Positions 1-64,000 of a stretch of DNA of 64,000 nucleotides are shown here, piece after piece. Source of the DNA: Shigella phage SH-2. A program made the translations under genes and the position numbers. Each line of letters starts with the position of its first letter. Position 1 is the first letter of the stretch. The DNA lies in the sequence record PQ642267. One strand, 5' to 3'. The notes beneath the pieces are model-generated. The model ran no database searches. It saw only the letters and a program-made list of their open reading frames with translations, and was not told where the DNA came from.

Positions 1-186
1 ATGTTAATAATCTTTCCATCAGAAAGTTCAATTTCAATAATTCCAGTATCAGGTTCTATATCATCTTCGCATTCTTTTGCGAGTTCACGAACTTTAAAGA
101 CAGTACCTGCACTAAGTTCCGGCCAATAATTACACAGCCCTGTATCAGCACGATTAATTCTAAACCACTTATCTACTGTAATCATG
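1..186 (-). CDS. hypothetical protein, partial (ATG at 186-184, runs off window start)
   Basis: Open minus-strand frame from ATG at 184-186 to position 1 (62 codons, no stop); no recognisable motif. Confidence 0.3.
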
Positions 187-308
187 TCCCATCTCCATAT
201 CAATTAAGTCATTTATCGTAGGTTCATTATATACTGTTTCTTCATCAGTGTAAACCGGTTCTTCCGGCTCTGGCTCTACAGTTTCCCATCTAGCCGCCCA
301 CCAAGGTT

Positions 309-629
309 TTATAGCGTAATCCATTCTCGTATTGTCTGAGTTACTACACGTTCACGGGGCTCGACTAGTTCAACAGTTGGAACTGCATAATACCAGTCAG
401 AATGGTAAGAACCTGAGCGAGATTCATTTACGGAAACATGTACATTATGTTTTGGACTAAAATAAACACACTGTCGATATTGGCATTTACCATCTTGTAC
501 CCAATCTTCTATTTCGACAGGTTTAAGATAATCCGAAAAATCGAAATCATAATTTTCTGAAAATGCATCATGGTCTTCGATGATTTCACTCAGAACTGCA
601 TCAACATCTAATTTATTTTCAATATTCAT
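309..629 (-). CDS. hypothetical early protein (106 aa)
   Basis: ORF track; ATG at 627-629; acidic, no motif recognised. Confidence 0.45.
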   Translation of the reverse strand: MNIENKLDVDAVLSEIIEDHDAFSENYDFDFSDYLKPVEIEDWVQDGKCQYRQCVYFSPKHNVHVSVNESRSGSYHSDWYYAVPTVELVEPRERVVTQTIREWITL

Positions 630-639
630 TTTTCACCAA

Positions 640-810
640 TTAATTTCGCAATTTATTAAGTTCTTCATAATCAATCCAGGATTCTAGTCCTGATGGCAAA
701 TCAGATTCAATTTCCCAAAGAAGCTCTTCAATTTTCTGAAGACGATCTAATTCTTCGGCTGGAATAGTAACCATTGACGGAGTTCTTGATACACTAATAT
801 CGTAAATCAT
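640..810 (-). CDS. hypothetical small protein
   Basis: ORF track 640-849; start moved to ATG at 808-810 (TAAATATG overlap with upstream stop). Confidence 0.35.
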   Translation of the reverse strand: MIYDISVSRTPSMVTIPAEELDRLQKIEELLWEIESDLPSGLESWIDYEELNKLRN

Positions 811-812
811 AT

Positions 813-1028
813 TTACCCCAGTTTGACCATGCAATCGCCATATTTCCATTTAGAAATAGACTTTTCACCGTTAGAATAATAAACTTCGAGTTTAGCACGA
901 TTATTTTTAATTTGAATAACCTTTGCTGTCATCAAAGTTCCATACCCGTAATAAACTGCAACCTCATCACCTACATATACCGCGCTTCCGCGGTAGTCAT
1001 GGATATAATCAGTTCCTTCGAGCATCAT
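813..1028 (-). CDS. hypothetical small protein (71 aa)
   Basis: ORF track; ATG overlaps nrdC stop as ATGA. Confidence 0.4.
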   Translation of the reverse strand: MMLEGTDYIHDYRGSAVYVGDEVAVYYGYGTLMTAKVIQIKNNRAKLEVYYSNGEKSISKWKYGDCMVKLG

Positions 1029-1288
1029 TTAAAGTATTCCCGCAATTGGTCAAATCCACCAATATGACTTCCATCAGGAGCAAATACTTGTGGCATCGTC
1101 AGTCCAATTTGAGTATCACGACCCAGTTTAGTTAGAAGCTCAGCGATTTTCTCATCATCAAAAACACCTTTTTCCGGCATAATATTGATAAATTCAAACG
1201 GCTGTTTCTTCACCGTCAAAAGACGTTTTGCATTATCGCAATACACACATTTATGGATGCTGCTATCATAACCATATACTTTAAACAT
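1025..1288 (-). CDS. nrdC: phage thioredoxin/glutaredoxin (87 aa, CVYC active site)
   Basis: 87 aa starting MFKVYGYDS with CVYC redox motif; matches T4 NrdC from memory. Confidence 0.85.
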   Translation of the reverse strand: MFKVYGYDSSIHKCVYCDNAKRLLTVKKQPFEFINIMPEKGVFDDEKIAELLTKLGRDTQIGLTMPQVFAPDGSHIGGFDQLREYFK

Positions 1289-1289
1289 A

Positions 1290-1532
1290 TTATTCCTTAA
1301 TTCCTAGTACTTGTTTAAAAGCCTCGTCGTAATCAAGACTTTGACCCGTTTGTTCTTTATGTTTGTATATAATATCACTTACTTCTGATAGCATATTTTT
1401 ATATGAACGAGTTAAAGCAGATTTAAGCACGCTGTATCTATCAGGAAATTTACCGTGTTCATTATAATACGCTATTGCTAATTCACGGACTGCCTTTTCA
1501 GCAATCTCCATATATTCTTTACGCTTTGTCAT
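1290..1532 (-). CDS. hypothetical small protein (~80 aa)
   Basis: ORF track 1290-1667; internal ATG at 1530-1532 directly follows upstream stop (TAAAATG). Confidence 0.4.
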
Positions 1533-1533
1533 T

Positions 1534-1923
1534 TTAATCCAAAATATTATTAGGCATTGGTTGAACACTCGCAAGTTCTTTAAAGAACTCAGTAGAGTCA
1601 GGTAATTTAACCATTTCCGGAGCATGCTTACTAAATTTATGTTTGCAATGACGGCATTTATATTCAAGTTCCGGTTTACGCCAGTTAATCAATTGAACCT
1701 GTTCAGTACCGCATTCAGGACAATTAGGAACGTTTTTAGAAGCCCTTTCGCGACGTTCAACCATAGCCATAATAGCATCCCAGGCTGGAGGTTTAAAATC
1801 TAAATCGTCACAACCATGAATCTTTCCACGCATTTCTAAATCGTCTTCTTCACCAGCCATAATAATTTTAATTAGACTGGAATTACTTGAAGCTGCAATA
1901 TCTTCTAATAAGCGCTTTTTCAT
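1534..1923 (-). CDS. hypothetical protein with Cys4 zinc-ribbon-like motif (CPECG...CRHC)
   Basis: 129-aa ORF, ATG at 1921-1923 overlapping upstream stop (ATGA); CxxC...CxxC pair. Confidence 0.45.
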
Positions 1924-2849
1924 TTCAGTACCTCAATAGCATTACGTAAACCATTTGCTTTTGCATTAAGAGCTTTTAACAGTTTGGTGTGTTCGGCAAT
2001 CTGGGCTTCAACTTCAATCAAACGAGCATTGAGATATTCGCGTTCTTCGCTCAGGTTATCAACCTTTTCTACTTTAGGTTCTTTTACAACTGGCTTATAT
2101 GTATTAGGGTTCTTCAGTTTAATTAGAATACGTGAACTGTATAACATTGAACCATTATTTTCGGTTTCGTCATACATTTCTACTACGTCCATGATTTTTA
2201 ACATCATGCGGAGTTTATAAGATAACGAACGAATAGTTTTGTTGTGCTTATTAATTTCTCTAGCTGTCATGGTGCCGAGATTACGTGAGTAATAATAAGG
2301 AACCTGGATATTAATTAATACTGATGAACCACCTGGCTTGTGTGTTACTTCATCAGCAATAACCCAATCCTTAACATGAACTGTATTTGTACGGTCATCG
2401 CCTGCGGTAAATAGTTTACGAGCATGCTTAAAAAGCATATTCACTTGGTCATTAAATTGACAGGCAAATTTATCAGCAAATTTAGTTTCAGGAATGGTAG
2501 ATAGCCAATCAGCCAAATGGGTCTTTTTAACATCGTTAACAATAGTAAATTCAACCAAATCAGTTATAGATGTCGCAGATTTAATAAAACTCGGCTTCAT
2601 AAAGTTTTTAATGTTATCGCGAGCTACAGTAGAAGATAACATACGAGAACGTTTAAACCATTCAAGCAAATTGCCTAATGAATGAGAATAGGCGTTCTGA
2701 GTATCTTTACAGATATGATTTTCCTGGCCAACATATTGAAGGAAATCACGAAGAATATTATTGATTACTGCTCTGTGCCCGATCTGATAATTACGATGTT
2801 TAGTAATAAGACTATCAAAATAATCAATATAATGTTTACGAGTTTTCAT
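1920..2849 (-). CDS. paralog-family protein 1 (309 aa, C-terminal coiled coil)
   Basis: ATG at 2847-2849; N-terminus MKTRKHYIDYF; shares N-terminal and central motifs plus a heptad-rich C-terminus with the next three genes. Confidence 0.55.
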   Translation of the reverse strand: MKTRKHYIDYFDSLITKHRNYQIGHRAVINNILRDFLQYVGQENHICKDTQNAYSHSLGNLLEWFKRSRMLSSTVARDNIKNFMKPSFIKSATSITDLVEFTIVNDVKKTHLADWLSTIPETKFADKFACQFNDQVNMLFKHARKLFTAGDDRTNTVHVKDWVIADEVTHKPGGSSVLINIQVPYYYSRNLGTMTAREINKHNKTIRSLSYKLRMMLKIMDVVEMYDETENNGSMLYSSRILIKLKNPNTYKPVVKEPKVEKVDNLSEEREYLNARLIEVEAQIAEHTKLLKALNAKANGLRNAIEVLK

Positions 2850-2901
2850 GTTCTTCTCACTTGATTAATGATTTATGCTCCGAGCCATCCTTGGCTTTAA
2901 A

Positions 2902-3903
2902 TTACTTAATTAGCTGTAAAGCTTGTTCAAGACGATCCAGACGATTAACAGATTCTTCCCAAATCCTTTTAGCCTTCTCATATTCTTTCTGCGCTTTATT
3001 AGAAATTTCTAGAACTTCTTTATAAGCTTTTTCTAGTGCAATAACTTCTGGACGAATTTCTATCGGTTCAGGCGAATCGTCAAGACATTCCATTAGTTCT
3101 TCAAGGGTAGTTTCTTCTTTAGGAGTATTCACAATTTCATCACATTTTTGTTGGTAAATTTCTTTATCAGTCGGTGAATAAGCGCATTTCACTTCACGAA
3201 GGCTAATTATAATTTTATATCCTTCCCACCCACACATATTTTTGAAAGGATATGTATGAATACTTTTTACAGTTTCCATACAGCCCAAAACCGCCTCTAA
3301 TTGATAAGTTATAGTGCTAGCAATTGAGAAAAATTTATTAATATTCTTTTGGTTAGCGTTTGGTGTAAAAAATCCATAATTCACAAAAATAGCTACTTTA
3401 TTTTTATCAAGCTCATATTCTTTTACGATAATCATATCAGAAGCCAAAGGATGAATTTGACGATAATCGCCATAACATAATTTAGAAGCTGATTTTAGAA
3501 TTTGTCCTTTGAAAAGTCTGAAATTACTAATCCAACGACGAGTAAAAATATTCTCAGGGTCTTCTTTATTATTAAGATGATAAGAATTAACATCACCGAA
3601 CCAATTATATCCTACTACATCTTTAGTTCGTTTAATTTCTTTCCCAAATTTACCAAGAATATCTCTGTTGACTAAGTATGAAAGAAGACGAGACCCTTTA
3701 AAGGTTTTCTTAATGTCATCTTTATCTGTACGACTAGAAATTTCACGAACTTCGTGAATAAATCTGCTGGAAGAAACAATGCTTACATCAATATTATTGA
3801 GCCATTGATTGATAATAGAAAGAACACTATTCTGACTAGACATAGGTTTAACTTTATCATCAATAACACTGTTGAATGATTTGATATATTCGTTACGAGT
3901 CAT
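2902..3903 (-). CDS. paralog-family protein 2 (~333 aa, C-terminal coiled coil)
   Basis: Track start 3954 is upstream of the promoter; ATG at 3901-3903 has GAGGAG SD; begins MTRNEYIKSF. Confidence 0.55.
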   Translation of the reverse strand: MTRNEYIKSFNSVIDDKVKPMSSQNSVLSIINQWLNNIDVSIVSSSRFIHEVREISSRTDKDDIKKTFKGSRLLSYLVNRDILGKFGKEIKRTKDVVGYNWFGDVNSYHLNNKEDPENIFTRRWISNFRLFKGQILKSASKLCYGDYRQIHPLASDMIIVKEYELDKNKVAIFVNYGFFTPNANQKNINKFFSIASTITYQLEAVLGCMETVKSIHTYPFKNMCGWEGYKIIISLREVKCAYSPTDKEIYQQKCDEIVNTPKEETTLEELMECLDDSPEPIEIRPEVIALEKAYKEVLEISNKAQKEYEKAKRIWEESVNRLDRLEQALQLIK

Positions 3904-3932
3904 ATTAATCTCCTCAGTAGAAAGTAAGAACA

Positions 3933-3961
3933 TTATACCACATCCTTGTGGCAAAGTAAAC
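3933..3961 (-). promoter_or_regulatory. T4-type early promoter (GTTTAC -35, TATAAT -10)
   Basis: Minus strand reads GTTTAC...TATAAT, followed by SD and ATG at 3903. Confidence 0.5.
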
Positions 3962-4989
3962 TAGTTTAGTGCATTTAGTGCATTGTTCAGTTTAGAACGT
4001 TGCTTCGTAAGATTTTTGACTTTTTCTTGAGCTTTTTCTAGCATCTTTTCAGCTTCTAGCACTTCATTAGTTGCTTTAACGAGTTCATCATCTACTGCCT
4101 TGATAGACTTCTCAATCGCATCGGCATGCCATTTTTCAACAGGTTTAAGACTCGGATTTTCAACAGGAAGAAAATTCACTTTATTGAATTTCCATTCATC
4201 CTTATTACCTGAACTATACATCCAAAATTTAGGATCGTTTGATGGGTAATTGGATAAATTTAAATTTAAGTTATCTTGCACTTCCTGCTTTTTCTCTTGC
4301 GGGACTTCGTCCTTTCTCAAAAAATCGTATTTAAATGAAACGATCATATCAAGTTCATATGTTGTTGTGTCTAATTTAAATCGTTCGAAATGTTGTGAAA
4401 TCTTAGACTGAACAGCAGCAACAACATCCATATACTTAAATGCTTCTGTCAACTGCGATTTAAGGCATTCGCAAATTGAAAGAGAATTTTTTGTATTAGG
4501 TTTAAAGCTAATTCGTGCAGTTCTGTTATTTTCTTTTAATGGTCTTACTTCCATCTGAAGAGTATAACCATCAAATTTCAGATTCTTTAAGTTAATATCA
4601 GAACCTTTTAATCGACTCGCAGTTGATAAAATTTGCTTTAATTGTCTACGGAACAGAGCAATAAATCTCCATTCAATACGATAATGATTTGGATTGAAAA
4701 ATCCAGATGATAAATCGACCTTACTTTGACCAACGCCTTGAACAAATAGAGGATTTTTATAATCAATAGTTTTACAGAAATCGGTGAGCTGCTCACGAGC
4801 AGTCATTTGCGTAATATACCCTGCTTTACTAAAATTACGCACCCATTCACTGCTATTCGTATACTTAAAGTGATGAATAACACGATTAACTTTGTCAGGG
4901 TCTAAATTATTTTCACACAAAAATGTCATAACATCACGAGTATAGCTGGCATTACGAACCATATCTTCAATTTGAGAACGAGTTTTCAT
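3961..4989 (-). CDS. paralog-family protein 3 (342 aa, C-terminal coiled coil)
   Basis: ATG at 4987-4989 with AAGGAA SD; MKTRSQIEDM N-terminus; motif W..I..FRRQLKQIL..AS.LKG shared with neighbours. Confidence 0.55.
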   Translation of the reverse strand: MKTRSQIEDMVRNASYTRDVMTFLCENNLDPDKVNRVIHHFKYTNSSEWVRNFSKAGYITQMTAREQLTDFCKTIDYKNPLFVQGVGQSKVDLSSGFFNPNHYRIEWRFIALFRRQLKQILSTASRLKGSDINLKNLKFDGYTLQMEVRPLKENNRTARISFKPNTKNSLSICECLKSQLTEAFKYMDVVAAVQSKISQHFERFKLDTTTYELDMIVSFKYDFLRKDEVPQEKKQEVQDNLNLNLSNYPSNDPKFWMYSSGNKDEWKFNKVNFLPVENPSLKPVEKWHADAIEKSIKAVDDELVKATNEVLEAEKMLEKAQEKVKNLTKQRSKLNNALNALN

Positions 4990-4997
4990 GGTGTTCC

Positions 4998-5888
4998 TTA
5001 AGATTTAAGTAAATCAACAATTTTAATTAACTTTTCACGCTCAGATTTAGCTTTACTACTCAATCCAGATAGTCTGAAAATTTCATCGTCATATTGTTGA
5101 ATAGAAATATTCAGCTCTTCAATCTGCTTATTAAAATAATCAATTTGTTCAGAATGTTTTTCGTTACTACGAACCGGTACAGGTTTTGTAGGCAATTTAG
5201 TTGAACTGGATTCATCCGGGCGATAAATTAAAATACAACTTGAACCAATAGGGCATTTTGCACCAGATGAATATTCTAGTGTTCCAGCTTCTTTTAAAAC
5301 TTCAAAAGCTAAACAGAGATGATGACCCATATTGACATAATCTGTAGAGCGAGCTCTGATGTAATAATCATCTCCGCGAATACTAAATTTAAAGCATTTA
5401 AGGTCTTCTGTATTATTGGTCTTAAAAATCATTTGTTTATCTAGACCTTTAGCTAATCGAGCGCCTAATGCTAATAATCGTCGTTGATTTTCCCACAAAT
5501 CCGCAATCATTTGATCGAATGATAATTTCGGCATTAGTCGACCATAAAGGTCATATCCTTTATTATAATTACGAAGGATTTCACTCGCGTTAATACGAGA
5601 CAATGCTCCAATTTTATTAAGGGCTTTCATAATGCGATTAGATAAACTCATTCCAGATCCATTTGTTCGCTGCAAATGTTTTTCTAATCCAAATCCAATA
5701 TCAACTTTAAACTTATCTAAAATTTCTGCATGAACATCTTTGTCGATAACATTCAAATCCAAAGTTGGGTTAAATCTATGAAAAAATTTATCTGGCTCTC
5801 CACGGCGAAGTACAGTCCATTCATTCATCATTTTTTTATTAACTAATGATTTAATTACTGCATTGACATTATTAATTACTACTGACAT
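4998..5888 (-). CDS. paralog-family protein 4 (~296 aa, C-terminal coiled coil)
   Basis: Track start 5924 is GTG; ATG at 5886-5888 has GAGGAAA SD; C-terminal heptad region. Confidence 0.5.
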   Translation of the reverse strand: MSVVINNVNAVIKSLVNKKMMNEWTVLRRGEPDKFFHRFNPTLDLNVIDKDVHAEILDKFKVDIGFGLEKHLQRTNGSGMSLSNRIMKALNKIGALSRINASEILRNYNKGYDLYGRLMPKLSFDQMIADLWENQRRLLALGARLAKGLDKQMIFKTNNTEDLKCFKFSIRGDDYYIRARSTDYVNMGHHLCLAFEVLKEAGTLEYSSGAKCPIGSSCILIYRPDESSSTKLPTKPVPVRSNEKHSEQIDYFNKQIEELNISIQQYDDEIFRLSGLSSKAKSEREKLIKIVDLLKS

Positions 5889-5895
5889 ATTTTCC

Positions 5896-6303
5896 TCACT
5901 CAATTTCAATTTTACTAAATACACAGAATATGATTGAACAGACTACATAAGCGCCACACACGGATTGAACTAATACCATCCCAAAGAACCAAACAATATT
6001 ATCAAACAGTGTCTGTTTTACGTCGAAAGGACGTAAACTTACAGTAATATTATCACCTTTTTCTATTGAAGAATACATCTCTGGGGAAATATATTCACTA
6101 AATCTATAACCGTCTTTGAGTTCATATACGGCAATAAACGATAAACTAGACCCTTTTCCTTGAGTTCCTGTAATAGTATTAACTACAGTAACATCATAAT
6201 CTTTATAATGCATATAATCATTAATTGCGTAATAACCATATGCAACTACTATACATAAACAACATATCAATAAATTCAATCTTTTAATTATCAACCGTTT
6301 CAT
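5896..6303 (-). CDS. predicted membrane protein (135 aa, N- and C-terminal TM helices)
   Basis: Hydrophobic segments LLICCLCIVVAYGYYAI and IVWFFGMVLVQSVCGAYVVCSIIFCVF. Confidence 0.5.
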   Translation of the reverse strand: MKRLIIKRLNLLICCLCIVVAYGYYAINDYMHYKDYDVTVVNTITGTQGKGSSLSFIAVYELKDGYRFSEYISPEMYSSIEKGDNITVSLRPFDVKQTLFDNIVWFFGMVLVQSVCGAYVVCSIIFCVFSKIEIE

Positions 6304-6358
6304 AATAATCTCAATTAAAAGGGCTTAGAACCATTATACCATCCTTGGTATAAAGCGG

Positions 6359-6886
6359 TTATGCGAGTACCGTCTTTAACCGTTCTTCAAACTTCCGAAG
6401 AGTATTTTGGCGTTCAGCTCTTTGCTTTTTGTAAGTTTCAATACGCTCTGAAATGAGAGAGTATCGTTCATTTACTGATTCTTTCATAAAATCAGGAATT
6501 TCACGAGAAGCTTTAATCTCATCAAATTTATCAATAACAGCTTGCTCTTCAGCAATTAAATTATCATACATTAAAATATCTTTCTTGATGAACTCAATAT
6601 CTTCTTGAGTTACACGAGATAATTTAGATGCTTTATCCTTTTTGTACTGTTCGTTAGTATCACGAGACCAGTGTAATGTACGATTTTTATTCGTATTTTT
6701 GTAAATTTCGACAATACCAATCTCATCAATAATAACGATCCAATTCCAACGGGATTTGTAAATTTGTCCTCCATCAACTGTGATTTCACCTCCGATTGAG
6801 ATGTCGTTAAAGAACTTGCTTTGTGCTTCAGATTTAAATTTACCATCATTGTAATTTACCAGGTTGAAAATATCTTTAGCGTTCAT
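6359..6886 (-). CDS. hypothetical early protein (175 aa)
   Basis: ATG at 6884-6886 with GGAGG SD just downstream of early promoter. Confidence 0.5.
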   Translation of the reverse strand: MNAKDIFNLVNYNDGKFKSEAQSKFFNDISIGGEITVDGGQIYKSRWNWIVIIDEIGIVEIYKNTNKNRTLHWSRDTNEQYKKDKASKLSRVTQEDIEFIKKDILMYDNLIAEEQAVIDKFDEIKASREIPDFMKESVNERYSLISERIETYKKQRAERQNTLRKFEERLKTVLA

Positions 6887-6913
6887 TTTCTGTTCCTCCG
6901 TAGTTGATAGTTG

Positions 6914-6944
6914 TATAGTACCACAGAGGAACAGTCTTGTAAAC
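6914..6944 (-). promoter_or_regulatory. T4-type early promoter
   Basis: Minus strand GTTTAC (6939-6944) with TACTATAC -10 region; same motif recurs upstream of several early genes. Confidence 0.5.
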
Positions 6945-6946
6945 CA

Positions 6947-7261
6947 CTAAAAGAAACTTCTTTCACAATTTTTTCCACTGAACCATGCGCTCACTGCTTT
7001 CTTAGTCTCAGGAGCAGTGTTATCCATAAACCATTCAAAGGCAGCCTTTTTATGATTCTGGAGGGCTTCTCGGGCTTTAATCTGCTCACGGTCTATTAAC
7101 ACTAACATATGAGCCTTTCTTGTCACCATGGGCTTCTTATGATTTTTTGAATACTCCCAGTCATTTGTCCATCGCATTGTCGTTGCGAATTGAAATACAG
7201 CTTCTTTAATCTTAGTTTCGTAAATTTCACGAGCCTTTGAGTATAACATCACTACCTCCAT
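6947..7261 (-). CDS. hypothetical protein (104 aa)
   Basis: ORF track; no motif recognised. Confidence 0.45.
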   Translation of the reverse strand: MEVVMLYSKAREIYETKIKEAVFQFATTMRWTNDWEYSKNHKKPMVTRKAHMLVLIDREQIKAREALQNHKKAAFEWFMDNTAPETKKAVSAWFSGKNCERSFF

Positions 7262-7331
7262 TCACCAGTTTAATTCTAGTCATCTTTTTAATGGCAGTCC
7301 ATATAATCTATTTCTGAACTGCCTTTTTGTC

Positions 7332-8051
7332 TTAGGATTCTTCTAAATGTCTTTTCTGAAAAGTTGATACCATACTACGATACGGTTCATTTGGATACCC
7401 GTGTTTTATAGCTTCCTTTGTAAATTTTCTCCATCCATATTTAGTTTCTTTCCAAAGCTCGAATAATTCATCTTCATACTGCCATATAGTTAAATGAGAA
7501 CGCTTTGCAGCTTTAATTCCATTAATATGCTTTTCTTTTACTACAGGATTGTTTAGTTTCTTTTTAATAATATTACTAACTTTTCTAACAAAAACTGGGT
7601 CCTTATATCGTTGCGAAGTTTTTATTGAAGTGTTTAATTTAGCTTCCGGCGTGGATGTGACCTCTTTCATCTTTTTCTTCATATGCTGTATATGATTAGG
7701 ATTTTTCCATAAATTTATAGAATGCTTTTTGCATTTTATCCTAGTTTCATCTGCAACCTTTCCTCCTTCACCCCCGTATGACAGGTTAACACAGTTTTTT
7801 CCATATTTCAATTTACCTGCCATGATATATAATATTTCAGCTTGTACCATTTTATCATAATTATCAAAAACTTCTAAAACCGTTTTTGATAATATGTGGT
7901 CATTTGACACTTTTACACGTTCTATATAATTTCCACTACCAACATACGAATCATTGATGTTATTAGTTATATGTCGACCATAATAGTATTTCTTAATACC
8001 TGTCTTTAAATTTAATATTTCAGTTTTATAGATAGTAAAATATTTTTTCAT
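7332..8051 (-). CDS. GIY-YIG family homing endonuclease (seg-like)
   Basis: N-terminal IYK...YYYGRH...YVGSG (GIY-YIG) and NLSYGGEGG motif; parallels the segB-like protein at 26834-27499. Confidence 0.65.
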   Translation of the reverse strand: MKKYFTIYKTEILNLKTGIKKYYYGRHITNNINDSYVGSGNYIERVKVSNDHILSKTVLEVFDNYDKMVQAEILYIMAGKLKYGKNCVNLSYGGEGGKVADETRIKCKKHSINLWKNPNHIQHMKKKMKEVTSTPEAKLNTSIKTSQRYKDPVFVRKVSNIIKKKLNNPVVKEKHINGIKAAKRSHLTIWQYEDELFELWKETKYGWRKFTKEAIKHGYPNEPYRSMVSTFQKRHLEES

Positions 8052-9016
8052 TTTAATAATACCGTTTCAGCAATTTCTTCCCAACCGTTTTTGTCGGTCA
8101 TAATAAAGTCAGCAAGATAAAGAGCAGTACGCAGTGAAACATTGCGTAAACGGTTAACATTAACTTTCATCCATGATAATGCTTTATAAGTTTCTTCATC
8201 AGAAAGACCGCGCTTTTGCATCATGTCAGTTGAAAGAATAACATCTTCAACCCTGACCATAATTTCTTCATTAGTGTGAACACCCAAATCTAAATAAACC
8301 GAGCGGGACACTAATGCTTGTAAGTGTGGAGCAAGTTTAGTACCACGGTCTAATTCGCGGTCAATGTCAACGTTTGTGATAAAAACAATCGTTCCTTTAA
8401 ATTCAAACTCACGCTCAATGCCTTTTTCTTCTAAGTAAGAAGATGCAGTGCTCCAGCAGACTTTACGGGTCTCTCCAGTGTCCAGAGCGGCTTTTAGAAG
8501 ATTAAGAATGTCCATATCAGAGAAAACATCCACATCATCAATCAAAAGGACAGAATTCTCTTCACGATTATTCCAAAGCTGCTCATAAAGACCAATACCG
8601 GAGATTTTACCATTAATGCTTTTATATTCAATGTATCCAATATCATTTGCTTTATTTAAAGCTTTATCTAAAGAATACGTTTTACCAATACCTGCTGCGC
8701 CAGAGATAATCAATGAACGAATATTTCCGTTAATAATACCATTCGTCATCATTCCCATAACATTAAATCTTTTATTAATGCGGGTTTTCATATCTTCATA
8801 TGATTCTTTAACTTCTTCAACTTTTACACCATCATATGAAATATCTGATTTGTAAACCCAAACACCGCGACGTTTACCGTCAATTTCAACAAAAACTTTA
8901 CCATCTCCTTGTGCATCTACCGGAGCATTATCTGGGAACCATTCGCCTAAGAGCTCAAAAGTTCCAGAAATTTCTTTACCGAAGTAGATACCCTTATTGA
9001 TAGTTACAGTTTTCAT
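8048..9016 (-). CDS. P-loop ATPase (Walker A GAAGIGKT, Walker B LLIDDVD)
   Basis: Track start 9184 lies upstream of terminator and promoter; ATG at 9014-9016 with GGAGAA SD; Walker A/B motifs. Confidence 0.6.
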   Translation of the reverse strand: MKTVTINKGIYFGKEISGTFELLGEWFPDNAPVDAQGDGKVFVEIDGKRRGVWVYKSDISYDGVKVEEVKESYEDMKTRINKRFNVMGMMTNGIINGNIRSLIISGAAGIGKTYSLDKALNKANDIGYIEYKSINGKISGIGLYEQLWNNREENSVLLIDDVDVFSDMDILNLLKAALDTGETRKVCWSTASSYLEEKGIEREFEFKGTIVFITNVDIDRELDRGTKLAPHLQALVSRSVYLDLGVHTNEEIMVRVEDVILSTDMMQKRGLSDEETYKALSWMKVNVNRLRNVSLRTALYLADFIMTDKNGWEEIAETVLLK

Positions 9017-9049
9017 TTTATTCTCCAAATCCGTATCAGTTGATAGTTG

Positions 9050-9080
9050 TATAGTACCATAAAGCTTTATGCTTGTAAAC
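9050..9080 (-). promoter_or_regulatory. T4-type early promoter
   Basis: Minus strand GTTTAC (9075-9080) ... TACTATAC; A/T-rich upstream element. Confidence 0.5.
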
Positions 9081-9104
9081 CGTTTTGTGAAAAAATTTTT
9101 GAAA

Positions 9105-9129
9105 TAAAAAAGGGAGCCCGAAGGCTCCC
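9105..9129 (-). terminator. rho-independent terminator
   Basis: GGGAGCC-CGAA-GGCTCCC hairpin followed by T-run on minus strand, directly after stop at 9132. Confidence 0.6.
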
Positions 9130-9131
9130 TA

Positions 9132-10145
9132 TCATTTATAATAACTTCGGTGGTTTTCAAGATAAACCCTCTCAAGGAAGTCATCCCAGAAACCCATGTC
9201 TACTTTTTGTTGCATACCGTTCTTAGAAGCTTCAATGGATGCTGCTTCTACTTGATCGACCACATCTTCCAAAAACTCTTGAACGGTTTTAAATGGATGC
9301 TTACCCAGCTTCACGTCGAGAATAAATGGAGCGTCTTGAAGTGGATAAACTAAGTCACCAGTTTTGTAAATTTCCAATAGTTGGAGTCCACCACGACAAG
9401 CATGGCTCAAAGCTTTCCAGTCAATGCCCTCATTCGCTTCAGCTTTACGAGCACGTTCACCGTATTCGGCATCAAGTTTATTCAATGACTGCTTAAGCTC
9501 AATAAGAGAAAGTGTTGTCTGATATTTACGACCCAACACAGTGTAGAACGTTTGCGGGCCTGTTTTCTCATGATTATGGAATACCCATTCGCAGAATTCG
9601 TTCTCCGGAAGACGATGCTTAATATCTTCAACTTTAGTGCGACGCTGCTTAATGGAACCGTCTTCTTGGTAATCAACCCACTGATCAGGGATTTGATTAA
9701 CTACTTTCAATACATCACGCAATGCGGCCAAACGAGAACCCTTAACACCATATTTAGAAGCTTGCTTGCGGACATATCCTAAATAGGATTTCATGTTAGT
9801 CGTATAAAAACGAGAACGATTGTCTTGAATAAACTTCCATACATCAGGCAAATCAGATTTAACTACCAGTTCAGGTGGAGTGTGGAGCATATCCAATGCT
9901 ACGGTTTCACCATCTGCTGCTAATTTAAAGAAATACTTAAGACTGTATAGTTCATGGTCAATATCATCTTTAGTGTTTTTAGATGATGTGTTGTTAGTGT
10001 TTTTACTCATATGCTCTTTAACATTTCCGATAAGAATGTCGCGAGCAGGAGGAACAAAGATTTCTTTAAAATCTACATCAGATTCTGGAGTAGAAGTTCC
10101 ATAAAGATGACTACCAAAATAGCTTTTCATTACTGTTTTCATCAT
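9132..10145 (-). CDS. predicted nucleotidyltransferase-fold protein (Pol-beta superfamily signature GS-x10-DVDF)
   Basis: N-terminal GSHLYGTSTPESDVDF fits the [GS]-x9-13-D-h-[DE]-h motif; 337 aa; ATG at 10143-10145. Confidence 0.45.
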   Translation of the reverse strand: MMKTVMKSYFGSHLYGTSTPESDVDFKEIFVPPARDILIGNVKEHMSKNTNNTSSKNTKDDIDHELYSLKYFFKLAADGETVALDMLHTPPELVVKSDLPDVWKFIQDNRSRFYTTNMKSYLGYVRKQASKYGVKGSRLAALRDVLKVVNQIPDQWVDYQEDGSIKQRRTKVEDIKHRLPENEFCEWVFHNHEKTGPQTFYTVLGRKYQTTLSLIELKQSLNKLDAEYGERARKAEANEGIDWKALSHACRGGLQLLEIYKTGDLVYPLQDAPFILDVKLGKHPFKTVQEFLEDVVDQVEAASIEASKNGMQQKVDMGFWDDFLERVYLENHRSYYK

Positions 10146-10603
10146 TCAGCCTTATATTCAATAACAGGACATACTTTAGCTTTACGCGTTTTTAAAAATT
10201 CGACGATAATAGATTTCTTGGGTTTAATAGGAGGTAAACCTTTATACGCCCTATCAATATTTTCTACATGTAAAGCATAATCCTTTTTCCATTTATAATC
10301 TTTATATTTTTCATGCAGTTGTGCAGGAATAACAAATGAACCAATAATAAGTAAAACAAGCAAAATGGCAAGTATAAATGCTGATGGAATAAGAGTCCAT
10401 AAACTACCAAAAATAAGCCATTTCTGTATGATTTCTGCGCAGATGATAGTTAGACCTGCGAGTATAGTACATCCGAAAAAAGAAACGAAGAATGTAGGAA
10501 TAACAATAGACCAAAAATACGCACATAGTGTCTTAGGCCGTTTCCATTCATCATTAAACATTTTGAATAATTTATAGTGCCAAGAGTTTTCATTAATAAT
10601 CAT
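10142..10603 (-). CDS. predicted multi-pass membrane protein (153 aa)
   Basis: Several long hydrophobic stretches. Confidence 0.5.
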   Translation of the reverse strand: MIINENSWHYKLFKMFNDEWKRPKTLCAYFWSIVIPTFFVSFFGCTILAGLTIICAEIIQKWLIFGSLWTLIPSAFILAILLVLLIIGSFVIPAQLHEKYKDYKWKKDYALHVENIDRAYKGLPPIKPKKSIIVEFLKTRKAKVCPVIEYKAE

Positions 10604-10605
10604 AA

Positions 10606-11127
10606 TTATCCTTTCATTGATGGCGTAACAGTTGTTAAATACTTAATCATAGCTTCAGCTTCTGATTTTGATAATGAAATTTCTCCATTGTTTTGACGAA
10701 TAGAAATAAAATCCGGATGACGGTCACCACCAGCTTTTAAAACACACATATAAGTATCAGTTTCATCTTCAATATTTGAAACGATTGAAGCAGTTCCACA
10801 TGAATGTGGTTTTTGATAAATCAATGCAGCTTTTCTTCCACCGTTTGACTGTTCATAAACTTTTAACACATCAAACAAATCACTTCTTTTATCAATAGCT
10901 AAGATGTTGTTTTCATCTTCAATGTTAAATCCTTCGGATACTTCATAAAGTGTCACCCATAAATCACCTATATCGATAGTAGCATTTACTTTTCCACGGA
11001 TTTCAAGAGCATGACAAATTTTCTTGATTTCGTCATAACTCATTTTAATAATATCATCTCCTTGAATAAGGAAGATGTCATTTTTAAATTCAACACGAAT
11101 TAAACCGCTTTCACTTGAAATAAACAT
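10606..11127 (-). CDS. hypothetical protein, tandem paralog A (173 aa)
   Basis: Shares GFNIE motif and C-terminal K.EA.A.IKYL..V.P.M with adjacent gene. Confidence 0.5.
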   Translation of the reverse strand: MFISSESGLIRVEFKNDIFLIQGDDIIKMSYDEIKKICHALEIRGKVNATIDIGDLWVTLYEVSEGFNIEDENNILAIDKRSDLFDVLKVYEQSNGGRKAALIYQKPHSCGTASIVSNIEDETDTYMCVLKAGGDRHPDFISIRQNNGEISLSKSEAEAMIKYLTTVTPSMKG

Positions 11128-11133
11128 ATTTCC

Positions 11134-11700
11134 TCACTTTGAAATCATAGTTGGAATGACAGAATCAAGATAAGTCTTTAGCGCAATAGCTTCGTCTTTG
11201 GTAAATGTGACAATATGTGATCGAAAATCATCAATTTGACGAATAGTTAAGACATCTCCCTCTTCATAACATTTTGATACATTTAAAAGAGTTTCATCAT
11301 TCTGATCGCACTGATCACAAGCGTTAGTAATAATAGCATTGCAATTTTTAAGCCATTTTAAACTATGTTTTCTTTCATTAGAATAATAAAAATATTTAAC
11401 GTAAGTTATAAAATTATCCCAATTATTAATTGATAAGCATATTGACTCGCTTTCAATATTAAATCCTGGGCATAAAGAATAAAAATGAATTTTATGCTCA
11501 TCATTAATGCTTACAATTTTATCAGTGTAAGGATTTTCAATTTGGGTTAAATGAATGATTTCACTAGGAGTAAAATACAGCATATCGTCTTCTTGCGTCA
11601 AACGATACATATTATTTACTTTTTCTATAGCCAATTCACCAAAAAGTGAACTAACTTCTAGTACTAATCGTTTCATATTGATTCTCTTCGACTCACTCAC
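11134..11700 (-). CDS. hypothetical protein, tandem paralog B (188 aa; start uncertain, track start is GTG)
   Basis: Paralogous to 10606-11127; possible ATG start at 11676. Confidence 0.45.
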   Translation of the reverse strand: MSESKRINMKRLVLEVSSLFGELAIEKVNNMYRLTQEDDMLYFTPSEIIHLTQIENPYTDKIVSINDEHKIHFYSLCPGFNIESESICLSINNWDNFITYVKYFYYSNERKHSLKWLKNCNAIITNACDQCDQNDETLLNVSKCYEEGDVLTIRQIDDFRSHIVTFTKDEAIALKTYLDSVIPTMISK

Positions 11701-11835
11701 AATTACATACTCCTTTGAATAATATCAATAATGTTGTTCACCAGATTATAAGTAAACATCGGGTGATAATATTGAATCATCACATACACAACAAACAAAA
11801 CTTTCATTCTCTTCTCCCTGGCAGTTGACAAGATT

Positions 11836-11865
11836 ACTATACCATAACCTTGCCAACTTGTAAAC
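11836..11865 (-). promoter_or_regulatory. T4-type early promoter
   Basis: Minus strand GTTTAC (11860-11865) ... TATAGT. Confidence 0.45.
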
Positions 11866-12030
11866 CATTAAATGACGTTTTCAATAAAATTCTGGAGTTT
11901 TGTGTGAGCATCAACCATAATTTTCATTTCTTCCTTTGCGAAAGCTGTACCTCTTTCACGAGAAGAATACTCATAGTCAGAAACTGCATTAGCATATTCT
12001 TCAATTAGCTTCATTAAAAACATCTGCTTT

Positions 12031-12225
12031 TCAGTTTTCATTATTCCACCTAATCATTTCAAGATATTGAACTAACTTAGCTTTGGATTTATCCAAATCC
12101 CTTTTAGCTGCTGCTATACCTTCGTATGAATATCCTTCACAATGCTCAACTGCTAATTGATATGAATCTATTTCAACATCACGTGCTAATTTAATGATTT
12201 TTTCAAACTGTTCATGTGTCAGCAT
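12031..12225 (-). CDS. hypothetical small protein (64 aa)
   Basis: ORF track only. Confidence 0.4.
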   Translation of the reverse strand: MLTHEQFEKIIKLARDVEIDSYQLAVEHCEGYSYEGIAAAKRDLDKSKAKLVQYLEMIRWNNEN

Positions 12226-12227
12226 AC

Positions 12228-12467
12228 TTAAACTCTCGTATTGTGATCGATAATTTCATCAAGAAACATATCTAAAGCTTCTACAGCATTATCAACTTTA
12301 GCTTCAAGTTCTTCAGCGCCTTTATTTGCAATGCCTGCCGAAAACCAAGCAAAGTCACTAAGTTCCTCGTCTGCTTTGCGAATTAAAGCTACCAATTCTT
12401 TAATTTTATCTGCTTGTTCGATACTAATCATTATTCCACCACATATGAAAGAGAGAATATTGCACAC
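12228..12467 (-). CDS. hypothetical small protein (79 aa)
   Basis: ORF track only. Confidence 0.4.
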
Positions 12468-12619
12468 GCCATATGAGTTGCAGCTTCATCACACATATCA
12501 TAACGTTTCTTAAGAAGTTTTTCAAGTTCTTCACTGGTAACTTCATCCATGTCGACGAAAAAATCACCATTAATGATGACGTAGATATTTCCTTCTTGAT
12601 TAAGTGCTTCAATTTTCAT
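12431..12619 (-). CDS. hypothetical small protein (~62 aa)
   Basis: Track start 12664 lies inside promoter; ATG at 12617-12619 has GAGGAG SD. Confidence 0.4.
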
Positions 12620-12646
12620 GATATTCTCCTCTTTATCCGATGGTTG

Positions 12647-12677
12647 TATAGTATCACAGCTCAAATGGAAAGTAAAC
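12647..12677 (-). promoter_or_regulatory. T4-type early promoter
   Basis: Minus strand GTTTAC (12672-12677) ... TACTATAC. Confidence 0.5.
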
Positions 12678-12687
12678 CGGTAAAATG

Positions 12688-12710
12688 AAAAAAGTCTCCC
12701 GAAGGAGACT
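12688..12710 (-). terminator. rho-independent terminator
   Basis: AGTCTCC-CGAA-GGAGACT hairpin plus T-run on minus strand, after stop at 12715. Confidence 0.6.
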
Positions 12711-12714
12711 AATG

Positions 12715-13101
12715 TTATTCGAGGGAAAGAAGATACTTACTTTGATAAAACATTCCAGTAATATCATCTATCGTGCTTTGAATGGCTGGAGGCATTTCTT
12801 TGTAAATGCTGTTAGATTGGTCTAATATGCGATCAATCATTTTAATTGTGTCGGTAGGAAGTTTACTGGCATCCGGAATTGACGGCGTGTATTTTCTACC
12901 AGAATACCCCAAATATTGCTCACCAAATTTATCAATCAAATCTGGTAACTCAGAGAAAATAAAATCGTATGCTTTGTGTCTAGCATAACTTTTAGTTTCA
13001 AAATGCGCAGAATGAAAATAAGCTTGCGCAGCCATTAATAAACCTAAGTATTCATCTGCCTTTGAAGGTTTTCCACTTTGTGAAAAGTCGCTGAATTTCA
13101 T
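12715..13101 (-). CDS. hypothetical protein (128 aa; T4 rI.-1 position)
   Basis: ORF track; position immediately downstream of rI. Confidence 0.45.
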
Positions 13102-13391
13102 TCAGTCTCCAATTTAATGTTCATAATTCTAGCGTATGATTGTGCCATCTCCGCGCCTCGCTCTATACATTCAAAATCGGAAGAGCACGGGTCATTTTTA
13201 TAGGTCGTTCGCATAAAACTATAGAACTGTTCAGATGATTCTACGCTTTTATTTTCAAAAAGCATATAAACATGTCTAATACCAGATTCCATAAATTTAT
13301 CAAAATGAGGATCGACATTCGCTTCAATCGGTGGAGATAAAGCAAACGCTAATCCTAGCATGGCAAATAGTGCCGTTGCTTTTAAGGCCAT
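13098..13391 (-). CDS. rI: lysis-inhibition regulator RI (periplasmic antiholin, signal-anchor)
   Basis: 97 aa, MALKATALFAMLGLAFALSPPIEA signal-anchor, recognised as T4 RI-like; adjacent to tk as in T4. Confidence 0.75.
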   Translation of the reverse strand: MALKATALFAMLGLAFALSPPIEANVDPHFDKFMESGIRHVYMLFENKSVESSEQFYSFMRTTYKNDPCSSDFECIERGAEMAQSYARIMNIKLETE

Positions 13392-13403
13392 AAAGGCCTC
13401 CTA

Positions 13404-13616
13404 TCATTTTTGTCCTGTATTTACTTTGTGCCGATGCACGGCCTTAACTTTATCAAGGTATTTTTCAAAATTTCGCAATCTAGTATAGTCTGCCGGAGAT
13501 TGGTTGAGTGATACTTCTCGACGCAAAGCTGAAATGATATTTCCAACTTCCCTACGAATTTCATCTAATTGAAGAACAGTAAGATTGCGAAGTTGCTTTT
13601 CAGTTAATTGTAGCAT
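13404..13616 (-). CDS. hypothetical small protein (70 aa)
   Basis: ORF track; between tk and rI. Confidence 0.4.
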
Positions 13617-13658
13617 ATATACCCCTTTAGTTAGATAAACCTATTTATAACTTTTGCA

Positions 13659-14240
13659 CTAACCGAGCTTTTTAGTTAATTCATTCCAATGTTTTCTGCA
13701 CAAAGAAACATAAATTTCATCACCAATACAGATTTGATTACCTTCTTTAACTGGTGTTCCATCTTCCATTAATCGAGCCGTCATAATCGCTTTTTTACCG
13801 CAATGACAAACTGCCTTTAGTTCAATAAGTTTATCTGCAATCGCCAAAAGTTCTTTAGAACCTTCAAATAATTTTCCAGCGAAATCAGTCCTTAGCCCAT
13901 AAGCCATAACAGGAACATTGTATGTATCGACAATTCGGCTTAATTGATGCACCTGTTCAGTTTTTAAAAACTGAGCTTCATCTACAAATACGCAATGAAT
14001 ATCTTTTTGTGCTTCAGCCCATTTATAGAACTCAAAAATATCCATATCATCCGTAATAATATTCGCTTCCTGCTTAATTCCAATGCGAGAAACGACTTCA
14101 CAGACAGAATCGCGAGTATCAATAGCAGGTTTAAGAACTAATACACCCATTCCGCGTTCTTTATAATTATGCGCAGCAGTCAAAAGAGAAGCAGATTTTC
14201 CAGCATTCATTGCTGCATAAGTAAAAATTAAACTCGCCAT
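13659..14240 (-). CDS. tk: thymidine kinase
   Basis: 193 aa; P-loop AAMNAGKS; zinc-ribbon CHCGKK...C..C; T4 Tk-like. Confidence 0.85.
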   Translation of the reverse strand: MASLIFTYAAMNAGKSASLLTAAHNYKERGMGVLVLKPAIDTRDSVCEVVSRIGIKQEANIITDDMDIFEFYKWAEAQKDIHCVFVDEAQFLKTEQVHQLSRIVDTYNVPVMAYGLRTDFAGKLFEGSKELLAIADKLIELKAVCHCGKKAIMTARLMEDGTPVKEGNQICIGDEIYVSLCRKHWNELTKKLG

Positions 14241-14249
14241 ATCACCTTC

Positions 14250-14456
14250 TTAAAGCGTATTCACATAAGCTATTAATTCGTTTTCTTTCTTATCAAACCG
14301 GTCAGCAAATTCTTCTTGCTGTTCGGGAGATAGCGGGCCGTATTCATCATAAAAGGTGTTTGCTTCTGTATGCTCATCTAGAAGTTCATGGATAAGCTCA
14401 AACAATTTATCTTTTTGTTCTTTACTCAGACTCATAACCATGTAACCTTTAAGCAA
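14250..14456 (-). CDS. hypothetical small acidic protein (68 aa)
   Basis: ORF track only. Confidence 0.4.
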   Translation of the reverse strand: MLKGYMVMSLSKEQKDKLFELIHELLDEHTEANTFYDEYGPLSPEQQEEFADRFDKKENELIAYVNTL

Positions 14457-14644
14457 TATTCTTCTACATGTTGTTTACGACCTTTCCTATCAATAAAGGT
14501 ATATTCAACGAATGTTCCAATATAATCTTTATCTACATCATGAGAACTATTAATTGGGCATTTAGTACGGCAAATGCGTTCCCATTGACGAATAATTTCC
14601 GCTTTGTTTTTAGGATCAAACGGATGCGGGTAATGTACTTTCAT
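14432..14644 (-). CDS. hypothetical small protein (70 aa)
   Basis: ORF track only. Confidence 0.4.
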   Translation of the reverse strand: MKVHYPHPFDPKNKAEIIRQWERICRTKCPINSSHDVDKDYIGTFVEYTFIDRKGRKQHVEEYCLKVTWL

Positions 14645-15095
14645 AATCCACCACTATTAAATCAATATCAGGAGTAAACATATCGATTAATTTAGAAACC
14701 TTATCCCAATCACCGCCAGCAATACCACAACCTATGCGTGGAATGTAAATTACTGGTTTAAACAAAAGGGTCTCTGCCTGTAGATTTAATTCTATCATGC
14801 AGTTTACTAAAGCACCATAATCAAGATTAGGACCCGGTTCGTATTGCGTATACAGGTTATAGCATATACCAAATCCCGTAGGACTATGTTTAAAAACAAT
14901 AGACATATCGCCTAATTTATCGCGAGAACCGTACTCGGTAGTAGTTTTATCTATTTCTAAAATTTTGGGATAGGCTCTTGCTAATTGACCCGCTACACCT
15001 GAACCCATAGTATGAAAACAATTGCACCCGTGCGCAATAATATTACCTTGAAGAAATAGGGCGACAATATCGCCCTTGATATATTTTACAATCAT
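14616..15095 (-). CDS. macro-domain protein (Poa1p-like ADP-ribose-processing fold)
   Basis: GDIV...AHGCNCFHTMGSGVAG and PRIGCGIAGG motifs match macro-domain signatures; 159 aa. Confidence 0.6.
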   Translation of the reverse strand: MIVKYIKGDIVALFLQGNIIAHGCNCFHTMGSGVAGQLARAYPKILEIDKTTTEYGSRDKLGDMSIVFKHSPTGFGICYNLYTQYEPGPNLDYGALVNCMIELNLQAETLLFKPVIYIPRIGCGIAGGDWDKVSKLIDMFTPDIDLIVVDYESTLPASV

Positions 15096-15433
15096 CTAGT
15101 ACTCAATCCTCGATTATAAGAATCTACCAAACGGTCAACCATTGAATGACAAGCGGCTTTATCTTTCTCCTCCGCAACTGAACATTCTAAGGTATTCCAC
15201 TTTTTAGCATATCGTTTTAACAATGTATCATTTTTATATCTACTTGATTTATCTCTTTCTCCGTCTTTATATGCATATATTAATTTCTGCGCAAATTCAG
15301 CTTGGCATGCTTTATTTTTCCCGCAATAATCCGCGGCAGTACGATTTACATACTCTCTAATTTCAGTATATGATGTATTTGCTAACGCAGAAAATGAAAT
15401 TAATCCTATACATAAAACCAAAATTTTAGTCAT
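15092..15433 (-). CDS. small secreted/periplasmic protein (113 aa, signal peptide)
   Basis: N-terminal MTKILVLCIGLISFSALA; possibly the vs-position gene but not recognised. Confidence 0.45.
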   Translation of the reverse strand: MTKILVLCIGLISFSALANTSYTEIREYVNRTAADYCGKNKACQAEFAQKLIYAYKDGERDKSSRYKNDTLLKRYAKKWNTLECSVAEEKDKAACHSMVDRLVDSYNRGLSTR

Positions 15434-15971
15434 TTACTATTTCCAAAAGTTTATTATTTTTAAGGTAGTTAGCCTTTTCTAGGACTTCAGAAGCATATTT
15501 AGAACCTGCTTTAACATTCCATCCCGAATTATAAGAGGATATAGCCTTTCTTATATCGCCCTTATGTATATTTAACCAATAAGAAAGTTCAATGTACGCC
15601 CAGGAAGCTGAATTGGACCGTTTATTCAACATTCTTTTTATTTCGGCATCGGTCATATTATAACCAAGTTCCTTAACTCTTGCTCGCATAGTTGGCAAAT
15701 AATTTTGGAACATTCCATAGGCATGATGTTTTGGTTTAGATTTTAAATTAACTCCGGCAGAGCTTTCTTGCCATAAAATAGCAGCCATTATATGACCTAA
15801 TCCGCTCTTATGGATATTTTTGTGTGTTTTATATTTTCCATCCTTAGAAAATTGTTCCCCGAATTGATACGCGTAACGCATGTTATCGAGTTGGACATTA
15901 CTGAAAGTATGCTCGGAGCTATGTGCCATCATAGAAATGGCCAATAGACCAGCGAGTAGTGCTTTTCTCAT
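15426..15971 (-). CDS. periplasmic lytic transglycosylase-like protein (SLT domain, signal peptide)
   Basis: Signal peptide MRKALLAGLLAISMMAHS; catalytic-region motif WQESS...YGMFQ typical of SLT domains. Confidence 0.55.
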   Translation of the reverse strand: MRKALLAGLLAISMMAHSSEHTFSNVQLDNMRYAYQFGEQFSKDGKYKTHKNIHKSGLGHIMAAILWQESSAGVNLKSKPKHHAYGMFQNYLPTMRARVKELGYNMTDAEIKRMLNKRSNSASWAYIELSYWLNIHKGDIRKAISSYNSGWNVKAGSKYASEVLEKANYLKNNKLLEIVND

Positions 15972-15978
15972 GCTTACC

Positions 15979-16440
15979 TCATTGAGTTTTAATTACTGCT
16001 TTAGAAGCCTTTCCTGGTAAACGACGACTGTTAATAATTGCCATCCTGCATTGAAGCGACGGGTCTTTGAACTTCGCATTAGGTTTACAAACTGTAAATC
16101 CAAGCCAAAGATTTCCATCTGTGATTTCTAAACGCCCAGGACGATATTCAACCCCATCAATAAAATCCTCGTCAATGTCAGGACGCGGAGGCATACTCAG
16201 GAATTCATTAACTTCTAAAACATGGTCTTTTATTTTGTGGAATAATTCAAAAACATATGTCTCATCAATCTCCCGTTGAATTGCACGATCAAGAAGATGC
16301 TGAGAATATTTTAGATGAAACGATGAGACCCCTGCTGCTTTTGATGCCTCACGAATCTCATTGTTAATTTGACGAAACTCCGACTCAAAGTGACGACGGA
16401 GCTTATTTCGACGGATAAAAACTTCTGTGTTGATAGTCAT
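15979..16440 (-). CDS. regB: RegB-like sequence-specific endoribonuclease
   Basis: 153 aa starting MTINTEVFIRRNKLRR, recognised as T4 RegB-like; SD GAGGAG; own early promoter. Confidence 0.7.
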   Translation of the reverse strand: MTINTEVFIRRNKLRRHFESEFRQINNEIREASKAAGVSSFHLKYSQHLLDRAIQREIDETYVFELFHKIKDHVLEVNEFLSMPPRPDIDEDFIDGVEYRPGRLEITDGNLWLGFTVCKPNAKFKDPSLQCRMAIINSRRLPGKASKAVIKTQ

Positions 16441-16467
16441 GTTATTCTCCTCTTAACTGATAGAAAA

Positions 16468-16497
16468 ATTATACCACAGTCAAGAGGAAAAGTAAAC
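16468..16497 (-). promoter_or_regulatory. T4-type early promoter (GTTTAC, 18 bp spacer, TATAAT)
   Basis: Minus strand GTTTACTTTTCCTCTTGACTGTGGTATAAT upstream of regB. Confidence 0.55.
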
Positions 16498-16499
16498 AG

Positions 16500-16820
16500 T
16501 TATTCTTTAAATCTAATCAATTTATTCATAGACTTTGTAACTTCTGCACGAACCTCATGTAGGTTTTTAAGCTGTTCAAGACGCTGCTCATAGTAAGCAA
16601 TTTCATCTTCTTCGAGACAGTCCTGCGAATCTTCTTTAAGATAACGTGCATAGTCCTGGAAAGCTTTACGGACTACTTCCTGGAAGTCATCAAGACTTTG
16701 AATTTTCTTAGGAGCAACAGATACACGACGAGGGGCAGTATAATACTCATAACCAAACCCTGCGCTTAATTGAGCCATTAATATTTTTCCTCTGGTTGGA
16801 ACACAGCACGACAAGCCCAC
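16500..16820 (-). CDS. hypothetical protein (106 aa)
   Basis: ORF track only. Confidence 0.4.
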
Positions 16821-17044
16821 ATACTGGCTTCTTTGAGTTTCGTTTTAGCAATAGTTAACTGATCAAGACTTTCAGCATAATTCTTCGCGAATTCACAGTC
16901 TTCACAATTATCTAGTGCTTCCCAGAATTCATCATATAAAGCATCAAAGATAAGTCCTAAACGAACTTCAGCATCTTTGATAGCATTCACTTTACCGATT
17001 TTCTCTTCAGTATGTGGCTTATAACCCTTAATATCTTCAATCAT
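16778..17044 (-). CDS. hypothetical protein (88 aa)
   Basis: ORF track only. Confidence 0.4.
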
Positions 17045-17258
17045 ATTTTACTTCCTCACCAGTACCTAAATCATATTCAACTAAACGAATAGGTTCATGA
17101 ATGCCATATCCCTGAACAGTGATATCGGTTGTCGGATATTTTCCGGTAATATCACCCATTCTAAATGCTTCAATGAATGATTGCTCGCCTGAATTACTAA
17201 ACCACTCGGCGAAAGCATTTAGCACATCTTTAGAACCTTCAATAATTATCTTTGCCAT
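17037..17258 (-). CDS. hypothetical protein (73 aa)
   Basis: ORF track only. Confidence 0.4.
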   Translation of the reverse strand: MAKIIIEGSKDVLNAFAEWFSNSGEQSFIEAFRMGDITGKYPTTDITVQGYGIHEPIRLVEYDLGTGEEVKYD

Positions 17259-17620
17259 TACAGACTCTCGGTAAAGGTACGAGCGATAACGTCGCGCTGC
17301 TGTTCCGGAGTCAGAGAGTTAAAGCGAACTGCATAACCGGATACACGGATGGTCAGCTGCGGATATTTTTCCGGATGCTTAACTGCATCTTCCAGAGTTT
17401 CACGACGCAGAACGTTAACGTTCAGGTGTTGACCACCTTCAATTTTAACTGTAGGTTGTGTTTCAATTTCAATTTCACGGGCATGCAAACCGTAGAAAAT
17501 TTCCGGGTCTACAAAAGAGTCCTCTTTAAAGGTTTTAGAGACAATAATTCGTGCTTGAATACCATCTTCAAAATAAATAGTACCTTTATGCGTGCCTTCA
17601 AGAATTTGATATGCTTTCAT
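17258..17620 (-). CDS. autonomous glycyl-radical cofactor (GrcA/YfiD-like; T4 Y06I-type)
   Basis: C-terminal ...[59 protein letters not shown] with the RVSGYAVRF glycyl-radical motif; ATG at 17618-17620 (track start is TTG). Confidence 0.75.
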
Positions 17621-17628
17621 ATAACCTC

Positions 17629-17958
17629 TCAATTAGAAAATAAATTTATCCAAGATTGCTCTTTAATTAAAAATGGCTCAGAATCATATGCCATTAAACT
17701 TTGGGTGATTAGTCCTTTAAAAGGTCCATCAATAAATTCCATGGTAAAATATGGAATTTTATTCATTAATCTTGCATTAGGAGCAGTACACAAAACTCTG
17801 CATCCTTTGAATACGCCTTTTTGTAATTTGTATTGCTTAGGATAAAATTCGCTCAAGACGTTGTTATTTGCCAAAATTTCAAAATGATTCACCAATTTAT
17901 TTTTAATAGTTTTTGGCGAAAAATAAAGATATTCGAAAAGTTGCGTGTCTGTCATCAT
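17629..17958 (-). CDS. hypothetical protein (~109 aa)
   Basis: ATG at 17956-17958 overlaps upstream stop (ATGA); track start 18009 also ATG. Confidence 0.4.
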
Positions 17959-18497
17959 TGCATTCCGATTATGAAAAACTGTGGACGAGTAATACCACCA
18001 ATGCAGCATTTACTACTGCAACAGTGGTGCACAGTTTCAATATGAATATCGTAAATTTTATCCATATCAGGAGATTTAACAGGCTCATCGATTATATACA
18101 AAATCCGCGAAAGCGATAAACCTCTGAACTTGCTTCCTTTATTACCGATAAAACTACGGACAGAATCGGTAAATAAGCGGAATCGAATATCATCGCCAGA
18201 ATAACGAGAAAATTCTTTTTTAATGTGGCCCGCAGAAATTTTAGCGTAAGCTGAAGTATTAGAAAGAACAATAACTGTTCCACCATCATACAGCCAATTA
18301 GCGGCAAAATTAGTTACTGCAGTTGATTTACCGGATTGTCTGCCACCATCTAAACGAAGTGTACAATATTCTTTAAATAAATGCGACGAATCAGGTACAT
18401 AAAATCCACTATTACAGATTTCTTCTACTCTAGCATCAGAATGGTGTGTAAAAGCATTCATCAGGGATAGATAAGGACCAGTTAAAAATGTTCTCAT
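17955..18497 (-). CDS. small P-loop NTPase (Walker A GGRQSGKST, Walker B-like IIDEP)
   Basis: ATG at 18495-18497 with AGAGAGAA SD (track start 18545). Confidence 0.45.
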   Translation of the reverse strand: MRTFLTGPYLSLMNAFTHHSDARVEEICNSGFYVPDSSHLFKEYCTLRLDGGRQSGKSTAVTNFAANWLYDGGTVIVLSNTSAYAKISAGHIKKEFSRYSGDDIRFRLFTDSVRSFIGNKGSKFRGLSLSRILYIIDEPVKSPDMDKIYDIHIETVHHCCSSKCCIGGITRPQFFIIGMQ

Positions 18498-18645
18498 TTT
18501 ATTCTCTCTAAATTTGGGCCATTCCATGGCGCATGAATTGTCCATTTCTGTATTTACCCATTACCGCACTTGGGCTCGACCTTATTACAGGTTGGCGGGA
18601 ATCCCTCACAGAATCATGAGGTCCAGCTTGTTCCCATGTTATTTG

Positions 18646-18712
18646 AATGTAAATATTTTTGCCGTAATACTTGTACCAGTGTGGCTTTATTAAAATTTTT
18701 TCATCGAGTCAT
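18646..18712 (-). pseudogene. denV remnant: start codon fused to 3' terminal ~65 bp of denV (reads ATG ACT CGA TGA)
   Basis: 18646-18710 identical to 19421-19485 (denV 3' end); preceded by a copy of the denV promoter/RBS; junction at shared ACTCG. Confidence 0.6.
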
Positions 18713-18721
18713 TTTACCTCT

Positions 18722-18767
18722 CCAAGTAATTATGAATATACTATCACAATTTTAGGAGAAAGTAAAC
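18722..18767 (-). promoter_or_regulatory. early promoter/RBS repeat, copy 2 (46 bp, 3 mismatches vs 19844-19889)
   Basis: Minus strand GTTTAC...TAGTATATT then GGAGAGG SD; duplicate of denV upstream region. Confidence 0.55.
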
Positions 18768-18769
18768 TG

Positions 18770-19072
18770 TTATTTACCTTTAATTACTTTAGCTGCTTCG
18801 ATAGCCGCTTGCTGAAGGTCATCCATAGACATACCGAATTTAGAAGCAAAGTTATCAATTTTCTTTTCGACAGCATTCAAAGGCTTGGCCTGTTTACCTT
18901 CATTAGCACCAGGAAGAGCGAGAATACGCTCTTTGTCAATATAAAGGCTTACAAGTTTCTTACGGTCTTTATCGGACAAATCATGAAATGAATGGGCCTT
19001 TTTATTTATAGCGGCTTCTAATTTACCTGCACTCACTCGCGCTTCAGTAATAAATTCTTGATATGTTTTCAT
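18770..19072 (-). CDS. internal head protein, IPII-like (100 aa, capsid-targeting leader MKTYQEFITE)
   Basis: N-terminal leader with predicted gp21 cleavage site after ITE; 100 aa as T4 IPII. Confidence 0.65.
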   Translation of the reverse strand: MKTYQEFITEARVSAGKLEAAINKKAHSFHDLSDKDRKKLVSLYIDKERILALPGANEGKQAKPLNAVEKKIDNFASKFGMSMDDLQQAAIEAAKVIKGK

Positions 19073-19090
19073 GTGTGTATCCTTTAATTT

Positions 19091-19408
19091 TTATTCTTTA
19101 GGGAAGTTTTTAGAATATGCATCATAAAGCTTATTTCCAATACGGCGGAAAACTCTAGCCGCAAAACGATTTTCTGGGTTTTTAATCATGATTTGCATCA
19201 TATAAGTACCCGCGTCAGAAAGAGCTTCTTCATAGTACCCATTAATTTCTTTAAGAGTCCTACGTTTACCACCAGGACCATCAACAGTAATTTTCCATTT
19301 ACCTGTAGAAGTGCGGCTCGGTGGCTCAACTTGTTCAATCCAAATATAACCTCCTTCTACACGTTGTCCTTGGGCAGATTCTGCAATAAATTCTTTATAC
19401 GTTTTCAT
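19091..19408 (-). CDS. internal head protein candidate (105 aa, leader MKTYKEFIAE)
   Basis: Same leader class; body not recognised as T4 IPIII (194 aa in T4). Confidence 0.6.
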   Translation of the reverse strand: MKTYKEFIAESAQGQRVEGGYIWIEQVEPPSRTSTGKWKITVDGPGGKRRTLKEINGYYEEALSDAGTYMMQIMIKNPENRFAARVFRRIGNKLYDAYSKNFPKE

Positions 19409-19417
19409 ATGTTTCCT

Positions 19418-19834
19418 TTAAATGTAAATATTTTTGCCGTAATACTTGTACCAGTGTGGCTTTATTAAAATTTTTTCATCGAGTCGTTGTTGACTCAATT
19501 TAATAGCTGATTTGCATGGGTTATAATCATTTTTCCATTCTACTGGAATATCGCTGATGTCAGGAACTTCAGTGTCTTTTATACTGAACCCGCGTTTTAA
19601 GCATTCCATTATAATGTCTGATTGACGCTTTCGCAAAAATTCTAACTTGTCGTAAAAGAACGTAACATGACCAGAACCTAAAATAAACTCGGAAGATATT
19701 TTAAAATCTTTAACCCGCTTACCATTTGCCACGTGTTTACGAACTATACCAAAAACGCGTGGCAATTCACGGTATTCTGCGATTAAATGTTGATCAGCAA
19801 GTTCAGATACTAAAGTCAAATTAATACGAGTCAT
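19418..19834 (-). CDS. denV: endonuclease V (pyrimidine-dimer DNA glycosylase)
   Basis: 138 aa starting [17 protein letters not shown]...[10 protein letters not shown], recognised as T4 endonuclease V. Confidence 0.85.
19421..19485 (-). repeat. 65-bp direct repeat, copy 1 (denV 3' end); copy 2 at 18646-18710
   Basis: Exact 65-nt match read from the sequence. Confidence 0.8.
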
Positions 19835-19843
19835 TTTATCCCT

Positions 19844-19889
19844 CCAAGTAACTGTGAATATACTATCACAATTCTAGGAGAAAGTAAAC
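19844..19889 (-). promoter_or_regulatory. early promoter/RBS of denV (repeat copy 1)
   Basis: Minus strand GTTTAC...TAGTATATT...GGAGGGATAAAATG. Confidence 0.55.
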
Positions 19890-19893
19890 CACT

Positions 19894-20424
<531 letters not shown>

Positions 20425-20880
20425 TTAAAAGAGGCTGTTCATTATTCGGTAAAGTGAAGGACCCATCACATATTGCCACTGAGTACGAGGAATAAGGGCA
20501 AAAGCATCCATCTCTGGAATCATAACACCATCTTTATTTTCAAAATAAGACTCGCAATGGCAATTTCTAAACATCTCATGCTCTACTGGAATCGTATAAT
20601 AAAATAACTGTAAGTCTTTATTACTAGAATATTTAAATACACCTAGGTCTTCTAGAAGGTCTGGACTATAATTGCTAAAACCGGTCTCTTCTAAACATTC
20701 TCTTCGTGCTGCATCTAGTGCGCTTAAATCAGAATTTTCTACGCGGCCCTTTGGAATATCCCAGCGATGTGCCATCATTCCAGGCTTACGAGAACCAGTA
20801 ACCCGTCCCATGAATAAATCTTTATCTTCGGTCATAAAGATAATACCAGCTGATAGTGTTTTCATTTTAATTTCCTGCAT
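20425..20880 (-). CDS. nudE: Nudix hydrolase
   Basis: 151 aa; Nudix box G...RECLEETGF; position next to e as in T4 (e.1). Confidence 0.7.
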   Translation of the reverse strand: MQEIKMKTLSAGIIFMTEDKDLFMGRVTGSRKPGMMAHRWDIPKGRVENSDLSALDAARRECLEETGFSNYSPDLLEDLGVFKYSSNKDLQLFYYTIPVEHEMFRNCHCESYFENKDGVMIPEMDAFALIPRTQWQYVMGPSLYRIMNSLF

Positions 20881-21350
20881 TCAGTGATAAAGTTATTTAA
20901 ATTTTGAGTATATTTCTTTTCATCAAAAATCTTTTGTTGTCTGCGTAGTCGCCATGGCATTTCAATGAACACGCACCATATTCCTGATAGTACTGCTGCT
21001 GTAAAAATATTAACAAGTATAATTAAAAGAATCCAATCTTCCGTTCTGCCTACTGGACTTTCTCCAAAGAAGCAAAATACAAATGATGTCACAGGAAAAC
21101 TAATAATATACCACAGAATAACCTTCTTATCTGTGAACCAATCAGCGTTCGTTAATTTAGCGCGACCATTATGAATACACACGAATTTATCATCTGTTGC
21201 AGTAGATGGCTTAACTGGCTGATATCCCATTCTAAACTCCCTAATTAACAAATTTTTCATATCTTCGGAACAGCCATTCCAGTCAACTCTATCAACTGGA
21301 ATGCCATCGTCCCCATCATCTAAATCATACCAGCGAGTTTTTAAAATCAT
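20862..21350 (-). CDS. predicted membrane protein (162 aa)
   Basis: Hydrophobic helices ILWYIISFPVTSFVFCFFG and WILLIILVNIFTAAVLSGIWCVFI. Confidence 0.45.
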   Translation of the reverse strand: MILKTRWYDLDDGDDGIPVDRVDWNGCSEDMKNLLIREFRMGYQPVKPSTATDDKFVCIHNGRAKLTNADWFTDKKVILWYIISFPVTSFVFCFFGESPVGRTEDWILLIILVNIFTAAVLSGIWCVFIEMPWRLRRQQKIFDEKKYTQNLNNFITECRKLK

Positions 21351-21721
21351 TTGATTTTCCTACAATCATTCACGAATTCTTTCATTGATTCATTTTCAAT
21401 ATAAGACATGTAGTTATTATATTCTTTTAATTGTATTTTGTAATCCTTTTTTCTTTGCCAATTTATTTTAAAATTATCATAATGAAAATATAAAATAATA
21501 CCAAAGAATGAAAATAATGAAATCGCTATAGTATAATGAAGTTCACTCCAAACTTCTATTATATCTACTATACCGCTGACGTTACTGCGGATGTTTAAAA
21601 TAATACAGTCAATCATTAATCCAATAAGACTACCAGCAAGAGCTGCAGCCAACGCCACAGCAAAAATTAAAAATGACTCAGAAAAAGAATATTTGACTTT
21701 ATTTAGTTTTGGCTTTTGCAT
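21347..21721 (-). CDS. predicted membrane protein (124 aa)
   Basis: Two TM-like segments. Confidence 0.45.
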   Translation of the reverse strand: MQKPKLNKVKYSFSESFLIFAVALAAALAGSLIGLMIDCIILNIRSNVSGIVDIIEVWSELHYTIAISLFSFFGIILYFHYDNFKINWQRKKDYKIQLKEYNNYMSYIENESMKEFVNDCRKIK

Positions 21722-22095
21722 CGTGATTCCTTAACAAATTTCATAATTTCATTAAATTCATACATATTTAGTTTAAGCTGGTGTTCCTTTTTAATCTTTT
21801 TACACTGAGCTTTCCATTCACGTACACGTTTACGATAATGCCTTCCTTGATACCAATATCCTACCCAATTTACAGGTACCAATAAAAATGGAACTACTAA
21901 TGGAAGAATTAATACTAACAAAAATATTACGCCAGATTCAATATCAGTCATAAAGTCTATAACCATTCCAACAATCAATAGAATTACAAATGATATAGCT
22001 GTCACAGGACCTATTAATACATCAGTAGGAATTAGCTGACGCTTTAGTTCATACTTCACAGGTTTACTTGGAAGGTATAGTGATGGCTTTGACAT
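21703..22095 (-). CDS. predicted membrane protein (~130 aa)
   Basis: Track start 22116 is TTG; ATG at 22093-22095; two TM-like segments. Confidence 0.45.
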   Translation of the reverse strand: MSKPSLYLPSKPVKYELKRQLIPTDVLIGPVTAISFVILLIVGMVIDFMTDIESGVIFLLVLILPLVVPFLLVPVNWVGYWYQGRHYRKRVREWKAQCKKIKKEHQLKLNMYEFNEIMKFVKESRCKSQN

Positions 22096-22669
22096 ATTCT
22101 CTACATTCCTTAACAAATTTTTCTAATAATAAATCGCTTTCAAAATTAGGATTTTCCACGAATTTATCAAAAAGATCATCAACGATAGTTAAGATATTCT
22201 TTTTACTAAGAATACGCTTATTTTCATATTTTGTTTCAGAGTCAACTATAAGAGTAAAGAAATATTTCTTTCCCTGAAATTTTACCGTAGTATCAATATA
22301 AAATAAATTTGACTTTTGTAAATTACGTTTAAACCATGCGTCACTTAAACTATAAACGCCAAGATAATCATAATCGTCATTTAAATAACAAACTGTCCAT
22401 TCAGGAGAAATGAAATCAGTAAATTCAACATCAAAATCACATGTCAATGAATGAATTGATTCAATACTTTTAATGAGTATTCCAGGACGTATTAAAGACT
22501 TTTTACCTTTATAAAATCCAGAAAGACTTTCATCAGTTTCATATGAAGAGCTCCAATAGTAATTACGTCCTTCTGCCATGCGTTTAAGAGCATTTAGTAA
22601 TTGGTCTGGAACATCAACTTGTCTTTGGAACTCTTCAAACATTGAATTGAAATCACTTTGCATTTTCAT
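22064..22669 (-). CDS. hypothetical protein (201 aa)
   Basis: ATG with AGGAA SD; no motif recognised. Confidence 0.45.
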   Translation of the reverse strand: MKMQSDFNSMFEEFQRQVDVPDQLLNALKRMAEGRNYYWSSSYETDESLSGFYKGKKSLIRPGILIKSIESIHSLTCDFDVEFTDFISPEWTVCYLNDDYDYLGVYSLSDAWFKRNLQKSNLFYIDTTVKFQGKKYFFTLIVDSETKYENKRILSKKNILTIVDDLFDKFVENPNFESDLLLEKFVKECREYVKAITIPSK

Positions 22670-22710
22670 TCCTATTTACTCCAAGTAATAGGGGCCGAAG
22701 CCCCTTATCA

Positions 22711-23304
22711 TTATTTCAGAGAATTAATATATTCCTGGACATCGGCAGAGGTAGTTTCAACCCCGGAAATATTACCGTTAAAGGTTTCAACTCGAGCAAG
22801 GGTATCTTCAATATCAACCTTAGTCAGTGCTGCAATTTCAACTACATCATCGGCAGTACTAATTCCAAGGGCATTTGCCGCACGAGTTTCACGGATATAT
22901 TCCAATTTAACCGCAAGTTCTTGGCGAGCATCATCTAACTCAACTACTTTCTTGGCGATTTCAATTCGCATTTCAGCATAACCGTCAGCCTTAGTAGTCA
23001 ACTGCTCAGCTGTTCGACGATATAGTAAACCGAGTTTAGCATGCATTGTTACATCTTGACCTTCGGAAAGAAGTTTACGAATTTCACGCTCTTTTGATTC
23101 GGCTTGTCGATTCTTTTCGATAATAAGTTCACGAATACGTTTTTCTTCATTAATAGATTTAACAGAAGCAGTTTTTAGATCTTTAATTTTATCAAGCAGT
23201 TTTGCTGCTGCAGCAGTATACTGTTCTTCAACAGATAGATTTTTAGCCATAGCAGAACCAAGTTTAGTGCGAATAAACTCAACAATTTTCTTCAGTGTGT
23301 TCAT
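22711..23304 (-). CDS. coiled-coil protein, possible PspA/IM30-like
   Basis: 197 aa, largely alpha-helical/heptad; N-terminal pattern loosely resembles PspA. Low confidence. Confidence 0.4.
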
Positions 23305-23347
23305 AGTATTTCCTTAGGTTGATTAAGATTTAAAATCTGTGGAAGAA

Positions 23348-23878
23348 TTATATCCCATTATTTGAGAGATGTAAACTATTTTTAATTTTACAAATTCGTT
23401 CAGCTTCATCGATAGCAGCATTAATAATGCTTTTAGCTATAGGAGTACTAATACTAGTAGCTTTTACACTTAACACGATTTCTTTATTTTTACCAGGCCA
23501 ACCCCACGATTTTTCACCGTGAGTGCCTTTAATTACAGCAGACACCTCAAGTGAGCATCCATTATCACATGTTTTTACATTAACAACCCAAGGGTCACTT
23601 TTCTCAATCGGTTTCTCAATCGGTTTATCCCAGTAAATATTAAGAATACGTGGAACATCAAATTTGGCAGGACAAATCTTAACCGTAAGACCTTCGCTTT
23701 CTAGCCAATTAATAAGAGGGCGTTCATACAGGCGACGATGTGGGCTTGGGATTCGACAAGCCTTATGTCCGTTGCTTGCGGCTTCACTAAGCTGTTCTAA
23801 TACCTGCTTTTGCATTATTGATAAAATACCATCAAAAGATCTTTCGGAAGTTTCATTCAGTTCAGTATAAAGAGACAT
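23348..23878 (-). CDS. hypothetical protein (176 aa)
   Basis: ATG with GAGGAAA SD. Confidence 0.45.
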   Translation of the reverse strand: MSLYTELNETSERSFDGILSIMQKQVLEQLSEAASNGHKACRIPSPHRRLYERPLINWLESEGLTVKICPAKFDVPRILNIYWDKPIEKPIEKSDPWVVNVKTCDNGCSLEVSAVIKGTHGEKSWGWPGKNKEIVLSVKATSISTPIAKSIINAAIDEAERICKIKNSLHLSNNGI

Positions 23879-23940
23879 AACAGTTTCCTCATGTCGGTAT
23901 AATTAGATAATATCACGTTTCTAATAGATAGATTGTATAC

Positions 23941-24279
23941 TTATTCTTCATCTGAATTCAGCGTAATAAAGTCATCGATGGCCTCTATAATAGCATCGTT
24001 AATAGCCAGTAAAATAAAATCGTCGTCAGTACCTTTATAAGATTCTGAAGCATTGATATATGCTTGATTGGCGAGTTCCCAAGCCTTTTTAAAATAAGGA
24101 GCTTCATCATCAGGACAAATATCCCGCACACCTTCAAAGATACGATTGGCATAATCTAACACCCATTGTACAGGCATGTTTTGAGAACGTTCATTAAACT
24201 CTTTAAAGTCCTTAGATTCAAAAAGCTCTTCGGGATAATAATTTCGATTACAAAAAGCTTTACTAAAGTTACGTTTCAT
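23941..24279 (-). CDS. hypothetical acidic protein (112 aa)
   Basis: ATG with AGGAGA SD. Confidence 0.45.
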   Translation of the reverse strand: MKRNFSKAFCNRNYYPEELFESKDFKEFNERSQNMPVQWVLDYANRIFEGVRDICPDDEAPYFKKAWELANQAYINASESYKGTDDDFILLAINDAIIEAIDDFITLNSDEE

Positions 24280-24334
24280 AATGTTCTCCTCAAGTTACAG
24301 GCTCATAATATCTCAATCATGAGCCTGTGTAAAC

Positions 24335-24598
24335 TTATTTCATATTATTGAAATATTCTTCTGCGATTTCGTCGTTATCATGGTAAACTTTAGAAGACAG
24401 TTTAACATAACCTTCTGCTGTGAACATGTTAATCACAACCTTTACAGTATACCACTGACCGTCTTCATTACCCATTACTGCGTAAGTTTCAAACATCGGA
24501 TGGTCAGGACCGATAACTTTAATATCATTCACAGTACGACCGAAATCTTCTGAAACACATTTCATAAAGAAGTTGAACAGTTCGCCGTAATTATCCAT
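24335..24598 (-). CDS. hypothetical protein (~87 aa)
   Basis: Track start 24610 is TTG; ATG at 24596-24598 with GGAG SD. Confidence 0.45.
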   Translation of the reverse strand: MDNYGELFNFFMKCVSEDFGRTVNDIKVIGPDHPMFETYAVMGNEDGQWYTVKVVINMFTAEGYVKLSSKVYHDNDEIAEEYFNNMK

Positions 24599-24640
24599 TT
24601 CATTCTCCAAGTTGTTTTCTGTATCAGTAGTTGATAGTTG

Positions 24641-24671
24641 TATAGTACCATGGAAGAACAGGGATGTAAAC
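24641..24671 (-). promoter_or_regulatory. T4-type early promoter
   Basis: Minus strand GTTTAC (24666-24671) ... TACTATAC. Confidence 0.5.
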
Positions 24672-24837
24672 AGTTTTGTGAAAAATTTTTTAAAAAGTTT
24701 TAGGGAATTCTAGGGATGGAAGGGGCAATTAAAGGATAGGATAATATATTATAAAGGGTAGAAACTAAATGATGCCTAGAGAGGTCCAGAAAGGCCTAGA
24801 TGTCAAAAGGCCCTATCATTTAGATAGGGATTTAAAA

Positions 24838-25401
24838 TTATTTATCTAGTTTAGTTATTATAGCTTCTGCGGCAGCTTTTAGCTTAGATGCGGTGTTAAT
24901 ACGATTTTTAATTTCAGTATACGCATCGCCAAGAACGTCAAGGCTATCAGAATAAACACTTACACTATTGCGTTCGCTATTTGAAATAGAACCTTTAGTT
25001 TTACGATCAAAATCGGTGTACACGTCTTGAAGATCACGGGCTGCCTTCTTTGCATCATCCAATGCATCAAGAGCTTTATTCAAAGCATTAACGTATTTTT
25101 TAGTGTCGAACATATTCTTAGAAATTTTAACAGGTGCGCGTTCAGGAGTAGCTAATGCAGATTTAGGAACCTGAGCGCCAGATGCCAATTTCTTAGAAAT
25201 TTTGAAAAACGCTTTATTGAATTTATTTTCTTGACTCATCGTAAAAGAACTATTATCGATGTTGTACATTTCAATAGCTTTAGCTTTCCACTTAAGAAAA
25301 TCGCCTCGGTCTTTTGGGTCCAAGTGGAAGAATACTTTAGTAAGATCTGCTTCAGATGGTAATTTTGCTGCTTCGGTTAAAAATTCGGCATAGGTTTTCA
25401 T
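24838..25401 (-). CDS. candidate capsid-targeted internal protein (187 aa, leader MKTYAEFLTE)
   Basis: N-terminus matches the leader of IPI/IPII (MK[TS]Y.[EQ]F...E); predicted gp21 site L-T-E/A. Confidence 0.55.
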   Translation of the reverse strand: MKTYAEFLTEAAKLPSEADLTKVFFHLDPKDRGDFLKWKAKAIEMYNIDNSSFTMSQENKFNKAFFKISKKLASGAQVPKSALATPERAPVKISKNMFDTKKYVNALNKALDALDDAKKAARDLQDVYTDFDRKTKGSISNSERNSVSVYSDSLDVLGDAYTEIKNRINTASKLKAAAEAIITKLDK

Positions 25402-25491
25402 TTAAAATCCTTGAAATAATTTATCGGTTGGTTATTAATTATTTATTACTTTGTTATTATCCGTAACAGCATTCTCTATGTGATTCAAACT

Positions 25492-25516
25492 AAAAACCCC
25501 AACCTTTCGGTCGGGG
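25492..25516 (-). terminator. rho-independent terminator
   Basis: CCCCGACC-GAAA-GGTTGGGG hairpin plus T-run on minus strand. Confidence 0.6.
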
Positions 25517-25525
25517 CTAAGAATG

Positions 25526-25999
25526 TTATTTGATTTGTTTAGCAGACCAAATGCGGTCTTTGATGATTTTTTGGATGTCTTCAACATACTCTAGGTCATG
25601 AGCATGTGGGTTATCTTTGAAACTATAAGCACGAGCTAGTTTTTGGCCTTCAGTTTTGATTACTAAAAGCTCTTTAAGGATAGCTTCATATTTAGCGATA
25701 ATTCCTTTAACAATATTTTTTTCTTGTGCAGCTTTAGGATCTGCTTTAGGAGCAGGTTTACCCGAAGCCTTTGCAAAAGCAGCACCAGTAGCAACTAAAC
25801 TTTTCCAGGCCATACTAACCGCATTTCCTGTAAATCCTTCTGCTTTCATGTCGCGAGCAAACTGGAATCGTGATTCGTCAGAAGCATCTTTATAGGAATA
25901 TTTACCCGCTGCAATGGCTGCTTTTGCGACAGCTTGAATTTCGGTGCTAGATGCTTCATTTAACACCGCTTCATTTAAAAATTGAGCATATGATTTCAT
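25526..25999 (-). CDS. candidate capsid-targeted internal protein (157 aa, leader MKSYAQFLNE)
   Basis: Same leader class with L-N-E/A site; flanked by terminators; late promoter upstream. Confidence 0.55.
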   Translation of the reverse strand: MKSYAQFLNEAVLNEASSTEIQAVAKAAIAAGKYSYKDASDESRFQFARDMKAEGFTGNAVSMAWKSLVATGAAFAKASGKPAPKADPKAAQEKNIVKGIIAKYEAILKELLVIKTEGQKLARAYSFKDNPHAHDLEYVEDIQKIIKDRIWSAKQIK

Positions 26000-26038
26000 C
26001 TTATTTCCTGTTTTAATTCGTGATTTAATATACTACTA

Positions 26039-26046
26039 TATTTATA
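26039..26046 (-). promoter_or_regulatory. late promoter (TATAAATA on minus strand)
   Basis: Plus-strand TATTTATA at 26039-26046, ~40 nt upstream of ATG at 25999. Confidence 0.5.
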
Positions 26047-26048
26047 CT

Positions 26049-26075
26049 AAAAAGCCCCAACCTTTCGGTCGGGGC
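26049..26075 (-). terminator. rho-independent terminator (same hairpin as 25492-25516)
   Basis: GCCCCGACC-GAAA-GGTTGGGGC plus T-run on minus strand. Confidence 0.6.
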
Positions 26076-26128
26076 TAAGCCTTGCGGCAACCTTGTCGGG
26101 GTTCCACCTGCTAAGGCAAGTGTTTGTA

Positions 26129-26219
26129 CGAAACGCCGGGATTCGAACCCGGTTATTAAGCAGTTGACGCTACTCAATATTTTTAAAAGGCCATATCTCG
26201 ACCATATCCGAACGTTCCG
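26129..26219 (-). ncRNA. tRNA-like stable RNA candidate (canonical T-arm CCGGGTTCGAATCCCGG, atypical body)
   Basis: Minus-strand T-arm and a 7-bp acceptor-like pairing (CGGAACG/CGTTTCG) spanning ~91 nt; no standard cloverleaf found by eye. Confidence 0.3.
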
Positions 26220-26387
26220 TCAAAAACGCTACTCGGCTTACGGCAAAGATATTTCCTCGAATCGATAATTCGGTGCGCCGTTTCTGCTGTGATGTAAAGG
26301 GATATTAACAAATCGTAAAGATTTATTAAGACCAGTCCTTACGCAGGGAACATCAGTCCGACGACTTACCGGTAGCGACCCGGTTTC

Positions 26388-26738
26388 TTAATATTCTTTT
26401 AAAGCATCAATCTGTTCACGACGTTTACGCCATAAATCAATTGCTTCATACGCAGATTCAGCATTTCGAATTGGACGGCATTTATATAAAGATTTGTGAT
26501 TTTGATATTGTGTAGATAACGGAATTTTATCTAAAAGGTCTTTACGTTCAAAGTATTCGTAACCATCTAAGCCAAATGAACGATTTTTGAGAAATTGCCA
26601 ATGACCGTATTCGTTTTCGACATAAACATAATCCGCGTGTTGATAAAGCAAATTAATTACACGTTCAGAAATAACAGTGTCATTGTGATTAAAATAAAAT
26701 GTTAAATCATGAACTACTAAATAAACATTACCTTTCAT
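26388..26738 (-). CDS. hypothetical protein (116 aa)
   Basis: ORF track; lies between tRNA-Arg and the tRNA-like region. Confidence 0.4.
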   Translation of the reverse strand: MKGNVYLVVHDLTFYFNHNDTVISERVINLLYQHADYVYVENEYGHWQFLKNRSFGLDGYEYFERKDLLDKIPLSTQYQNHKSLYKCRPIRNAESAYEAIDLWRKRREQIDALKEY

Positions 26739-26754
26739 ATTTTCCTCACTTAAT

Positions 26755-26830
26755 TGGTCGAGGCAGTAGGGATCGAACCTACGACCTAGGACTTAGAAGG
26801 TCCTTGCTCTTCCTTCTGAGCTATGCCCCG
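26755..26830 (-). tRNA. tRNA-Arg (anticodon TCT), CCA encoded
   Basis: Manual fold: acceptor CGGGGCA/TGCCTCG, D-arm GCTC/GAGC, anticodon loop CTTCTAA, T-arm GTAGG-TTCGATC-CCTAC, 76 nt. Confidence 0.8.
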
Positions 26831-26833
26831 TAA

Positions 26834-27499
26834 TTAAAATTTCATTTTTCGACCTTTAAACCATCCTTCTGGAATTGGGTCAGTTTTCTTAATACGTTTA
26901 GAAACTTTTTCATCTAATGAATGAATCCACATCATACCAAATTGGGAATTCTTTTCTCCTTTCTGATGATTATTTTTAGCGTGAATTTCTTTCATTTTAT
27001 TAATAGTTTCAGGAGTATGATGCTTATTTAAAAATCTGCTATTATTTAAAAATTTTTCCTTGTATTCAGGAGTTGACCACAAACGTTTAAATACATTTGA
27101 ACCAATTTTACGATATTTTTCTTGAAGTAAAATATCATTTTCAAAACGTGATTTAAACGATTTAGCTCCTTTTAAACTAGCATCTTTCTTCTGGTTTAGC
27201 ATCCCAGGAATATTTATATGGTCCCATCCACCTTCACCACCAAGTTTTAAATTATACACATCTGGTCTATTTAAAAACTCTTCTGTGACAATATTTTTCT
27301 CAGCTTCAAGCATAGATTCTTTATCATCAAAATACTCTAATATTTCTTTAGAAAAATTTTCTATACCATACTTGTCTTGGGCTCTTTTTAATAATTTACC
27401 AGAACCCATATATCCATCATCTAAATTTTCGGTAGAATGCACACCAATATAAATTTTATTATTAATTTTATTTGTTATTTTATAAAGATAAAAATGCAT
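26834..27499 (-). CDS. segB: GIY-YIG homing endonuclease (SegB-like)
   Basis: YLYKI...IYIGVHST...YMGSG motif; ATG at 27497-27499 gives 221 aa; alternative ATG at 27541. Confidence 0.7.
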   Translation of the reverse strand: MHFYLYKITNKINNKIYIGVHSTENLDDGYMGSGKLLKRAQDKYGIENFSKEILEYFDDKESMLEAEKNIVTEEFLNRPDVYNLKLGGEGGWDHINIPGMLNQKKDASLKGAKSFKSRFENDILLQEKYRKIGSNVFKRLWSTPEYKEKFLNNSRFLNKHHTPETINKMKEIHAKNNHQKGEKNSQFGMMWIHSLDEKVSKRIKKTDPIPEGWFKGRKMKF

Positions 27500-27545
27500 A
27501 TCAGTCCCTAATAAAGAACTGAGCGTCTCACGACGAGTCATAAAT

Positions 27546-27619
<74 letters not shown>

Positions 27620-27624
27620 AAATT

Positions 27625-27711
27625 TGGTGCGAGAAGTGGGACTCGAACCCACAAGGAAATCATTCCGCAGCATTTTAAGTGCTGTGCCTTTACCAATTTG
27701 ACCATTCTCGC
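27625..27711 (-). tRNA. tRNA-Leu (anticodon TAA), class II long variable arm, CCA encoded
   Basis: Acceptor GCGAGAA/TTCTCGC, anticodon loop CTTAAAA, T-arm GTGGG-TTCGAGT-CCCAC, 87 nt. Confidence 0.8.
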
Positions 27712-27717
27712 TCTATA

Positions 27718-28350
27718 TTATTTATTACGTGAAAAAGATTGTTCTATCAATTCTGGACACTTTCGTTCTATCCATTTTCTAGCTTTTTGTGGGCTTATAC
27801 CTATTATTTTAGCAGCTTTACTAACCCATCCAAATTTAGAATAATCGATTTTAACTAATTCTTCGTAAATTTCATCAGTTAAAATGTTTTCATTAATATT
27901 TACCAGTAAATGATATAATTTATTATCATTAGCAATTTTAATGAATCTTTTATAGTTTCCGCCTTTACTTAAACCTAATGAAGTAATTGCAGATGATATA
28001 GTAGCAGAATTTAATAATGCGTTTAAAATTTCTTCATCACTAACATTATAACGCTTTTTATTATTTTTAATATTTTTACCAGCAAAAGTATCAGTTTGCG
28101 AATGGCAATTTGGACATAATAATCTTAAATTTGATTTAAGATGATTTTTGTTATTTCCGTCAATATGGTCTAATTGCAGAACAATATGCTTATTTTGCCA
28201 TTTTGAAATTTTACAAATTGCACACTCATATGGAAAAATATTTTCTTTTATTATTTTATCTTTCAGCTTTCCTGTACTAAAATTTGGATGTTTTCCTTCA
28301 AAAATTTCAGCTAATTTAGTATCCATAATATAATTCCCAATTATTAACAA
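27718..28350 (-). CDS. HNH homing endonuclease (mob-like) with C-terminal helix-turn-helix
   Basis: CAICK...H-x-DHIDGNNKN...CPNCH (HNH zinc motif); abuts the 5' end of tRNA-Leu. Confidence 0.65.
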   Translation of the reverse strand: MLIIGNYIMDTKLAEIFEGKHPNFSTGKLKDKIIKENIFPYECAICKISKWQNKHIVLQLDHIDGNNKNHLKSNLRLLCPNCHSQTDTFAGKNIKNNKKRYNVSDEEILNALLNSATISSAITSLGLSKGGNYKRFIKIANDNKLYHLLVNINENILTDEIYEELVKIDYSKFGWVSKAAKIIGISPQKARKWIERKCPELIEQSFSRNK

Positions 28351-28436
28351 AGGCTCTCAGGAAAGAACCCTTGATGATAGAGGGTATTAATCAGTGCGAT
28401 ATGAGTTAATAATAACAAATAATTCTTAAAGCATAT

Positions 28437-28730
28437 TTACCATTTATGATAATACATATTTACGATGCATTCAAGACCCAAAGGATTCTTGAAAATATCA
28501 TATTCAAGAGGACCTTTTTCTGTTTCAATAAAGAAATCAAAGTTAACTGTGTTAAATTTACGGTCTTCCTTTACTAATTTAACCTGAGAAGATGAACGGT
28601 CAATGTAAACCTTTTCAACTTCAAAATATGTTAAAATGCCATAATCATCAATCAAGGATTTAGCTGCTTCTTGATCATATTTATATCCATTTTCAATGGA
28701 TGATACTTTCGCGTAAAGAATCATTATCAA
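28437..28730 (-). CDS. hypothetical protein (97 aa)
   Basis: ORF track only. Confidence 0.4.
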   Translation of the reverse strand: MIMILYAKVSSIENGYKYDQEAAKSLIDDYGILTYFEVEKVYIDRSSSQVKLVKEDRKFNTVNFDFFIETEKGPLEYDIFKNPLGLECIVNMYYHKW

Positions 28731-29149
28731 CCTTCATCAACAATAGTATGAGTATGGGCATTTACGATTTGCCACCAATCAAAGCGATTAGAACCATACA
28801 TCGGTTTGTTTTCATTTTCTTTGATAATATCACGGAGTTCATCTTCGGTAGCGGCTTTCGCGATTAAATCAGCATATCCACCGCGAGGATAATAATTATC
28901 ACCTGCAAAAAGTAAAAAGTTTGGTTTAATATTATTGAACTCTTCAAGAGTAATAACTTTTCCTGATGGTAGTTGAACAATCTCTACATATTTATATCCT
29001 AATTTTTGAGCAGCATCTACTGCTTCAAGCAAAGTATCATGAGCCCATCCAATTTGACAACCTGGCTTTTCAGATGGATTAGCCTGATAATCCGCATACA
29101 CTTTATACATTCTATTCACCTTTAGAAATTTTATCCATAACGATAGCAA
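28727..29149 (-). CDS. hypothetical protein (140 aa; start uncertain)
   Basis: ORF track; likely starts at an internal Met. Confidence 0.4.
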   Translation of the reverse strand: MLSLWIKFLKVNRMYKVYADYQANPSEKPGCQIGWAHDTLLEAVDAAQKLGYKYVEIVQLPSGKVITLEEFNNIKPNFLLFAGDNYYPRGGYADLIAKAATEDELRDIIKENENKPMYGSNRFDWWQIVNAHTHTIVDEG

Positions 29150-29297
29150 TTAAACCAATTAAAAATGCTACTACAAGTGAAAACACATTTTCTGCTGTAG
29201 TTAATAATCCACATATAAATCCAACAAACATTGAAAAACTAAAAGCAGAAGCAGAAATTGCAATAGCAACATTTCGAATTAATTCACAACGTTTCAT
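29112..29297 (-). CDS. small hydrophobic membrane protein (61 aa)
   Basis: ATG with AGGAGA SD downstream of early promoter; two TM-like segments. Confidence 0.4.
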   Translation of the reverse strand: MKRCELIRNVAIAISASAFSFSMFVGFICGLLTTAENVFSLVVAFLIGLIAIVMDKISKGE

Positions 29298-29323
29298 TTT
29301 ATTCTCCTCAGTAGTTGATAGGG

Positions 29324-29355
29324 TAATAGTATCACAACTAAAACCCTATGTAAAC
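29324..29355 (-). promoter_or_regulatory. T4-type early promoter
   Basis: Minus strand GTTTAC (29350-29355) ... TACTATTA. Confidence 0.45.
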
Positions 29356-29373
29356 AACTTTGTGAAATATTTA

Positions 29374-29661
29374 TTACAAAAGATTTTTAGCAATAATCTT
29401 GAGATGTGCCACAGAAATGTGTTTAGCTTTAAACAACGCAGTTTCTTCAGCAGGAGAGATAATGATTGTAGCACCATCCTTTTTAGCAGACCACCCATCA
29501 CCTAGGTAAACAGTACCTTTGATTTCTTCGCCATCAACCAAACTAATCATTGGTTTACCTTCTCGTCCTTTATTTGCTTTAATAACTTCAGAAGTAAGAG
29601 TAGCTTCAGTAATAGTAGAAACCGGGGTAGTTTTTGTAGTAAACTCTTTGAAAGTTTTCAT
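29374..29661 (-). CDS. ipI: internal head protein I (IPI-like; leader MKTFKEF...ITE/A)
   Basis: 95 aa with capsid-targeting leader, located before 57B as in T4. Confidence 0.7.
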   Translation of the reverse strand: MKTFKEFTTKTTPVSTITEATLTSEVIKANKGREGKPMISLVDGEEIKGTVYLGDGWSAKKDGATIIISPAEETALFKAKHISVAHLKIIAKNLL

Positions 29662-29689
29662 TTTATTTTCCTAATTAATTTTGATGAGA

Positions 29690-29721
29690 TAATAGTATCA
29701 CTACCTCATCAACGTGTAAAC
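29690..29721 (-). promoter_or_regulatory. T4-type early promoter upstream of ipI
   Basis: Minus strand GTTTAC (29716-29721) ... TACTATTA. Confidence 0.45.
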
Positions 29722-29733
29722 AACTTTGTGAAA

Positions 29734-30430
<697 letters not shown>

Positions 30431-30431
<1 letters not shown>

Positions 30432-31144
30432 TATAGTACCTTTAGTGTATTTTTAATTTTAGAAAAAAGTTCTTCAAGAGAACCATCGTTTGTAATTACT
30501 AAATCGCCATCACGAATTGGCAATCCAGCTTCTGTAATATGAGTATCATTGGATTTTTGACCAGGACGAACTACATGAATTACTGTAGCACCCATCGCCC
30601 TAGCCGCATCCATTTCATGATCTTGACGAGTATCAGGAACGATATAATAATCATAACCTGAGTTAAATTTATCAAGATAATCTAAAGCAAATAATTTTAC
30701 CCAATACATGCGGTCGAAGTTATTAACAATCAAATCCGTACCTAGGGCTTGCATCAGACGACGGACTGACCATTGATCTTCAATATTATTTATAACGTCA
30801 GCAATCTTGTTAAATGCTACGAAATTAACTGCGTCATCAAAAACAAACACACCTTTAATTGGGCTTTTACTATTAAGATAGCAAAATGCTTGTTCCATAA
30901 TCGTAATTACTTCTAATTTAGTCAGATTTAAATTAGTTTCACGATCATAGTCAATTCCTTCAAACTCTTTACGAGTTAAACAAGGATAGCCAGTGTTTGC
31001 TGCAAATACACCCCATGCATAAGCCAATGCATCCTTAATAGGACCAGCAAGTTGATATTTAACTGCAGAATAATTATTCATAATAAAATCTGCAGTAGTA
31101 TCTTTTCCACTACGCTTTACACCACTTAAAAAGATTAGTTTCAT
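30431..31144 (-). CDS. 1: deoxynucleoside monophosphate kinase
   Basis: P-loop LSGVKRSGKDT at N-terminus; 237 aa; T4 gene 1 position. Confidence 0.85.
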
Positions 31145-31193
31145 ATGTTTCTCCTCAAATTTAGTTAAGATTATAACACATGAAACTGAAGCA

Positions 31194-31724
31194 TTAAACT
31201 TCTGCTATAATTTTTCCATCTTTTTCTACTTGAAAATACGTATAAGGAATCGTTGCTGTGCATACTAAGGCTGGGTCTGAATCTTCTGTGTAGCTAAATT
31301 CTACTTCAGACAGGTCAGAAACCCAGGGCTTATAAAAATTTATTGACATCACGATTTCAGTTTTACTATTATCTAAAATGTAAAGCGTAATGTATTCAGG
31401 ACCTGTTTTTTGGGCAGTATTTTCGCCTGTAAGATAGTTACTAGTTCCTAGCATCCATTCATACATTCCTATCCATGACTTAAGCTCTTCATCAACTATA
31501 AATCTCACGATGAGTGGGTCGTACTCAAATGTAACACCTGGACGTTGTGCTCGGCCTAGTCCAAACGGCCCAGTCACGGTATCAGTAACAGGTATCCTAA
31601 TTCCCGGAATAGGAACTGACTGAGCATTTAAAGTAAAAGCAGATGTAGTATTACTATGCGGTATTGATACTACAAAGTTAGTTGTATTTGCTTGGTTAAA
31701 AATTTGTTGTAGTGCTTGCGACAT
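31194..31724 (-). CDS. 3: gp3 tail completion / tube terminator protein
   Basis: Track start 31805 is TTG; ATG at 31722-31724 gives 176 aa starting MSQALQQIFNQ as in T4 gp3. Confidence 0.8.
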   Translation of the reverse strand: MSQALQQIFNQANTTNFVVSIPHSNTTSAFTLNAQSVPIPGIRIPVTDTVTGPFGLGRAQRPGVTFEYDPLIVRFIVDEELKSWIGMYEWMLGTSNYLTGENTAQKTGPEYITLYILDNSKTEIVMSINFYKPWVSDLSEVEFSYTEDSDPALVCTATIPYTYFQVEKDGKIIAEV

Positions 31725-31830
31725 ATATTCCTCATAATGCTTCATAAATGTTGGTGGTATAATGGGTCTAAGTCCCTTCCATTCAATTCCAATTAGAACA
31801 AACAATAGAAAAGAATGGAAGATAATAGAA

Positions 31831-32655
31831 TTAGATATTTGACCAGACTTTGTTTGCAGAGAAACGTTTTCCTTTTGAAACGAACTGCTGAAGTGGCATT
31901 AACACAACGTTCGCCCAGTCTTTCGGGGCGATTTCAACAAGGCTACCCATAATATTACCAGGTATATATGCCTTAATCATTTGGTCTGCACCCCTAAATC
32001 CTTTCACTTGACTCCAATCAATTTTTAATTTCGTTTTATTAGTAATAGTAGGTGTATTTGAATATTGCTTTAAAAGCTCTTCTAGAAATTGCTGACGAGC
32101 TTTAGGTGGAATATAGTGCAAGTTCAATCCGTACATTAAATTATGTTTACCTAAACCGAGGTAAATTATCAAAGGAAATTTATCCCAGTAAGGAAGAGTT
32201 TCTTTGTGTTTAGCATCGTAAGCAAAAGCATATATTCGTCCCGGCTGCGGGCGAACAACTTTATGTCCTTTTACCTGCTTAATAGTTTCAGCAAACCACT
32301 TTCTGGTTTTATTATTAATTGCTGCACCTTCATTACGAATTTTATCACGCAATGTTTGCCTGAATGAATTTATCATAAGCAGTTGTCTTTCTTGCTTATT
32401 GAGTTTATTCATTGGTTTTGATTCAAGCTTTTGAATCTTTTCAGCCGTTTTAATTCCTGAAGCATATTTTGACATTGCCGAAGTAAACGTAGAGTATTTA
32501 ATTCCTCTTTCTTCAGCAAATTGCTTTCCTGTCATTCCTTTTGCTTTGGCCTTTCTGTATTCAAGACCTATCTGAATCCATTTCTTTTCGTTTAATGATT
32601 GCTTAACCTTTGGAACTTGGGGAGTGCTTTCATTAATTATTTGAAAAATAGCCAT
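31831..32655 (-). CDS. 2: gp2 DNA end-protector protein
   Basis: 274 aa, T4 gp2 length and position. Confidence 0.8.
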
Positions 32656-33107
32656 TATGCCCCCTTAAAGCCAAGAGCTCTTAATCCATCTTCTGTTAGA
32701 ATTCTAAATTTTATTCCACGCTTTTCAGCTAAAGCTTGTGCTGCTTTCCATTTGTCGGTATTAACGGAATATGTATAAATTTCATTCATAAATCTTTTCT
32801 TCGCTGCAGTTGTTAGATGTGCTGGTTTAACTGGTGGTTGTGTTTCTTTTTTAGGTTTTATTTCAATAAAAAATTCTTGCCCAGAAGAATCTTTCATCCA
32901 AATATCCATGAAGTATCTACGTTTTTTCCCTTCTGCATTACAAAAATAAGGAATTACTGCTGTTTCACTACCCCATGCAATAATTTCTGGATTTTTATCT
33001 AACCATTCAAAAAAGAATTTTTCCCAATTTGATCTATACGTAATTTTTTTAGGGTCACCTCTATATTTTGATATATTTTTAGGAACCCATTTTCCAGAAT
33101 ATGCCAT
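32655..33107 (-). CDS. 4: gp4 head completion protein
   Basis: 150 aa, T4 gp4 length and position; divergent from gene 53. Confidence 0.8.
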
Positions 33108-33154
33108 TGGATTCTCCTTATAAATAGATAATATATTTATAAACAGGAGGGCCC

Positions 33155-33745
33155 ATGCTCTTTACATTTTTTGATCCGATTGAATATGCGGCCAAAACGG
33201 TGAATAAAAACGCGCCGACTATTCCTATGACAGATATTTTTAGAAACTATAAAGACTATTTCAAACGTGCTCTTGCGGGATACCGTTTACGCACTTATTA
33301 TATTAAAGGTTCACCACGCCCGGAAGAATTAGCAAATGCTATATATGGAAATCCGCAGTTGTATTGGGTTTTATTGATGTGTAATGATAATTATGATCCG
33401 TATTATGGATGGATTACTTCGCAAGAAGCTGCTTATCAAGCATCTATACAAAAATACAAAAACGTAGGTGGAGACCAAATAGTATATCATGTGAATGAAA
33501 ACGGTGAAAAATTTTATAATTTAATATCATATGATGATAATCCATATGTTTGGTATGACAAAGGCGATAAAGCTAGAAAATATCCTCAATATGAAGGAGC
33601 ACTTGCTGCGGTAGATACGTATGAAGCTGCTGTTCTTGAAAATGAAAAACTTCGTCAAATAAAAATAATAGCAAAATCAGACATCAATTCATTTATGAAC
33701 GACCTTATACGTATAATGGAGAAATCTTATGGAAATGATAAGTAA
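33155..33745 (+). CDS. 53: gp53 baseplate wedge protein
   Basis: 196 aa; AGGAGG SD; precedes gene 5 as in T4. Confidence 0.85.
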   Translation: MLFTFFDPIEYAAKTVNKNAPTIPMTDIFRNYKDYFKRALAGYRLRTYYIKGSPRPEELANAIYGNPQLYWVLLMCNDNYDPYYGWITSQEAAYQASIQKYKNVGGDQIVYHVNENGEKFYNLISYDDNPYVWYDKGDKARKYPQYEGALAAVDTYEAAVLENEKLRQIKIIAKSDINSFMNDLIRIMEKSYGNDK

Positions 33746-35456
33746 TAACCTTAATTGGTTTGTTGGTGTTGTTGAAGATAGAATGGACCCATTAAAATTA
33801 GGTCGTGTTCGTGTTCGTGTAGTTGGTCTGCATCCACCTCAAAGAGCACAAGGCGACGTAATGGGTATTCCAACTGATAAATTACCATGGATGTCAGTTA
33901 TTCAACCTATAACTTCTGCAGCAATGTCTGGAATTGGAGGCTCCGTTACTGGTCCGGTAGAAGGAACTAGAGTTTATGGTCATTTTTTAGACAAATGGAA
34001 AACTAACGGAATTGTCCTTGGCACGTATGGTGGAATAGTTCGCGAAAAGCCTAATAGACTTGAAGGATTTTCTGACCCGACTGGACAGTATCCTAGACGT
34101 CTAGGAAATGATACTAACGTATTAAACCAAGGCGGAGAAGTAGGATATGATTCGTCTTCTAATATTATCCAAGATAGTAATTTAGACACTGCGATAAATC
34201 CCGATGATAGACCACTATCAGAGATTCCAACTGATGATAATCCAAATATGTCAATGGCTGAAATGCTTCGCCGCGATGAAGGATTAAGACTAAAAGTTTA
34301 TTGGGATACCGAAGGATATCCGACAATTGGCATTGGTCATCTTATCATGAAGCAGCCAGTTCGTGATATGGCCCAAATTAATAAAGTTTTATCAAAACAA
34401 GTTGGTCGTGAAATTACCGGAAATCCAGGTTCTATTACAATGGAAGAAGCGGTAACTTTATTTGAACGTGATTTAGCTGATATGCAACGTGACATTAAAT
34501 CACATTCTAAAGTTGGCCCAGTTTGGCAGGCAGTTAATCGTTCTCGTCAAATGGCGTTAGAAAATATGGCATTTCAGATGGGCGTTGGCGGTGTAGCTAA
34601 ATTTAACACAATGTTAACTGCTATGTTAGCCGGAGATTGGGAAAAAGCATATAAAGCTGGTCGTGATTCATTGTGGTATCAACAAACAAAAGGCCGTGCA
34701 TCCCGTGTTACCATGATTATTCTTACCGGTAATTTGGAATCATACGGTATTGAAGTGAAAACACCGGCTAGGTCTTTGTCAGCAATGGCTGCTGCTGTAG
34801 CAAAGTCTTCTGATCCAGCTGACCCTCCTATTCCGAATGATTCGAGAATTTTATTTAAAGAACCTGTTTCTTCATATAAAGGTGAATATCCGTATGTTCA
34901 CACAATGGAAACTGAAAGCGGTCATATTCAGGAATTTGACGATACCCCGGGACAAGAACGATACAGATTAGTTCATCCGACTGGAACATATGAGGAAGTA
35001 TCACCGTCAGGAAGAAGAACAAGAAAAACTGTTGATAATTTGTATGATATAACAAATGCTGATGGTAATTTTTTGGTAGCTGGCGATAAAAAGACTAACG
35101 TCGGTGGATCAGAAATTTATTACAACATGGATAATCGTCTCCACCAAATAGATGGAAGCAATACAATATTTGTACGTGGCGATGAAACTAAGACAGTTGA
35201 AGGTAATGGAACTATCCTAGTCAAAGGTAATGTTACTATTGTAGTCGAAGGTAATGCTGACATTACAGTTAAAGGAGATGCTACCACTTTAGTTGAAGGA
35301 AATCAGACTAATACAGTAAATGGAAATCTTTCTTGGAAAGTTGCTGGGACGGTTGATTGGGACGTTGGTGGTGATTGGACAGAAAAAATGGCATCTATGA
35401 GTTCTATTTCATCTGGTCAATACACAATTGATGGATCGAGGATTGACATTGGCTAA
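33729..35456 (+). CDS. 5: gp5 baseplate hub / cell-puncturing protein with lysozyme domain
   Basis: 575 aa; internal lysozyme domain MAEMLRRDEGLRLKVYWDTEGYPTIGIGH paralogous to gene e; C-terminal VxGxxxxx beta-helix repeats. Confidence 0.95.
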   Translation: MEMISNNLNWFVGVVEDRMDPLKLGRVRVRVVGLHPPQRAQGDVMGIPTDKLPWMSVIQPITSAAMSGIGGSVTGPVEGTRVYGHFLDKWKTNGIVLGTYGGIVREKPNRLEGFSDPTGQYPRRLGNDTNVLNQGGEVGYDSSSNIIQDSNLDTAINPDDRPLSEIPTDDNPNMSMAEMLRRDEGLRLKVYWDTEGYPTIGIGHLIMKQPVRDMAQINKVLSKQVGREITGNPGSITMEEAVTLFERDLADMQRDIKSHSKVGPVWQAVNRSRQMALENMAFQMGVGGVAKFNTMLTAMLAGDWEKAYKAGRDSLWYQQTKGRASRVTMIILTGNLESYGIEVKTPARSLSAMAAAVAKSSDPADPPIPNDSRILFKEPVSSYKGEYPYVHTMETESGHIQEFDDTPGQERYRLVHPTGTYEEVSPSGRRTRKTVDNLYDITNADGNFLVAGDKKTNVGGSEIYYNMDNRLHQIDGSNTIFVRGDETKTVEGNGTILVKGNVTIVVEGNADITVKGDATTLVEGNQTNTVNGNLSWKVAGTVDWDVGGDWTEKMASMSSISSGQYTIDGSRIDIG

Positions 35457-35490
35457 TATACTTCCAATGAGCGCTGATTTAGGAGAATCC

Positions 35491-35985
35491 ATGGAAGGTT
35501 CTTCTATCGACGTCACCTTTACCGCTCAATTAGAAACAGGTGAAACGTTAGTATCTATAAATATAACTAGTTACGAAGAAACTCCTGGGGTTTTAGTAGA
35601 AGAAAATCGTTTATATGGAACGTATGAATCTGTATTTGGATTTGGAAATGATGCGTTGAAATATCGTTTAGATAATGAATTTAAAACCGCTGCTTCATGG
35701 GAAGACCTTCCAACTGATTCTAATACTCAGTTATATTTATGGAAAGCTCCTCAAAACCTCCAGAAGACATTCACTTACGAAGTAACATTAATATATGACT
35801 ACCAAGAACAAAGTGAATCTGGAGGTTCTGGCAGTAATTCTAGGTCATCTTCTGATACTACTGAACCAACGAATCCTCCAGCTCCAATAAGAAAAACTCT
35901 TGTTAAAAATTATACAAAAACTATAGTTGGAAATTGGAGTCGTTGGGCTAATAAATTGAGAAGCTACGTGTATGAGAGGCCATAA
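35491..35985 (+). CDS. 5.1: gp5.1-like protein (start alternatives 35428/35467)
   Basis: ORF between 5 and 5.4; ATG at 35491 has AGGAG SD. Confidence 0.55.
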
Positions 35986-36279
35986 ATGTCAGGATTAAGT
36001 TATGATAAGTGTGTTACTGCCGGCCATGAAGCATGGCCTCCAACAGTTGTGAATGCTACACAAAGTAAAGTATTCACTGGAGGAATTGCTGTTCTCGTAG
36101 CAGGTGATCCAATTACAGAACATACAGAAATTAAAAAGCCATATGAAACACATGGCGGAGTGACACAACCTAGAACTTCTAAGGTATATGTCACTGGAAA
36201 GAAAGCTGTTCAAATGGCTGATCCAATATCATGCGGTGATACTGTGGCTCAGGCATCATCTAAAGTATTCATTAAATAG
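35986..36279 (+). CDS. 5.4: gp5.4 PAAR-repeat spike-tip protein
   Basis: 97 aa, T4 gp5.4 size and position. Confidence 0.8.
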
Positions 36280-36287
36280 GATTTAAA

Positions 36288-38270
36288 ATGGCAAATACCC
36301 CTGTAAATTATCAATTAACAAGAACAGCAAATGCTATTCCCGAGATATTCGTCGGGGGTACATTTGCTGAAATAAAACAAAACCTCATTGAATGGCTTAA
36401 TGGCCAAAATGAATTTTTGGATTATGATTTTGAAGGCTCAAGATTAAACGTTCTGTGCGACCTTTTGGCTTATAATACATTATACATTCAGCAGTTTGGT
36501 AATGCTGCCGTGTATGAAAGCTTTATGCGTACTGCTAACTTACGTAGTTCAGTAGTTCAAGCTGCACAAGATAATGGATATTTACCTACTTCAAAAGCAG
36601 CTGCTCAAACTGAAATTATGCTAACTTGTACAGATGCATTGAATAGAAATTACATTACTATTCCTCGTGGTACTCGCTTTTTAGCATATGCAAAGGATAC
36701 TTCCGTTAATCCTTATAACTTTGTATCTACCGAAGATGTTATTGCTATTCGCGATAAAAATAACCAATATTTTCCGCGTTTAAAATTAGCCCAGGGACGT
36801 ATAGTAAGAACTGAAATCATTTATGATAAATTAACACCTATTATCATTTATGACAAAAATATAGATAGAAACCAAGTTAAACTGTACGTTGATGGAGCAG
36901 AATGGATTAACTGGACAAGAAAGTCAATGGTTCATGCTGGTTCTACATCAACAATTTACTACATGCGTGAAACTATTGATGGAAATACTGAGTTTTATTT
37001 TGGTGAAGGCGAGATTTCTGTTAATGCGGCAGAAGGAGCATTGACTGCTAATTATATTGGAGGTCTTAAACCTACCCAGAACTCTACGATTGTTATTGAG
37101 TACATCAGTACTAACGGTGCAGATGCGAATGGCGCAGTCGGATTTTCATACGCAGATACATTAACAAATATAACTGTCATCAACATTAATGAAAATCCAA
37201 ACGATGACCCAGATTTTGTTGGGGCAGATGGCGGCGGTGATCCAGAAGATATTGAACGTATTCGCGAATTGGGTACTATTAAACGCGAAACCCAGCAACG
37301 CTGCGTAACTGCGACTGACTATGATACATTCGTTTCAGAGAGATTTGGTTCTATTATTCAAGCAGTTCAGACTTTCACTGATTCTACTAAACCTGGTTAT
37401 GCATTTATTGCTGCTAAACCTAAATCAGGGCTGTATTTAACTACTGTACAGCGCGAAGATATTAAAAATTATCTCAAAGACTATAATTTAGCTCCTATTA
37501 CGCCATCAATTATTTCTCCTAATTATCTTTTTATTAAGACTAATTTAAAAGTCACATATGCTTTAAATAAGCTGCAAGAATCCGAACAGTGGCTCGAAGG
37601 TCAAATAATTGATAAAATTGATCGTTATTATACCGAAGATGTAGAAATTTTTAACTCATCTTTCGCTAAATCTAAGATGTTGACATATGTAGATGATGCA
37701 GATCATTCTATCATTGGCTCATCAGCGACAATTCAAATTGTTCGTGAAGTACAAAACTTCTATAAAACGCCTGAAGCAGGTATTAAATACAATAATCAAA
37801 TAAAAGATCGTTCTATGGAATCTAATACGTTTTCATTTAATTCCGGACGAAAGGTTGTAAATCCTGATACTGGTTTAGAAGAAGATGTATTATATGACGT
37901 TCGCATAGTATCAACAGACCGAGATTCTAAAGGAATTGGTAAAGTTATTATTGGTCCATTTGCTTCTGGCGATGTTACAGAAAATGAAAACATTCAGCCG
38001 TATACAGGCAACGATTTTAACAAATTAGCAAATTCTGATGGACGCGACAAATACTATGTTATCGGTGAAATAAATTATCCAGCTGATGTGATTTATTGGA
38101 ATATCGCTAAAATTAATTTAACATCTGAAAAATTTGAAGTTCAGACTATTGAATTATATTCTGACCCAACCGATGATGTTATCTTTACTCGCGATGGTTC
38201 ACTGATTGTATTTGAAAATGACTTACGTCCACAATACTTAACTATCGATTTGGAGCCTATATCACAATGA
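36288..38270 (+). CDS. 6: gp6 baseplate wedge protein
   Basis: 660 aa, T4 length and order. Confidence 0.9.
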   Translation: MANTPVNYQLTRTANAIPEIFVGGTFAEIKQNLIEWLNGQNEFLDYDFEGSRLNVLCDLLAYNTLYIQQFGNAAVYESFMRTANLRSSVVQAAQDNGYLPTSKAAAQTEIMLTCTDALNRNYITIPRGTRFLAYAKDTSVNPYNFVSTEDVIAIRDKNNQYFPRLKLAQGRIVRTEIIYDKLTPIIIYDKNIDRNQVKLYVDGAEWINWTRKSMVHAGSTSTIYYMRETIDGNTEFYFGEGEISVNAAEGALTANYIGGLKPTQNSTIVIEYISTNGADANGAVGFSYADTLTNITVININENPNDDPDFVGADGGGDPEDIERIRELGTIKRETQQRCVTATDYDTFVSERFGSIIQAVQTFTDSTKPGYAFIAAKPKSGLYLTTVQREDIKNYLKDYNLAPITPSIISPNYLFIKTNLKVTYALNKLQESEQWLEGQIIDKIDRYYTEDVEIFNSSFAKSKMLTYVDDADHSIIGSSATIQIVREVQNFYKTPEAGIKYNNQIKDRSMESNTFSFNSGRKVVNPDTGLEEDVLYDVRIVSTDRDSKGIGKVIIGPFASGDVTENENIQPYTGNDFNKLANSDGRDKYYVIGEINYPADVIYWNIAKINLTSEKFEVQTIELYSDPTDDVIFTRDGSLIVFENDLRPQYLTIDLEPISQ

Positions 38271-41200
38271 CAGTAAAAGCACCTTCAGTCACTAGTCTCA
38301 GAATTTCCAAGTTATCCGCAAATCAGGTGCAAGTACGCTGGGATGACGTTGGTGCTAATTTCTACTATTTTGTAGAAATCGCTGAGACAAAAACAAACTC
38401 GGGGGAAAATCTCCCGAGTAATCAATACAGATGGATTAACTTAGGATATACTGCAAATAACAGCTTCTTTTTTGATGATGCTGACCCATTGACATCATAC
38501 GTTATTAGAGTAGCTACAGCTGCACAAGATTTTGAGCAGTCTGATTGGATTTATACCGAAGAGTTTGAAACTTTTGCTACAAATGCTTATACATTTCAAA
38601 ACATGATTGAAATGCAATTAGCTAATAAATTCATTCAGGAAAAATTTACTCTTAATAATTCTGATTACGTTAATTTTAACAATGACACTATAATGGCTGC
38701 ATTGATGAATGAATCGTTCCAATTCAGCCCGTCATATGTTGATGTTTCATCAATAAGTAATTTTATTATTGGTGAAAATGAGTATCATGAAATACAAGGT
38801 TCTATTCAGCAAGTATGTAAGGATATTAACCGAGTTTATTTGATGGAATCAGAAGGGATTCTATACCTTTTTGAGCGCTATCAACCTGTAGTTAAAGTAT
38901 CCAATGATAAAGGACAAACTTGGAAAGCTGTAAAGCTCTTCAATGACCGCGTAGGATATCCTTTATCTAAGACAGTATATTACCAATCTGCGAACACAAC
39001 ATACGTTCTAGGATACGACAAGATTTTCTATGGCCGCAAATCTACTGATGTTAGATGGTCAGCTGATGATGTTAGATTTAGTTCTCAGGATATAACATTT
39101 GCTAAACTTGGCGACCAATTACATTTAGGATTTGATGTAGAAATTTTTGCCACTTACGCAACTTTGCCAGCGAATGTATATCGCATTGCAGAAGCTATTA
39201 CTTGCACCGATGATTACATTTACGTTGTCGCCAGAGACAAAGTTAGATACATAAAAACGAGTAATGCACCTATAGATTCTGATCCATTATCTCCAACATA
39301 TTCGGAAAGGCTTTTTGAACCTGATACAATGACTATAACCGGAAATCCTAAAGCAGTATGCTATAAAATGGATTCTATTGGTGATAAAGTTTTTGCTCTT
39401 ATTATTGGTGAAGTTGAAACATTAAATGCTAATCCTAGAACATCAAAAATAATTGATTCTGCTGATAAAGGAATATATGTTTTAAATCACGACACAAAAA
39501 CATGGAAAAGAGTTTTTGGCAACACTGAAGAAGAAAGAAGACGTATTCAACCAGGGTATGCGAATATGTCAACTGATGGTAAATTAGTTTCTCTATCATC
39601 GAGTAATTTTAAATTTCTAAGTGATAATGTTGTTAATGACCCTGAAACTGCAGCAAAATATCAGTTAATCGGTGCTGTTAAATATGAATTTCCTCGTGAA
39701 TGGTTAGCTGATAAGCATTATCATATGATGGCATTTATAGCAGATGAAAAGTCTGATTGGGAAACTTTTACTCCTCAGCCGATGAAATACTACGCAGAAC
39801 CATTCTTTAACTGGTCTAAAAAATCTAACACACGTTGTTGGATAAACAACTCCGATAGGGTTGTAGTAGTTTATGCTGATTTAAAATACACTAAAGTTAT
39901 TGAAAATTTTCCAGAAACATCACCAGATAGATTAGTTCATGAATACTGGGATGATGGCGATTGTACTATAGTAATGCCAAATGTTAAATTCACTGGATTT
40001 AAAAAATATGCATCTGGGATGCTTTTCTATAAAGCCTCCGGTGAAATAATTTCTTACTATGATTTTAACTATCGTGTTAGAGACACCGTCGAAATTATTT
40101 GGAAGCCAACTGAAGTATTTTTAAAAGCATTTTTACAAAACCAAGAGCATGAAACTCCTTGGTCGCCTGAAGAAGAGCGTGGATTAGCTGACCCTGATTT
40201 AAGACCGTTGATTGGCACAATGATGCCTGATTCTTATTTGTTACAGGATTCGAATTTTGAGGCATTTTGCGAAGCATATATTCAATATCTTTCTGATGGA
40301 TATGGAACCCAATATAACAATTTACGAAATTTAATTCGTAACAAATATCCACGAGAAGAGCATGCATGGGAATATTTGTGGTCAGAGATATATAAAAGAA
40401 ACATTTATTTAAATGCTGACAAACGTGATGCTGTTACAAGATTTTTCGAATCACGTAGCTATGATTTTTATTCTACTAAAGGAATTGAAGCATCATACAA
40501 ATTTCTTTTTAAAGTTCTTTATAATGAAGAGGTTGAAATTGAAATTGAATCTGGGGCTGGTACTGAATATGATATAATCGTTCAATCCGATTCTTTGACT
40601 GAAGATTTAGTAGGACAAACGATTTATACAGCTACAGGAAGATGTAATGTTACTTATATAGAAAGAAGTTATTCTAACGGTAAATTGCAATGGACCGTAA
40701 CTATTCATAATCTTTTGGGAAGATTAATTGCCGGTCAAGAAGTTAAAGCAGAAAGACTCCCTAGTTTTGAAGGCGAAATTATTCGTGGAGTTAAAGGGAA
40801 GGATTTGCTTCAAAATAATATAGACTATATTAATAGAAGTCGGTCATATTATGTAATGAAAATTAAATCCAATTTACCTTCTTCCCGCTGGAAATCTGAC
40901 GTTATTCGTTTTGTTCATCCAGTAGGATTTGGATTTATAGCAATTACCCTTTTAACAATGTTTATTAATGTTGGTTTAACTCTTAAACATACAGAGACTA
41001 TAATTAATAAATACAAAAACTACAAATGGGATTCTGGATTGCCTACTGAATATGCTGATAGAGTAGCTAAATTAACTCCAACCGGTGAAATTGAGCATGA
41101 TTCGGTAACAGGCGAAGCAATTTATGAGCCTGGCCCAATGGCTGGCGTAGAATATCCTCTTCCTGATGACTATAATGCTGAAAATAACAATTCAATATTT

Positions 41201-41365
41201 CAAGGTCAATTGCCGTCTGAACGACGTAAATTAATGAGTCCTTTATTCGATGCATCTGGAACAACATTTGCACAATTTAGGGATTTAGTTAATAAACGTC
41301 TAAAAGATAATATAGGAAATCCAAGAGACCCTGAAAATCCAACACAGGTTAAAATAGATGAATGA
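38267..41365 (+). CDS. 7: gp7 baseplate wedge protein
   Basis: 1032 aa, T4 length and order. Confidence 0.9.
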   Translation: MTVKAPSVTSLRISKLSANQVQVRWDDVGANFYYFVEIAETKTNSGENLPSNQYRWINLGYTANNSFFFDDADPLTSYVIRVATAAQDFEQSDWIYTEEFETFATNAYTFQNMIEMQLANKFIQEKFTLNNSDYVNFNNDTIMAALMNESFQFSPSYVDVSSISNFIIGENEYHEIQGSIQQVCKDINRVYLMESEGILYLFERYQPVVKVSNDKGQTWKAVKLFNDRVGYPLSKTVYYQSANTTYVLGYDKIFYGRKSTDVRWSADDVRFSSQDITFAKLGDQLHLGFDVEIFATYATLPANVYRIAEAITCTDDYIYVVARDKVRYIKTSNAPIDSDPLSPTYSERLFEPDTMTITGNPKAVCYKMDSIGDKVFALIIGEVETLNANPRTSKIIDSADKGIYVLNHDTKTWKRVFGNTEEERRRIQPGYANMSTDGKLVSLSSSNFKFLSDNVVNDPETAAKYQLIGAVKYEFPREWLADKHYHMMAFIADEKSDWETFTPQPMKYYAEPFFNWSKKSNTRCWINNSDRVVVVYADLKYTKVIENFPETSPDRLVHEYWDDGDCTIVMPNVKFTGFKKYASGMLFYKASGEIISYYDFNYRVRDTVEIIWKPTEVFLKAFLQNQEHETPWSPEEERGLADPDLRPLIGTMMPDSYLLQDSNFEAFCEAYIQYLSDGYGTQYNNLRNLIRNKYPREEHAWEYLWSEIYKRNIYLNADKRDAVTRFFESRSYDFYSTKGIEASYKFLFKVLYNEEVEIEIESGAGTEYDIIVQSDSLTEDLVGQTIYTATGRCNVTYIERSYSNGKLQWTVTIHNLLGRLIAGQEVKAERLPSFEGEIIRGVKGKDLLQNNIDYINRSRSYYVMKIKSNLPSSRWKSDVIRFVHPVGFGFIAITLLTMFINVGLTLKHTETIINKYKNYKWDSGLPTEYADRVAKLTPTGEIEHDSVTGEAIYEPGPMAGVEYPLPDDYNAENNNSIFQGQLPSERRKLMSPLFDASGTTFAQFRDLVNKRLKDNIGNPRDPENPTQVKIDE

Positions 41366-42362
41366 TTCAAGTGTTATCTATCGTGCGATAGTTACTTCAA
41401 AATTTAGAACAGAAAAAATGTTGAATTTTTATAATTCAATTGGAAGTGGTCCGGATAAAAACACTATCTTTATCACATTTGGAAGATCAGAACCGTGGTC
41501 ATCAAATGAAAATGAGGTGGGATTTGCCCCACCTTATCCCACCGATTCTGTATTAGGTGTAACTGACATGTGGACTCATATGATGGGAACCGTGAAGGTT
41601 CTTCCATCTATGCTCGATGCAGTTATTCCTCGTAGAGATTGGGGAGATACTAGATATCCTGATCCATACACATTTAGAATTAACGATATTGTAGTGTGTA
41701 ACTCAGCTCCTTACAATGCTACTGAATCAGGTGCAGGCTGGTTAGTATATCGTTGTTTAGATGTTCCTGACACGGGAATGTGTTCAATAGCATCTTTAAC
41801 TGATAAAGATGAATGCCTTAAGTTAGGTGGAAAATGGACTCCTTCTGTTAGGTCAATGACTCCTCCTGAAGGTCGAGGAGACGCGGAAGGAACAATCGAG
41901 CCTGGAGACGGATATGTTTGGGAATATCTTTTTGAGATTCCGCCTGATGTATCTATAAATAGATGCACGAATGAATATATCGTGGTTCCTTGGCCTGAGG
42001 AATTAAAAGAAGACCCGACTAGATGGGGGTATGAAGATAATCTCACTTGGCAACAAGATGATTTTGGATTAATTTACCGTGTTAAGGCAAATACTATCCG
42101 TTTTAAAGCATATTTAGATTCAGTTTATTTTCCTGAAGCTGCACTGCCAGGAAATAAAGGATTTAGACAAATATCAATAATCACGAATCCTCTTGAAGCT
42201 AAAGCTCATCCAAATGACCCAAACGTTAAAGCTGAAAAGGATTATTATGATCCGGAAGATTTAATGAGGCATTCGGGCGAAATGATTTATATGGAAAATA
42301 GGCCACCTATTATCATGGCAATGGATCAAACAGAAGAAATCAATATTCTGTTTACATTTTAA
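41358..42362 (+). CDS. 8: gp8 baseplate wedge protein
   Basis: 334 aa, T4 length and order. Confidence 0.9.
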   Translation: MNDSSVIYRAIVTSKFRTEKMLNFYNSIGSGPDKNTIFITFGRSEPWSSNENEVGFAPPYPTDSVLGVTDMWTHMMGTVKVLPSMLDAVIPRRDWGDTRYPDPYTFRINDIVVCNSAPYNATESGAGWLVYRCLDVPDTGMCSIASLTDKDECLKLGGKWTPSVRSMTPPEGRGDAEGTIEPGDGYVWEYLFEIPPDVSINRCTNEYIVVPWPEELKEDPTRWGYEDNLTWQQDDFGLIYRVKANTIRFKAYLDSVYFPEAALPGNKGFRQISIITNPLEAKAHPNDPNVKAEKDYYDPEDLMRHSGEMIYMENRPPIIMAMDQTEEINILFTF

Positions 42363-42367
42363 CTTAA

Positions 42368-42390
42368 GGGAGCCCATGGGCTCCCTTTTT
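42368..42390 (+). terminator. rho-independent terminator after gene 8
   Basis: GGGAGCC-CATG-GGCTCCC hairpin followed by TTTTT. Confidence 0.65.
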
Positions 42391-42393
42391 CTT

Positions 42394-42401
42394 TATAAAT
42401 A
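42394..42401 (+). promoter_or_regulatory. late promoter TATAAATA (gene 9)
   Basis: Exact TATAAATA 25 nt upstream of ATG at 42426. Confidence 0.65.
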
Positions 42402-42425
42402 CTATAAACTCATAAGGAAACCGCT

Positions 42426-43292
42426 ATGTTCATTCAAGAACCAAAGAAATTGATTGATACCGGCGAAATTGGTAACGCTTCTACTGGTGATATCTTATTC
42501 GACGGTGGTAATAAAATTAATAGTGATTTTAACGCAATTTATAATGCGTTTGGCGATCAACGTAAAATGGCAGTAGCAAATGGCACTGGAGCAGATGGCC
42601 AAATTATCCATGCTACTGGATATTATCAAAAACACTCTATTGCAGAGTACGCAACTCCAGTAAAAGTTGGCACTAGGCATGATATTGATACCTCTACTGT
42701 AGGTGTTAAAGTTATCATTGAAAGAGGCGAACTTGGCGACTGCGTTGAATTTATTAACTCAAATGGATCTATATCAGTTACTAATCCTTTAACAATTCAA
42801 GCCATTGATTCAATTAAAGGTGTTTCGGGTAATTTAGTAGTAACTAGCCCATATAGTAAAGTAACTTTACGTTGTATTTCATCTGATAATTCTACATCGG
42901 TTTGGAATTATTCTATTGAAAGCATGTTTGGACAAAAGGAATCACCAGCTGAAGGTACATGGAATATTTCTACATCCGGATCAGTTGATATTCCACTATT
43001 TCATCGTACTGAATATAACATGGCTAAATTGTTAGTTACATGCCAATCAGTAGATGGAAGAAAAATTAAAACAGCAGAAATAAATATTCTTGTGGATACT
43101 GTTAATTCAGAGGTCATTTCTTCTGAATATGCTGTCATGCGAGTTGGGAATGAAACCGAAGAAGACGAAATCGCTAATATTGCATTTAGTATTAAAGAAA
43201 ATTATGTAACGGCGACTATAAGTTCTCCAACTGTCGGTATGAGAGCAGCAGTTAAAGTTATCGCTACGCAGAAAATCGGGGTGGCTCAATAA
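42426..43292 (+). CDS. 9: gp9 baseplate protein (long tail fiber socket)
   Basis: 288 aa, T4 length and order. Confidence 0.9.
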   Translation: MFIQEPKKLIDTGEIGNASTGDILFDGGNKINSDFNAIYNAFGDQRKMAVANGTGADGQIIHATGYYQKHSIAEYATPVKVGTRHDIDTSTVGVKVIIERGELGDCVEFINSNGSISVTNPLTIQAIDSIKGVSGNLVVTSPYSKVTLRCISSDNSTSVWNYSIESMFGQKESPAEGTWNISTSGSVDIPLFHRTEYNMAKLLVTCQSVDGRKIKTAEINILVDTVNSEVISSEYAVMRVGNETEEDEIANIAFSIKENYVTATISSPTVGMRAAVKVIATQKIGVAQ

Positions 43293-45100
43293 TGAAACAA
43301 AATATTAATATCGGTAATGTTGTTGATGATGGTACCGGTGACTACCTGCGTAAAGGTGGTATAAAAATAAATGAAAACTTTGATGAGCTTTATTATGAGC
43401 TTGGTGATGGAGATGTTCCATATTCAGCCGGTGCCTGGAAAACTTATGATGCTTCATCTGGCCAAACACTAAAAGCTGAGTGGGGAAAATCATACGCTAT
43501 TAATACCTCTTCTGGAAGAGTGACTATAAATCTTCCAAAAGGAACTGTCAATGATTACAACAAGGTAATTAGAGCTAGAGACGTATTTGCTACATGGAAC
43601 GTCAACCCAGTTACATTAGTAGCTGCTTCCGGCGATACGATTAAAGGGTCTGCAGTACCAGTTGAAATTAATGTTCAATTCAGCGATTTGGAATTAGTGT
43701 ATTGCGCCCCAGGACGTTGGGAATATGTCAAAAATAAGCAAATTGACAAAATTACCAGTTCAGACATCAGTAATGTAGCTCGTAAAGAATTTTTAGTCGA
43801 AGTCCAAGGGCAAACAGACTTTTTAGATGTTTTCCGTGGAACTAGTTATAACGTAAATAACATCAGAGTAAAACATCGTGGTAACGAATTGTATTACGGC
43901 GATGTATTTAGTGAAAACAGTGATTTTGGCTCTCCGGGCGAAAATGAAGGAGAACTAGTTCCTCTTGATGGATTTAATATTCGATTAAGACAGCCTTGTA
44001 ATATTGGTGACACTGTTCAAATCGAAACATTTATGGATGGTGTATCGCAGTGGAGAAGTTCATATACAAGACGTCAAATTAGATTGTTAGATTCAAAATT
44101 AACGTCAAAAACTTCTTTAGAAGGAAGCATTTACGTTACTGATTTATCAACAATGAAATCAATTCCATTTTCAGCTTTTGGATTAATTCCAGGTGAACCT
44201 ATTAATCCTAATTCTCTTGAGGTTCGTTTTAATGGAATTTTACAAGAATTGGCTGGAACAGTTGGAATGCCATTATTTCATTGTGTTGGTGCCGATTCAG
44301 ACGATGAAGTAGAATGCTCTGTTTTAGGTGGAACTTGGGAACAGTCTCATACAGACTATTCAGTTGAAACTGATGAAAACGGCATACCGGAAATTTTACA
44401 TTTCGATAGAGTATTTGAGCATGGCGACATTATCAATATCACCTGGTTTAATAATGATTTAGGTACATTATTAACAAAAGACGAGATTATTGATGAAACT
44501 GATAATCTCTATGTATCGCAAGGACCAGGAGTAGATATTTCCGGTGATGTAAATTTAACAGACTTCGATAAAATTGGTTGGCCAAATGTAGAAGCAGTTC
44601 AATCCTATCAACGCGAATTTAATGCTGTTTCAAATATCTTTGATACGATTTATCCTATTGGAACTATATATGAAAACGCTGTTAATCCAAATAACCCTGT
44701 TACATATATGGGATTCGGCTCATGGAAATTATTTGGGCAAGGAAAAGTTTTAGTTGGATGGAATGAAGATATTTCGGACCCTAACTTTGCTCTAAATAAC
44801 AACGATTTAGATTCGGGTGGAAATCCTTCACATACTGCAGGCGGAACAGGTGGTTCTACTTCTGTTACATTGGAAAATGCTAATCTTCCTGCAACTGAGA
44901 CAGATGAAGAAGTTCTAATAGTTGATGAAAATGGATCAGTCATTGTTGGTGGATGTCAATACGATCCAGATGAATCCGGTCCAGTTTACACGAAATACCG
45001 TGAAGCTAAAGCATCTACTAACTCTACTCACACTCCGCCAACATCAATAACTAACATTCAACCATATATTACAGTTTATCGTTGGATAAGGATTGCATAA
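43292..45100 (+). CDS. 10: gp10 baseplate wedge protein
   Basis: 602 aa, T4 length and order. Confidence 0.9.
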
Positions 45101-45759
45101 TGAGTTTACTTAATAATAAAGCGGGAGTTATTTCCCGCTTAGCCGATTTTCTTGGTTTTAGACCTAAAACTGGCGACATCGATGTAATGAATCGTCAATC
45201 AGTTGGGTCAGTGACAATTTCTCAACTAGCGAAAGGATTTTATGAACCAAACGTAGAATCAGCTATTAATGATGTTCATAATTTTTCTATAAAAGACGTT
45301 GGTACAATTATTACTAATAAAACTGGTGTTTCTCCTGAGGGTGTTTCTCAAACTGATTATTGGGCGTTTTCGGGAACTGTAACAGATGATTCGCTTCCTC
45401 CTGGTTCTCCTGTTACTGTATTAGTATTCGGTCTTCCAGTTTCAGCAACAACCGGAATGACAGCTATTGAGTTTGTCGCCAAAGTTCGTGTTGCTCTACA
45501 AGAAGCTATTGCGTCATTTACTGCTATCAATTCATATAAAGACCATCCAACCGATGGTAGTAAATTAGAAGTTACTTATTTAGATAATCAGAAACATGTA
45601 TTAAGCACATATTCCACATATGGAATAACTATTTCCCAAGAAATTATTTCAGAATCTAAGCCTGGATATGGCACATGGAATTTGCTTGGTGCACAAACTG
45701 TAACTTTAGATAATCAGCAAACTCCAATAGTACTTTATCATTTTGAGAGAACAGCATGA
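45100..45759 (+). CDS. 11: gp11 baseplate wedge / short-tail-fiber connector
   Basis: ATG at 45100 overlaps gp10 stop (TAATG); 219 aa as in T4. Confidence 0.85.
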
Positions 45760-47339
45760 GTAATAATACATATCAACACGTTTCTAATGAATCTCGCTAT
45801 GTAAAATTTGATCCAACTGGTACAAATTTTCCGGCAGAGATTACTGATGTTCAGGCTGCTATAGCAGCCATTTCTCCTGCTGGTGTAAATGGAGTTCCTG
45901 ACGCATCATCAACAACAAAGGGAATTTTATTTCTTGCCACTGAACAGGAAGTTATCGACGGAACTGATAATACCAAAGCAGTTACACCAGCAACGTTGGC
46001 AACAAGATTATCTTATCCAAACGCAACTGAAACTGTTTATGGATTAACAAGATATTCAACCAATGATGAAGCAATTGCCGGAGTTAATAATGAATCTTCT
46101 ATAACTCCTGCTAAATTTACTGTTGCCCTTAATAATGCCTTTGAAACTCGTGTTTCAACTGAATCATCAAATGGAGTTATTAAAATTTCATCTCTACCAC
46201 AAGCATTAGCTGGCGCAGATGATACTACTGCGATGACTCCGTTAAAAACACAGCAGTTAGCTATTAAACTAATTGCGCAAATCGCTCCTTCTGAAACCAC
46301 AGCTACCGAATCGGACCAAGGTGTTGTTCAATTAGCGACAGTAGCTCAAGTTCGTCAAGGAACATTAAGAGAAGGCTATGCAATTTCTCCTTATACGCTA
46401 ATGAATTCTACTGCTACTGAAGAATATAAAGGCGTAATTAAATTAGGAACACAATCAGAAGTTAACTCGAATAATGCTTCTGTTGCTGTTACTGGCGCAA
46501 CTCTTAATGGTCGTGGTTCTACAACGTCTATGAGAGGCGTAGTTAAATTAACTACAACCGCCGGCTCACAGAGTGGAGGTGATGCTTCATCAGCATTAGC
46601 TTGGAATGCTGATGTTATCCACCAAAGAGGTGGTCAAACGATTAATGGAACACTTCGCATTAATAATACGCTCACAATAGCTTCAGGCGGAGCAAATATT
46701 ACCGGAACAGTTAACATGACCGGTGGTTATATTCAGGGTAAGCGTGTTGTAACACAGAATGAAATAGATAGAACTATTCCTGTCGGAGCTATTATGATGT
46801 GGGCGGCAGATAGTCTTCCTAGTGATGCTTGGCGCTTCTGCCATGGCGGAACTGTTTCAGCATCAGATTGTCCATTATATGCTTCTAGAATTGGAACAAG
46901 ATACGGCGGAAGCTCATCAAATCCTGGATTACCTGATATGCGTGGTCTTTTTGTTCGTGGCTCTGGTCGTGGCTCTCACTTAACAAATCCAAACGTTAAT
47001 GGTAATGACCAATTTGGTAAGCCTAGATTAGGTGTAGGTTGTACCGGTGGATATGTTGGCGAAGTGCAAAAACAGCAGATGTCTTATCATAAACACGCTG
47101 GCGGATTTGGTGAGCATGATGATTCTGGAGCATTCGGTAATACCCGTAGATCAAATTTTGTTGGTACACGTAAAGGACTTGACTGGGATAACCGTTCATA
47201 TTTCACCAATGACGGATATGAAATTGACCCAGCATCACAACGAAATTCCAAATATACACTAAATCGTCCTGAATTAATTGGAAATGAAACACGTCCATGG
47301 AACATTTCTTTAAACTACATAATTAAGGTAAAAGAATGA
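45756..47339 (+). CDS. 12: gp12 short tail fiber
   Basis: 527 aa, T4 length and order. Confidence 0.9.
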
Positions 47340-48799
47340 CAGATATTGTACTGAATGACTTACCATTCGTTGACGGCCCTCCTGCAGAGGGCCAGAGCCG
47401 CATTTCCTGGATTAAAAACGGCGAAGAAATATTAGGAGCTGACACACAGTATGGAAGTGAAGGCTCAATGAATAGACCTACAGTTTCTGTACTAAGAAAT
47501 GTTGAAGTTCTTGATAAAAACATCGGAATACTTAAAACATCTTTAGAAACCGCAAATAGTGATATTAAAACAATTCAGGGCATCTTAGATGTATCTGGTG
47601 ATATTGAAGCTTTGGCCCAAATAAGTATCAATAAAAAGGATATTTCTGACCTTAAAACGCTAACCAGTGAACATACAGAAATATTAAATGGGACTAATAG
47701 TACGGTTGACAGCATTCTTGCTGATATTGGTCCATTTAACTCCGAGGCCAACTCTGTATACAGAACGATCAGAAATGATTTACTGTGGATAAAGCGTGAA
47801 CTTGGACAATACACAGGCCAAGATATTAATGGTCTTCCTGTTGTAGGAAATCCTAGCACAGGAATGAAGCATCGCATTATTAATAATACTGATGTCATCA
47901 CTTCACAGGGAATACGTTTAAGCGAATTAGAAACAAAATTTATTGAATCTGATGTAGGTTCTTTAACTATTGAAGTTGGTAATCTTCGCGAAGAGCTTGG
48001 ACCTAAACCACCGTCATTTTCACAAAACATCTACAGTCGTTTAAATGAAATTGACACTAAACAGACAACAGTTGAGTCTGACATTAGTGCTATTAAGACC
48101 TCAATAGGATATCCAGGAAATAATTCGATTATCACGAGTGTTAATACAAACACTGATAATATTGCATCTATTAATTTAGAGCTAAATCAAAGTGGAGGTA
48201 TTAAACAACGTTTAACCGTTATTGAAACTTCTATTGGTTCAGATGATATTCCTTCGAGTATTAAAGGTCAAATCAAAGATAATACGACTTCAATTGAAGC
48301 TCTAAATGGAATCGTCGGCGAAAACACTTCATCTGGTTTAAGAGCGAATGTTTCGTGGTTAAACCAAATTGTTGGAACTGATTCTAGCGGTGGACAACCT
48401 TCTCCTCCTGGGTCTCTTTTAAACCGAGTTTCTACAATTGAAACTTCTGTTTCAAGCTTGAACAACGATGTTCAGAACCTACAAGTAGAGATTGGTAATA
48501 ACAGCACAGGAATTAAAGGGCAAGTTGTAGCATTAAATACTTTAGTAAATGGAACTAATCCAAACGGTTCAACTGTCGAAGAACGTGGATTAACCAATTC
48601 AATAAAAGCTAACGAAACCAACATTGCATCAGTTACACAAGAAGTAAATACAGCCAAAGGTAGTATATCTTCTCTGCAAGGTGATGTTCAAGCTCTACAA
48701 GAAGCAGGTTATATTCCTGAAGCTCCAAAAGATGGTCAAGCTTACGTTCGTAAAGACGGCGAATGGGTATTACTTTCTACCTTTTTATCACCAGCATAA
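47336..48799 (+). CDS. wac: fibritin (whisker antigen control, neck whiskers)
   Basis: 487 aa; extended heptad coiled coil; C-terminal foldon [27 protein letters not shown]. Confidence 0.95.
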
Positions 48800-48802
48800 C
48801 AT

Positions 48803-48830
48803 GGGGCCGCAAGGCCCCAAAGGATTTTTA
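48803..48830 (+). terminator. hairpin after wac (weak T-run)
   Basis: GGGGCC-GCAA-GGCCCC followed by A/T-rich tract. Confidence 0.4.
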
Positions 48831-48831
48831 A

Positions 48832-50533
<1,702 letters not shown>

Positions 50534-50574
50534 TAAATATTATAAACTAATTAAAGCCCAGATTAGGAGAAATC

Positions 50575-53715
<3,141 letters not shown>

Positions 53716-53743
53716 TATTAAAGCATATTAAAGAGGATTAAAA

Positions 53744-55723
53744 ATGACTTTATTATCTCCGGGCATTGAGCTCAAAGAAACTACGGTTCAAAGCACCGTG
53801 GTTAATAACTCTACTGGTACAGCAGCTTTGGCCGGTAAATTCCAGTGGGGTCCTGCTTTTCAAATTAAACAGGTTACAAATGAAGTAGATTTAGTTAATA
53901 CTTTTGGTCAACCTACAGCTGAAACTGCTGACTATTTTATGTCTGCAATGAATTTCTTACAATACGGAAATGATTTGCGAGTTGTGCGTGCTGTCGATAG
54001 AGATACCGCTAAAAACTCATCTCCAATTGCCGGTAATATTGAATACACTATTTCTACCCCAGGTAGTAACTACGCGGTTGGAGATAAAATCACGGTTAAG
54101 TATGTTTCAGAAGACATTGAAACAGAATGTAAAGTTACCGAAGTAGATGCTGATGGAAAAATTAAGAAAATTAATATTCCTACCGCAAAAATTATCGCTA
54201 AAGCGAAAGAAGTAGGCGAATATCCAGCATTAGGTTCTAACTGGACCGCGGAAATTTCTTCGTCTTCCTCTGGTTTAGCTGCAGTAATAACTCTTGGAAA
54301 AATTATTACTGATTCTGGTATTTTATTAGCTGAAATTGAAAATGCCGAAGCTGCTATGACAGCTGTTGACTTTCAAGCAAATCTCGAAAAATATGGAATT
54401 CCAGGAGTAGTAGCTCTTTATCCAGGCGAGTTGGGCGATAAAATTGAAATTGAAATCGTATCTAAAGCTGACTACGCAAAAGGTGCTTCTGCATTACTTC
54501 CAATTTATCCAGGCGGCGGCACACGCGCATCTACTGCCAAAGCAGTGTTTGGATACGGACCACAAACTGATTCACAATACGCTATTATAGTTCGTCGCAA
54601 TGATGCTATTGTTCAAAGCGTTGTTCTTTCAACGAAGCGTGGTGAAAAAGATATTTACGATAGTAACATCTATATTGATGACTTTTTCGCAAAAGGTGGT
54701 TCAGAATATATTTTCGCAACTGCACAAAACTGGCCAGAAGGCTTCTCTGGAATTTTAACTCTGTCTGGTGGATTATCGTCAAATGCTGAAGTAACAGCAG
54801 GAGATTTGATGGAAGCTTGGGACTTCTTTGCTGACCGTGAATCTGTTGACGTTCAGTTGTTTATTGCGGGTTCTTGCGCCGGCGAATCTTTAGAAACAGC
54901 ATCTACTGTCCAAAAACACGTCGTTTCAATTGGTGATGCTCGCCAAGATTGCTTAGTACTGTGCTCACCACCGCGTGAAACTGTAGTTGGAATTCCTGTA
55001 ACTCGTGCTGTTGATAACTTAGTCAATTGGAGAACTGCAGCAGGTTCATACACTGATAACAACTTTAATATCAGTTCAACCTATGCAGCAATCGATGGTA
55101 ACTACAAGTATCAGTATGACAAATATAATGATGTGAATCGTTGGGTTCCATTAGCAGCTGATATTGCTGGTTTGTGTGCAAGAACTGATAACGTTTCTCA
55201 GACTTGGATGTCTCCAGCTGGTTATAATCGTGGCCAGATTCTTAACGTTATTAAACTTGCTATTGAAACTCGCCAGGCGCAACGCGACCGTTTATATCAA
55301 GAAGCTATCAACCCAGTAACTGGTACAGGTGGTGATGGTTACGTATTGTATGGTGATAAAACAGCTACTTCTGTTCCTTCTCCATTTGATCGTATTAACG
55401 TTCGTCGTCTGTTTAATATGTTGAAAACGAATATCGGACGTAGTTCAAAATATCGTTTGTTCGAATTAAACAACGCGTTTACTCGTTCATCGTTCCGCAC
55501 AGAAACTTCCCAGTACTTACAGGGAATTAAAGCTCTCGGTGGAATTTATGAATATCGTGTAGTTTGCGATACAACAAATAACACTCCGTCAGTAATTGAT
55601 AGAAATGAGTTTGTTGCAACATTCTACATTCAACCGGCTAGAAGCATTAACTACATTACCTTAAACTTCGTAGCAACTGCTACTGGTGCAGATTTCGATG
55701 AGTTAACTGGTCTTGCAGGTTAA
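53744..55723 (+). CDS. 18: tail sheath protein
   Basis: 659 aa, T4 length and order. Confidence 0.95.
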   Translation: MTLLSPGIELKETTVQSTVVNNSTGTAALAGKFQWGPAFQIKQVTNEVDLVNTFGQPTAETADYFMSAMNFLQYGNDLRVVRAVDRDTAKNSSPIAGNIEYTISTPGSNYAVGDKITVKYVSEDIETECKVTEVDADGKIKKINIPTAKIIAKAKEVGEYPALGSNWTAEISSSSSGLAAVITLGKIITDSGILLAEIENAEAAMTAVDFQANLEKYGIPGVVALYPGELGDKIEIEIVSKADYAKGASALLPIYPGGGTRASTAKAVFGYGPQTDSQYAIIVRRNDAIVQSVVLSTKRGEKDIYDSNIYIDDFFAKGGSEYIFATAQNWPEGFSGILTLSGGLSSNAEVTAGDLMEAWDFFADRESVDVQLFIAGSCAGESLETASTVQKHVVSIGDARQDCLVLCSPPRETVVGIPVTRAVDNLVNWRTAAGSYTDNNFNISSTYAAIDGNYKYQYDKYNDVNRWVPLAADIAGLCARTDNVSQTWMSPAGYNRGQILNVIKLAIETRQAQRDRLYQEAINPVTGTGGDGYVLYGDKTATSVPSPFDRINVRRLFNMLKTNIGRSSKYRLFELNNAFTRSSFRTETSQYLQGIKALGGIYEYRVVCDTTNNTPSVIDRNEFVATFYIQPARSINYITLNFVATATGADFDELTGLAG

Positions 55724-55758
55724 TACGGTGCATTCTAAAGGCCTGTTTCGGCAGGCCA

Positions 55759-55825
55759 TATAAATACACTATATCCTTAATTCTTTAATTCTATATGCCC
55801 TAGGTTAAACATAGGGATATAAATA
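55759..55825 (+). promoter_or_regulatory. two late promoters TATAAATA (55759-55766 and 55818-55825) for gene 19
   Basis: Two exact TATAAATA copies upstream of ATG at 55840. Confidence 0.6.
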
Positions 55826-55839
55826 CTACAGAGGCTAAT

Positions 55840-56331
55840 ATGTTTGTAGATGATGTAACACGAGCGTTTGAATCTGGTGATTTTGCTCGACCTAACTTAT
55901 TCCAAGTAGAAATTTCTTATCTTGGACAAAATTTTACGTTTCAATGTAAAGCCACTGCTTTACCAGCTGGTATTGTAGAAAAAATTCCAGTCGGATTCAT
56001 GAACCGTAAAATTAACGTAGCAGGCGATCGTACATTCGATGACTGGACTGTTACAGTAATGAACGATGAGGCACATGATGCTCGCCAGAAGTTTGTTGAT
56101 TGGCAAAGCATTGCTGCTGGGCAAGGGAACGAAATTACTGGTGGAAAACCAGCAGAGTATAAAAAGAGCGCTGTTGTTCGCCAATATGCTCGTGACGCTA
56201 AAACTGTAACAAAAGAAGTCGAAATTAAAGGTCTGTGGCCTACTAACGTGGGTGAACTTCAATTAGATTGGGATTCAAACAATGAAATCCAAACGTTTGA
56301 AGTAACTCTCGCTCTCGATTATTGGGAATAA
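55840..56331 (+). CDS. 19: tail tube protein
   Basis: 163 aa, T4 length and order. Confidence 0.95.
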   Translation: MFVDDVTRAFESGDFARPNLFQVEISYLGQNFTFQCKATALPAGIVEKIPVGFMNRKINVAGDRTFDDWTVTVMNDEAHDARQKFVDWQSIAAGQGNEITGGKPAEYKKSAVVRQYARDAKTVTKEVEIKGLWPTNVGELQLDWDSNNEIQTFEVTLALDYWE

Positions 56332-56363
56332 AATGAATGGGGAGAAATCCCCATCCTGCTTAA

Positions 56364-57988
<1,625 letters not shown>

Positions 57989-57989
<1 letters not shown>

Positions 57990-58201
57990 TGGAAGGTTTA
58001 ATTGAAGCTATTAAATCAAACGACCTCGTAGCCGCTCGTAAATTATTTGCTGAAGCCATGGCTGCAAGAACGATTGATTTAATTAAAGAAGAAAAAATCG
58101 CTATCGCTCGTAATTTCTTAATCGAAGGTGAAGAACCTGATGATGAGGATGACGAAGACGAGGATGATGACGAAGATGACGAAGACGAGGATGATGAATA
58201 A
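57989..58201 (+). CDS. 67: prohead core protein gp67 with poly-acidic C-terminal tail
   Basis: [20 protein letters not shown]... then ~30 consecutive D/E residues encoded by GAT/GAA/GAC/GAG repeats. Confidence 0.9.
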
Positions 58202-58626
58202 TGCTTCTGATCCCTGAAACTCATGAATTAGTTCTCGAGAATGTCGAAGCACTTATTCCTGAAGCACAGGGTCGCTTTGACGAATTGTCTTCTGCTTTAA
58301 ATAAAGACGATATAAATACAATTGTCGAGAATATGCTTGATGATGAAACTGATTTAGCAATTGCATTAGCTTCTATTAATGAAGATATGCCGCTAAATGA
58401 ATTCATCGTTAAACATGTTTCTGCTCGTGGTGAAATTACACGTACTAAAGACCGCAAGACGCGTGAACGTAATGCATTTCAAACCACCGGGCTGTCTAAA
58501 GCAAAACGTAGACAAATTGCTCGCAAAGCTACCAAAACGAAGATTGCCAATCCAGCAGGTCAATCTCGTGCTCAGCGTAAGCGTAAAAAAGCTCTTAAAC
58601 GCCGTAAAGCATTAGGATTAAGCTAA
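58201..58626 (+). CDS. 68: prohead core protein gp68
   Basis: 141 aa, T4 length and order. Confidence 0.85.
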
Positions 58627-59264
58627 TGAATGAACCCCAATTACTAATTGAAACTTGGGGTCAACCTGGCGAAATTATTGATGGTGTGCCAATGCTTGAA
58701 TCCCACGATGGAAAAGACTTAGGTTTAAAACCTGGTTTATACATCGAAGGAATATTCATGCAAGCGGAAGTCGTCAATAGAAATAAACGTCTTTATCCAA
58801 AACGCATATTAGAAAAAGCGGTAAAAGACTATATCAATGAGCAAGTTTTAACTAAACAAGCTCTCGGAGAATTAAATCATCCTCCACGCGCTAATGTTGA
58901 CCCGATGCAAGCCGCTATCATTATAGAAGATATGTGGTGGAAAGGAAATGACGTATACGGACGAGCTCGTGTTATTGAAGGTGACCATGGTCCTGGAGAT
59001 AAATTAGCAGCTAATATTCGTGCCGGATGGATTCCAGGAGTTTCTTCTCGTGGATTAGGTTCATTGACTGACACAAATAAAGGTTATCGTATCGTAAACG
59101 AAGGATTCAAATTAACTGTAGGTGTTGATGCAGTATGGGGTCCAAGTGCTCCAGATGCATGGGTAACTCCTAAGGAAATTACCGAATCACAGACGGCGGA
59201 AGCCGATACAAGTGCCGATGACGCCTATATGGCTCTCGCAGAGGCCATGAAAAAAGCGTTATAA
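58626..59264 (+). CDS. 21: prohead core protease
   Basis: 212 aa, T4 length and order. Confidence 0.9.
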   Translation: MNEPQLLIETWGQPGEIIDGVPMLESHDGKDLGLKPGLYIEGIFMQAEVVNRNKRLYPKRILEKAVKDYINEQVLTKQALGELNHPPRANVDPMQAAIIIEDMWWKGNDVYGRARVIEGDHGPGDKLAANIRAGWIPGVSSRGLGSLTDTNKGYRIVNEGFKLTVGVDAVWGPSAPDAWVTPKEITESQTAEADTSADDAYMALAEAMKKAL

Positions 59265-59267
59265 ATA
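59260..59267 (+). promoter_or_regulatory. late promoter TATAAATA (gene 22)
   Basis: Exact TATAAATA 28 nt upstream of ATG at 59295. Confidence 0.65.
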
Positions 59268-59294
59268 TTATTATCTAAACAACAGGACTACAAA

Positions 59295-60104
59295 ATGCTT
59301 AAAGAACAACTGATTGCTGAAGCGCAAAAAATTGATGCTTCCGTTGCTCTTGATAGTATTTTCGAATCAGTTAATATTTCTCCGGAAGCAAAAGAAACTT
59401 TCGGCACTGTATTCGAAGCTACCGTCAAGCAGCACGCCGTTAAATTAGCTGAATCTCATATCGCTAAAATTGCTGAAAAAGCAGAAGAAGAAGTAGAAAA
59501 AAATAAAGAAGAAGCCGAAGAAAAAGCTGAGAAGAAAATCGCTGAGCAAGCTTCTAAATTCATCGACCATCTTGCGAAAGAATGGCTCGCCGAAAATAAA
59601 TTAGCAGTTGATAAAGGCATCAAAGCCGAACTGTTTGAATCCATGCTTGGTGGATTAAAAGAGCTCTTTGTTGAACACAACGTTGTTGTTCCAGAAGAAT
59701 CAGTTGATGTTGTGGCTGAAATGGAAGAAGAGCTGCAAGAACATAAAGAAGAATCAGCTCGTCTGTTCGAAGAACTCAATAAGCGTGACGCATATATCAA
59801 TTATGTGCAGCGTGAAGTGGCATTGAGCGAAAGTACTAAAGATCTGACTGAGTCTCAAAAAGAAAAAGTCTCTGCTCTGGTCGAAGGTATGGATTATTCA
59901 GATGAATTCTCAAGTAAATTGAGTGCCATCGTAGAAATGGTGAAGAAGTCTAATAAAGATGAAAGCACTATTACTGAGGGTATAAATACTCCTGATACTG
60001 AAGCAGCCGGACTGAATTTCGTCACTGAAGCTGTAGAAGATAAAACTGCACCTGGTGCAGAAGATATTGTAAGTGTATATGCGAAAGTCGCATCTCGTTT
60101 CTAA
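59295..60104 (+). CDS. 22: prohead core scaffold protein
   Basis: 269 aa, highly charged E/K-rich helical protein. Confidence 0.9.
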   Translation: MLKEQLIAEAQKIDASVALDSIFESVNISPEAKETFGTVFEATVKQHAVKLAESHIAKIAEKAEEEVEKNKEEAEEKAEKKIAEQASKFIDHLAKEWLAENKLAVDKGIKAELFESMLGGLKELFVEHNVVVPEESVDVVAEMEEELQEHKEESARLFEELNKRDAYINYVQREVALSESTKDLTESQKEKVSALVEGMDYSDEFSSKLSAIVEMVKKSNKDESTITEGINTPDTEAAGLNFVTEAVEDKTAPGAEDIVSVYAKVASRF

Positions 60105-60122
60105 TTTTAAAGGTTAACACAA

Positions 60123-61688
60123 ATGACTATCAAAACTAAAGCTGAACTTTTGAACAAATGGAAGCCATTACTGGAAGGTGAAGGTTTACCGGAAATTGCT
60201 AATAGCAAACAAGCGATTATCGCTAAAATCTTTGAAAACCAGGAAAAAGATTTCCAGACAGCTCCAGAGTACAAAGACGAAAAAATTGCTCAGGCATTTG
60301 GTTCTTTCTTAACAGAAGCTGAAATCGGTGGTGACCACGGTTACAATGCTACTAACATCGCTGCCGGTCAGACTTCTGGTGCAGTAACTCAGATTGGCCC
60401 AGCTGTTATGGGTATGGTACGTCGTGCTATTCCTAACCTGATTGCTTTCGATATTTGCGGTGTTCAGCCGATGAACAGCCCGACTGGTCAGGTATTCGCA
60501 CTGCGCGCAGTATATGGTAAAGACCCAATCGCTGCCGGTGCTAAAGAAGCATTCCACCCAATGTATGGTCCAGATGCAATGTTCTCTGGTCAGGGTGCTG
60601 CTAAGAAATTCGCTGCTTTGAAAGCAAGTGATACTCTTGAAGTTGGAACTATTTACACCCACTTCTTCCAGGACACTGGTACTGTGTATCTGCAAGCTAC
60701 AGAAGTTAAGCAAATTGATACTAGTGCAACTGACGCAGCTAAATTAGATGCTGAAATTAAGAAACAAATGGAAGCTGGTGTACTGGTAGAAATCGCTGAA
60801 GGTATGGCTACTTCTATCGCTGAACTTCAGGAAGGTTTCAACGGTTCTACCGATAACCCATGGAATGAAATGGGCTTCCGTATCGATAAACAAGTTATCG
60901 AAGCTAAATCTCGTCAGCTGAAAGCTGCTTACTCTATCGAATTAGCACAAGACCTCCGCGCTGTTCACGGTATGGATGCTGATGCTGAACTGTCTGGTAT
61001 TCTGGCTACCGAAATCATGCTGGAAATCAACCGTGAAGTTGTTGATTGGATTAACTACTCAGCTCAGGTTGGTAAATCTGGTATGACCCTGACTCCGGGT
61101 TCTAAAGCTGGTGTATTTGACTTCCAGGATCCGATTGATATTCGTGGTGCTCGCTGGGCGGGTGAATCCTTTAAAGCTCTGTTGTTCCAGATTGACAAAG
61201 AAGCAGTTGAAATTGCTCGTCAGACCGGTCGTGGTGAAGGTAACTTCATTATCGCTTCCCGTAACGTAGTTAACGTTCTGGCTTCAGTTGATACTGGCAT
61301 TTCTTATGCTGCACAGGGTCTGGCTACCGGCTTTAACACTGATACTACCAAGTCAGTATTTGCTGGTGTTCTGGGTGGTAAATACCGTGTATATATCGAC
61401 CAGTATGCTAAACAGGATTATTTCACTGTAGGTTATAAAGGTCCGAACGAAATGGATGCTGGTATTTACTATGCTCCATATGTAGCTCTGACTCCGCTGC
61501 GTGGTTCCGATCCGAAGAACTTCCAACCAGTAATGGGATTCAAAACTCGTTACGGTATCGGTATCAACCCATTTGCAGAATCCGCTGCTCAGGCTCCGGC
61601 TTCTCGCATCCAGAGCGGTATGCCTTCTATTCTGAATAGCCTTGGTAAAAACGCTTACTTCCGCCGTGTATATGTTAAAGGTATCTAA
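60123..61688 (+). CDS. 23: major capsid protein
   Basis: 521 aa; MTIKTKAELLNKWKPLLEGEGLPEIANSKQAIIAKIFENQ... T4 gp23-like; codon usage typical of highly expressed late gene. Confidence 0.97.
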   Translation: MTIKTKAELLNKWKPLLEGEGLPEIANSKQAIIAKIFENQEKDFQTAPEYKDEKIAQAFGSFLTEAEIGGDHGYNATNIAAGQTSGAVTQIGPAVMGMVRRAIPNLIAFDICGVQPMNSPTGQVFALRAVYGKDPIAAGAKEAFHPMYGPDAMFSGQGAAKKFAALKASDTLEVGTIYTHFFQDTGTVYLQATEVKQIDTSATDAAKLDAEIKKQMEAGVLVEIAEGMATSIAELQEGFNGSTDNPWNEMGFRIDKQVIEAKSRQLKAAYSIELAQDLRAVHGMDADAELSGILATEIMLEINREVVDWINYSAQVGKSGMTLTPGSKAGVFDFQDPIDIRGARWAGESFKALLFQIDKEAVEIARQTGRGEGNFIIASRNVVNVLASVDTGISYAAQGLATGFNTDTTKSVFAGVLGGKYRVYIDQYAKQDYFTVGYKGPNEMDAGIYYAPYVALTPLRGSDPKNFQPVMGFKTRYGIGINPFAESAAQAPASRIQSGMPSILNSLGKNAYFRRVYVKGI

Positions 61689-61703
61689 TCTTTGACGATT
61701 TAA

Positions 61704-61731
61704 GGGACCTTCGGGTCCCTTTAGTTGTTTT
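61704..61731 (+). terminator. rho-independent terminator after gene 23
   Basis: GGGACC-TTCG-GGTCCC hairpin followed by T-rich tract. Confidence 0.6.
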
Positions 61732-61736
61732 TATGG

Positions 61737-61744
61737 TATAAATA
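61737..61744 (+). promoter_or_regulatory. late promoter TATAAATA (gene 24)
   Basis: Exact TATAAATA 27 nt upstream of ATG at 61772. Confidence 0.65.
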
Positions 61745-61771
61745 AATCATATAAACCAAAAGGAAAGCGCA

Positions 61772-63055
61772 ATGGCTAAAATCAACGAACTTCTGCGCGA
61801 ATCAACCACAACGAATAGCAACTCAATCGGTCGCCCAAATCTCGTTGCTTTGACTCGCGCTACCACTAAATTAATATATTCTGACATTGTAGCAACGCAA
61901 AGAACTAATCAACCTGTTGCTGCTTTTTATGGTATCAAATACCTTAACCCAGATAACGAATTTACGTTTAAAACTGGTGCTACTTACGCTGGCGAAGCTG
62001 GGTACGTAGACCGAGAACAAATCACAGAATTAACAGAAGAGTCTAAATTAACTCTCAATAAAGGCGATTTATTCAAATATAATAATATCGTTTATAAAGT
62101 ATTAGAAGATACACCATTTGCTACCATTGAAGAAAGCGATTTAGAATTAGCTCTTCAGATCGCAATTGTTCTTTTAAAGGTTCGCCTATTTTCTGACGCA
62201 GCGTCAACGAGCAAATTTGAAAGCTCTGATAGTGAAATTGCGGATGCTAGATTCCAGATTAATAAATGGCAAACCGCAGTTAAATCTCGTAAACTTAAAA
62301 CTGGTATCACAGTTGAATTAGCGCAAGATTTAGAAGCAAATGGATTCGATGCTCCTAATTTCTTGGAAGATTTGCTTGCAACTGAAATGGCAGATGAAAT
62401 CAATAAAGATATTCTGCAATCTTTGATTACAGTATCAAAACGCTATAAAGTTACAGGAATTACTGATACTGGATTCATTGATTTGAGTTATGCATCTGCA
62501 CCTGAAGCTGGTCGTTCATTATACCGAATGGTATGTGAAATGGTTTCGCATATCCAAAAAGAATCAACTTATACTGCAACGTTCTGTGTTGCTTCAGCTC
62601 GTGCCGCTGCGATTCTTGCTGCATCAGGTTGGTTAAAACATAAACCAGAAGATGACAAATATCTTTCACAAAATGCCTACGGGTTCTTAGCTAATGGTTT
62701 ACCGCTTTATTGCGATACTAACAGCCCATTAGATTATGTAATCGTTGGTGTAGTAGAAAATATCGGTGAAAAAGAAATTGTTGGATCAATTTTCTATGCT
62801 CCGTATACAGAAGGTCTTGACTTAGATGACCCTGAACATGTAGGTGCATTTAAAGTTGTAGTTGATCCAGAAAGCTTACAACCATCTATCGGTTTATTGG
62901 TTAGATATGCTTTATCTGCAAATCCTTACACTGTAGCAAAAGATGAAAAAGAAGCAAGAATAATTGATGGTGGAGACATGGATAAAATGGCGGGTCGTTC
63001 AGATTTGTCTGTTTTATTAGGTGTTAAATTACCAAAAATTATCGTTGATGAATAA
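61772..63055 (+). CDS. 24: capsid vertex protein
   Basis: 427 aa, gp23 paralog; follows gene 23 with only 83 bp between (no segD). Confidence 0.95.
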   Translation: MAKINELLRESTTTNSNSIGRPNLVALTRATTKLIYSDIVATQRTNQPVAAFYGIKYLNPDNEFTFKTGATYAGEAGYVDREQITELTEESKLTLNKGDLFKYNNIVYKVLEDTPFATIEESDLELALQIAIVLLKVRLFSDAASTSKFESSDSEIADARFQINKWQTAVKSRKLKTGITVELAQDLEANGFDAPNFLEDLLATEMADEINKDILQSLITVSKRYKVTGITDTGFIDLSYASAPEAGRSLYRMVCEMVSHIQKESTYTATFCVASARAAAILAASGWLKHKPEDDKYLSQNAYGFLANGLPLYCDTNSPLDYVIVGVVENIGEKEIVGSIFYAPYTEGLDLDDPEHVGAFKVVVDPESLQPSIGLLVRYALSANPYTVAKDEKEARIIDGGDMDKMAGRSDLSVLLGVKLPKIIVDE

Positions 63056-63061
63056 AACAAA

Positions 63062-63082
63062 GGGACCGAAAGGTCCCTTTTT
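63062..63082. terminator. bidirectional rho-independent terminator between gene 24 and rnlB
   Basis: GGGACC-GAAA-GGTCCC hairpin flanked by A-run upstream and T-run downstream. Confidence 0.7.
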
Positions 63083-63084
63083 AT

Positions 63085-64000
63085 TTAACTTACCAATTCA
63101 ATCCAAGCCGGACGAAGTACATCTTGTACCATTTTAACTAATTCCTTTTTAATCAAAGAAGGATTATCCGCTTGAGTTAAAGTAATACCTTCACGAGAAG
63201 TTTCTTCCAAAATATCTTGAACAGTTAGCCCCATCACCTTTCCAAAATCTTTTGGACCAATTTCGCCAATTTTAGAAATAACGTTATTTACCCGATTCAG
63301 TGTAACGTAGCAAGCTAAAATTCCCAGCAATTTATTATCAGCTTCTGACAGCTCAACTTTAGCTTTAATAGGCTTATCAGACTTTTTCTTTTCGCTAAAT
63401 TTAGAGTTCTTGCATTTAATAGCTACACGATTGCCATTAGGCATCCAAGAAGGATAACAAGGTTTCAATACATATCCTTCAGCGGTAAATACTTCGCCTT
63501 TTGCTTCGGCATTCCAAACGCATTTATTTGCATCAACTAATCCAGCATGGTCTACCGTAAAATTATAATCCTGGACTACAGAATCTAAATCATTTGGCAA
63601 TTTAATAAGCTCTTCAAATTTACCGCGGCCCAAAAGTGGAGCCATTTTAAATTTAAATGTATTACAGAATGATTCCATCATATAATCATCGACATAAGTC
63701 ACATCACCACTTTCGGTAGTAACAATAATGTCAAATACATAAAAATCTTTATCACCATAATCAACATTCTTCTGAATGCCAGGTCCGGCGAATTCGCCAA
63801 AGACTTGATAAGATACAACTGCTGAAGTTTCCATAATATCTTGTACTGCTTTAATGGAATCAGCGTAATTCTTTAAAATAATTTCATACCCAAAGAAATC
63901 TTCAGCAGGAAGAATAGGACCAGTACGTTTAGCACAAGTTGCTTTATCACGCTCAATAATCAATGAAAAGTTTGTACCGTGAATCTTTTCACGAGCTACC
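63085..64000 (-). CDS. rnlB: RNA ligase 2, N-terminal ~20 residues beyond window end
   Basis: Matches Rnl2 including nucleotidyl-transfer motif KIHGTN at the window edge (~63961-63978) and C-terminus ...RPAWIELVS. Confidence 0.85.

What the first reader, a model, noticed from the sequence alone, without database searches (positions are those of the whole stretch)
14616..15971. Macro-domain protein adjacent to secreted proteins including an SLT-type transglycosylase
The 159-aa ORF has Poa1p-like macro-domain signatures (AHGCNCFHTMGSGVAG, PRIGCGIAGG), implying ADP-ribose or ADP-ribose-phosphate processing. In a phage that itself ADP-ribosylates host proteins, such an enzyme could reverse or process ADP-ribosyl marks or NAD-derived defence signals. 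The next two genes encode signal-peptide proteins, one with an SLT catalytic motif (ES...YGMFQ), a likely periplasmic murein-remodelling enzyme separate from endolysin e and the gp5 lysozyme.
Basis: partly seen in the sequence, partly recalled or inferred. Interest (0 to 1): 0.55.

Follow-up and report, generated by a model that had tools for sequence, protein, structure and literature searches.

The report
T4 tk.4 macrodomain, a known anti-DarT2 gene

Summary
Window 14616-15971 (minus strand) carries three tightly packed genes of a Tequatrovirus: tk.4 (159 aa), vs (113 aa) and vs.1 (181 aa).

**tk.4**
- It is a macrodomain: Pfam Macro at 32 bits (cut-off 22), and an AlphaFold model with pLDDT 93.8.
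- The A1pp/macro domain in tk.4 and the SLT domain in vs.1 were reported by 2006.
- A 2025 preprint showed that deleting T4 tk.4 sensitises the phage to DarTG2, and renamed the gene adfM.

**What I add**
- The active site is Gln-type, like SCO6735 and Bt_1257. An invariant Gln84 sits where DarG, TARG1 and PhiKZ AdfM have the catalytic Lys.
- The window's allele is only 58% identical to T4 AdfM, while the flanking genes are 97-100% identical. dS is 1.4 against about 0.12-0.18 for the neighbours, and the allele is closer to a Dhakavirus allele. This points to cassette exchange.

**vs.1 and vs**
- Both vs.1 and vs have signal-peptide-like N-termini.

**Verdict:** already known, low interest.

The parts
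14616..15095 (-). tk.4, an orphan ALC1-like (DarG/TARG1/SCO6735-type) macrodomain of 159 aa. It is the positional orthologue of T4 tk.4 (adfM) but a divergent allele, 58% aa identity.
   Evidence: Synteny between vs and tk.3 as in T4.
14988..15035 (-). Residues 21-36, AHGCNCFHTMGSGVAG: strand 2 plus the first glycine-rich ADP-ribose-binding loop. It contains invariant His22, Gly23, Asn25 and Cys26. His22 and Asn25 correspond to SCO6735 His24 and Asn27.
   Evidence: Alignments A1/A2. Mapping to SCO6735 numbering.
14844..14846 (-). Codon CAA for Gln84, invariant in 45 diverse homologues. It occupies the position of the catalytic Lys of TARG1 (K84), DarG (K80) and PhiKZ AdfM, and of the essential Gln85 of SCO6735.
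   Evidence: PMC9411070.
14712..14741 (-). Residues 119-128, PRIGCGIAGG: the phosphate-binding loop. Gly122 and Gly124 correspond to SCO6735 Gly126 and Gly128. Ala126 sits where TARG1 has Asp125.
15092..15433 (-). vs, annotated 'valyl-tRNA synthetase modifier' (113 aa). It has a signal-peptide-like N-terminus (residues 1-18, window 15380-15433) and four invariant Cys in the mature part.
   Evidence: phrog_1256; 98% identity to T4 Vs; hydropathy; alignment A4.
15426..15971 (-). vs.1, a secreted SLT-type (GH23, family-1-like) lytic transglycosylase candidate of 181 aa. The signal peptide is residues 1-18 (15918-15971). The putative catalytic Glu69 is at 15765-15767. Motifs: GMFQNY at 86-91, SYNSG at 146-150, Tyr159.
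16468..16496 (-). Sigma-70-like promoter match (TTTACT-17-TATAAT with TG) just upstream of regB. It is the candidate early promoter for the packed regB-vs.1-vs-tk.4-tk.3-tk.2-tk run.
   Evidence: Gene junctions are a 7-nt gap and 8-, 4- and 29-nt overlaps. This is a consensus match only; the total number of matches is not above the shuffle expectation.
14240..15080 (-). Segment that is divergent relative to T4 inside an otherwise 97-100% identical backbone. tk.1 is absent, tk.2 is 54% and tk.4 58% aa identical, and tk.3 is 91%.

Best explanation
Window 14616-15095 is tk.4, the T4-family gene recently named adfM. It encodes a free-standing, cytoplasmic macrodomain of the ALC1-like clade.

**Proposed mechanism**
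- The gene is probably made early, from the promoter-like site upstream of regB.
- The protein most likely acts as an orphan 'antitoxin mimic'. It removes the ADP-ribose that the host toxin DarT2 puts on thymidines (TNTC motif) of single-stranded phage DNA, so replication can proceed.
- The chemistry probably follows the SCO6735 model rather than the DarG/TARG1 model. There is no catalytic Lys or Asp. Instead Gln84, held by Asn25, positions the distal ribose, the two glycine loops hold the diphosphate, and a water molecule starts the cleavage.

**Shown and inferred**
- Shown here: the fold, the clade and the conserved residues.
- Shown by others: T4 delta-tk.4 becomes DarTG2-sensitive. The Gln-type enzyme SCO6735 and the Lys-type PhiKZ AdfM both hydrolyse T-ADPr DNA.
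- Inferred: that this 58%-identical allele does the same, and that it acts by hydrolysis.

**The neighbouring genes**
- vs and vs.1 are separate, exported proteins.
- Vs.1 is most likely a periplasmic lytic transglycosylase using Glu69.
- There is no evidence that either works with Tk.4.
For: **Identity of the locus**
- The window is a Tequatrovirus, 99.5% identical to phage SH-1/Lv5cm over 2.5 kb.
- The gene order regB-vs.1-vs-tk.4-tk.3 is as in T4, Dhakavirus WG01 and Marfavirus.

**Fold and clade**
- Pfam Macro is above its cut-off.
- The PADLOC DarG model hits both this allele (5e-7) and T4 Tk.4 (1e-9).
- The top PDB sequence hits are Bt_1257, Poa1p, SCO6735, DarG and TARG1.

**Active site**
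- H22, N25, Q84, G122 and G124 are invariant in 45 homologues of 38-100% identity.
- They map one-to-one onto SCO6735 His24, Asn27, Gln85, Gly126 and Gly128. Mutating each of these reduces or abolishes T-ADPr DNA hydrolysis, although the His24 mutant was misfolded (PMC9411070).

**Genetics and biochemistry from the literature**
- tk.4 was the single significant hit in a T4 transposon screen on DarTG2. A clean knock-out was sensitised.
- T2 and T4 lacking adfA/adfN remain DarTG2-resistant (PMC11825919).
- PhiKZ macrodomain AdfM removes DarT2 marks in vitro (PMC13309987).

**Selection**
- dN/dS is 0.14-0.26 against the other alleles, so the protein is under purifying selection.
Against: - No assay exists for this allele. 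It differs from the tested T4 protein at 42% of residues, including the phosphate loop (GCGIAGGD against GAGIGKGN).
- The T4 result is a preprint. It shows genetics, not enzymology, and the authors only say hydrolysis 'seems likely'.
- A Gln at the catalytic position also occurs in the non-catalytic ALC1 macrodomain, so Gln84 alone does not prove activity.
- Tk.4 lacks SCO6735 Lys34 and Lys89 and has a mobile loop about 6 residues shorter.
Confidence: 0.72

Rival explanations
1. Tk.4 processes a small soluble ADP-ribose derivative. It would act as an ADP-ribose-1''-phosphate phosphatase like yeast Poa1p, or as an O-acetyl-ADP-ribose deacetylase. This is what the RefSeq name 'phosphatase' and the first reader's label imply.
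For: - The H-x-C-N-C motif is shared with Poa1p.
- TARG1-class enzymes also deacetylate OAADPr (PMC9411070).
Against: - The 'phosphatase' name comes only from the SMART A1pp domain name (T4 note 'contains A1pp phosphatase motif'; PMC1524935).
- The single-sequence Poa1p match covers mainly residues 3-79.
- The only phenotype known for the T4 orthologue is DarTG2-specific.
- The two activities are not mutually exclusive.
Confidence: 0.1
2. Tk.4 protects without catalysis. It would bind and inhibit DarT2 directly, or shield the modified DNA, as a stoichiometric antitoxin mimic.
For: - Catalytically dead SCO6735 Q85A, DarG K80A and TARG1 K84A all inhibit DarT in vitro (PMC9411070).
- The T4 study did not test catalytic mutants.
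Against: - Active-site residues are invariant across distant homologues from many phage groups. That is not expected for a pure binder of one toxin.
- Tk.4 lacks the C-terminal DarT-binding domain of DarG: 159 aa against a 329-338-position DarG model, with only the N-terminal ~145 positions matched.
- PhiKZ AdfM activity drops with an active-site Asn mutation.
Confidence: 0.1
3. Tk.4 erases or tunes the phage's own ADP-ribosylation or RNAylation marks, made by Alt, ModA or ModB on host proteins.
For: Only circumstantial. T4-like phages encode ADP-ribosyltransferases (established knowledge; these genes are not in this window), and TARG1/SCO6735-class enzymes can act on protein Glu/Asp-ADPr.
Against: - The T4 transferases modify arginine. 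ALC1-like macrodomains are not known to cleave that N-glycosidic bond (established knowledge, not tested here).
- tk.4 is dispensable on K-12, with 45 of 46 TA sites hit.
- No such phenotype is reported.
Confidence: 0.04

Closest known systems
T4 Tk.4 / AdfM (anti-DarT factor Macrodomain; NP_049723; bioRxiv 10.1101/2025.11.20.689424)
   Same: - Same genomic slot between vs and tk.3.
- Same length class (159 against 155 aa).
- Collinear alignment without gaps over 155 residues.
- The same invariant His22, Asn25, Gln84, Gly122, Gly124 and Trp130.
   Different: - Only 58% aa identity, while neighbours are 97-100% identical.
- dS is 1.4 against about 0.12-0.18 for the neighbours.
- The phosphate loop is GCGIAGGD against GAGIGKGN.
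- There is a 4-residue C-terminal extension, giving a 29-nt overlap with tk.3.
- The allele has not been tested experimentally.
Streptomyces coelicolor SCO6735 and Bacteroides Bt_1257 (PDB 5E3B, 2FG1/2AFC)
   Same: - Gln instead of Lys at the catalytic position, plus the His, Asn and Gly-x-Gly residues shown to matter in SCO6735.
- SCO6735 specifically cleaves thymidine-linked ADP-ribose on DNA.
   Different: - The 'mobile loop' is about 6 residues shorter.
- SCO6735 Lys34 and Lys89 are not conserved (Ser32 and Gly88 here).
- Only 25-29% identity.
- Those are cellular housekeeping or repair proteins, not phage genes.
DarG antitoxin macrodomain of DarTG2 (PDB 5M3I, 5M31/5M3E, 7OMU), and the Lys-type PhiKZ gp104 AdfM
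   Same: - Same biological opponent, DarT2.
- Conserved Asn (N25, corresponding to PhiKZ N23).
   Different: - The catalytic Lys (DarG K80; the PTK motif in PhiKZ gp104) is Gln here.
- There is no C-terminal DarT-binding domain and no adjacent darT.
- The NCBIfam DarG equivalog scores 27.7 bits against a cut-off of 250.
Family-1 lytic transglycosylases (SLT domain, GH23: Slt70, MltE, MltC, MltF, EtgA), for Vs.1
   Same: - E-S, G-x-F-Q, (S/A)-Y-N-x-G and Tyr motifs are present, with invariant Glu69.
- Exported via a signal peptide, like the bacterial enzymes.
   Different: - A minimal single-domain protein of about 163 mature residues.
- The family was found only in T4-like phages (77 clusters).
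- No PDB sequence hit.
- It is an apparently non-structural protein with an unknown role, distinct from the GH24 lysozymes e and gp5.

Membership tests
Macro domain superfamily (Pfam PF01661) | Profile match above the curated gathering score. | tested here: met
   32 bits against a cut-off of 22; residues 22-136 cover profile positions 2-117 of 118.
Macro domain superfamily (Pfam PF01661) | Three-layer alpha/beta/alpha macro fold with two glycine-rich loops lining the ADP-ribose cleft. | tested here: met
   [not shown]
ALC1-like macrodomain class (TARG1, DarG, Poa1p, SCO6735) | Closer to members of this class than to MacroD, viral or PARG classes. | tested here: met
   [not shown]
DarG antitoxin (NCBIfam NF048014 equivalog) | Score above the curated equivalog cut-off, with the two-domain architecture (macro plus C-terminal DarT-binding domain). 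| tested here: not met
   27.7 bits against a cut-off of 250. Only model positions 2-142 of 338 are matched, and the protein is 159 aa (PADLOC).
DarG antitoxin (NCBIfam NF048014 equivalog) | Catalytic lysine (T. aquaticus K80, corresponding to TARG1 K84). | tested here: not met
   The position is Gln84, invariant in the family.
DarG antitoxin (NCBIfam NF048014 equivalog) | Encoded next to its cognate darT toxin. | tested here: not met
   The neighbours are vs and tk.3. Pfam and PADLOC give no ADP-ribosyltransferase match for the adjacent genes tested.
SCO6735/Bt_1257 subclass (Gln-type T-ADPr DNA hydrolases) | Gln at the catalytic position, held by a conserved Asn, plus the His and Gly-x-Gly of the phosphate loop. 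| tested here: met
   Q84, N25, H22, G122 and G124 correspond to SCO6735 Q85, N27, H24, G126 and G128.
SCO6735/Bt_1257 subclass (Gln-type T-ADPr DNA hydrolases) | Extended 'mobile loop' after the Gln strand, and DNA-positioning Lys34/Lys89. | tested here: not met
   The loop is about 6 residues shorter (insertion in Bt_1257 relative to the Tk.4 profile). Ser32 and Gly88 are at the Lys positions.
AdfM (T4 tk.4) orthologue group | Positional orthology in the regB-vs.1-vs-tk.4-tk.3 block, with full-length homology. | tested here: met
   phrog_335 E=1.2e-71.
AdfM (T4 tk.4) orthologue group | Protects the phage from DarTG2 and removes DarT2-made ADP-ribose from DNA. | not testable with these tools
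   Known only for the T4 allele (genetics) and for the unrelated-clade PhiKZ protein (biochemistry).
Poa1p-type ADP-ribose-1''-phosphate phosphatase | Appr-1''-p phosphatase activity and its catalytic residues (His23 and Ser30 were the residues mutated in PDB 6LFS/6LFT). | tested here: inconclusive
   His22 aligns with Poa1p His23 and Thr29 with Ser30 (my mapping from the alignment and the entry names). The Poa1p match is strongest over residues 3-95. Activity is not testable here.
SLT / GH23 family-1 lytic transglycosylase (Vs.1) | Pfam SLT above cut-off, a single catalytic Glu in an E-S motif, plus the G-L/M-x-Q and A/S-Y-N-x-G motifs. | tested here: met
   23.4 bits against 21.3. E69, G86, F88, Q89, Y147, N148, G150 and Y159 are invariant in 37 homologues. 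The motif definitions are from my own knowledge of the family.
SLT / GH23 family-1 lytic transglycosylase (Vs.1) | Goose-lysozyme/SLT fold. | tested here: met
   [not shown]
SLT / GH23 family-1 lytic transglycosylase (Vs.1) | Forms 1,6-anhydro-MurNAc products (transglycosylase rather than hydrolase). | not testable with these tools
   The fold cannot separate a lytic transglycosylase from a g-type lysozyme.

The most novel reading that the evidence does not exclude
tk.4 may be a polymorphic counter-defence cassette. At least three or four deeply diverged alleles circulate in otherwise near-identical T4-like genomes:
- the window type, at >=90% identity in about 312 records;
- the T4 type, at >=90% identity in about 224 records;
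- an allele about 84% identical to T4's, in about 159 records;
- a Dhakavirus-like allele, 77% identical to the window's.

These alleles are exchanged between genera. They might differ in which DarT2 variants, or which ADP-ribosylated bases or nucleic acids, they neutralise. On that reading, allele identity would help set host range against DarTG-type defences. The Gln-type chemistry would also be a second, independently recruited solution alongside the Lys-type PhiKZ AdfM.
Probability: 0.2. Interest if true: 0.45.

Novelty: already known. Interest (0 to 1): 0.2.

Why it matters
Phage macrodomains that undo DNA ADP-ribosylation are a current topic in phage-defence research, but this gene family, its domain and its role are already published. 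Two modest points remain useful. First, T4-type AdfM has a Gln-type (SCO6735-like) active site rather than the DarG Lys-type. Second, this phage carries a 58%-identical allele brought in by cassette exchange. Together these make allele-swap and specificity experiments straightforward to design. Vs.1, an early periplasmic lytic transglycosylase of unknown role, and Vs, which looks exported, remain functionally open.

Tried and rejected
- **First structure job.** I re-ran it without that row.
- **NCBIfam.** No usable family for Vs or Vs.1. The DarG equivalog is far below its cut-off for Tk.4, so I do not file Tk.4 as DarG.
- **PADLOC.** No hits for Vs or Vs.1.
- **A three-gene functional module.** I considered whether tk.4, vs and vs.1 form one. 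I rejected this for lack of evidence. One product is cytoplasmic and two are exported. The Tk.4-like macrodomain occurs in about 2,790 phage records across many families, while Vs occurs in about 795 T4-like records. In addition, tk.4 recombines independently of its neighbours.
- **In-situ positive selection as the cause of the tk.4 divergence.** Rejected: dS is near saturation (1.4), dN/dS is 0.26, and the allele is closer to a Dhakavirus allele.
- **CmdTAC (an mRNA ADP-ribosyltransferase) as a possible target.** T4 is strongly restricted by it, and the paper mentions no phage macrodomain. Nothing supports this idea.
- **Promoter and terminator scan.** Promoter matches were not above the shuffle expectation. 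Only the site upstream of regB is positionally sensible.
Full report
**1. What is there**

The window is a T4-like phage (Tequatrovirus). Window 14000-16500 is 99.5% identical to Shigella phage SH-1 and Salmonella phage Lv5cm, and 95-99% identical to about 470 other records. On the minus strand the genes run regB (15979-16440), vs.1 (15426-15971), vs (15092-15433), tk.4 (14616-15095), tk.3, tk.2 and tk, in the same order as in T4. They are tightly packed: a 7-nt gap, then 8-, 4- and 29-nt overlaps. A sigma-70-like match with an extended -10 lies just upstream of regB (16496-16468). The scan as a whole was not above the shuffle expectation, so this is only a positional hint of one early transcription unit. 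The plus strand holds only short ORFs of 45-70 aa.

**2.

- Tk.4 residues 21-36 and 119-128.
- Vs.1 E69-S70 and Y85-Q89.

Domain and fold evidence:
- Tk.4 matches Pfam Macro above the gathering score (32 against 22 bits). Vs.1 matches SLT above its score (23.4 against 21.3).
- A Tk.4 AlphaFold2 model built on 44 homologues is confident (pLDDT 93.8).
- 'Poa1p-like' is therefore acceptable at the level of the ALC1-like clade.
- In 37 Vs.1 homologues, Glu69 and the G-x-F-Q-N-Y, Y-N-x-G and Tyr159 positions are invariant, and every sequence starts with a signal-peptide-like segment.
- Vs also has such a segment.

**3. It is already known**

- Nolan et al. 2006 (PMC1524935) reported the A1pp/macro match of tk.4 orthologues and the SLT match of vs.1, citing earlier PSI-BLAST matches for vs.1.
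- Several GenBank records say 'macro domain protein' and 'transglycosylase SLT domain-containing protein'.
- Function is also known. A 2025 preprint (10.1101/2025.11.20.689424) found tk.4 as the single significant hit when a T4 transposon library was grown on a DarTG2-expressing host. It showed that a clean deletion sensitises T4 to DarTG2, and it renamed the gene adfM.
- This fits the earlier finding that T2 and T4 lacking adfA/adfN remain DarTG2-resistant (PMC11825919).
- A Cell Reports 2026 paper showed that an unrelated-clade phage macrodomain, PhiKZ gp104 (also called AdfM), removes DarT2-made ADP-ribose from DNA in vitro (PMC13309987).
- In the T4 screen, tk.4, vs and vs.1 are all non-essential on K-12.

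**4. What the tools add: the active site**

A profile of the Tk.4 family aligned to PDB sequences, and an alignment with T4 Tk.4, PhiKZ gp104, TARG1, Bt_1257 and SCO6735, agree on the following:
- The invariant Gln84 of Tk.4 occupies the position of the catalytic Lys of TARG1 (K84), DarG (K80, per PMC9411070) and PhiKZ gp104 (its PTK motif).
- Gln84 coincides with the Gln of Bt_1257 and with Gln85 of SCO6735.
- TARG1 Asp125 corresponds to Ala126.

I checked SCO6735 numbering by counting along the 5E3B chain. It reproduces the published His24, Val25, Asn27, Lys34, Gln85, Gly87, Lys89, Gly126 and Gly128.

In SCO6735, Q85A abolishes hydrolysis of thymidine-linked ADP-ribose on DNA. N27S and G128E strongly reduce it, and H24Y destroys the fold. 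Tk.4 keeps His22, Asn25, Gln84, Gly122 and Gly124, all invariant in 45 homologues of 38-100% identity. It lacks Lys34 and Lys89 and has a mobile loop about six residues shorter.

T4-type AdfM is therefore a Gln-type enzyme. It is mechanistically nearer to SCO6735 than to DarG, while PhiKZ AdfM is Lys-type. Two caveats apply. The non-catalytic ALC1 macrodomain also has Gln at this position. And nobody has yet assayed a T4-type protein.

**5. What the tools add: a divergent allele**

| Gene | aa identity, window vs T4 |
|---|---|
| Tk.4 | 58% |
| RegB | 99% |
| Vs.1 | 99% |
| Vs | 98% |
| Tk | 99% |
| rI.1 | 100% |
| Tk.3 | 91% |
| Tk.2 | 54% |
| tk.1 | absent from the window |

Sources.

- DNA identity to T4 falls to about 50% across most of 14619-14960 and recovers to 100% at 15081.
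- Nei-Gojobori estimates give dS 1.44 and dN/dS 0.26 for tk.4, against dS 0.12-0.18 for vs, vs.1 and regB.
- The window allele is closer to the Dhakavirus WG01 allele (77% aa, dS 0.78, same C-terminal tail). Its neighbours, by contrast, are saturated against WG01.
- This is cassette exchange of an old allele under purifying selection, not rapid in-place evolution.
- In the phage collection, the window type is found at >=90% identity in about 312 records. The T4 type is found at >=90% in about 224, and an 80-90% class in 159.
- Tk.4-like macrodomains occur in about 2,790 phage records of many host genera. Vs occurs only in about 795 T4-like records.

**6. Most likely mechanism**

An early, cytoplasmic, free-standing macrodomain removes DarT2-made ADP-ribose from thymidines of single-stranded phage DNA, using the Gln84/Asn25/glycine-loop site.
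- Shown: fold, clade, residue conservation, and positional orthology to a gene with a DarTG2-specific phenotype.
- Inferred: that this allele has the same target, and that protection is by hydrolysis.

Rivals:
- A small-molecule phosphatase or deacetylase role. The 'phosphatase' annotation rests only on a domain name.
- Non-catalytic inhibition of DarT2. Catalytically dead SCO6735, DarG and TARG1 do inhibit DarT in vitro. However, the invariant active site and the missing DarT-binding domain argue against it.
- Erasing the phage's own Arg-linked marks. There is no support for this.

**7. The neighbouring genes**

- Vs.1 is best read as a periplasmic family-1-type lytic transglycosylase with catalytic Glu69.
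- Its family was found only in T4-like phages (77 clusters) and has no assigned role.
- Nothing links Vs.1 or Vs functionally to Tk.4. The adjacency is conserved synteny, with tk.4 recombining independently.

**8. Verdict**

The finding is already known, and interest is low. The residual open points are the specificity of the alleles and the Gln-type chemistry.

Noticed in passing
window 15092-15433 (minus), vs: The 'valyl-tRNA synthetase modifier' Vs has a signal-peptide-like N-terminus (MTKILVLCIGLISFSALA|NT). It also has four Cys that are invariant across Tequatro-, Mosig-, Dhaka- and Marfavirus. It therefore looks like an exported, disulfide-bonded protein of about 11 kDa. That is hard to square with binding cytoplasmic ValRS. 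The HIDEN-SEQ preprint reports that a vs deletion impairs T4 plaques only in minimal medium.
   Followed up: partly
window 14240-14456 (minus), tk.1/tk.2 region: tk.1 is absent (alignment gap at 14240-14258). The 68-aa ORF at 14250-14456 (TTG start as listed; Pfam DUF7438) is only 54% identical to T4 Tk.2. The whole tk.1-tk.4 stretch is a variable island in a backbone that is 97-100% identical to T4 at the protein level.
   Followed up: partly
window 17037-17258 (minus), vs.5 position: The 73-aa ORF in the vs.5 slot shares only a 17-residue local match with the 58-aa T4 Vs.5. This is either another replaced small gene or a different start or frame.
   Followed up: no
window 17258-17632 (minus), vs.6: This ORF is a GrcA/YfiD-like autonomous glycyl-radical cofactor, with the C-terminus [25 protein letters not shown]. 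It is 98% identical to T4 Vs.6.
   Followed up: no
window 15058-15076 (both strands), inside the 5' end of tk.4: An 8-bp GC-rich hairpin (AGGGCGATATTGTCGCCCT) followed by a T-rich tail scores as terminator-like on both strands. It lies within codons 7-13 of tk.4 and may be chance: 6 sites were found against 2.7 +/- 1.8 expected in the region.
   Followed up: no
L004 1538-2008 (Escherichia phage AV110, Mosigvirus): tk.4 is annotated from an internal Met (126 aa). The reading frame continues upstream through the conserved N-terminus (..IKNYIKGDIVALF..) without an ATG. This is either a non-ATG start missed by the annotators or an N-terminally damaged copy.
   Followed up: partly
window 14616-14644 (minus): tk.4 ends 29 nt inside tk.3 because of a 4-residue C-terminal extension (..ESTLPASV). 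That extension is shared with the Dhakavirus WG01 allele. In T4 the two genes overlap by only 4 nt.
   Followed up: no

Follow-up and report, generated by a model that had tools for sequence, protein, structure and literature searches.

A host-identical block in the 3' half of vs.6, the glycyl-radical cofactor gene of a T4-like Shigella phage

Why does a virulent phage carry a small stand-alone glycyl-radical protein whose C-terminal half reads like that of its host, and how has that half come to look so? The question is raised by a 120-codon open reading frame in Shigella phage SH-2 (sequence record PQ642267), of which one stretch of 64,000 nucleotides, hereafter the window, was analysed. The frame lies on the minus strand and runs from an ATG at 17620-17618 to a TAA at 17260-17258. 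The ORF call returned exactly the limits given in the original prediction, which had been made from the letters alone. A TTG at 17632 was considered as an alternative start and discarded, since the ATG at 17620 has a Shine-Dalgarno sequence and agrees with the T4 annotation. The gene, its parts and its neighbours are listed in Table 1, together with their identity to the genus Mosigvirus.

Table 1. Features of the vs.6 locus in the window, and identity between the window and Mosigvirus where compared.
Feature	Position	Strand	Basis or remark	Window vs Mosigvirus
vs.7 3' end				70-72%
Shine-Dalgarno GAGAGG, 4 nt 5' of the vs.6 ATG, overlapping the vs.7 stop codon	17625..17630	-	read from sequence	
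vs.6 coding sequence (120 aa + stop)	17258..17620	-	T4 identity, synteny, PF01228, TIGR04365	
Phage-type N-half of vs.6, codons 1-59, GC 34.5%, GC3 22%	17444..17620	-	distant homology to GrcA residues 1-66	88-91% (dS 0.31-0.35)
Host-identical island, 172 nt, gene nt 179-350 = E. coli grcA nt 200-371	17271..17442	-	100% identity	
Block interior				98-100%
Glycyl-radical loop RVSGYAVRF, aa 92-100	17321..17347	-	translation, 6OWR and PFL alignments	
vs.6 3' tail, three synonymous differences from E. coli grcA (17270, 17267, 17264) and stop	17258..17270	-	varies between phage lineages	
vs.6 last 15 nt				80-87%
vs.5, next gene downstream, translationally coupled to vs.6 by ATG/TAA overlap (TAATG)	17037..17258	-		79-80%
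vs.4 counterpart, 88-aa ORF	16778..17044	-		62-65%

The window belongs to Tequatrovirus. The 2.2 kb around the gene are 96-97% identical to many Tequatrovirus (T4-like) genomes, and the order regB-vs.3-vs.4-vs.5-vs.6-vs.7-vs.8-denV is that of T4. Its place within the regB-denV segment, with vs.7 on one side and vs.5 on the other, together with near-identity to T4 Vs.6, puts the frame in the T4 vs.6 orthologue group. Scans for promoters and terminators around vs.6 gave background levels only, and Rfam returned no RNA family in the vs.6 region.

Several features of the surroundings deserve mention in their own right. The vs.4 counterpart, two genes downstream of vs.6, is labelled Acb2 (anti-CBASS protein 2) in close relatives. 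Upstream of vs.8 lies a 126-nt composite repeat (18642-18767), in which a copy of the end of denV is joined to a copy of the denV leader: one part is 97% identical to the last 72 nt of denV and the other 92% identical to the denV leader (19417-19488 and 19827-19889). The repeat copies flank denV and two small ORFs (18770-19072 and 19091-19408), which begin MKTYQEFI and MKTYKEFI, respectively, starts that we take to resemble the capsid-targeting sequence of T4 internal proteins. In T4, unlike in the window, denV stands directly beside vs.8. The repeats around denV look like a recombination scar of the shuffling of internal-protein cassettes. Over the whole window, Rfam found only two tRNA genes (26758-26830 and 27628-27711, both on the minus strand). 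T4 carries a cluster of eight tRNA genes, and the window phage may have a reduced tRNA region.

What is the protein? It shares 118 of its 120 residues (98.3%) with T4 Vs.6, also called Y06I (NP_049730), for which RefSeq gives the name 'autonomous glycyl radical cofactor GrcA'; 'autonomous glycyl radical cofactor' is likewise the annotation in many close relatives. Aligned by BLASTP with E. coli GrcA (WP_000627804), it shows 74 identities in 100 positions, and these are distributed very unevenly. Residues 61-120 equal GrcA 68-127 at every position, which bears out the expectation that the last ~60 residues, with the RVSGYAVRF loop, are those of enterobacterial GrcA. The N-terminal half had been called divergent, and so it is: residues 22-60 are ~35% identical to GrcA, still recognisably homologous. 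The radical glycine, G95 (encoded at 17336-17338), corresponds to GrcA G102 and PFL G734 in the alignments with 6OWR and PFL, and the nine-residue loop around it does not vary among the 16 phage and bacterial sequences that were aligned.

The family assignment follows the same division of the protein. The Pfam Gly_radical domain (PF01228) is matched over residues 60-101 with E=2.2e-18 and 67.2 bits, against a cut-off of 22.2. By a wide margin, the best NCBIfam match is the GrcA equivalog TIGR04365 (IPR011140), whose score of 154.6 bits falls below the cut-off of 170 because of the divergent N-half; all the NCBIfam matches are PFL-type enzymes. In the PDB, GrcA (6OWR) is matched with E=4.6e-42, and phmmer aligned PFL residues 697-759 to residues 58-120 of the phage protein with ~78% identity (E=4.8e-26). 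Its stand-alone size of ~14 kDa, its RVSGYAV loop and its C-terminal mimicry of PflB 693-759 are those of the GrcA/YfiD group. We are therefore confident, if short of certain, that this frame is a Tequatrovirus orthologue of T4 vs.6 (Y06I), encoding a stand-alone glycyl-radical domain of 14 kDa and of GrcA/YfiD type, and this confidence extends to the mode of action discussed below and to a 3' half overwritten from the host.

That the similarity to the host reaches the DNA is the main result. Nucleotides 179-363 of the gene (185 nt) are 98.4% identical to grcA in each of the 5,426 complete E. coli genomes searched, and within them nucleotides 179-350 match without a single difference. Immediately 5' of nucleotide 179, the nucleotide similarity to grcA falls abruptly to background. 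Counted by the method of Nei and Gojobori over the 56 interior codons, dS between window and E. coli is 0 (none of 42.3 synonymous sites). For the same codons, E. coli differs from Citrobacter by a dS of 0.40 and from Salmonella by a dS of 1.2. Base composition changes along with identity: the block has a GC content of 49.7% and a GC3 of 44%, the corresponding part of E. coli grcA also has 49.7%, and the window overall has 35.8%. The original prediction had derived the glycyl-radical module from the host and had accepted that low nucleotide identity to grcA throughout the gene would speak for an old phage gene instead. The profile along the gene, with the 172-nt exact run and the absence of synonymous change, upholds the host origin of the module.

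Which host, and which gene? Outside E. coli the block is less similar, with 92% identity to grcA of Citrobacter amalonaticus, 84% to that of Salmonella enterica and 86% to that of a Klebsiella MAG. The longest exact run shared with a genome of an Escherichia cryptic clade is 77 nt, as against 172 nt with E. coli. When the whole 64-kb window was compared by megablast with the 5,426 complete E. coli genomes, no match was found besides the grcA block and a weaker one to pflB. The latter covers the same segment at ~80% identity; for the first 25 kb, each genome gave a second matching place, which appears to be this pflB. The donor is grcA and not pflB, since the block is only ~80% identical to pflB DNA. 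The N- and C-terminal parts of E. coli grcA have diverged about equally from other enterobacterial orthologues; therefore, grcA is native to E. coli, and the phage was the recipient.

The island encodes the structured glycyl-radical domain. Residues 1-66 of GrcA, the counterpart of the phage-type N-half, form the disordered region of the GrcA NMR structure, and the island starts at GrcA codon 67, thus covering essentially the structured domain. At the other end, the exact match gives way to the short 3' tail. A gain of a Shine-Dalgarno sequence was considered as the cause of the differences there (GAA AGC to GAG AGT creates GAGAG before the vs.5 ATG) and rejected, as this reading is not general: T4 itself retains GAA.

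Was the block acquired once, or renewed from the host time and again? Four genes from Tequatrovirus were compared with five from Mosigvirus. Between the genera, the block interior has no fixed differences and 11 polymorphic sites, as against 11 fixed differences and 16 polymorphic sites in the N-half (Fisher p=0.016). At the synonymous substitution rate of the N-half, the chance of finding no synonymous difference in the block between the window and Mosigvirus RPN187 would be ~1e-6. Moreover, in both genera the private substitutions of single phages start out from the E. coli sequence. Together, these three observations make the block younger than the split of the genera, even though its junctions are shared. 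The absence of fixed differences in the block, despite a dS of ~0.3 in the N-half, suggests, without proving, repeated gene conversion templated by the host.

We give slightly more weight to the view that this conversion is ongoing, with the chromosomal grcA available as a template at each infection of E. coli, than to its rival, although we put it at somewhat less than even odds. The gene itself is an old phage gene, the 3' half of which was overwritten in Tequatrovirus and Mosigvirus through homologous recombination with the chromosomal grcA of E. coli. The T-even recombination machinery may then have reset the block interior to the E. coli sequence repeatedly and in separate genera; beyond usable homology, in the N-half and the last 10-15 nt, divergence would take its normal course. 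The most economical sequence of events would be an ancestral replacement that fixed the junctions, followed by recombination with host grcA that reset the interior while the edges kept diverging. Two variant E. coli grcA alleles (O157:H7 NE122 and H9) have one differing site each, and neither variant occurs in the sampled phages, which are a small sample.

It is possible, although we lean against it, that the 3' half of grcA was instead captured a single time, recently, by one T-even lineage and was then spread from phage to phage into both Tequatrovirus and Mosigvirus with no repeated recombination with the host. The 5' junction falls at the same nucleotide in all nine genes examined. T-even phages recombine readily. 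The two genera also resemble each other more in the N-half (88-91%) than in the flanking genes (62-80%), which fits exchanges seeded at this locus. However, the island ends exactly at the limits of host homology on both sides, and the N-half and the last 10-15 nt retain genus-specific differences. Exchange between phages would have no reason to stop at the edges of the island, because phage homology runs on into the flanks. That private substitutions start out from the E. coli sequence in either genus likewise argues against a single capture and for the repeated, host-templated conversion to which we give slightly more weight.

What would the phage gain from the protein? No spare-part proteins other than YfiD and T4 Y06I have been validated (PMC8683613). 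Y06I is an autonomous glycyl-radical cofactor that reconstitutes PFL fragmented by O2 (Wagner et al., 2001, PMID 11444864), as that work is related in PMC8683613. PFL-AE installs the glycyl radical, and the activated spare part joins PFL cleaved at G734, whereupon activity is restored; residues 61-127 of YfiD have the fold of PFL 693-759, and its residues 1-60 are disordered and yet promote binding and radical installation (PMC8683613). Since Vs.6 of the window is identical to Y06I at 118 of 120 positions, both the gene and its function are already known.

For the window phage, the following course is proposed. The phage probably makes Vs.6 during infection, to judge by its intact translation signals and its conservation. 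The host PFL-activating enzyme PflA would take hydrogen from G95, as has been shown for Y06I and YfiD and is expected here from 98% identity. Residues 61-120 would then dock into PflB after its cleavage by oxygen at G734, as Y06I and YfiD do in vitro, and the docked domain would replace the lost radical loop and C-terminal helix, so restoring the conversion of pyruvate to acetyl-CoA and formate. By analogy with residues 1-60 of YfiD, the disordered, phage-specific N-half probably aids binding and activation. The likely benefit would be a continued supply of fermentative energy and acetyl-CoA in oxygen-exposed gut hosts after host shut-off; the phage may bring its own spare part because host gene expression stops after infection. 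The original prediction had the protein rescuing oxygen-damaged enzymes during anaerobic infection. The rescue holds in vitro, for PFL, through the near-identical Y06I; the setting has to be changed, as it would be oxygen-exposed fermenting cells rather than strict anaerobiosis.

Could Vs.6 serve the phage's own NrdD, whether by lending it a spare radical domain or by partnering the activase NrdG, rather than the PFL of the host? A role in nucleotide metabolism was proposed for vs.6 on the basis of the shared Pfam domain (Nolan et al., 2006, PMC1524935), and that proposal is part of the case for NrdD. A match in Aeromonas phage PX29 falls under the features vs.6 and nrdG, so that the two genes are adjacent there (nrdG, which adjoins vs.6 in that phage, encodes the anaerobic ribonucleotide reductase activase). 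We nevertheless consider such a role very improbable. The module is identical to that of GrcA and ~78% identical to PflB 697-759, and the 34 PDB matches with E<=0.01 include no chain of a class III ribonucleotide reductase. Structures of T4 NrdD exist in the PDB. Furthermore, the biochemistry of Y06I, in the account given by PMC8683613, is that of PFL and PFL-AE.

Even less credible is a competitive decoy that soaks up PFL-AE or binds PflB unproductively and so lowers host fermentation. The N-half, which governs binding and activation in YfiD, is indeed what differs from the host protein. However, Y06I restores PFL function as YfiD does, at least as reported in PMC8683613, and the catalytic module is kept identical to that of the host, which would be superfluous in a decoy. 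A spare part for host PFL thus stands as our reading of the function.

How widespread is the gene, and does it carry host DNA elsewhere? Homologues of vs.6 were found in 1,588 phage records. The phages concerned include Jiaodavirus, Karamvirus, Slopekvirus, Pseudotevenvirus, Krischvirus, T4-like phages of Aeromonas, T5-like Demerecviridae and jumbo phages. All the representatives examined retain almost the same C-terminal residues, with a nucleotide identity to E. coli grcA of only 64-87%. In the homologues of Slopekvirus, Pseudotevenvirus, Jiaodavirus, Krischvirus, the T5-like and the jumbo phages, dS ranges over 0.8-1.8 against every host copy that was retrieved. Synonymous sites can thus vary freely while the residues are kept, which makes the family an old one among phages, with its C-terminal residues under selection. 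Accordingly, C-terminal amino-acid identity taken by itself is no evidence of recent capture.

A second island as clear as that in vs.6 was not found in comparisons with Salmonella, Klebsiella and Pseudocitrobacter. Searched against all phages, grcA of Salmonella enterica gave a best identity of 83.8%, and the matches at that level are blocks of the E. coli type; no equivalent island was found for Salmonella. The grcA of the Klebsiella MAG reached at best 90-95% in 15 records, an ambiguous result obtained with a MAG copy as query rather than with grcA of K. pneumoniae itself. The block of Jiaodavirus 17-11 is 93.7% identical to Pseudocitrobacter grcA, with an exact run of 56 nt. RB49 and the T5-like phages, which infect E. 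coli and have copies that are far diverged, show no island. The absence of an island from far-diverged copies fits a homology-dependent process, although it does not prove one.

Some phages do without an intact gene. In Dhakavirus JS98, vs.6 is absent from the syntenic site, and neither blastn nor tblastn found a remnant in the 14 kb searched (record 56000-70000); a vs.5-like ORF directly abuts vs.7 there. Not all of the T-even relatives that infect E. coli, therefore, have the spare-part gene. In RB55, a T4 isolate, a 13-nt deletion (CGGTTATGCAGTT) in vs.6 removes the codon of the radical glycine and shifts the frame; the gene bears no annotation in the record. At codon 73, RB55 has the host-like CGT and T4 has CAT. 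As the absence in JS98 and the deletion in RB55 show, vs.6 is dispensable in some lineages. Other arrangements were also seen. In the Salmonella phage SPC35 and in Aeromonas phage 31, the homologue stands directly after tRNA genes. In Escherichia phage vB-Eco-KMB39 (OR539219.1, 59733-60147), the match is broken into two pieces that span 415 nt, as against the usual 360, and the record has two CDS there, which suggests an insertion or a frameshift.

The near-invariance of the C-terminal 60 residues in all phage and bacterial homologues, together with the pattern of 64-87% nucleotide identity in most phage genera, might be taken to mean that vs.6 of the window is likewise an old phage gene, host-like through purifying selection for its fit to PFL and PFL-AE and with no recent exchange, a reading that has almost nothing left in its favour and is refuted by the 98.4% identity in all E. 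coli genomes, the 172-nt exact run and a dS of 0 over 42 synonymous sites where other lineages with the same residues are saturated, by the step in GC3 from 22% to 44% at the boundary and by the ~1e-6 chance that window and Mosigvirus would show no synonymous difference at the N-half rate.

How much of this is new? The vs.6 gene, its family and its biochemical activity have been known for T4 since 2001, and vs.6 is among the ORFs conserved in all the T4-like genomes available to Nolan et al. (2006, PMC1524935). As an identification, the result is thus a correct annotation, not a discovery; its modest added value is evolutionary. In the literature searched, no prior description was found of the base-for-base identity between the 3' half of vs.6 and E. 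coli grcA, and an earlier mention is possible; the mosaic origin of the gene has possibly been under-reported. The island is the sole stretch of the 64-kb window with nucleotide identity at the level of the host, its limit falls within a few codons of a protein domain boundary, and it is common to two genera otherwise diverged by a dS of ~0.3. If recombination with the host has indeed been repeated, vs.6 would offer a simple and experimentally tractable system for the flow of DNA from host to virulent phage, and would show how a phage keeps its spare part matched to the host enzyme that it repairs. If the process is gene conversion, a chromosomal gene of the host and its counterpart in a strictly virulent phage with modified DNA would be evolving in concert, and the block would serve as a built-in record of the phage's evolutionary host.

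The closest known system is T4 Vs.6 (Y06I, NP_049730) itself, which is equally long, is likewise flanked by vs.5 and vs.7, and shares the E. coli-identical 3' block. The two proteins differ at residue 54 (T in the window, P in T4) and at residue 73, where the window has R, the host state, and T4 has H; the synonymous pattern of the last 13 nt also differs. E. coli GrcA (YfiD, 6OWR) is likewise a small stand-alone protein with an N-terminal region followed by a glycyl-radical domain, with 172 nt of DNA in common and, as for T4 Y06I, a documented rescue of cleaved PFL. It differs from the phage protein in the N-half, which in the phage is ~35% identical, seven residues shorter, AT-rich and of phage codon usage, and the phage protein scores below the GrcA equivalog cut-off (154.6 vs 170 bits). 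The genomic seats are different too, as the gene lies between vs.7 and vs.5 in the virulent phage and between ung and eamB in E. coli. The C-terminal domain of PflB (693-759; 2PFL, 1H16), the part that is replaced, shares the fold element, the RVSGYAVRF loop and ~78% of residues over 63 positions; PflB differs in having a catalytic barrel of ~690 residues, which the phage protein lacks, and in its DNA, which is only ~80% identical.

For the evolutionary process, the nearest parallel is psbA of cyanophages, in which intragenic recombination between host and phage has been described (Sullivan et al., 2006, PMC1484495). In both cases, a metabolic gene of a phage swaps segments with its host homologue and becomes a mosaic with host-like patches. 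The window phage differs in being a T-even phage of enterobacteria, virulent and with hydroxymethylcytosine in its DNA, and the patch in vs.6 is a single, sharply bounded block of 172 nt that shows zero divergence from the host and corresponds to one structural domain.

Follow-up and report, generated by a model that had tools for sequence, protein, structure and literature searches.

The region between e and vs.8 of Shigella phage SH-2, a T4-like phage (Tequatrovirus), carries an intact denV directly after e and, behind two internal-protein (IP) genes, a 122-bp remnant made of the promoter, start and 3' end of a second denV. Where this second copy came from, how it lost its body and whether the repeats that it leaves behind move the IP genes were asked using the 64,000 nucleotides of record PQ642267 analysed here (the window) and its database relatives. 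The remnant is, with high probability, the in-situ relic of a vs.8-proximal denV that underwent a single old 347-bp deletion, followed by spread and conversion.

The locus is the e-to-vs.8 'internal protein' hyperplastic locus. The gene order is e, denV, Ip10, ipII, remnant, vs.8, compared with e, ipIII, ipII, denV, vs.8 in T4, and all genes are on the minus strand. Its features are the following.

19894 to 20388, minus strand: e (T4 lysozyme), a 164-aa ORF, the left conserved flank of the variable locus
19835 to 19893, minus strand: P copy 1, putative promoter plus denV leader TTGGAGGGATAAA, repeat D2
19418 to 19834, minus strand: intact denV (endonuclease V, allele A), e-proximal; phrog_1183, E = 1.7e-61
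19417 to 19488, minus strand: 72-nt 3'-end repeat, copy inside the intact denV, repeat D1
19091 to 19408, minus strand: Ip10 internal-protein gene, an ORF with leader MKTYKEFIAE; phrog_3966
18770 to 19072, minus strand: ipII internal-protein gene, leader MKTYQEFITE; phrog_7857, E = 4.5e-55
18713 to 18767, minus strand: P copy 2, putative promoter/RBS of the decayed vs.8-proximal denV ('cataattac' type), repeat D2
18701 to 18712, minus strand: three-codon mini-ORF ATG ACT CGA TGA over the deletion junction
18642 to 18713, minus strand: 72-nt 3'-end repeat, remnant copy (denV nt 347-417), repeat D1
18498 to 18645, minus strand: conserved denV/vs.8 spacer, the right-hand homology anchor, 93-100% identical across T4-likes
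17955 to 18497, minus strand: vs.8 homologue, a P-loop protein, the right conserved flank; phrog_1488, E = 1.3e-77

The flanks are those of T4: e has 95% nucleotide identity to T4 e (100% to that of phage SH-1) and the vs.8 homologue agrees in position with T4 vs.8. The variable part lies where the IP locus of T-even phages is expected, between e and the denV/vs.8 block. Both Ip10 and ipII begin with the conserved capsid-targeting leader MKTYxEFI.E, and IP genes have in common the upstream sequence AAATATTT(ACATTT)AAAGGAAACAT-ATG. The promoter/translation-signal sequence of about 70 bp that is typical of this locus is represented, as judged by sequence, by P, which follows e in all relatives and also precedes denV. 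The number, order and identity of the cassettes vary, with at least 10 architectures among 30 or more loci.

The gene next to e encodes a 138-aa product that matches phrog_1183 over residues 1-134 (MTR...AEYRELPR) and has T2, R22, E23 and R26, thus including the Thr2 and Glu23 that define a full-length endonuclease V; the intact gene described in the original prediction is therefore confirmed. With an ORF of three codons, the remnant does not encode such an enzyme. The intact denV is 99.5% identical to that of SH-1, and the RBS of Ip10 abuts its stop codon (TAA AGGAAACAT ATG). The two genes first labelled 'ipX' and 'ipII-like' can now be named: the former is Ip10, as annotated in JK38 and JS09, and the latter is ipII itself, with 96% nucleotide identity to T4 ipII and 99-100% identity in all carriers of the remnant. 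IP genes encode injected anti-restriction effectors, and T4 Ip1, Ip2 and Ip3 inhibit three different GmrSD type IV restriction enzymes, one each (PMC12373910), so the content of the IP locus sets host range. Regulation of the denV leader by RegB was considered and discarded, the GGAG of T4 denV being RegB-resistant.

A repeat search of the window returned two direct repeats that flank the IP genes. D1 is the denV 3' end (18642-18713 versus 19417-19488, 72 nt, 97% identical), and D2 contains the promoter, the RBS and the first denV codons (18705-18767 versus 19827-19889, 63 nt, 92% identical). Both elements do recur downstream of the IP genes as first reported, but the copies are similar, not identical. 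The 35-nt core of the promoter occurs at two sites only in the 64-kb window, both at the D2 copies, against a chance expectation of 0. D1 and D2 overlap within the remnant at the hexamer GACTCG (18705-18710). In the intact denV this hexamer is found at both deletion end points, 19827-19832 and 19480-19485 (denV nt 3-8 and 350-355), and once at the remnant junction, as expected of a microhomology-mediated deletion. Since GACTCG lies at both end points in the intact gene, the microhomology is 6 nt and not the pentamer ACTCG, as had been proposed; the proposed loss of the gene body between short direct repeats and the reading ATG ACT CGA TGA (18712-18701) were both borne out. Both GACTCG sites are also present in most intact vs.8-proximal denV alleles. 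The fused remnant implies a deletion of 347 bp, keeps 8 nt of the denV 5' end and about 65-70 nt of the 3' end, and has its stop codon changed from TAA to CAA.

The two copies of P have different affinities. Copy 1 has a T4-early-type promoter (GTTTAC, 18 nt, TAGTAT with a preceding TG). All relatives conserve the first 47 nt past the e stop codon, irrespective of the next gene, and copy 1 looks like a chimera of this 'after-e' promoter and the denV leader. Copy 2 is 98.5% identical to the promoter before the intact vs.8-proximal denV of VIPECOOM01 and JE01, and 92% identical to copy 1. P is probably an early promoter, judging from its likeness to T4 early-promoter cassettes and from the literature; P was not called by a generic scan for sigma-70 promoters and terminators, which returned no terminator in the locus either, so that the promoter status of P rests on homology.

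The identical junction is present in 17 GenBank records, corresponding to 15 phages of Tequatrovirus and Mosigvirus, out of 858 records matching the locus, and it is accompanied by the TAA to CAA change in the 15 phages. An exact-match scan of IMG/VR with the 22-nt junction gave 0 matches, so far limiting it to isolate genomes. Twelve carriers have the arrangement e-eORF-denVB, in which denVB is an allele of about 70% identity, and three have e-P-denVA. The 3' end of the remnant continues into ATAACATGGGAACAAGCTGG..., as does the intact vs.8-proximal denV of VIPECOOM01, JE01, ZCEC14 and UGKSEcP1. Since its tail is contiguous with the sequence that follows an intact vs.8-proximal denV, the remnant is a relic of a denV in the T4 position. 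The CAA variant of the stop codon is common to the remnant, UGKSEcP1 and TB004. This collinearity and the occurrence of the junction in 15 other phages do not support a second copy that was made and decayed in SH-2 itself. The scar is old and travels with ipII.

The order e-denV-IP, which the original prediction presented as a departure from T4, is not unusual either: the e-P-denV junction is found in 238 database records. A standard arrangement with no cassette polymorphism in close relatives had been named as evidence against the original prediction, and here the arrangement is common, yet the cassette is polymorphic, as the comparison with SH-1 below illustrates.

The history that we favor would begin with one deletion of 347 bp between GACTCG hexamers, which removed the body of a vs.8-proximal denV and left behind its early promoter and Shine-Dalgarno sequence, a mini-ORF of start and stop, and 65-70 nt of the 3' end. 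It would have occurred once, in a vs.8-proximal allele already bearing the TAA to CAA change. The block ipII-P-remnant-spacer would then have spread via homologous recombination through Tequatrovirus and Mosigvirus. The loss was presumably tolerated because every carrier also has a denV immediately after e. A crossover within the shared promoter seems to have given rise to the e-proximal P-denV module, and the denV-IP joint would use a 35-nt sequence that precedes IP genes elsewhere too. In SH-2, an SH-1-like left arm (e-P-denV) was probably joined to an Ip10-ipII-remnant right arm, which would have put two 72-nt denV 3' ends in direct repeat, with gene conversion since. The homology, the junction, its distribution, the mosaic boundaries and the shared private variants are observed directly; as for the order of events, we infer that redundancy came first and decay followed.

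This order has a competitor. The deletion could have hit a phage whose sole denV was vs.8-proximal and dispensable, an e-proximal denV being acquired by recombination afterwards, so that redundancy had no part in the decay. The deletion may indeed have preceded the e-proximal copy, because TB004 (an internal 187-nt deletion in the vs.8-proximal denV) and pSe_SNUABM_01 (complete loss of that gene) show decay with no intact denV anywhere in the locus. In addition, a search of 463 records with a chimeric denVB+denVA query (E<=1e-60) returned no genome with two large denV copies, and the two-copy intermediate is thus inferred rather than observed. On the other hand, all 15 database carriers have a full-length e-proximal denV gene, with an intact ORF of 137-138 aa in 14 (in the sparsely annotated ECCR664 it is interrupted at 73 aa). 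Moreover, ZCEC14 shows the reciprocal state, a truncated e-proximal denVB with an intact vs.8-proximal denVA, a pattern most simply explained by a two-copy ancestor. Loss before regain is a possible order, though the less likely one.

An unannotated structured element of 45 nt with strong covariation was observed in the spacer at 18552-18600, about 50 nt downstream of the remnant. Its 32-nt core is invariant and enclosed by a covarying stem with an invariant bulged G, and the covariance-model match of the element scores 70.7 bits. It occurs in about 1,060 phage records, including T4-like and rV5-like phages, a 151-kb Pseudomonas phage and a 44-kb coliphage, often within a tRNA cluster, next to one or immediately behind the endolysin gene, and is absent from 185,579 bacterial and archaeal genomes. 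Rfam gave no match to the element itself at E<=10, none on the locus at E<=1 and none in four other phage contexts at E<=0.5; ARAGORN found no tRNA in the spacer, and literature searches for the core sequence gave no match. Single-sequence folding of the spacer was no better than shuffles (z = +0.5). A different and weak RNAalifold structure (-5.5 kcal/mol, from a gapped 15-sequence alignment) was rejected, as its pair A90-U108 is broken in T4, ZCEC14, JK38 and others; it was replaced by a model of P1 plus a hairpin, which passes pair counts. Protein coding as a general explanation of the spacer was also rejected, no frame being open in all loci; the T4 annotation places the spacer in the vs.8 N-terminus.

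The remnant might also be a maintained regulatory module, its promoter, SD and mini-ORF being kept to transcribe the downstream structured element and vs.8. The promoter part is retained in four independent forms of decay (the window type, JS09, TB004 and pSe_SNUABM_01), the promoter of the carriers is 89-94% identical to the e-proximal P copy of the window, and a strongly conserved element does lie downstream. However, SH-1, ESh33, Ge15 and JK38 have no promoter before the spacer, and pSe_SNUABM_01 has P but has lost the structured element. We regard a maintained module as unlikely. The narrower version, in which promoter, SD, mini-ORF and 65-nt tail are kept as the expression module of an unrecognised phage RNA gene about 50 nt downstream, is more doubtful still. 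If it were true, conservation of the RNA would also supply the right-hand homology for IP/denV cassette exchange across genera.

To return to the relic and its spread, what the repeats do can be judged against SH-1, at 99.0% over 24 kb the closest relative. The SH-1 locus is e-P-denV-Ip4-spacer, with Ip4 where SH-2 has Ip10-ipII-remnant, and no remnant. The cassette is thus polymorphic among close relatives, as had been proposed. For about 1,200 nt, ending at denV nt 371, the two sequences align with 0 mismatches. Within denV they differ at nt 372 and 387 only, and at both the window's intact copy matches its own remnant: A at 19463 and C at 19448 in the intact copy, A at 18688 and C at 18673 in the remnant. 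G and T occupy these sites in SH-1 and in each of the 14 other remnants, A372 is found in no database sequence, and the best database match to the 72-nt repeat of the intact copy is 98.6%, none reaching 100%. Such shared derived states in paralogous copies are the mark of concerted evolution and point to gene conversion between the two denV 3' repeats, a reading drawn from two sites in one assembly; conversion presumably went from the intact copy to the remnant. The repeats had been suspected of interacting, and this signal agrees with that.

The same data weigh on the version first proposed, a recent duplication of the phage's own denV in which one copy decayed and the repeats drive exchange of the IP cassette. 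The 3' ends of the window do differ at one site only within the shared 71 nt, and SH-1 does have a different cassette. Nevertheless, this version is already contradicted by the distribution of the junction, which occurs in 15 phages of two genera, and most of these have a denV of 70% identity next to e. Since about 7 sites separate the corresponding pair in BYEP01, the near-identity of the window's copies is due to secondary homogenisation. The left bound of the block swapped relative to SH-1 is formed by the denV 3' end with the conserved IP leader, and its right bound by the conserved spacer, outside the far copies of the repeat pair. These are generic conserved flanks, and the exchange has no need of the remnant; indeed, 235 of the 238 e-P-denV phages swap cassettes without one. 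A recent duplication is accordingly very improbable. An assembly artefact, with the remnant or the identity of the 3' copies arising from mis-assembly or polishing over a short repeat, is hardly credible: although the private variant occurs in both copies and in no other record, and consensus polishing can homogenise repeats, the same remnant recurs in 15 phages that were sequenced independently, the stop codon and every promoter-type site still distinguish the copies, and the 72-nt repeat is shorter than ordinary reads.

As a relic, the scar serves as a natural lineage marker, recording the movement of an ipII-containing block between Tequatrovirus and Mosigvirus backbones. It indicates that both ends of the locus have harboured denV, that duplicate copies were resolved quickly and in either direction, and that in nature a length of about 70 nt is still enough for repeats to exchange sequence. 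The region has been known for 30 years to shuffle genes, so the scar is informative but not surprising. The known picture is refined, not changed; a new question could come from the neighbouring RNA-like element with its covariation.

Both mechanisms have been described before, namely the shuffling of the IP locus (Repoila 1994) and the microhomology deletions of T4. The polymorphic IP loci of T-even phages (Repoila, Tetart, Bouet & Krisch 1994, EMBO J 13:4181), as summarized in PMC2839356 and PMC12373910, have the same e...denV location, a conserved capsid-targeting leader of about 11 aa on the ORFs, a conserved sequence of about 60-70 bp with an early promoter and RBS, and cassettes variable in number, order and identity, for which shuffling via the conserved sequences was proposed. 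The bounds of the swap relative to SH-1 are the generic conserved flanks that, according to the same summaries, these authors had already proposed. Our literature searches, which covered Repoila 1994 through such summaries, turned up no earlier account of such a junction in a denV relic, of a change in denV position within the locus or of gene conversion between denV ends.

The PeSL cassettes of RB49/phi1-type phages (Arbiol et al. 2010, PMC2839356; Comeau et al. 2014, PMC4122927) are likewise repeated promoter-bearing intergenic sequences that act as sites of homologous recombination, with ORFs between them deleted, inserted or swapped and chimeric promoters remaining. Excised mini-circles from recombination between flanking cassettes are a PeSL feature (Arbiol 2010, PMC2839356); for SH-2, recombination between the 3'-end repeats would be predicted to give circles of 775 bp, and between the P repeats circles of 1,122 bp. 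In contrast to P, which is of the T4-early type (GTTTAC...TAGTAT), PeSLs combine a sigma-70-type promoter with a G/C-rich stem-loop. Scans of both P copies revealed neither an inverted repeat nor a terminator-like hairpin, and membership of P in this class is rejected because the G/C stem-loop is absent, in agreement with Arbiol et al., who consider IP-locus elements to be analogues and not homologues of PeSLs (PMC2839356).

Decay of the vs.8-proximal copy has a parallel in the Mosigvirus JS09, whose truncated denV (JS09_060, 45 aa, KF582788) also lies downstream of ipII, with an intact denV adjoining e. The deletion there is independent: nt 1-110 survive in JS09 but the 3' end does not, while the window type retains 8 nt at the 5' end and 70 nt at the 3' end. 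For T4, deletions and amplifications at 6-10-bp microhomologies, including losses of ipIII, were shown experimentally by Srikant et al. 2022 (PMC9391042), who cite Kumagai 1993 and Wu 1991, 2021. As in SH-2, a 6-bp direct repeat is present at both parental ends with one copy in the product, the deletions span hundreds to thousands of bp, and the neighbourhood is the same, ipIII having been lost in evolved clones. Those were laboratory events within days, whereas the SH-2 scar is a natural allele that has lasted and has spread over two genera.

Every gene at 17.9-20.4 kb of the window lies on the minus strand, and the locus is laid out as follows.

Features of the locus in the window
19894-20388, minus: e (lysozyme)
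between e and denV: P, an intergenic promoter/RBS element of 59 nt
19418-19834, minus: denV, 138 aa (phrog_1183, E = 1.7e-61)
19091-19408, minus: internal-protein (IP) gene
18770-19072, minus: second IP gene
between the second IP gene and vs.8: non-coding stretch of 122 nt (the remnant), then a spacer of 148 nt
18552-18600, minus: unannotated 45-nt element with the 32-nt core ACCUGUAAUAAGGUCGAGCCCAAGUGCGGUAA
17955-18497, minus: homologue of T4 vs.8

A third ORF with an IP leader (MKTYAEFLTEA..., 187 aa; 24838-25401, minus) is located ~5 kb farther upstream on that strand and is presumably a second, ipI-type IP locus; tRNA-Arg and tRNA-Leu are found at 26755-27711.

A repeat search of the window recovered both repeat pairs and the fused remnant described in the original prediction. 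The 3' end of denV is repeated over 72 nt at 97% identity (18642-18713 and 19417-19488), and the promoter, RBS and first codons over 63 nt at 92% (18705-18767 and 19827-19889), so the pairs are similar and not identical as first described. The promoter core does not occur again within the 64-kb window, where 0 occurrences are expected by chance. The two repeat pieces overlap in the remnant at GACTCG, a microhomology of six bases and not the pentamer first proposed. GACTCG occurs twice in the intact gene (nt 3-8 and nt 350-355) and once in the remnant, which thus corresponds to denV lacking 347 bp; its short frame is ATG ACT CGA TGA. This junction is a textbook microhomology deletion; in T4, deletions and amplifications at 6-10-bp microhomologies, including loss of ipIII, have been documented by experiment (PMC9391042).

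The remnant does not derive from a second denV copy created in this phage, as had been proposed. Its 3' piece continues unbroken into ATAACATGGGAACAAGCTGG..., exactly what trails an intact vs.8-proximal denV, while the e-proximal denV is followed instead by AGGAAACAT-ATG of an IP gene. Its promoter matches the one preceding the vs.8-proximal denV ('cataattac' type) at 98.5% identity, against only 92% for the e-proximal copy in the window itself ('cacagttac' type). Its stop mutation, TAA to CAA, is shared with the vs.8-proximal denV of UGKSEcP1 and TB004. Because of this tail continuity, promoter type and shared CAA, the remnant is, on sequence grounds, the T4-position denV decayed in place. 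In UGKSEcP1 (locus L006, 1609-2160), the TAA>CAA change (window 18644-18646) sits in an otherwise intact vs.8-proximal denV, whose ORF runs on through the spacer for another 45 codons; the annotation gives an endonuclease V of 183 aa.

The window belongs to a Tequatrovirus, and matches to the locus were found in 858 phage records, only 6 of which cover at least 80% of it in one piece. About 35 related loci were fetched, and a library of elements (e, P, three denV alleles, Ip10, ipII, ipIII, Ip4, ipY, spacer and vs.8) was mapped onto them. An 80-nt junction query matched 17 records from 15 phages (94-97.5% identity), and all of these except AV113 were retrieved and aligned. The aligned carriers all share this junction together with the CAA change, and therefore the deletion occurred once; each also has ipII (99-100% identical) directly upstream and the spacer downstream. 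The left side is e-eORF-denVB in twelve carriers and e-P-denVA only in BYEP01, N2 and the window.

Remnant carriers with e-eORF-denVB
Mosigvirus: HX01, SF, ZQ3, PHB12, RPN187, AV112, AV117, TH58
Taxonomically unassigned: ECCR664, NHEP29
Tequatrovirus: W143, SP1

The e-proximal denV is intact (137-138 aa) in all aligned carriers save ECCR664, an incomplete and sparsely annotated record in which the ORF ends at 73 aa. The remnant goes unannotated in all 17 records, two of which call a 'hypothetical protein' over it.

The position and allele of denV vary among relatives.

Arrangements of the locus in relatives
T4: e-P-ipIII-ipII-denV-vs.8
VIPECOOM01, JE01: T4 order, with the window's denV allele A (96-97% identical)
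UGKSEcP1: e-P-ipII-P-denV
ESh33, Ge15, JK38, SH-1: e-P-denV-(Ip10)-Ip4-spacer
Mosigvirus and some Tequatrovirus: e-eORF-denVB-IPs..., denVB being only ~70% identical to allele A

The e-P-denVA junction is present in 238 records, and 108 have the denVA-spacer junction; the e-denV-IP order, initially read as a departure from T4, is thus common and not exceptional. At least three denV alleles (A, B and the T4 type) share only 70-77% nucleotide identity (window 19418-19834 against the T4 locus and locus L014), and in the same phages the flanking e and ipII are at least 95% identical. The vs.8-proximal denV has decayed in at least three other ways (JS09, TB004 and pSe_SNUABM_01).

Other denV decays
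JS09 (L011): nt 1-110 of the vs.8-proximal denV kept, annotated as truncated endonuclease V
TB004 (L012): 187-nt internal deletion in denV, no intact denV
pSe_SNUABM_01 (L013): denV gone, with the first 87 nt of the spacer
ZCEC14 (L008): e-proximal denVB truncated (nt 1-114), vs.8-proximal denVA intact

No genome with two large denV copies was found among 463 records. Recombination would place a denV on either side of the IP cluster, a state quickly resolved by losing either copy, and the window's remnant is probably one such resolution, since passed around with ipII. Alternatively, denV could have been lost first and regained later; TB004 and pSe_SNUABM_01 have lost denV without a backup copy, as this order of events supposes.

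The nearest database genome, Shigella phage SH-1 (99.0% over 24 kb), has e-P-denV-Ip4-spacer-vs.8 without a remnant, so even very close relatives differ in their cassette, as anticipated in the original prediction. The two phages are identical across ~1,200 nt covering the nudE 3' end, e, P and denV nt 1-371, differ in denV at nt 372 (A in the window, G in SH-1) and nt 387 (C and T), and diverge completely from 22 nt into the IP gene. Alignment picks up again where the spacer begins, with an identity of only 96%. The limits of the exchanged block are the denV 3' end/IP leader (left) and the spacer (right).

Both denV differences sit in the 72-nt repeat, and the window's remnant has the same states (18688 and 18673). 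The other remnants have G and T at these sites (14 of 14), C387 is found elsewhere only in e-proximal copies (ESh33, Ge15), and A372 is in no database sequence (best matches 98.6% and 97.5% with two queries). In BYEP01 the intact and remnant copies differ at ~7 sites. The simplest explanation is that the intact copy converted 16-67 nt of the remnant by gene conversion, in a tract ending before the stop-codon site; an assembly artefact behind the shared variants is unlikely. Of the proposal that the repeats drive cassette exchange, the data support only the part that they interact, as seen in the shared A372 and C387.

Over the first ~47 nt past the stop codon of e, all relatives agree, whichever gene comes next: GTTTAC, 18 nt, TAGTAT, then ATTCACAGTTAC. 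Beyond this the leaders are gene-specific, TTGGAGGGATAAA-ATG for denV and TAATTAAAATATTTAAAGGAAACAT-ATG for IP genes. A common after-e promoter followed by a denV-specific leader thus suggests that the e-proximal P-denV is a chimera of the two, which a crossover inside the shared promoter would yield. Shuffling based on promoters is an idea of Repoila et al. 1994, as outlined by Arbiol et al. 2010 (PMC2839356). The denV-IP joint AAAAATATTTACATTTAA|AGGAAACATATGAAAAC has a 35-nt identity to the stretch preceding ipII in the ipIII-ipII spacer of T4, and short homologies able to create or resolve joints may therefore be scattered through the locus. In T4 this 35-nt stretch, shared with the window's denV-Ip10 joint, is a fusion of the final 18 nt of allele-A denV to the IP leader; the ipIII-ipII spacer also has a hairpin formed by an inverted copy of part of P. 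Loci L004, L005, L012 and L014 are among those with a 76%-identical partial copy of the vs.8-side spacer's 3' 90 nt after ipIII. The fusion, the hairpin and these copies are traces of earlier rearrangements.

The 148-nt spacer is 93-100% identical across all T4-likes, and its 32-nt core ACCTGTAATAAGGTCGAGCCCAAGTGCGGTAA stays nearly invariant even between phages whose e genes share only 65-75% identity. With a 38-nt query, the core was found in 1,058 phage records (two copies in 30 of them) from Straboviridae, Vequintavirinae (rV5-like), Pseudomonas phage PsgM04F and the 44-kb coliphage EcoPhCCP1, in 14 metagenome contigs, and in 0 of 185,579 bacterial and archaeal genomes. Copies of the element lie in T4 (NC_000866 64864-64895, minus) and in the fetched loci L131 (2501-2538), L132 (2501-2535), L133 (2501-2532) and L129 (1898-1928). 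The 18 'Campylobacter' matches probably belong to rV5-like phages and do not mark a lineage of their own; 'Campylobacter phage A112b' (L134, MG065682.1) is classified as Vequintavirus FFH2. The core shares the strand of its neighbours and is often located within or upstream of tRNA clusters, or immediately follows an endolysin gene.

No frame is open in all versions of the core. Among 29 distinct sequences, pairing is 100% at the three base pairs closing the core (2, 5 and 5 pair types), and the closing stem surrounds a bulged G that never varies. Covariation scores 0.399; shuffles give 0.108, with 0 of 500 reaching the observed value, and slid partners give at most 0.088. The G-U pairs are compatible with the sense strand only. 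No Rfam family matched the element, which is a candidate new structured phage RNA and gives cassette exchange at the locus a natural right-hand homology anchor.

The T4 annotation places the core in the N-terminus of vs.8, the CDS (64253-64912, 219 aa) starting MRDSRQPVIRSS... and crossing the element. In the window (18498-18609) and most relatives a stop codon closes that stretch ahead of the MRTFLTG start, and the T4 extension is probably an annotation artefact. TH58 (L089) and SF (L091), both Mosigvirus, have two spacer copies, 96% and 79% identical to the window's, with an IP-leader ORF in between; cassette duplication can thus include the spacer and its element.

A literature search found no paper describing this relic, and the remnant adds one more example of processes that are already well known; it does not represent a new kind. 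PeSL cassettes are analogous to the window locus, which falls outside that family because it has no G/C stem-loop. With the T-even IP hyperplastic locus, the window locus agrees in every respect that can be tested.

Follow-up and report, generated by a model that had tools for sequence, protein, structure and literature searches.

Are the two small adjacent genes between the lysozyme gene e and vs.8 of this Shigella phage a new variant of the T4 internal-protein locus, and what would their products do in the host? An earlier sequence-only reading had proposed an IPII-like gene next to a 105-aa leader-bearing protein 'in place of IPIII', and had implied that the latter was novel. The window, i.e. 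the whole stretch of 64 kb analysed here, belongs to a Tequatrovirus. The region shares 97.4% identity with Escherichia phage BYEP01 and has matches in 858 phage records, mainly from phages of Escherichia and related enterobacteria. In the ORF list of the window the two genes are adjacent minus-strand ORFs of 100 aa and 105 aa, located in the following setting:

20425-20880, minus strand: nudE
19894-20388, minus strand: e, lysozyme
19835-19889, minus strand: early-promoter cassette copy A, upstream of intact denV; its repeat unit (direct repeat D2) spans 19827-19889
19418-19834, minus strand: denV, intact, endonuclease V of 138 aa, between e and ip10 (Pfam Pyr_excise, E 4.8e-13; phrog_1183, E 1.7e-61)
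19091-19408, minus strand: ip10, precursor of a 105-aa internal protein (phrog_3966, E 3.9e-34)
19379-19408, minus strand: ip10 leader, codons 1-10, MKTYKEFIAE, ending I-A-E, predicted gp21 cut after Glu10
19041-19087, with its partner at 19379-19423, minus strand: leader and RBS repeat (direct repeat D3, 34-45 nt, 85-87% identity), putative crossover zone
18770-19072, minus strand: ipII, precursor of the 100-aa internal protein II (93-94% identity to T4 IPII; phrog_7857, E 4.5e-55)
19043-19072, minus strand: ipII leader, codons 1-10, MKTYQEFITE, ending I-T-E
18705-18767, minus strand: promoter cassette copy B (direct repeat D2), just downstream of ipII
18642-18767, minus strand: promoter cassette copy B together with a denV remnant, 126 bp (repeats and blastn map)
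17955-18545, minus strand: vs.8

Both ip10 and ipII sit between e/denV and vs.8, like ipII and ipIII in T4, and thus occupy the known variable internal-protein locus of T-even genomes, as the sequence-only reading had recognised. This locus between e and vs.8 is known to be polymorphic, and both alleles found here, IPII and Ip10, are already catalogued. The arrangement is nevertheless not that of T4: along the minus strand the window has e > denV > ip10 > ipII > denV remnant > vs.8, whereas T4 and VIPECOOM01 have e > ipIII > ipII > denV > vs.8. The 105-aa gene is thus no mere substitute for ipIII, and the wording 'in place of IPIII' does not fit an order in which denV lies between e and ip10. 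The window lacks IPIII altogether, T4 IPIII having no match by tblastn anywhere in the 64 kb.

Both ORFs can be regarded as genuine genes. The 100-aa ORF opens with MKTYQEFITE/ARV and the 105-aa ORF with MKTYKEFIAE/SAQ, both close to the T4 capsid-targeting consensus MKTYQEFIAE. Each of these leaders ends in the motif of the gp21 protease, (L/I)-x-E, which in the translations reads I-A-E10/S in Ip10 and I-T-E10/A in IPII, with cleavage predicted after the glutamate; the earlier description of two capsid-targeting leaders ending in a predicted gp21 site is thereby confirmed to the exact coordinate. A Shine-Dalgarno sequence (AAAGGA..ATG) precedes each ORF, and a six-frame scan of the 64 kb encountered the leader pattern at only three sites, all of them the beginnings of minus-strand ORFs of at least 100 aa. 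Together with the ORF coordinates and the direct repeat of leader and RBS, these observations indicate that the two leader ORFs are real and not a product of chance.

The identity of the 100-aa protein, earlier called IPII-like, is clear: it is IPII, aligning to T4 IPII (NP_049734.1) at the above identity over all 100 residues in tblastn and pairwise comparison, with the same length and the same leader. Its predicted mature form has 90 aa and a pI of 9.66. The difference to T4 lies in the surroundings: ipII of the window is found downstream of ip10 and not of ipIII, and the denV that comes next is a remnant where T4 has an intact gene. T4 IPII inhibits GmrSD/BrxU, a fused type IV restriction enzyme of E. 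coli ECOR21 (PMC12373910), and the IPII of the window would block a fused enzyme of the GmrSD/BrxU type in the same manner.

To judge from its homologues, the 105-aa protein represents Ip10, an allele already described, and not a new protein. The family phrog_3966 matches it across residues 1-105, and tblastn recovers it in 189 phage records, 131 of which show at least 95% identity. The best match with a name, at 98%, is the 'Ip10 internal head protein' of PP01 (BBC14463.1), followed by RB69ORF124c (96%), by VR7 (YP_004063809.1; 72%), where the annotation 'putative internal head protein Ip10' likens it to RB69 ORF124c and to Ip10 of bacteriophage Pol, and by Shigella phage SP18 (71%), in which it is likewise annotated as Ip10. 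A note in the JS09 record describes Ip10 as similar to emb CAA84455.1, Ip10 of Enterobacteria phage Pol; in JS09 ipII and then a denV fragment follow ip10, the same neighbours as in the window and apparently also as in Pol. The likeness to the Ip10 of other T-even phages comprises homology over the full length, the same leader and the same locus between e and vs.8, and only a few substitutions set the window apart from the main cluster (e.g. K5 and Q13 instead of Q5 and A13). The locus consequently adds no new biology, since gene, name, leader and neighbours were already present in the databases, apparently since the 1994 entry of phage Pol. The implied novelty of the protein does not survive these matches; the sequence-only reading had itself named a described internal-protein allele as the outcome that would overturn it, and such an allele is what the JS09 note and the Pol entry provide.

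That the protein is unlike T4 IPIII was correctly seen before. The two have in common the leader (9 of the 12 N-terminal residues) and the general locus, but Ip10 has 105 aa as opposed to the 193 aa of IPIII, and the BLASTP alignment is confined to residues 1-12 and includes nothing past the leader.

When 5.8 billion proteins were searched by word index and by profile, Ip10 fell into 11 clusters, all from T4-like phages or from assemblies containing them; these protein searches found no Ip10 relatives outside Tevenvirinae. Identities fall into tiers: about 98% in Tequatrovirus and Mosigvirus, about 71% in the group of VR7 and SP18, and 51-57% in phages that infect Enterobacter, Kosakonia, Cronobacter or Klebsiella; of these, two records were examined, Q7622 and Kosakonia phage 305, and both belong to Kanagawavirus. 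The most distant relative is a protein of 149 aa from phage EcS1 (33%). An exhaustive HMMER search of 1.84 billion representatives returned only two real Ip10 relatives (P0004, P0011) and added nothing to the family. Three giant matches of the same search (P0012-P0014, with 9-24 matched stretches each) were rejected after reading the sequences, as their scores were summed over coiled-coil repeats and the motif GTWTVRVDNPDG.

Two database entries of the family deserve mention. RB69ORF124c is a CDS of 90 aa (2501-2773 of the RB69 stretch compared), but tblastn aligns the full 105-aa Ip10 there in two pieces, which suggests that the RB69 reference record either contains a frameshift or has a wrongly called end. 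The main Ip10 cluster (P0001) has among its members a 'hypothetical protein [Escherichia coli]' from a 489-kb contig, and it carries the UniRef name 'IpII internal head protein'; the former is probably phage DNA in a bacterial assembly and the latter probably a mislabel.

How did ip10 come to lie next to ipII? Read from its repeats, the locus is a recombinational mosaic assembled by means of three kinds of short repeat: the leader/RBS segment, the early-promoter cassette and the 3' end of denV. In the blastn map, homology to the PP01-type locus (ip10 > ipIV), whose gene order is also that of Bas41, extends from window position 19423 down to 19041, and homology to the T4-type locus (ipII > denV > vs.8), represented by VIPECOOM01, from 19087 down to 18705. 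The two overlap by 47 nt, which places the crossover within this overlap, i.e. in the leader/RBS repeat. Phage N2 corresponds to the window minus exactly one repeat unit and hence is devoid of ip10, and its segments overlap in the repeat.

The early-promoter cassette is a direct repeat of 63 nt comprising GTTTAC-N17-TAGTAT, the Shine-Dalgarno sequence GGAGGG and ATGACTCG; T4 has cassettes of the same type before ipIII, ipII and denV. The last 72 nt of denV recur at 18642-18713 (direct repeat D1), where they abut the second promoter copy, D1 and D2 overlapping at 18705-18713. As a result, the stretch 18642-18767 contains ATGACTCG fused to about the last 64 nt of denV and reads M-T-R-stop. By its two ends this stretch is a dead second denV with a 347-bp internal deletion between GACTCG microhomologies, and such a microhomology deletion would have removed most of the redundant second copy after the mosaic had been assembled. 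The denV-remnant junction is found in about 17 other phage records, among them JS09, in which a 45-aa 'endonuclease V' fragment is annotated at this place, and about 13 records are collinear with the window across the ip10-ipII junction. Because both junctions recur, the mosaic is not unique to the window.

A third homology concerns the end of the intact denV, which in the window encodes KNIYI before the stop codon and whose last 18 nt, AAAAATATTTACATTTAA, run into the RBS of ip10. AAAAATATTTACATTTAA is identical to a conserved element upstream of T4 ipII, AAAAATATTTACATTTAAAGGAAACATATG (3220-3250 of the T4 stretch compared; 19418-19440 of the window), whereas the denV of T4 itself has a different sequence and ends in KAIYA. 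The denV end AAAAATATTTACATTTAA may accordingly represent a further short homology used in cassette shuffling, able to place denV directly before an ip gene.

This architecture recalls the promoter-early stem-loop (PeSL) elements, through which modules are proposed to be shuffled in T4-type phages (Arbiol 2010, PMC2839356; Comeau 2014, PMC4122927): a duplicated early-promoter cassette flanks the rearranged block, and genes come and go at short conserved regulatory repeats. It differs in that the window adds the leader/RBS of ip genes and the denV 3' end as types of repeat. The locus is a clear illustration of the shuffling of anti-defence cassettes by short repeats of leader and promoter.

The regulatory signals are otherwise few. 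Scans of the locus for sigma-70 promoters and terminators performed no better than on shuffled sequence. An exact copy of the T4 late-promoter consensus, TATAAATA, occurs inside the ipII coding sequence (19003-18996, minus strand), the only other copies near the locus being those upstream of e, at 20402 and 20415. Directly upstream of ip10 or ipII the late-promoter consensus is absent, as it is in T4.

The predicted mature Ip10 (residues 11-105) has 95 aa, 10.9 kDa and 16 K+R, and its pI of 9.6 is very similar to that of mature IPII. AlphaFold2, supplied with an alignment of 11 sequences, models Ip10 as a compact basic alpha/beta protein (pLDDT 84.2, pTM 0.74), in which a leader helix is followed by a three-stranded meander (residues 21-28, 37-43 and 49-56), a long helix (59-76) and a beta-hairpin (85-96). 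The motifs GGYxWIE, TVDGPGGKR and NPxNxxAAxxFRxxGNKLxD are conserved in the family. Searches of Pfam, NCBIfam and PDB sequences with Ip10 yielded sub-threshold noise only (CsgH, Rbx_binding, colicin S4), and the single structure match in BFVD is the Cronobacter-phage member of the family itself, so that no known fold relative emerged; neither in sequence nor in structure did we see similarity to the IPI* fold (PF11634). There is no sign of an enzyme in Ip10. A second L-x-E occurs at L52-K-E54, within a predicted beta-strand. It is a caveat for the processing model, as a gp21 cut at this place would wreck the modelled fold, but the strand probably shields it from the protease.

The explanation we prefer for the locus as a whole, and consider fairly probable, is that the known pair IPII and Ip10 lies in a mosaic built by repeats, that both proteins are leader-targeted and injected, and that Ip10 acts as an inhibitor of a type IV nuclease. 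By analogy to T4 IPI, IPII and IPIII, the leader would steer both precursors into the scaffolding core of the prohead, the gp21 prohead protease would clip it after Glu10, and the basic mature proteins of about 10-11 kDa would be packaged alongside the DNA and injected together with it. For Ip10 we infer packaging, cleavage and injection from this T4 paradigm; the literature, T4-like virion proteomes included, yielded no functional data, virion proteomics or N-terminal sequencing for members of Ip10, ORF124c or phrog_3966. In the cell, Ip10 would be a stoichiometric inhibitor, binding and blocking a modification-dependent nuclease that attacks modified T-even DNA and is different from the target of IPII. 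The model is T4 IPI* (PDB structure cited in PMC3012670), likewise a small, compact protein that is leader-targeted, processed and injected, and that inhibits the GmrS/GmrD type IV nuclease by binding to it.

Most likely, on our analysis, Ip10 has an anti-restriction role. Injected internal proteins help to set the host range of T-even phages, and, since 2022-2025, all those characterised have been recognised as specific inhibitors of type IV restriction enzymes. The earlier view of internal proteins as injected anti-defence effectors is well backed by these studies: T4 Ip1, Ip2 and Ip3 each inhibit one GmrSD variant without cross-protection (PMC12373910), and the leader-bearing Bas37_0260, encoded at the ipI locus, inhibits McrBC (10.1101/2025.11.20.689424). 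IPIII supplied in the host works without its leader (PMC9391042). The authors of PMC12373910 suggest that every protein encoded at the two Ip loci is directed at a variant of the GmrSD family. In their Supplementary Fig. 9, 'ip4-10' gave no reproducible inhibition of further active GmrSD variants, a result that speaks against GmrSD as the target, with 'ip10' matched to phrog_3966 by name only: the numbering of 'ip4-10' follows Repoila 1994 (reference 27 of that paper), and its supplements contain no sequences or accessions of the 'ip4-10' constructs.

Our ranking for the target of Ip10 places a type IV nuclease outside those tested so far first and a defence other than type IV as the main alternative. 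It is conceivable, though rather unlikely, that Ip10 is an injected inhibitor of a non-GmrSD defence, either a modification-dependent nuclease of another class or a first-response system that is not a nuclease and is conserved across Enterobacteriaceae; if true, this would account for the negative GmrSD panel as well as for the spread of the family across phages of Escherichia, Enterobacter, Kosakonia, Cronobacter and Klebsiella. We see about as small a chance that the injected protein is directed at something besides a type IV enzyme altogether, be it another first-response defence or a housekeeping function of the host. All four characterised T-even leader proteins (Ip1, Ip2, Ip3 and Bas37_0260) inhibit type IV enzymes, and GmrSD diversity has been sampled only in small part, with few other type IV families tested.

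Lower in the ranking, and unlikely, are explanations that assign Ip10 no specific target or no place in the virion. As a basic filler, Ip10 could neutralise DNA charge in the head and thereby aid packaging or ejection, as its pI and its lysine and arginine content would allow and as the contacts of T4 internal-protein lysines with DNA phosphates (PMC3012670) might suggest. We nevertheless find this very improbable: the well-defined modelled fold and the strongly conserved motifs go beyond what charge would require, the gene is present or absent among close relatives like an accessory host-range gene, and other basic internal proteins turned out to be specific inhibitors. Still harder to accept is that Ip10 is an ordinary early cytoplasmic product, never packaged, whose leader-coding sequence persists merely as a linker for recombination. 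The leader/RBS repeat is indeed a demonstrable crossover site for the gain and loss of cassettes, and the operon has an early-type promoter upstream, but the amino acids of the leader, including the Glu10 needed for cleavage, are kept in homologues that share only 26-55% identity with the Ip10 of the window in the body. Seven of the ten leader positions (M1, K2, T3, Y4, E6, F7 and E10) are invariant across family members of 33-98% identity; mean pairwise identity in the family is 0.81 for the leader versus 0.62 for the body, and for the relative in phage EcS1 the values are 0.90 versus 0.26. A leader more conserved than the body argues that it is retained for the function of the protein and not just as a recombination site. 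The wide distribution of Ip10 (189 phage records, several genera) makes it a reasonable candidate for a targeted screen.

Further genes of the window bear on its equipment with internal proteins:

29377-29661, minus strand: IPI gene (Pfam IPI_T4, E 1.1e-52 over residues 20-95, which correspond to mature IPI*; 96% to Bas41_0266)
25526-25999, minus strand: ORF of 157 aa with the leader MKSYAQFLNE/A (strong match to phrog_2280, 'unknown function')
24838-25401, minus strand: ORF of 187 aa with the leader MKTYAEFLTE/A (strong match to phrog_2280, 'unknown function')

The absence of IPIII would leave the phage without an IPIII-type inhibitor of GmrSD-ECOR17. Going by PMC12373910, it should resist GmrSD of the CT596 and ECOR21 types, but not of the ECOR17 type.

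The ORFs of 187 and 157 aa lie in tandem near tRNA genes, and BLAST between the two aligns the leaders only. Among the matches listed for the 187-aa ORF (40 of 164 phage records), the sole annotation is 'hypothetical protein'. Both may be internal proteins overlooked by annotation, at a third locus. In PP01 and Bas41 an 'ipIV' cassette comes after ip10; the 157-aa ORF was considered as its counterpart, but the two show no similarity and the idea was rejected. In the same part of the window, an ORF of 235 aa (26834-27541, minus strand) is situated between tRNA-Arg (26755-26830) and tRNA-Leu (27625-27711); it carries a GIY-YIG domain (Pfam GIY-YIG, E 7.5e-6; SegE_GIY-YIG, E 1.8e-5) and probably encodes a homing endonuclease of the seg type.

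Follow-up and report, generated by a model that had tools for sequence, protein, structure and literature searches.

Members of the PspA/IM30/LiaH family (PF04012) have small membrane partners, such as PspB and PspC in E. coli, LiaI (for LiaH) in B. subtilis and the two-TM protein PspM of mycobacteria (PMC11237479). Phage-encoded members are not mentioned in a large comparative survey of PSP systems (PMC11237479), nor in a review from 2025 on the ESCRT-III proteins of bacteria and archaea. Our search of the literature on the function of T4 e.6 and on phage-encoded PspA returned nothing specific beyond a passing mention of a pspA-like gene, transcribed in a stress-type operon, in the 'Jug' jumbo gut phages (PMC12880540). 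That gene adjoins terD in Bacteroides phages of 360–400 kb (PMC12880540), whereas the family described here, represented by e.6, is found in Straboviridae and Ackermannviridae. In the reference lytic phage T4, e.6 is still a conserved hypothetical gene, both in PHROGs and in the 2025 CRISPRi-ART table for T4 (PMC11879866), as well as in phage GenBank records.

The phage studied here is a Tequatrovirus with DNA 98.7% identical to that of Citrobacter phage CrRp10, and gene identities were assigned via the annotated T4 record and the DNA comparison with CrRp10. A preliminary description of the window (the whole 64-kb stretch of DNA analysed) had proposed three small membrane proteins of 162, 124 and approximately 130 aa, followed after one hypothetical gene by a helical protein of 197 aa. 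All five open reading frames, located on the minus strand, are real and lie where they had been placed, with lengths of 162, 124, 130 and 197 aa and with e.5 as the intervening hypothetical gene, and they correspond to T4 e.2, e.3, e.4, e.5 and e.6, the last being 99% identical to its T4 counterpart. The genes are adjacent as claimed, but the order of transcription is the opposite of the one implied, since e.6 is transcribed first and the membrane proteins after it (e.6, e.5, e.4, e.3, e.2, nudE, e). The features of the locus, in this order, are:

23347–23375, minus strand: σ70 promoter-like site of the T4 early type (GTTTACA, 17 nt, TATAAT), directly 5′ of e.6
22711–23304, minus strand: e.6, 197 aa, predicted divergent PspA/IM30-family protein (profile, PDB, Foldseek and bridging-homologue evidence)
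22690–22705, minus strand: UUCG-tetraloop hairpin, GC-rich, GGGGCUUCGGCCCC, −12.2 kcal/mol
22064–22669, minus strand: e.5, 201 aa, predicted soluble alpha/beta protein, no TM segment, phrog_2607 (unknown function)
21703–22095, minus strand: e.4, 130 aa from ATG (137 aa from a TTG at 22116), two predicted TM helices, phrog_2604
21347–21721, minus strand: e.3, 124 aa, two predicted TM helices, phrog_2330, with a weak match to phrog_2604 of e.4
20862–21350, minus strand: e.2, 162 aa, 76-aa N-terminal cytoplasmic domain and two predicted TM helices, phrog_2203 ('membrane protein')

The promoter-like site upstream of e.6 has 11/12 consensus matches and was the best in a 6-kb scan. The UUCG hairpin is located 6 nt past the e.6 stop codon and before the ribosome-binding site of e.5, and as it lacks a U-tract, a role in RNA stability or attenuation is probable. 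The reading frames of e.5, e.4, e.3 and e.2 form an overlapping chain, apparently translationally coupled, with overlaps of 32 nt (e.4/e.5), 19 nt (e.3/e.4) and 4 nt (e.2/e.3), and e.2 overlaps nudE by another 19 nt. In T4, the e.2–e.6 RNAs are early, and mass spectrometry detected every one of the five products (PMC9697503, supplement). CRISPRi knock-down of e.2–e.8 left the fitness of T4 unimpaired under standard culture conditions (PMC11879866, supplement).

Judged from sequence comparison and structure modelling, e.6 is a strongly diverged PspA/IM30 (Vipp1) protein, and thus a predicted member of the bacterial ESCRT-III superfamily. Comparison of a 42-sequence alignment of the e.6 family with a PspA/Vipp1 alignment using hhalign, the latter being shallow (Neff 1.9, almost only Enterobacterales PspA and Synechocystis Vipp1), gave a probability of 92% (P 6.6e-7), with a co-linear match over 167 columns that places e.6 residues 1–175 onto PspA residues 1–171. 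When the profile of the e.6 family was searched against 177,635 PDB sequences, Vipp1 was the top match (E 8.3e-5, residues 1–146 to 1–147) and Vipp1 or PspA made up 8/9 of the best matches, with E. coli PspA matching at E 2.5. A Foldseek search of the e.6 model against 350,542 PDB chains returned Vipp1 at ranks 1–8, followed by the archaeal ESCRT-III protein CdvB2. The preliminary description had made the PspA/IM30 call tentatively, and had named the absence of any PspA/ESCRT-III relationship as the result that would overturn it; hhalign, the PDB profile search and Foldseek each returned such a relationship, and the call is upheld. The likeness to the archaeal and eukaryotic ESCRT-III proteins (CdvB, Snf7, CHMP) lies in the helical-hairpin core, with CdvB2 and Snf7 among the structural matches, but Vipp1 matches more strongly than these do, and an unsystematic look at the neighbourhood showed no Vps4-type ATPase or MIM motif.

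The divergence is such that e.6 of the window lies below the gathering threshold of PF04012 (PspA_IM30), without a match to it even at E ≤ 10. PHROG and NCBIfam searches likewise gave no PspA match (the PHROG entry is of 'unknown function'), and a HMMER search of 1.84 billion representatives with a profile of close e.6 relatives recovered 45 family representatives and no PspA. A shallow e.6 alignment compared with the single E. coli PspA sequence using hhalign reached a probability of 0.5%. The link with PspA therefore rests on the profile-profile comparison and on bridging family members. Two of these, P0065 (35.1 bits) and P0066 (39.0 bits), score above the PF04012 gathering score of 33.9, with their residues 6–146 aligned to profile positions 2–143, and both match the profile of T4-type e.6 proteins over the full length at approximately 1e-20. 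Since e.6 of the window lacks a PF04012 match of its own and these two members pass while matching the e.6 profile, its membership of PF04012 is transitive, as a distant subfamily rather than as a canonical member.

The resemblance to PspA could be an artefact of composition and heptad periodicity, e.6 being a generic coiled coil that serves as scaffold or adaptor, and single members of the e.6 family do match many unrelated coiled-coil Pfam families weakly. We regard this reading as largely refuted and give it the least credence of the alternatives weighed here. The native hhalign score of 49.8 fell to 20.6 on reversal and to 23.9 for the best of 30 heptad-block shuffles, and circular permutations always returned the native N-terminal register; none of the three kinds of control reproduced the native score. 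Furthermore, every method used gave an alignment that is co-linear from residue 1, two family members exceed the curated Pfam threshold, and the eight best Foldseek matches were all Vipp1.

The AF2 model of e.6 (mean pLDDT 78.8) is helical almost throughout, in agreement with the helical protein first described, and consists of a helix at residues 2–22 and a hairpin formed by residues 25–80 and 86–145, with low confidence for the first helix and for the C-terminal third. Two segments were mapped onto the sequence:

23239–23301, minus strand: e.6 residues 2–22, predicted amphipathic basic N-terminal helix (alpha0 equivalent), AF2 helix of low pLDDT
22870–23232, minus strand: e.6 residues 25–145, predicted long helical hairpin (alpha1 / alpha2+3 equivalent), AF2 pLDDT 85–97

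The alpha0 helix of e.6 has a hydrophobic moment of 0.45 and a net charge of +3 (moments of 0.42 in PspA and 0.57 in Vipp1), and in 32 family members the mean moment was 0.42, directed to the same face (R = 0.96), with a mean charge of +2.7. The hairpin holds the most conserved block of e.6, A-[KR]-x-x-L at the start of alpha2, where HAKLGLL of e.6 is aligned to LARAAL of PspA. Further downstream, ARVETF of e.6 aligns locally with ARFESF of PspA in the alpha4/alpha5 region, which is shorter and modelled at pLDDT 47–75, and the C-terminal YINSLK pairs with PspA QLAQLKAKM (ISEQLAQLKAKM) in the global alignment only. From alignments and model together, the architecture is predicted to be co-linear with that of PspA/Vipp1 from residue 1, with alpha0, the alpha1 / alpha2+3 hairpin and shortened alpha4/alpha5. 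The likeness to PspA, IM30 and LiaH thus comprises a co-linear profile match from alpha0 to alpha3/4, the same helix boundaries and the basic amphipathic N-terminal helix. The differences are that e.6 belongs to lytic phages, is approximately 25 residues shorter, and has diverged, low-confidence and hence uncertain equivalents of alpha4/alpha5; a phage early promoter-like site takes the place of a PspF-type regulator, and membrane binding and oligomerisation are only predicted for e.6.

The family is compact and appears to be restricted to phages where contexts were examined, with members in hundreds of genomes of Straboviridae and Ackermannviridae. The contigs of P0065 and P0066 are of phage origin, with UvsX and gp41, and relatives of the two proteins with 77–85% identity occur in Ackermannviridae. 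A plain tblastn search with P0066 matched 530 phage records, including RB43 (1e-18) and 'e.6' of Aeromonas phage 44RR (2e-9), and canonical PspA was detectable in just 2/50,697 phage records.

Retention of the hairpin also bears on a quite different role for e.6. E. coli PspA binds PspF through its alpha1–alpha3 hairpin region, and a phage mimic of host PspA could bind PspF or PspB/C via the same region and so silence or hijack the phage-shock response. We consider such mimicry very improbable, since the match of e.6 to Vipp1 of cyanobacteria (E 8e-5) is far better than its match to PspA of E. coli (E 2.5), and e.6 hence does not resemble a host-derived mimic. The basic amphipathic alpha0, kept throughout the family, suits membrane binding and not binding of PspF, and the family is also present in phages of Aeromonas, Klebsiella and Serratia, hosts that differ in their Psp systems. 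Moreover, T4 shuts off host transcription, which would make regulation of PspF largely pointless.

The genes downstream of e.6 share a feature that had not been noticed in the preliminary description, a C-terminal peptide F[IV]xxCR. It is common to e.5 (FVKECR, 22100–22117, on the C-terminal helix), e.3 (FVNDCR-KIK, 21359–21376) and e.2 (FITECR-KLK, 20874–20891), with the variant FVKESRC in e.4 (21718–21738), and the broader pattern [FW][IVL]xxC[RK] was found in 3 of the 97 called genes of the 64-kb window, these being e.2, e.3 and e.5. All four products are predicted to have the peptide or its variant on a helix at their cytoplasmic end. No cysteine is available in e.6 to pair with the conserved Cys of the tail. 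According to the T4 guide-RNA sequences, the codons for VKE in the tails of e.5 and e.4 include an AAGGA, just 5′ of the next start codon.

Among 33 non-redundant loci, the tail motif was present in 97/406 genes downstream of e.6 and in 5/463 genes upstream (Fisher 1e-28), an enrichment of approximately 29-fold. The codons of the tail vary synonymously, with Cys encoded by TGT 51 times and by TGC 51 times and Arg spread over six codons, and the motif is selected at the protein level. A DNA or RNA element, such as a recombination linker or an embedded Shine-Dalgarno sequence, was rejected as the main cause of the motif, because a Shine-Dalgarno-like 4-mer was present in only 13/80 unique tail instances and third codon positions vary freely. 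A motif gene was located directly 3′ of e.6 in nearly every related locus inspected, down to relatives of approximately 20–25% identity and including RB43, and in Kuttervirus (Ackermannviridae) a gene for a membrane protein comes immediately after the PspA-like one. Tail-bearing and membrane-protein genes are found downstream of e.6 in both Straboviridae and Ackermannviridae loci, with the variant tail of Ackermannviridae, I[ILV]xxAR, being short, limited to few loci and not statistically secure. BLASTP showed no similarity between the T4-type e.2–e.5 proteins and those encoded 3′ of e.6 in contigs of the Ackermannviridae type. The conserved gene order and the shared C-terminal tail give independent support to the idea of a module.

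Two TM helices had been claimed for each of the three membrane proteins, and failure of the TM predictions had been named as a second ground for abandoning the reading. Kyte-Doolittle hydropathy (19 residues) showed exactly two TM-strength segments per protein, at residues 77–95 and 106–124 of e.2, 17–35 and 61–79 of e.3, and 28–46 and 55–73 of e.4 (ATG numbering), with peaks of 1.78–3.08 compared with <1.6 in all five neighbouring soluble proteins, and the TM predictions did not fail. The charge distribution predicts an N-in/C-in topology for all three. Searches of Pfam and NCBIfam with e.2, e.3 and e.4 gave no matches, and no homology to PspB, PspC, LiaI/LiaF-TM or PspM was detected. The soluble e.5 gave a low-confidence AF2 model (pLDDT 59.6). 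Small alarmone synthetases made up its Foldseek top 10 and were rejected as unsupported, with TM-scores of approximately 0.24 and probabilities ≤0.38 for a model of this confidence; with regard to a RelA-SpoT/RSH synthetase, there was no Pfam match and no PDB sequence-profile match.

The arrangement resembles the Psp partner systems in that the gene for a PspA homologue adjoins genes for small TM proteins, here the two-TM proteins e.2–e.4 with cytoplasmic tails, encoded 3′ of e.6. It differs from PspB/PspC, LiaI and PspM in that the phage has several paralogue-like partners plus the soluble e.5, with a common F[IV]xxCR tail, and no description of a tail of this type on Psp partners was found. 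By this comparison, e.2–e.4 would be analogous, not homologous, to the known Psp partners.

It is also conceivable that e.6 is PspA-like while e.2–e.5 are unrelated accessory proteins of a hyperplastic early region, acting for instance in superinfection exclusion, against host defences or on lysis, with a tail that serves self-association, turnover or recognition by some factor of host or phage. Phages differ greatly in how many tail genes they have and in which ones, with unrelated small genes scattered among them; loci of the Aeromonas type have the tail on the e.5-like gene alone, and TM proteins are absent from the vicinity. A stable hairpin divides e.6 from e.5 and e.6 has its own promoter, and e.2 of T4 itself is truncated to 102 aa without apparent consequence. 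Against this stand the motif gene directly after e.6 in nearly all loci, the membrane protein at the same place in a second phage family and the strong enrichment of the motif downstream over upstream, and PspA homologues generally act with small membrane partners (PMC11237479). We consider unrelated neighbours unlikely, although less so than either mimicry or a generic coiled coil.

The reading that we prefer, by analogy with the described Psp systems and with a probability of approximately 0.6, is that e.6 and its tail-bearing partners may form a phage-supplied module for maintenance of the membrane and the proton-motive force. The presence of a phage copy of PspA/Vipp1 beside a soluble protein and three tail-sharing membrane proteins suggests that the phage itself probably maintains the host inner membrane. 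In this module, e.6 would bind the cytoplasmic face of the inner membrane via alpha0 and the hairpin and polymerise there, like PspA, LiaH and Vipp1, and in this way the membrane would stay tight and the proton-motive force would be sustained while infection proceeds. With lower confidence, the shared tail may be a common interaction module through which the soluble e.5 and the two-TM proteins, which evolve fast, are tied to a single partner, most economically the e.6 polymer. The two-TM proteins could then function as anchors or sensors, a role that PspB/C, LiaI and PspM have towards the PspA homologues of their own systems. Lysis timing, superinfection exclusion and resistance to membrane-targeting abortive infection, all raised in the preliminary description, are only plausible as roles of such a module.

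The rationale for such a module is taken from established T4 biology: since T4 shuts off host transcription, an infected cell cannot induce its own σ54-dependent psp response, and loss of membrane potential triggers holins prematurely. The locus touches on how infected cells remain energised once the host has been shut off, how the timing of lysis is guarded from accidental depolarisation and how membrane-targeting defences are resisted, and the F[IV]xxCR tail provides an experimental handle which unites small membrane ORFs that were not connected before. A fuller and more doubtful version of the preferred reading is that T4-like and ViI-like phages own an ESCRT-III-type membrane-maintenance system which replaces the shut-off phage-shock response, with e.6 recruited by the F[IV]xxCR tails of an e.5 adaptor and of diversifying two-TM proteins. 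If true, infected cells would by this means stay energised despite injection damage, superinfection, premature holin firing or membrane-depolarising abortive-infection effectors.

The window has a G+C content of ~35%, and its e.2-e.6 region (20862-23304) showed 98.7% identity to Citrobacter phage CrRp10 and had matches in 642 phage records, most of them from Tequatrovirus. Against the annotated T4 record, the five minus-strand ORFs were identified as T4 e.2, e.3, e.4, e.5 and e.6, with e.7 and e.8 upstream, nudE and e (lysozyme) downstream, and 99% identity between the 197-aa protein (22711-23304) and T4 e.6. The ORFs are as given in the preliminary description, with the single amendment that transcription runs e.6, e.5, e.4, e.3, e.2. 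By hydropathy analysis, e.2, e.3 and e.4 each have exactly two segments of transmembrane (TM) strength and the soluble proteins encoded alongside have none, and the charge distribution predicted an N-in/C-in topology, so that the earlier claim of small membrane proteins with two TM helices each was correct. In T4 (locus L001), e.2 comprises only 102 aa (3153-3461) versus 162 aa in the window (20862-21350), a truncation that costs it TM helix 2 and the FITECR tail; in T4, ~160 nt without annotation lie between e.2 and nudE. Since SH-2 and many relatives have kept the full 162-aa protein, the reference T4 e.2 allele looks degenerate.

The e.2-e.6 genes are expressed early: in T4 their RNAs all belong to the early class, and mass spectrometry detected all five proteins, e.4 and e.5 as early, e.6 and e.2 as middle and e.3 as late (PMC9697503 supplements). 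A near-consensus, T4 early-type promoter (GTTTACA-17-TATAAT) is located directly upstream of e.6, a stable UUCG hairpin (-12.2 kcal/mol) without U-tract lies between e.6 and e.5, and the genes along the chain e.5, e.4, e.3, e.2, nudE overlap by 32, 19, 4 and 19 nt. Between e.7 and e.6 there is a 176-aa gene (23348-23878, minus strand, phrog_6869) with no counterpart in T4 and no match in a Pfam scan; related proteins of other phages have the C-terminus ...EA(E/G/R)RIC(K/R)xKN in common, and the e.6 early promoter lies within its 3′ end.

Pfam PspA_IM30 (PF04012) was not matched by e.6 or 30 close relatives, even at E ≤ 10, the PHROGs class of e.6 is unknown, and 1.84 billion representatives searched exhaustively with an HMMER profile yielded only 45 proteins, all of ~200 aa and none of them PspA. 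Three hints justified a deeper search: with a shallow e.6-family profile, Vipp1 was matched along the full length, if weakly (E 1.4-3.4), from residue 4 of both proteins onwards; the AlphaFold2 model (pLDDT 78.8) predicted helices 2-22, 25-80 and 86-145, with the boundaries of PspA/Vipp1 helices alpha0, alpha1 and alpha2+3; and Foldseek of this model against 350,542 PDB chains ranked Vipp1 at 1-8, followed by the archaeal ESCRT-III protein CdvB2. With an alignment of 42 sequences, built by adding divergent members from the exhaustive HMMER search, the best match among PDB sequences was Vipp1 (E 8.3e-5, 1-146 aligned to 1-147), and Vipp1/PspA made up 8/9 top matches. Five e.6-family members matched PspA_IM30 individually, with the divergent members P0065 (35.1 bits) and P0066 (39.0 bits) exceeding the curated gathering score of 33.9 (6-146 to profile 2-143); both also matched a T4-type-only e.6 profile over their full length at ~1e-20. 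Alignment of the 42-sequence profile to PspA/Vipp1 with hhalign gave a probability of 92% (P 6.6e-7) over 167 co-linear columns, e.6 1-175 to PspA 1-171, and in global mode the C-terminal segment of e.6 pairs with PspA ISEQLAQLKAKM.

Coiled coils are a notorious source of false profile matches, and hhalign controls were run for this reason. The native score of 49.8 compared with 20.6 for the reversed PspA alignment, 19.7 for the reversed e.6 alignment and a maximum of 23.9 (median 16.1) for 30 heptad-block shuffles, while circular permutations recovered the native N-terminal register every time; that the likeness of e.6 to PspA is a coiled-coil artefact is thus highly improbable. The PspA/IM30 homology, proposed tentatively before, holds on the PDB search, the Pfam-passing members and the controlled hhalign comparison, and we conclude from sequence comparison that e.6 truly belongs, as a distant member, to the PspA/IM30 branch of the ESCRT-III superfamily, in a subfamily mostly missed by current Pfam and HMMER models.

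A predicted amphipathic, basic alpha0 is conserved in the e.6 family. The hydrophobic moment of this segment in e.6 (0.45, net charge +3) is comparable to that of PspA (0.42) and Vipp1 (0.57), and 32 family members, some just ~20% identical, have a mean moment of 0.42 on the same helical face (R = 0.96) and a mean charge of +2.7, with amphipathicity being lower in control windows from alpha1 to alpha3. The most conserved e.6 block, at the start of alpha2, aligned with the LAR(A/E)AL block of PspA/Vipp1.

P0065 and P0066 are encoded on phage contigs with UvsX, gp41 helicase and DNA ligase, and have relatives at 77-85% identity in Ackermannviridae, such as Kuttervirus FEC14. A plain tblastn search with P0066 reached 530 phage records, almost all annotated 'hypothetical' (RB43 1e-18; Aeromonas phage 44RR 'e.6' 2e-9; T4-type phages ~1e-4); canonical E. 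coli PspA as query reached 2/50,697. The 42-sequence profile is nearer to cyanobacterial Vipp1 (E 8e-5) than to E. coli PspA (E 2.5), so that e.6 is not a recent capture from the host. Among the phage records PV390659.2, PV102577.1 and OR354874.1 and the UniRef clusters, some label e.6 'host specificity protein', and one record labels e.5 'site-specific RNA endonuclease'; no support was found for either label, and both look like propagated annotation errors.

The C-termini of e.5, e.4, e.3 and e.2 resemble one another.

C-terminal ends of the four proteins encoded downstream of e.6
e.5: ...EKFVKECREYVKAITIPSK
e.4: ...MKFVKESRCKSQN (variant)
e.3: ...KEFVNDCRKIK
e.2: ...NNFITECRKLK

Among the 97 genes called in the 64-kb window, [FW][IVL]xxC[RK] occurs in e.2, e.3 and e.5 only. 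In 40 related viral contigs the gene directly 3′ of e.6 was always e.5-like (93-290 aa, highly variable in sequence, with the motif kept), usually followed by one to five two-TM proteins with a C-terminal FIxxCR(K). Across 33 non-redundant loci the motif was present in 97/406 genes downstream of e.6 versus 5/463 upstream (Fisher 1e-28), and it still adjoins e.6 in divergent branches (FISECRRRVCCQ, FIDECKAIVKAGR, RB43 FIHSCKK). At Ackermannviridae-type loci, too few for statistical security, the PspA-like gene is followed by that of an N-terminally anchored membrane protein with the similar tail I[ILV]xxAR. In two phage families e.6 is linked to tail-bearing soluble and membrane proteins; that the neighbours e.2-e.5 function independently of it is unlikely, at odds of perhaps one in four.

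Judged from T4 guide-RNA sequences rather than from the window's own DNA, two tails here have the Shine-Dalgarno sequence of the overlapping gene that follows within their VKE codons, and an RNA-level explanation was therefore tested. This failed, since Cys codons were evenly used (TGT 51, TGC 51), Arg was spread over six codons, third positions in general held little information, and a Shine-Dalgarno-like 4-mer was present in just 13/80 unique tail instances. The tail motif is selected at the protein level. With N-in/C-in topology, the tails are predicted to lie in the cytoplasm with e.6 and e.5.

The AlphaFold2 model of e.5 (22064-22669) was poor (pLDDT 59.6), with an alpha/beta core and a C-terminal helix (179-195) carrying the motif. 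Its ten best Foldseek matches were small alarmone synthetases at insignificant values (TM-scores ~0.24, probabilities ≤0.38), and neither a Pfam scan nor a PDB sequence-profile search supported this lead, which was rejected. Homologues of e.5 carry Pfam PF26876 in the database's precomputed annotation. A second, unrelated C-terminal-motif family, absent from the SH-2 window, was seen in other T4-like phages (L012, L013, L022, L026, L032, L033, L045; ~7700-9200), where proteins of 65-150 aa, encoded in runs between the e.4-like and the e.2-like genes, share the ending W(V/I/F)(S/A/N)SSxxC or ...SSC, e.g. GGWVSSSMEC.

Four minus-strand ORFs (18770-19072, 19091-19408, 24838-25401 and 25526-25999) start with MK(T/S)Y(Q/K/A)(E/Q)F(I/L)(T/A/N)E, which we take to resemble the capsid-targeting sequence at the N-terminus of T4 internal proteins, and this suggests a set of internal-protein-like genes different from and larger than that of T4. 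Two near-identical GC-rich hairpins on the minus strand (26053-26076 and 25495-25518; AGCCCCGACCGAAAGGTTGGGG[CT]T, then T-runs), just upstream and just downstream of the 157-aa internal-protein-like gene 25526-25999, look like terminators. ARAGORN found only two tRNA genes in 24000-30000 (Arg-tct 26755-26830, Leu-taa 27625-27711); the corresponding region has eight plus segB in T4 and ten in phage P8.

In open-access papers and bioRxiv we found no description of T4 e.6 or its relatives as PspA- or ESCRT-III-like, and neither a PSP survey (PMC11237479) nor a 2025 ESCRT-III review mentions phage-encoded members. A 'pspA-like gene' is mentioned in passing for jumbo gut phages (PMC12880540), so the idea of a phage-borne PspA is not wholly new, and e.6 may have been picked up already by structure-based annotation. 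What appears to be unreported is a cryptic PspA subfamily that is conserved throughout both Straboviridae and Ackermannviridae and accompanied by a tail-marked partner set of its own.

[quoted passage not shown] Because T4 shuts off its host, so that the infected cell cannot induce the Psp response, and because depolarisation fires the holin early, e.6 could stand in for this host response and guard against premature holin firing. A mimic aimed at PspF or PspBC is a very unlikely alternative to such a PspA-like role, if marginally less so than the coiled-coil artefact. With less confidence, the tail may be a common docking module with e.6 as its target, in which case the tail-bearing proteins would be to e.6 what PspB/C, LiaI and the two-TM PspM are to PspA homologues (PMC11237479). 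In the CRISPRi-ART data for T4, e.2-e.8 are entered under 'unknown function' and rated 'Not Fit', i.e. their knock-down does not lower fitness in standard culture (PMC11879866 supplements), and such dispensability in rich culture fits an accessory, stress-conditional role.
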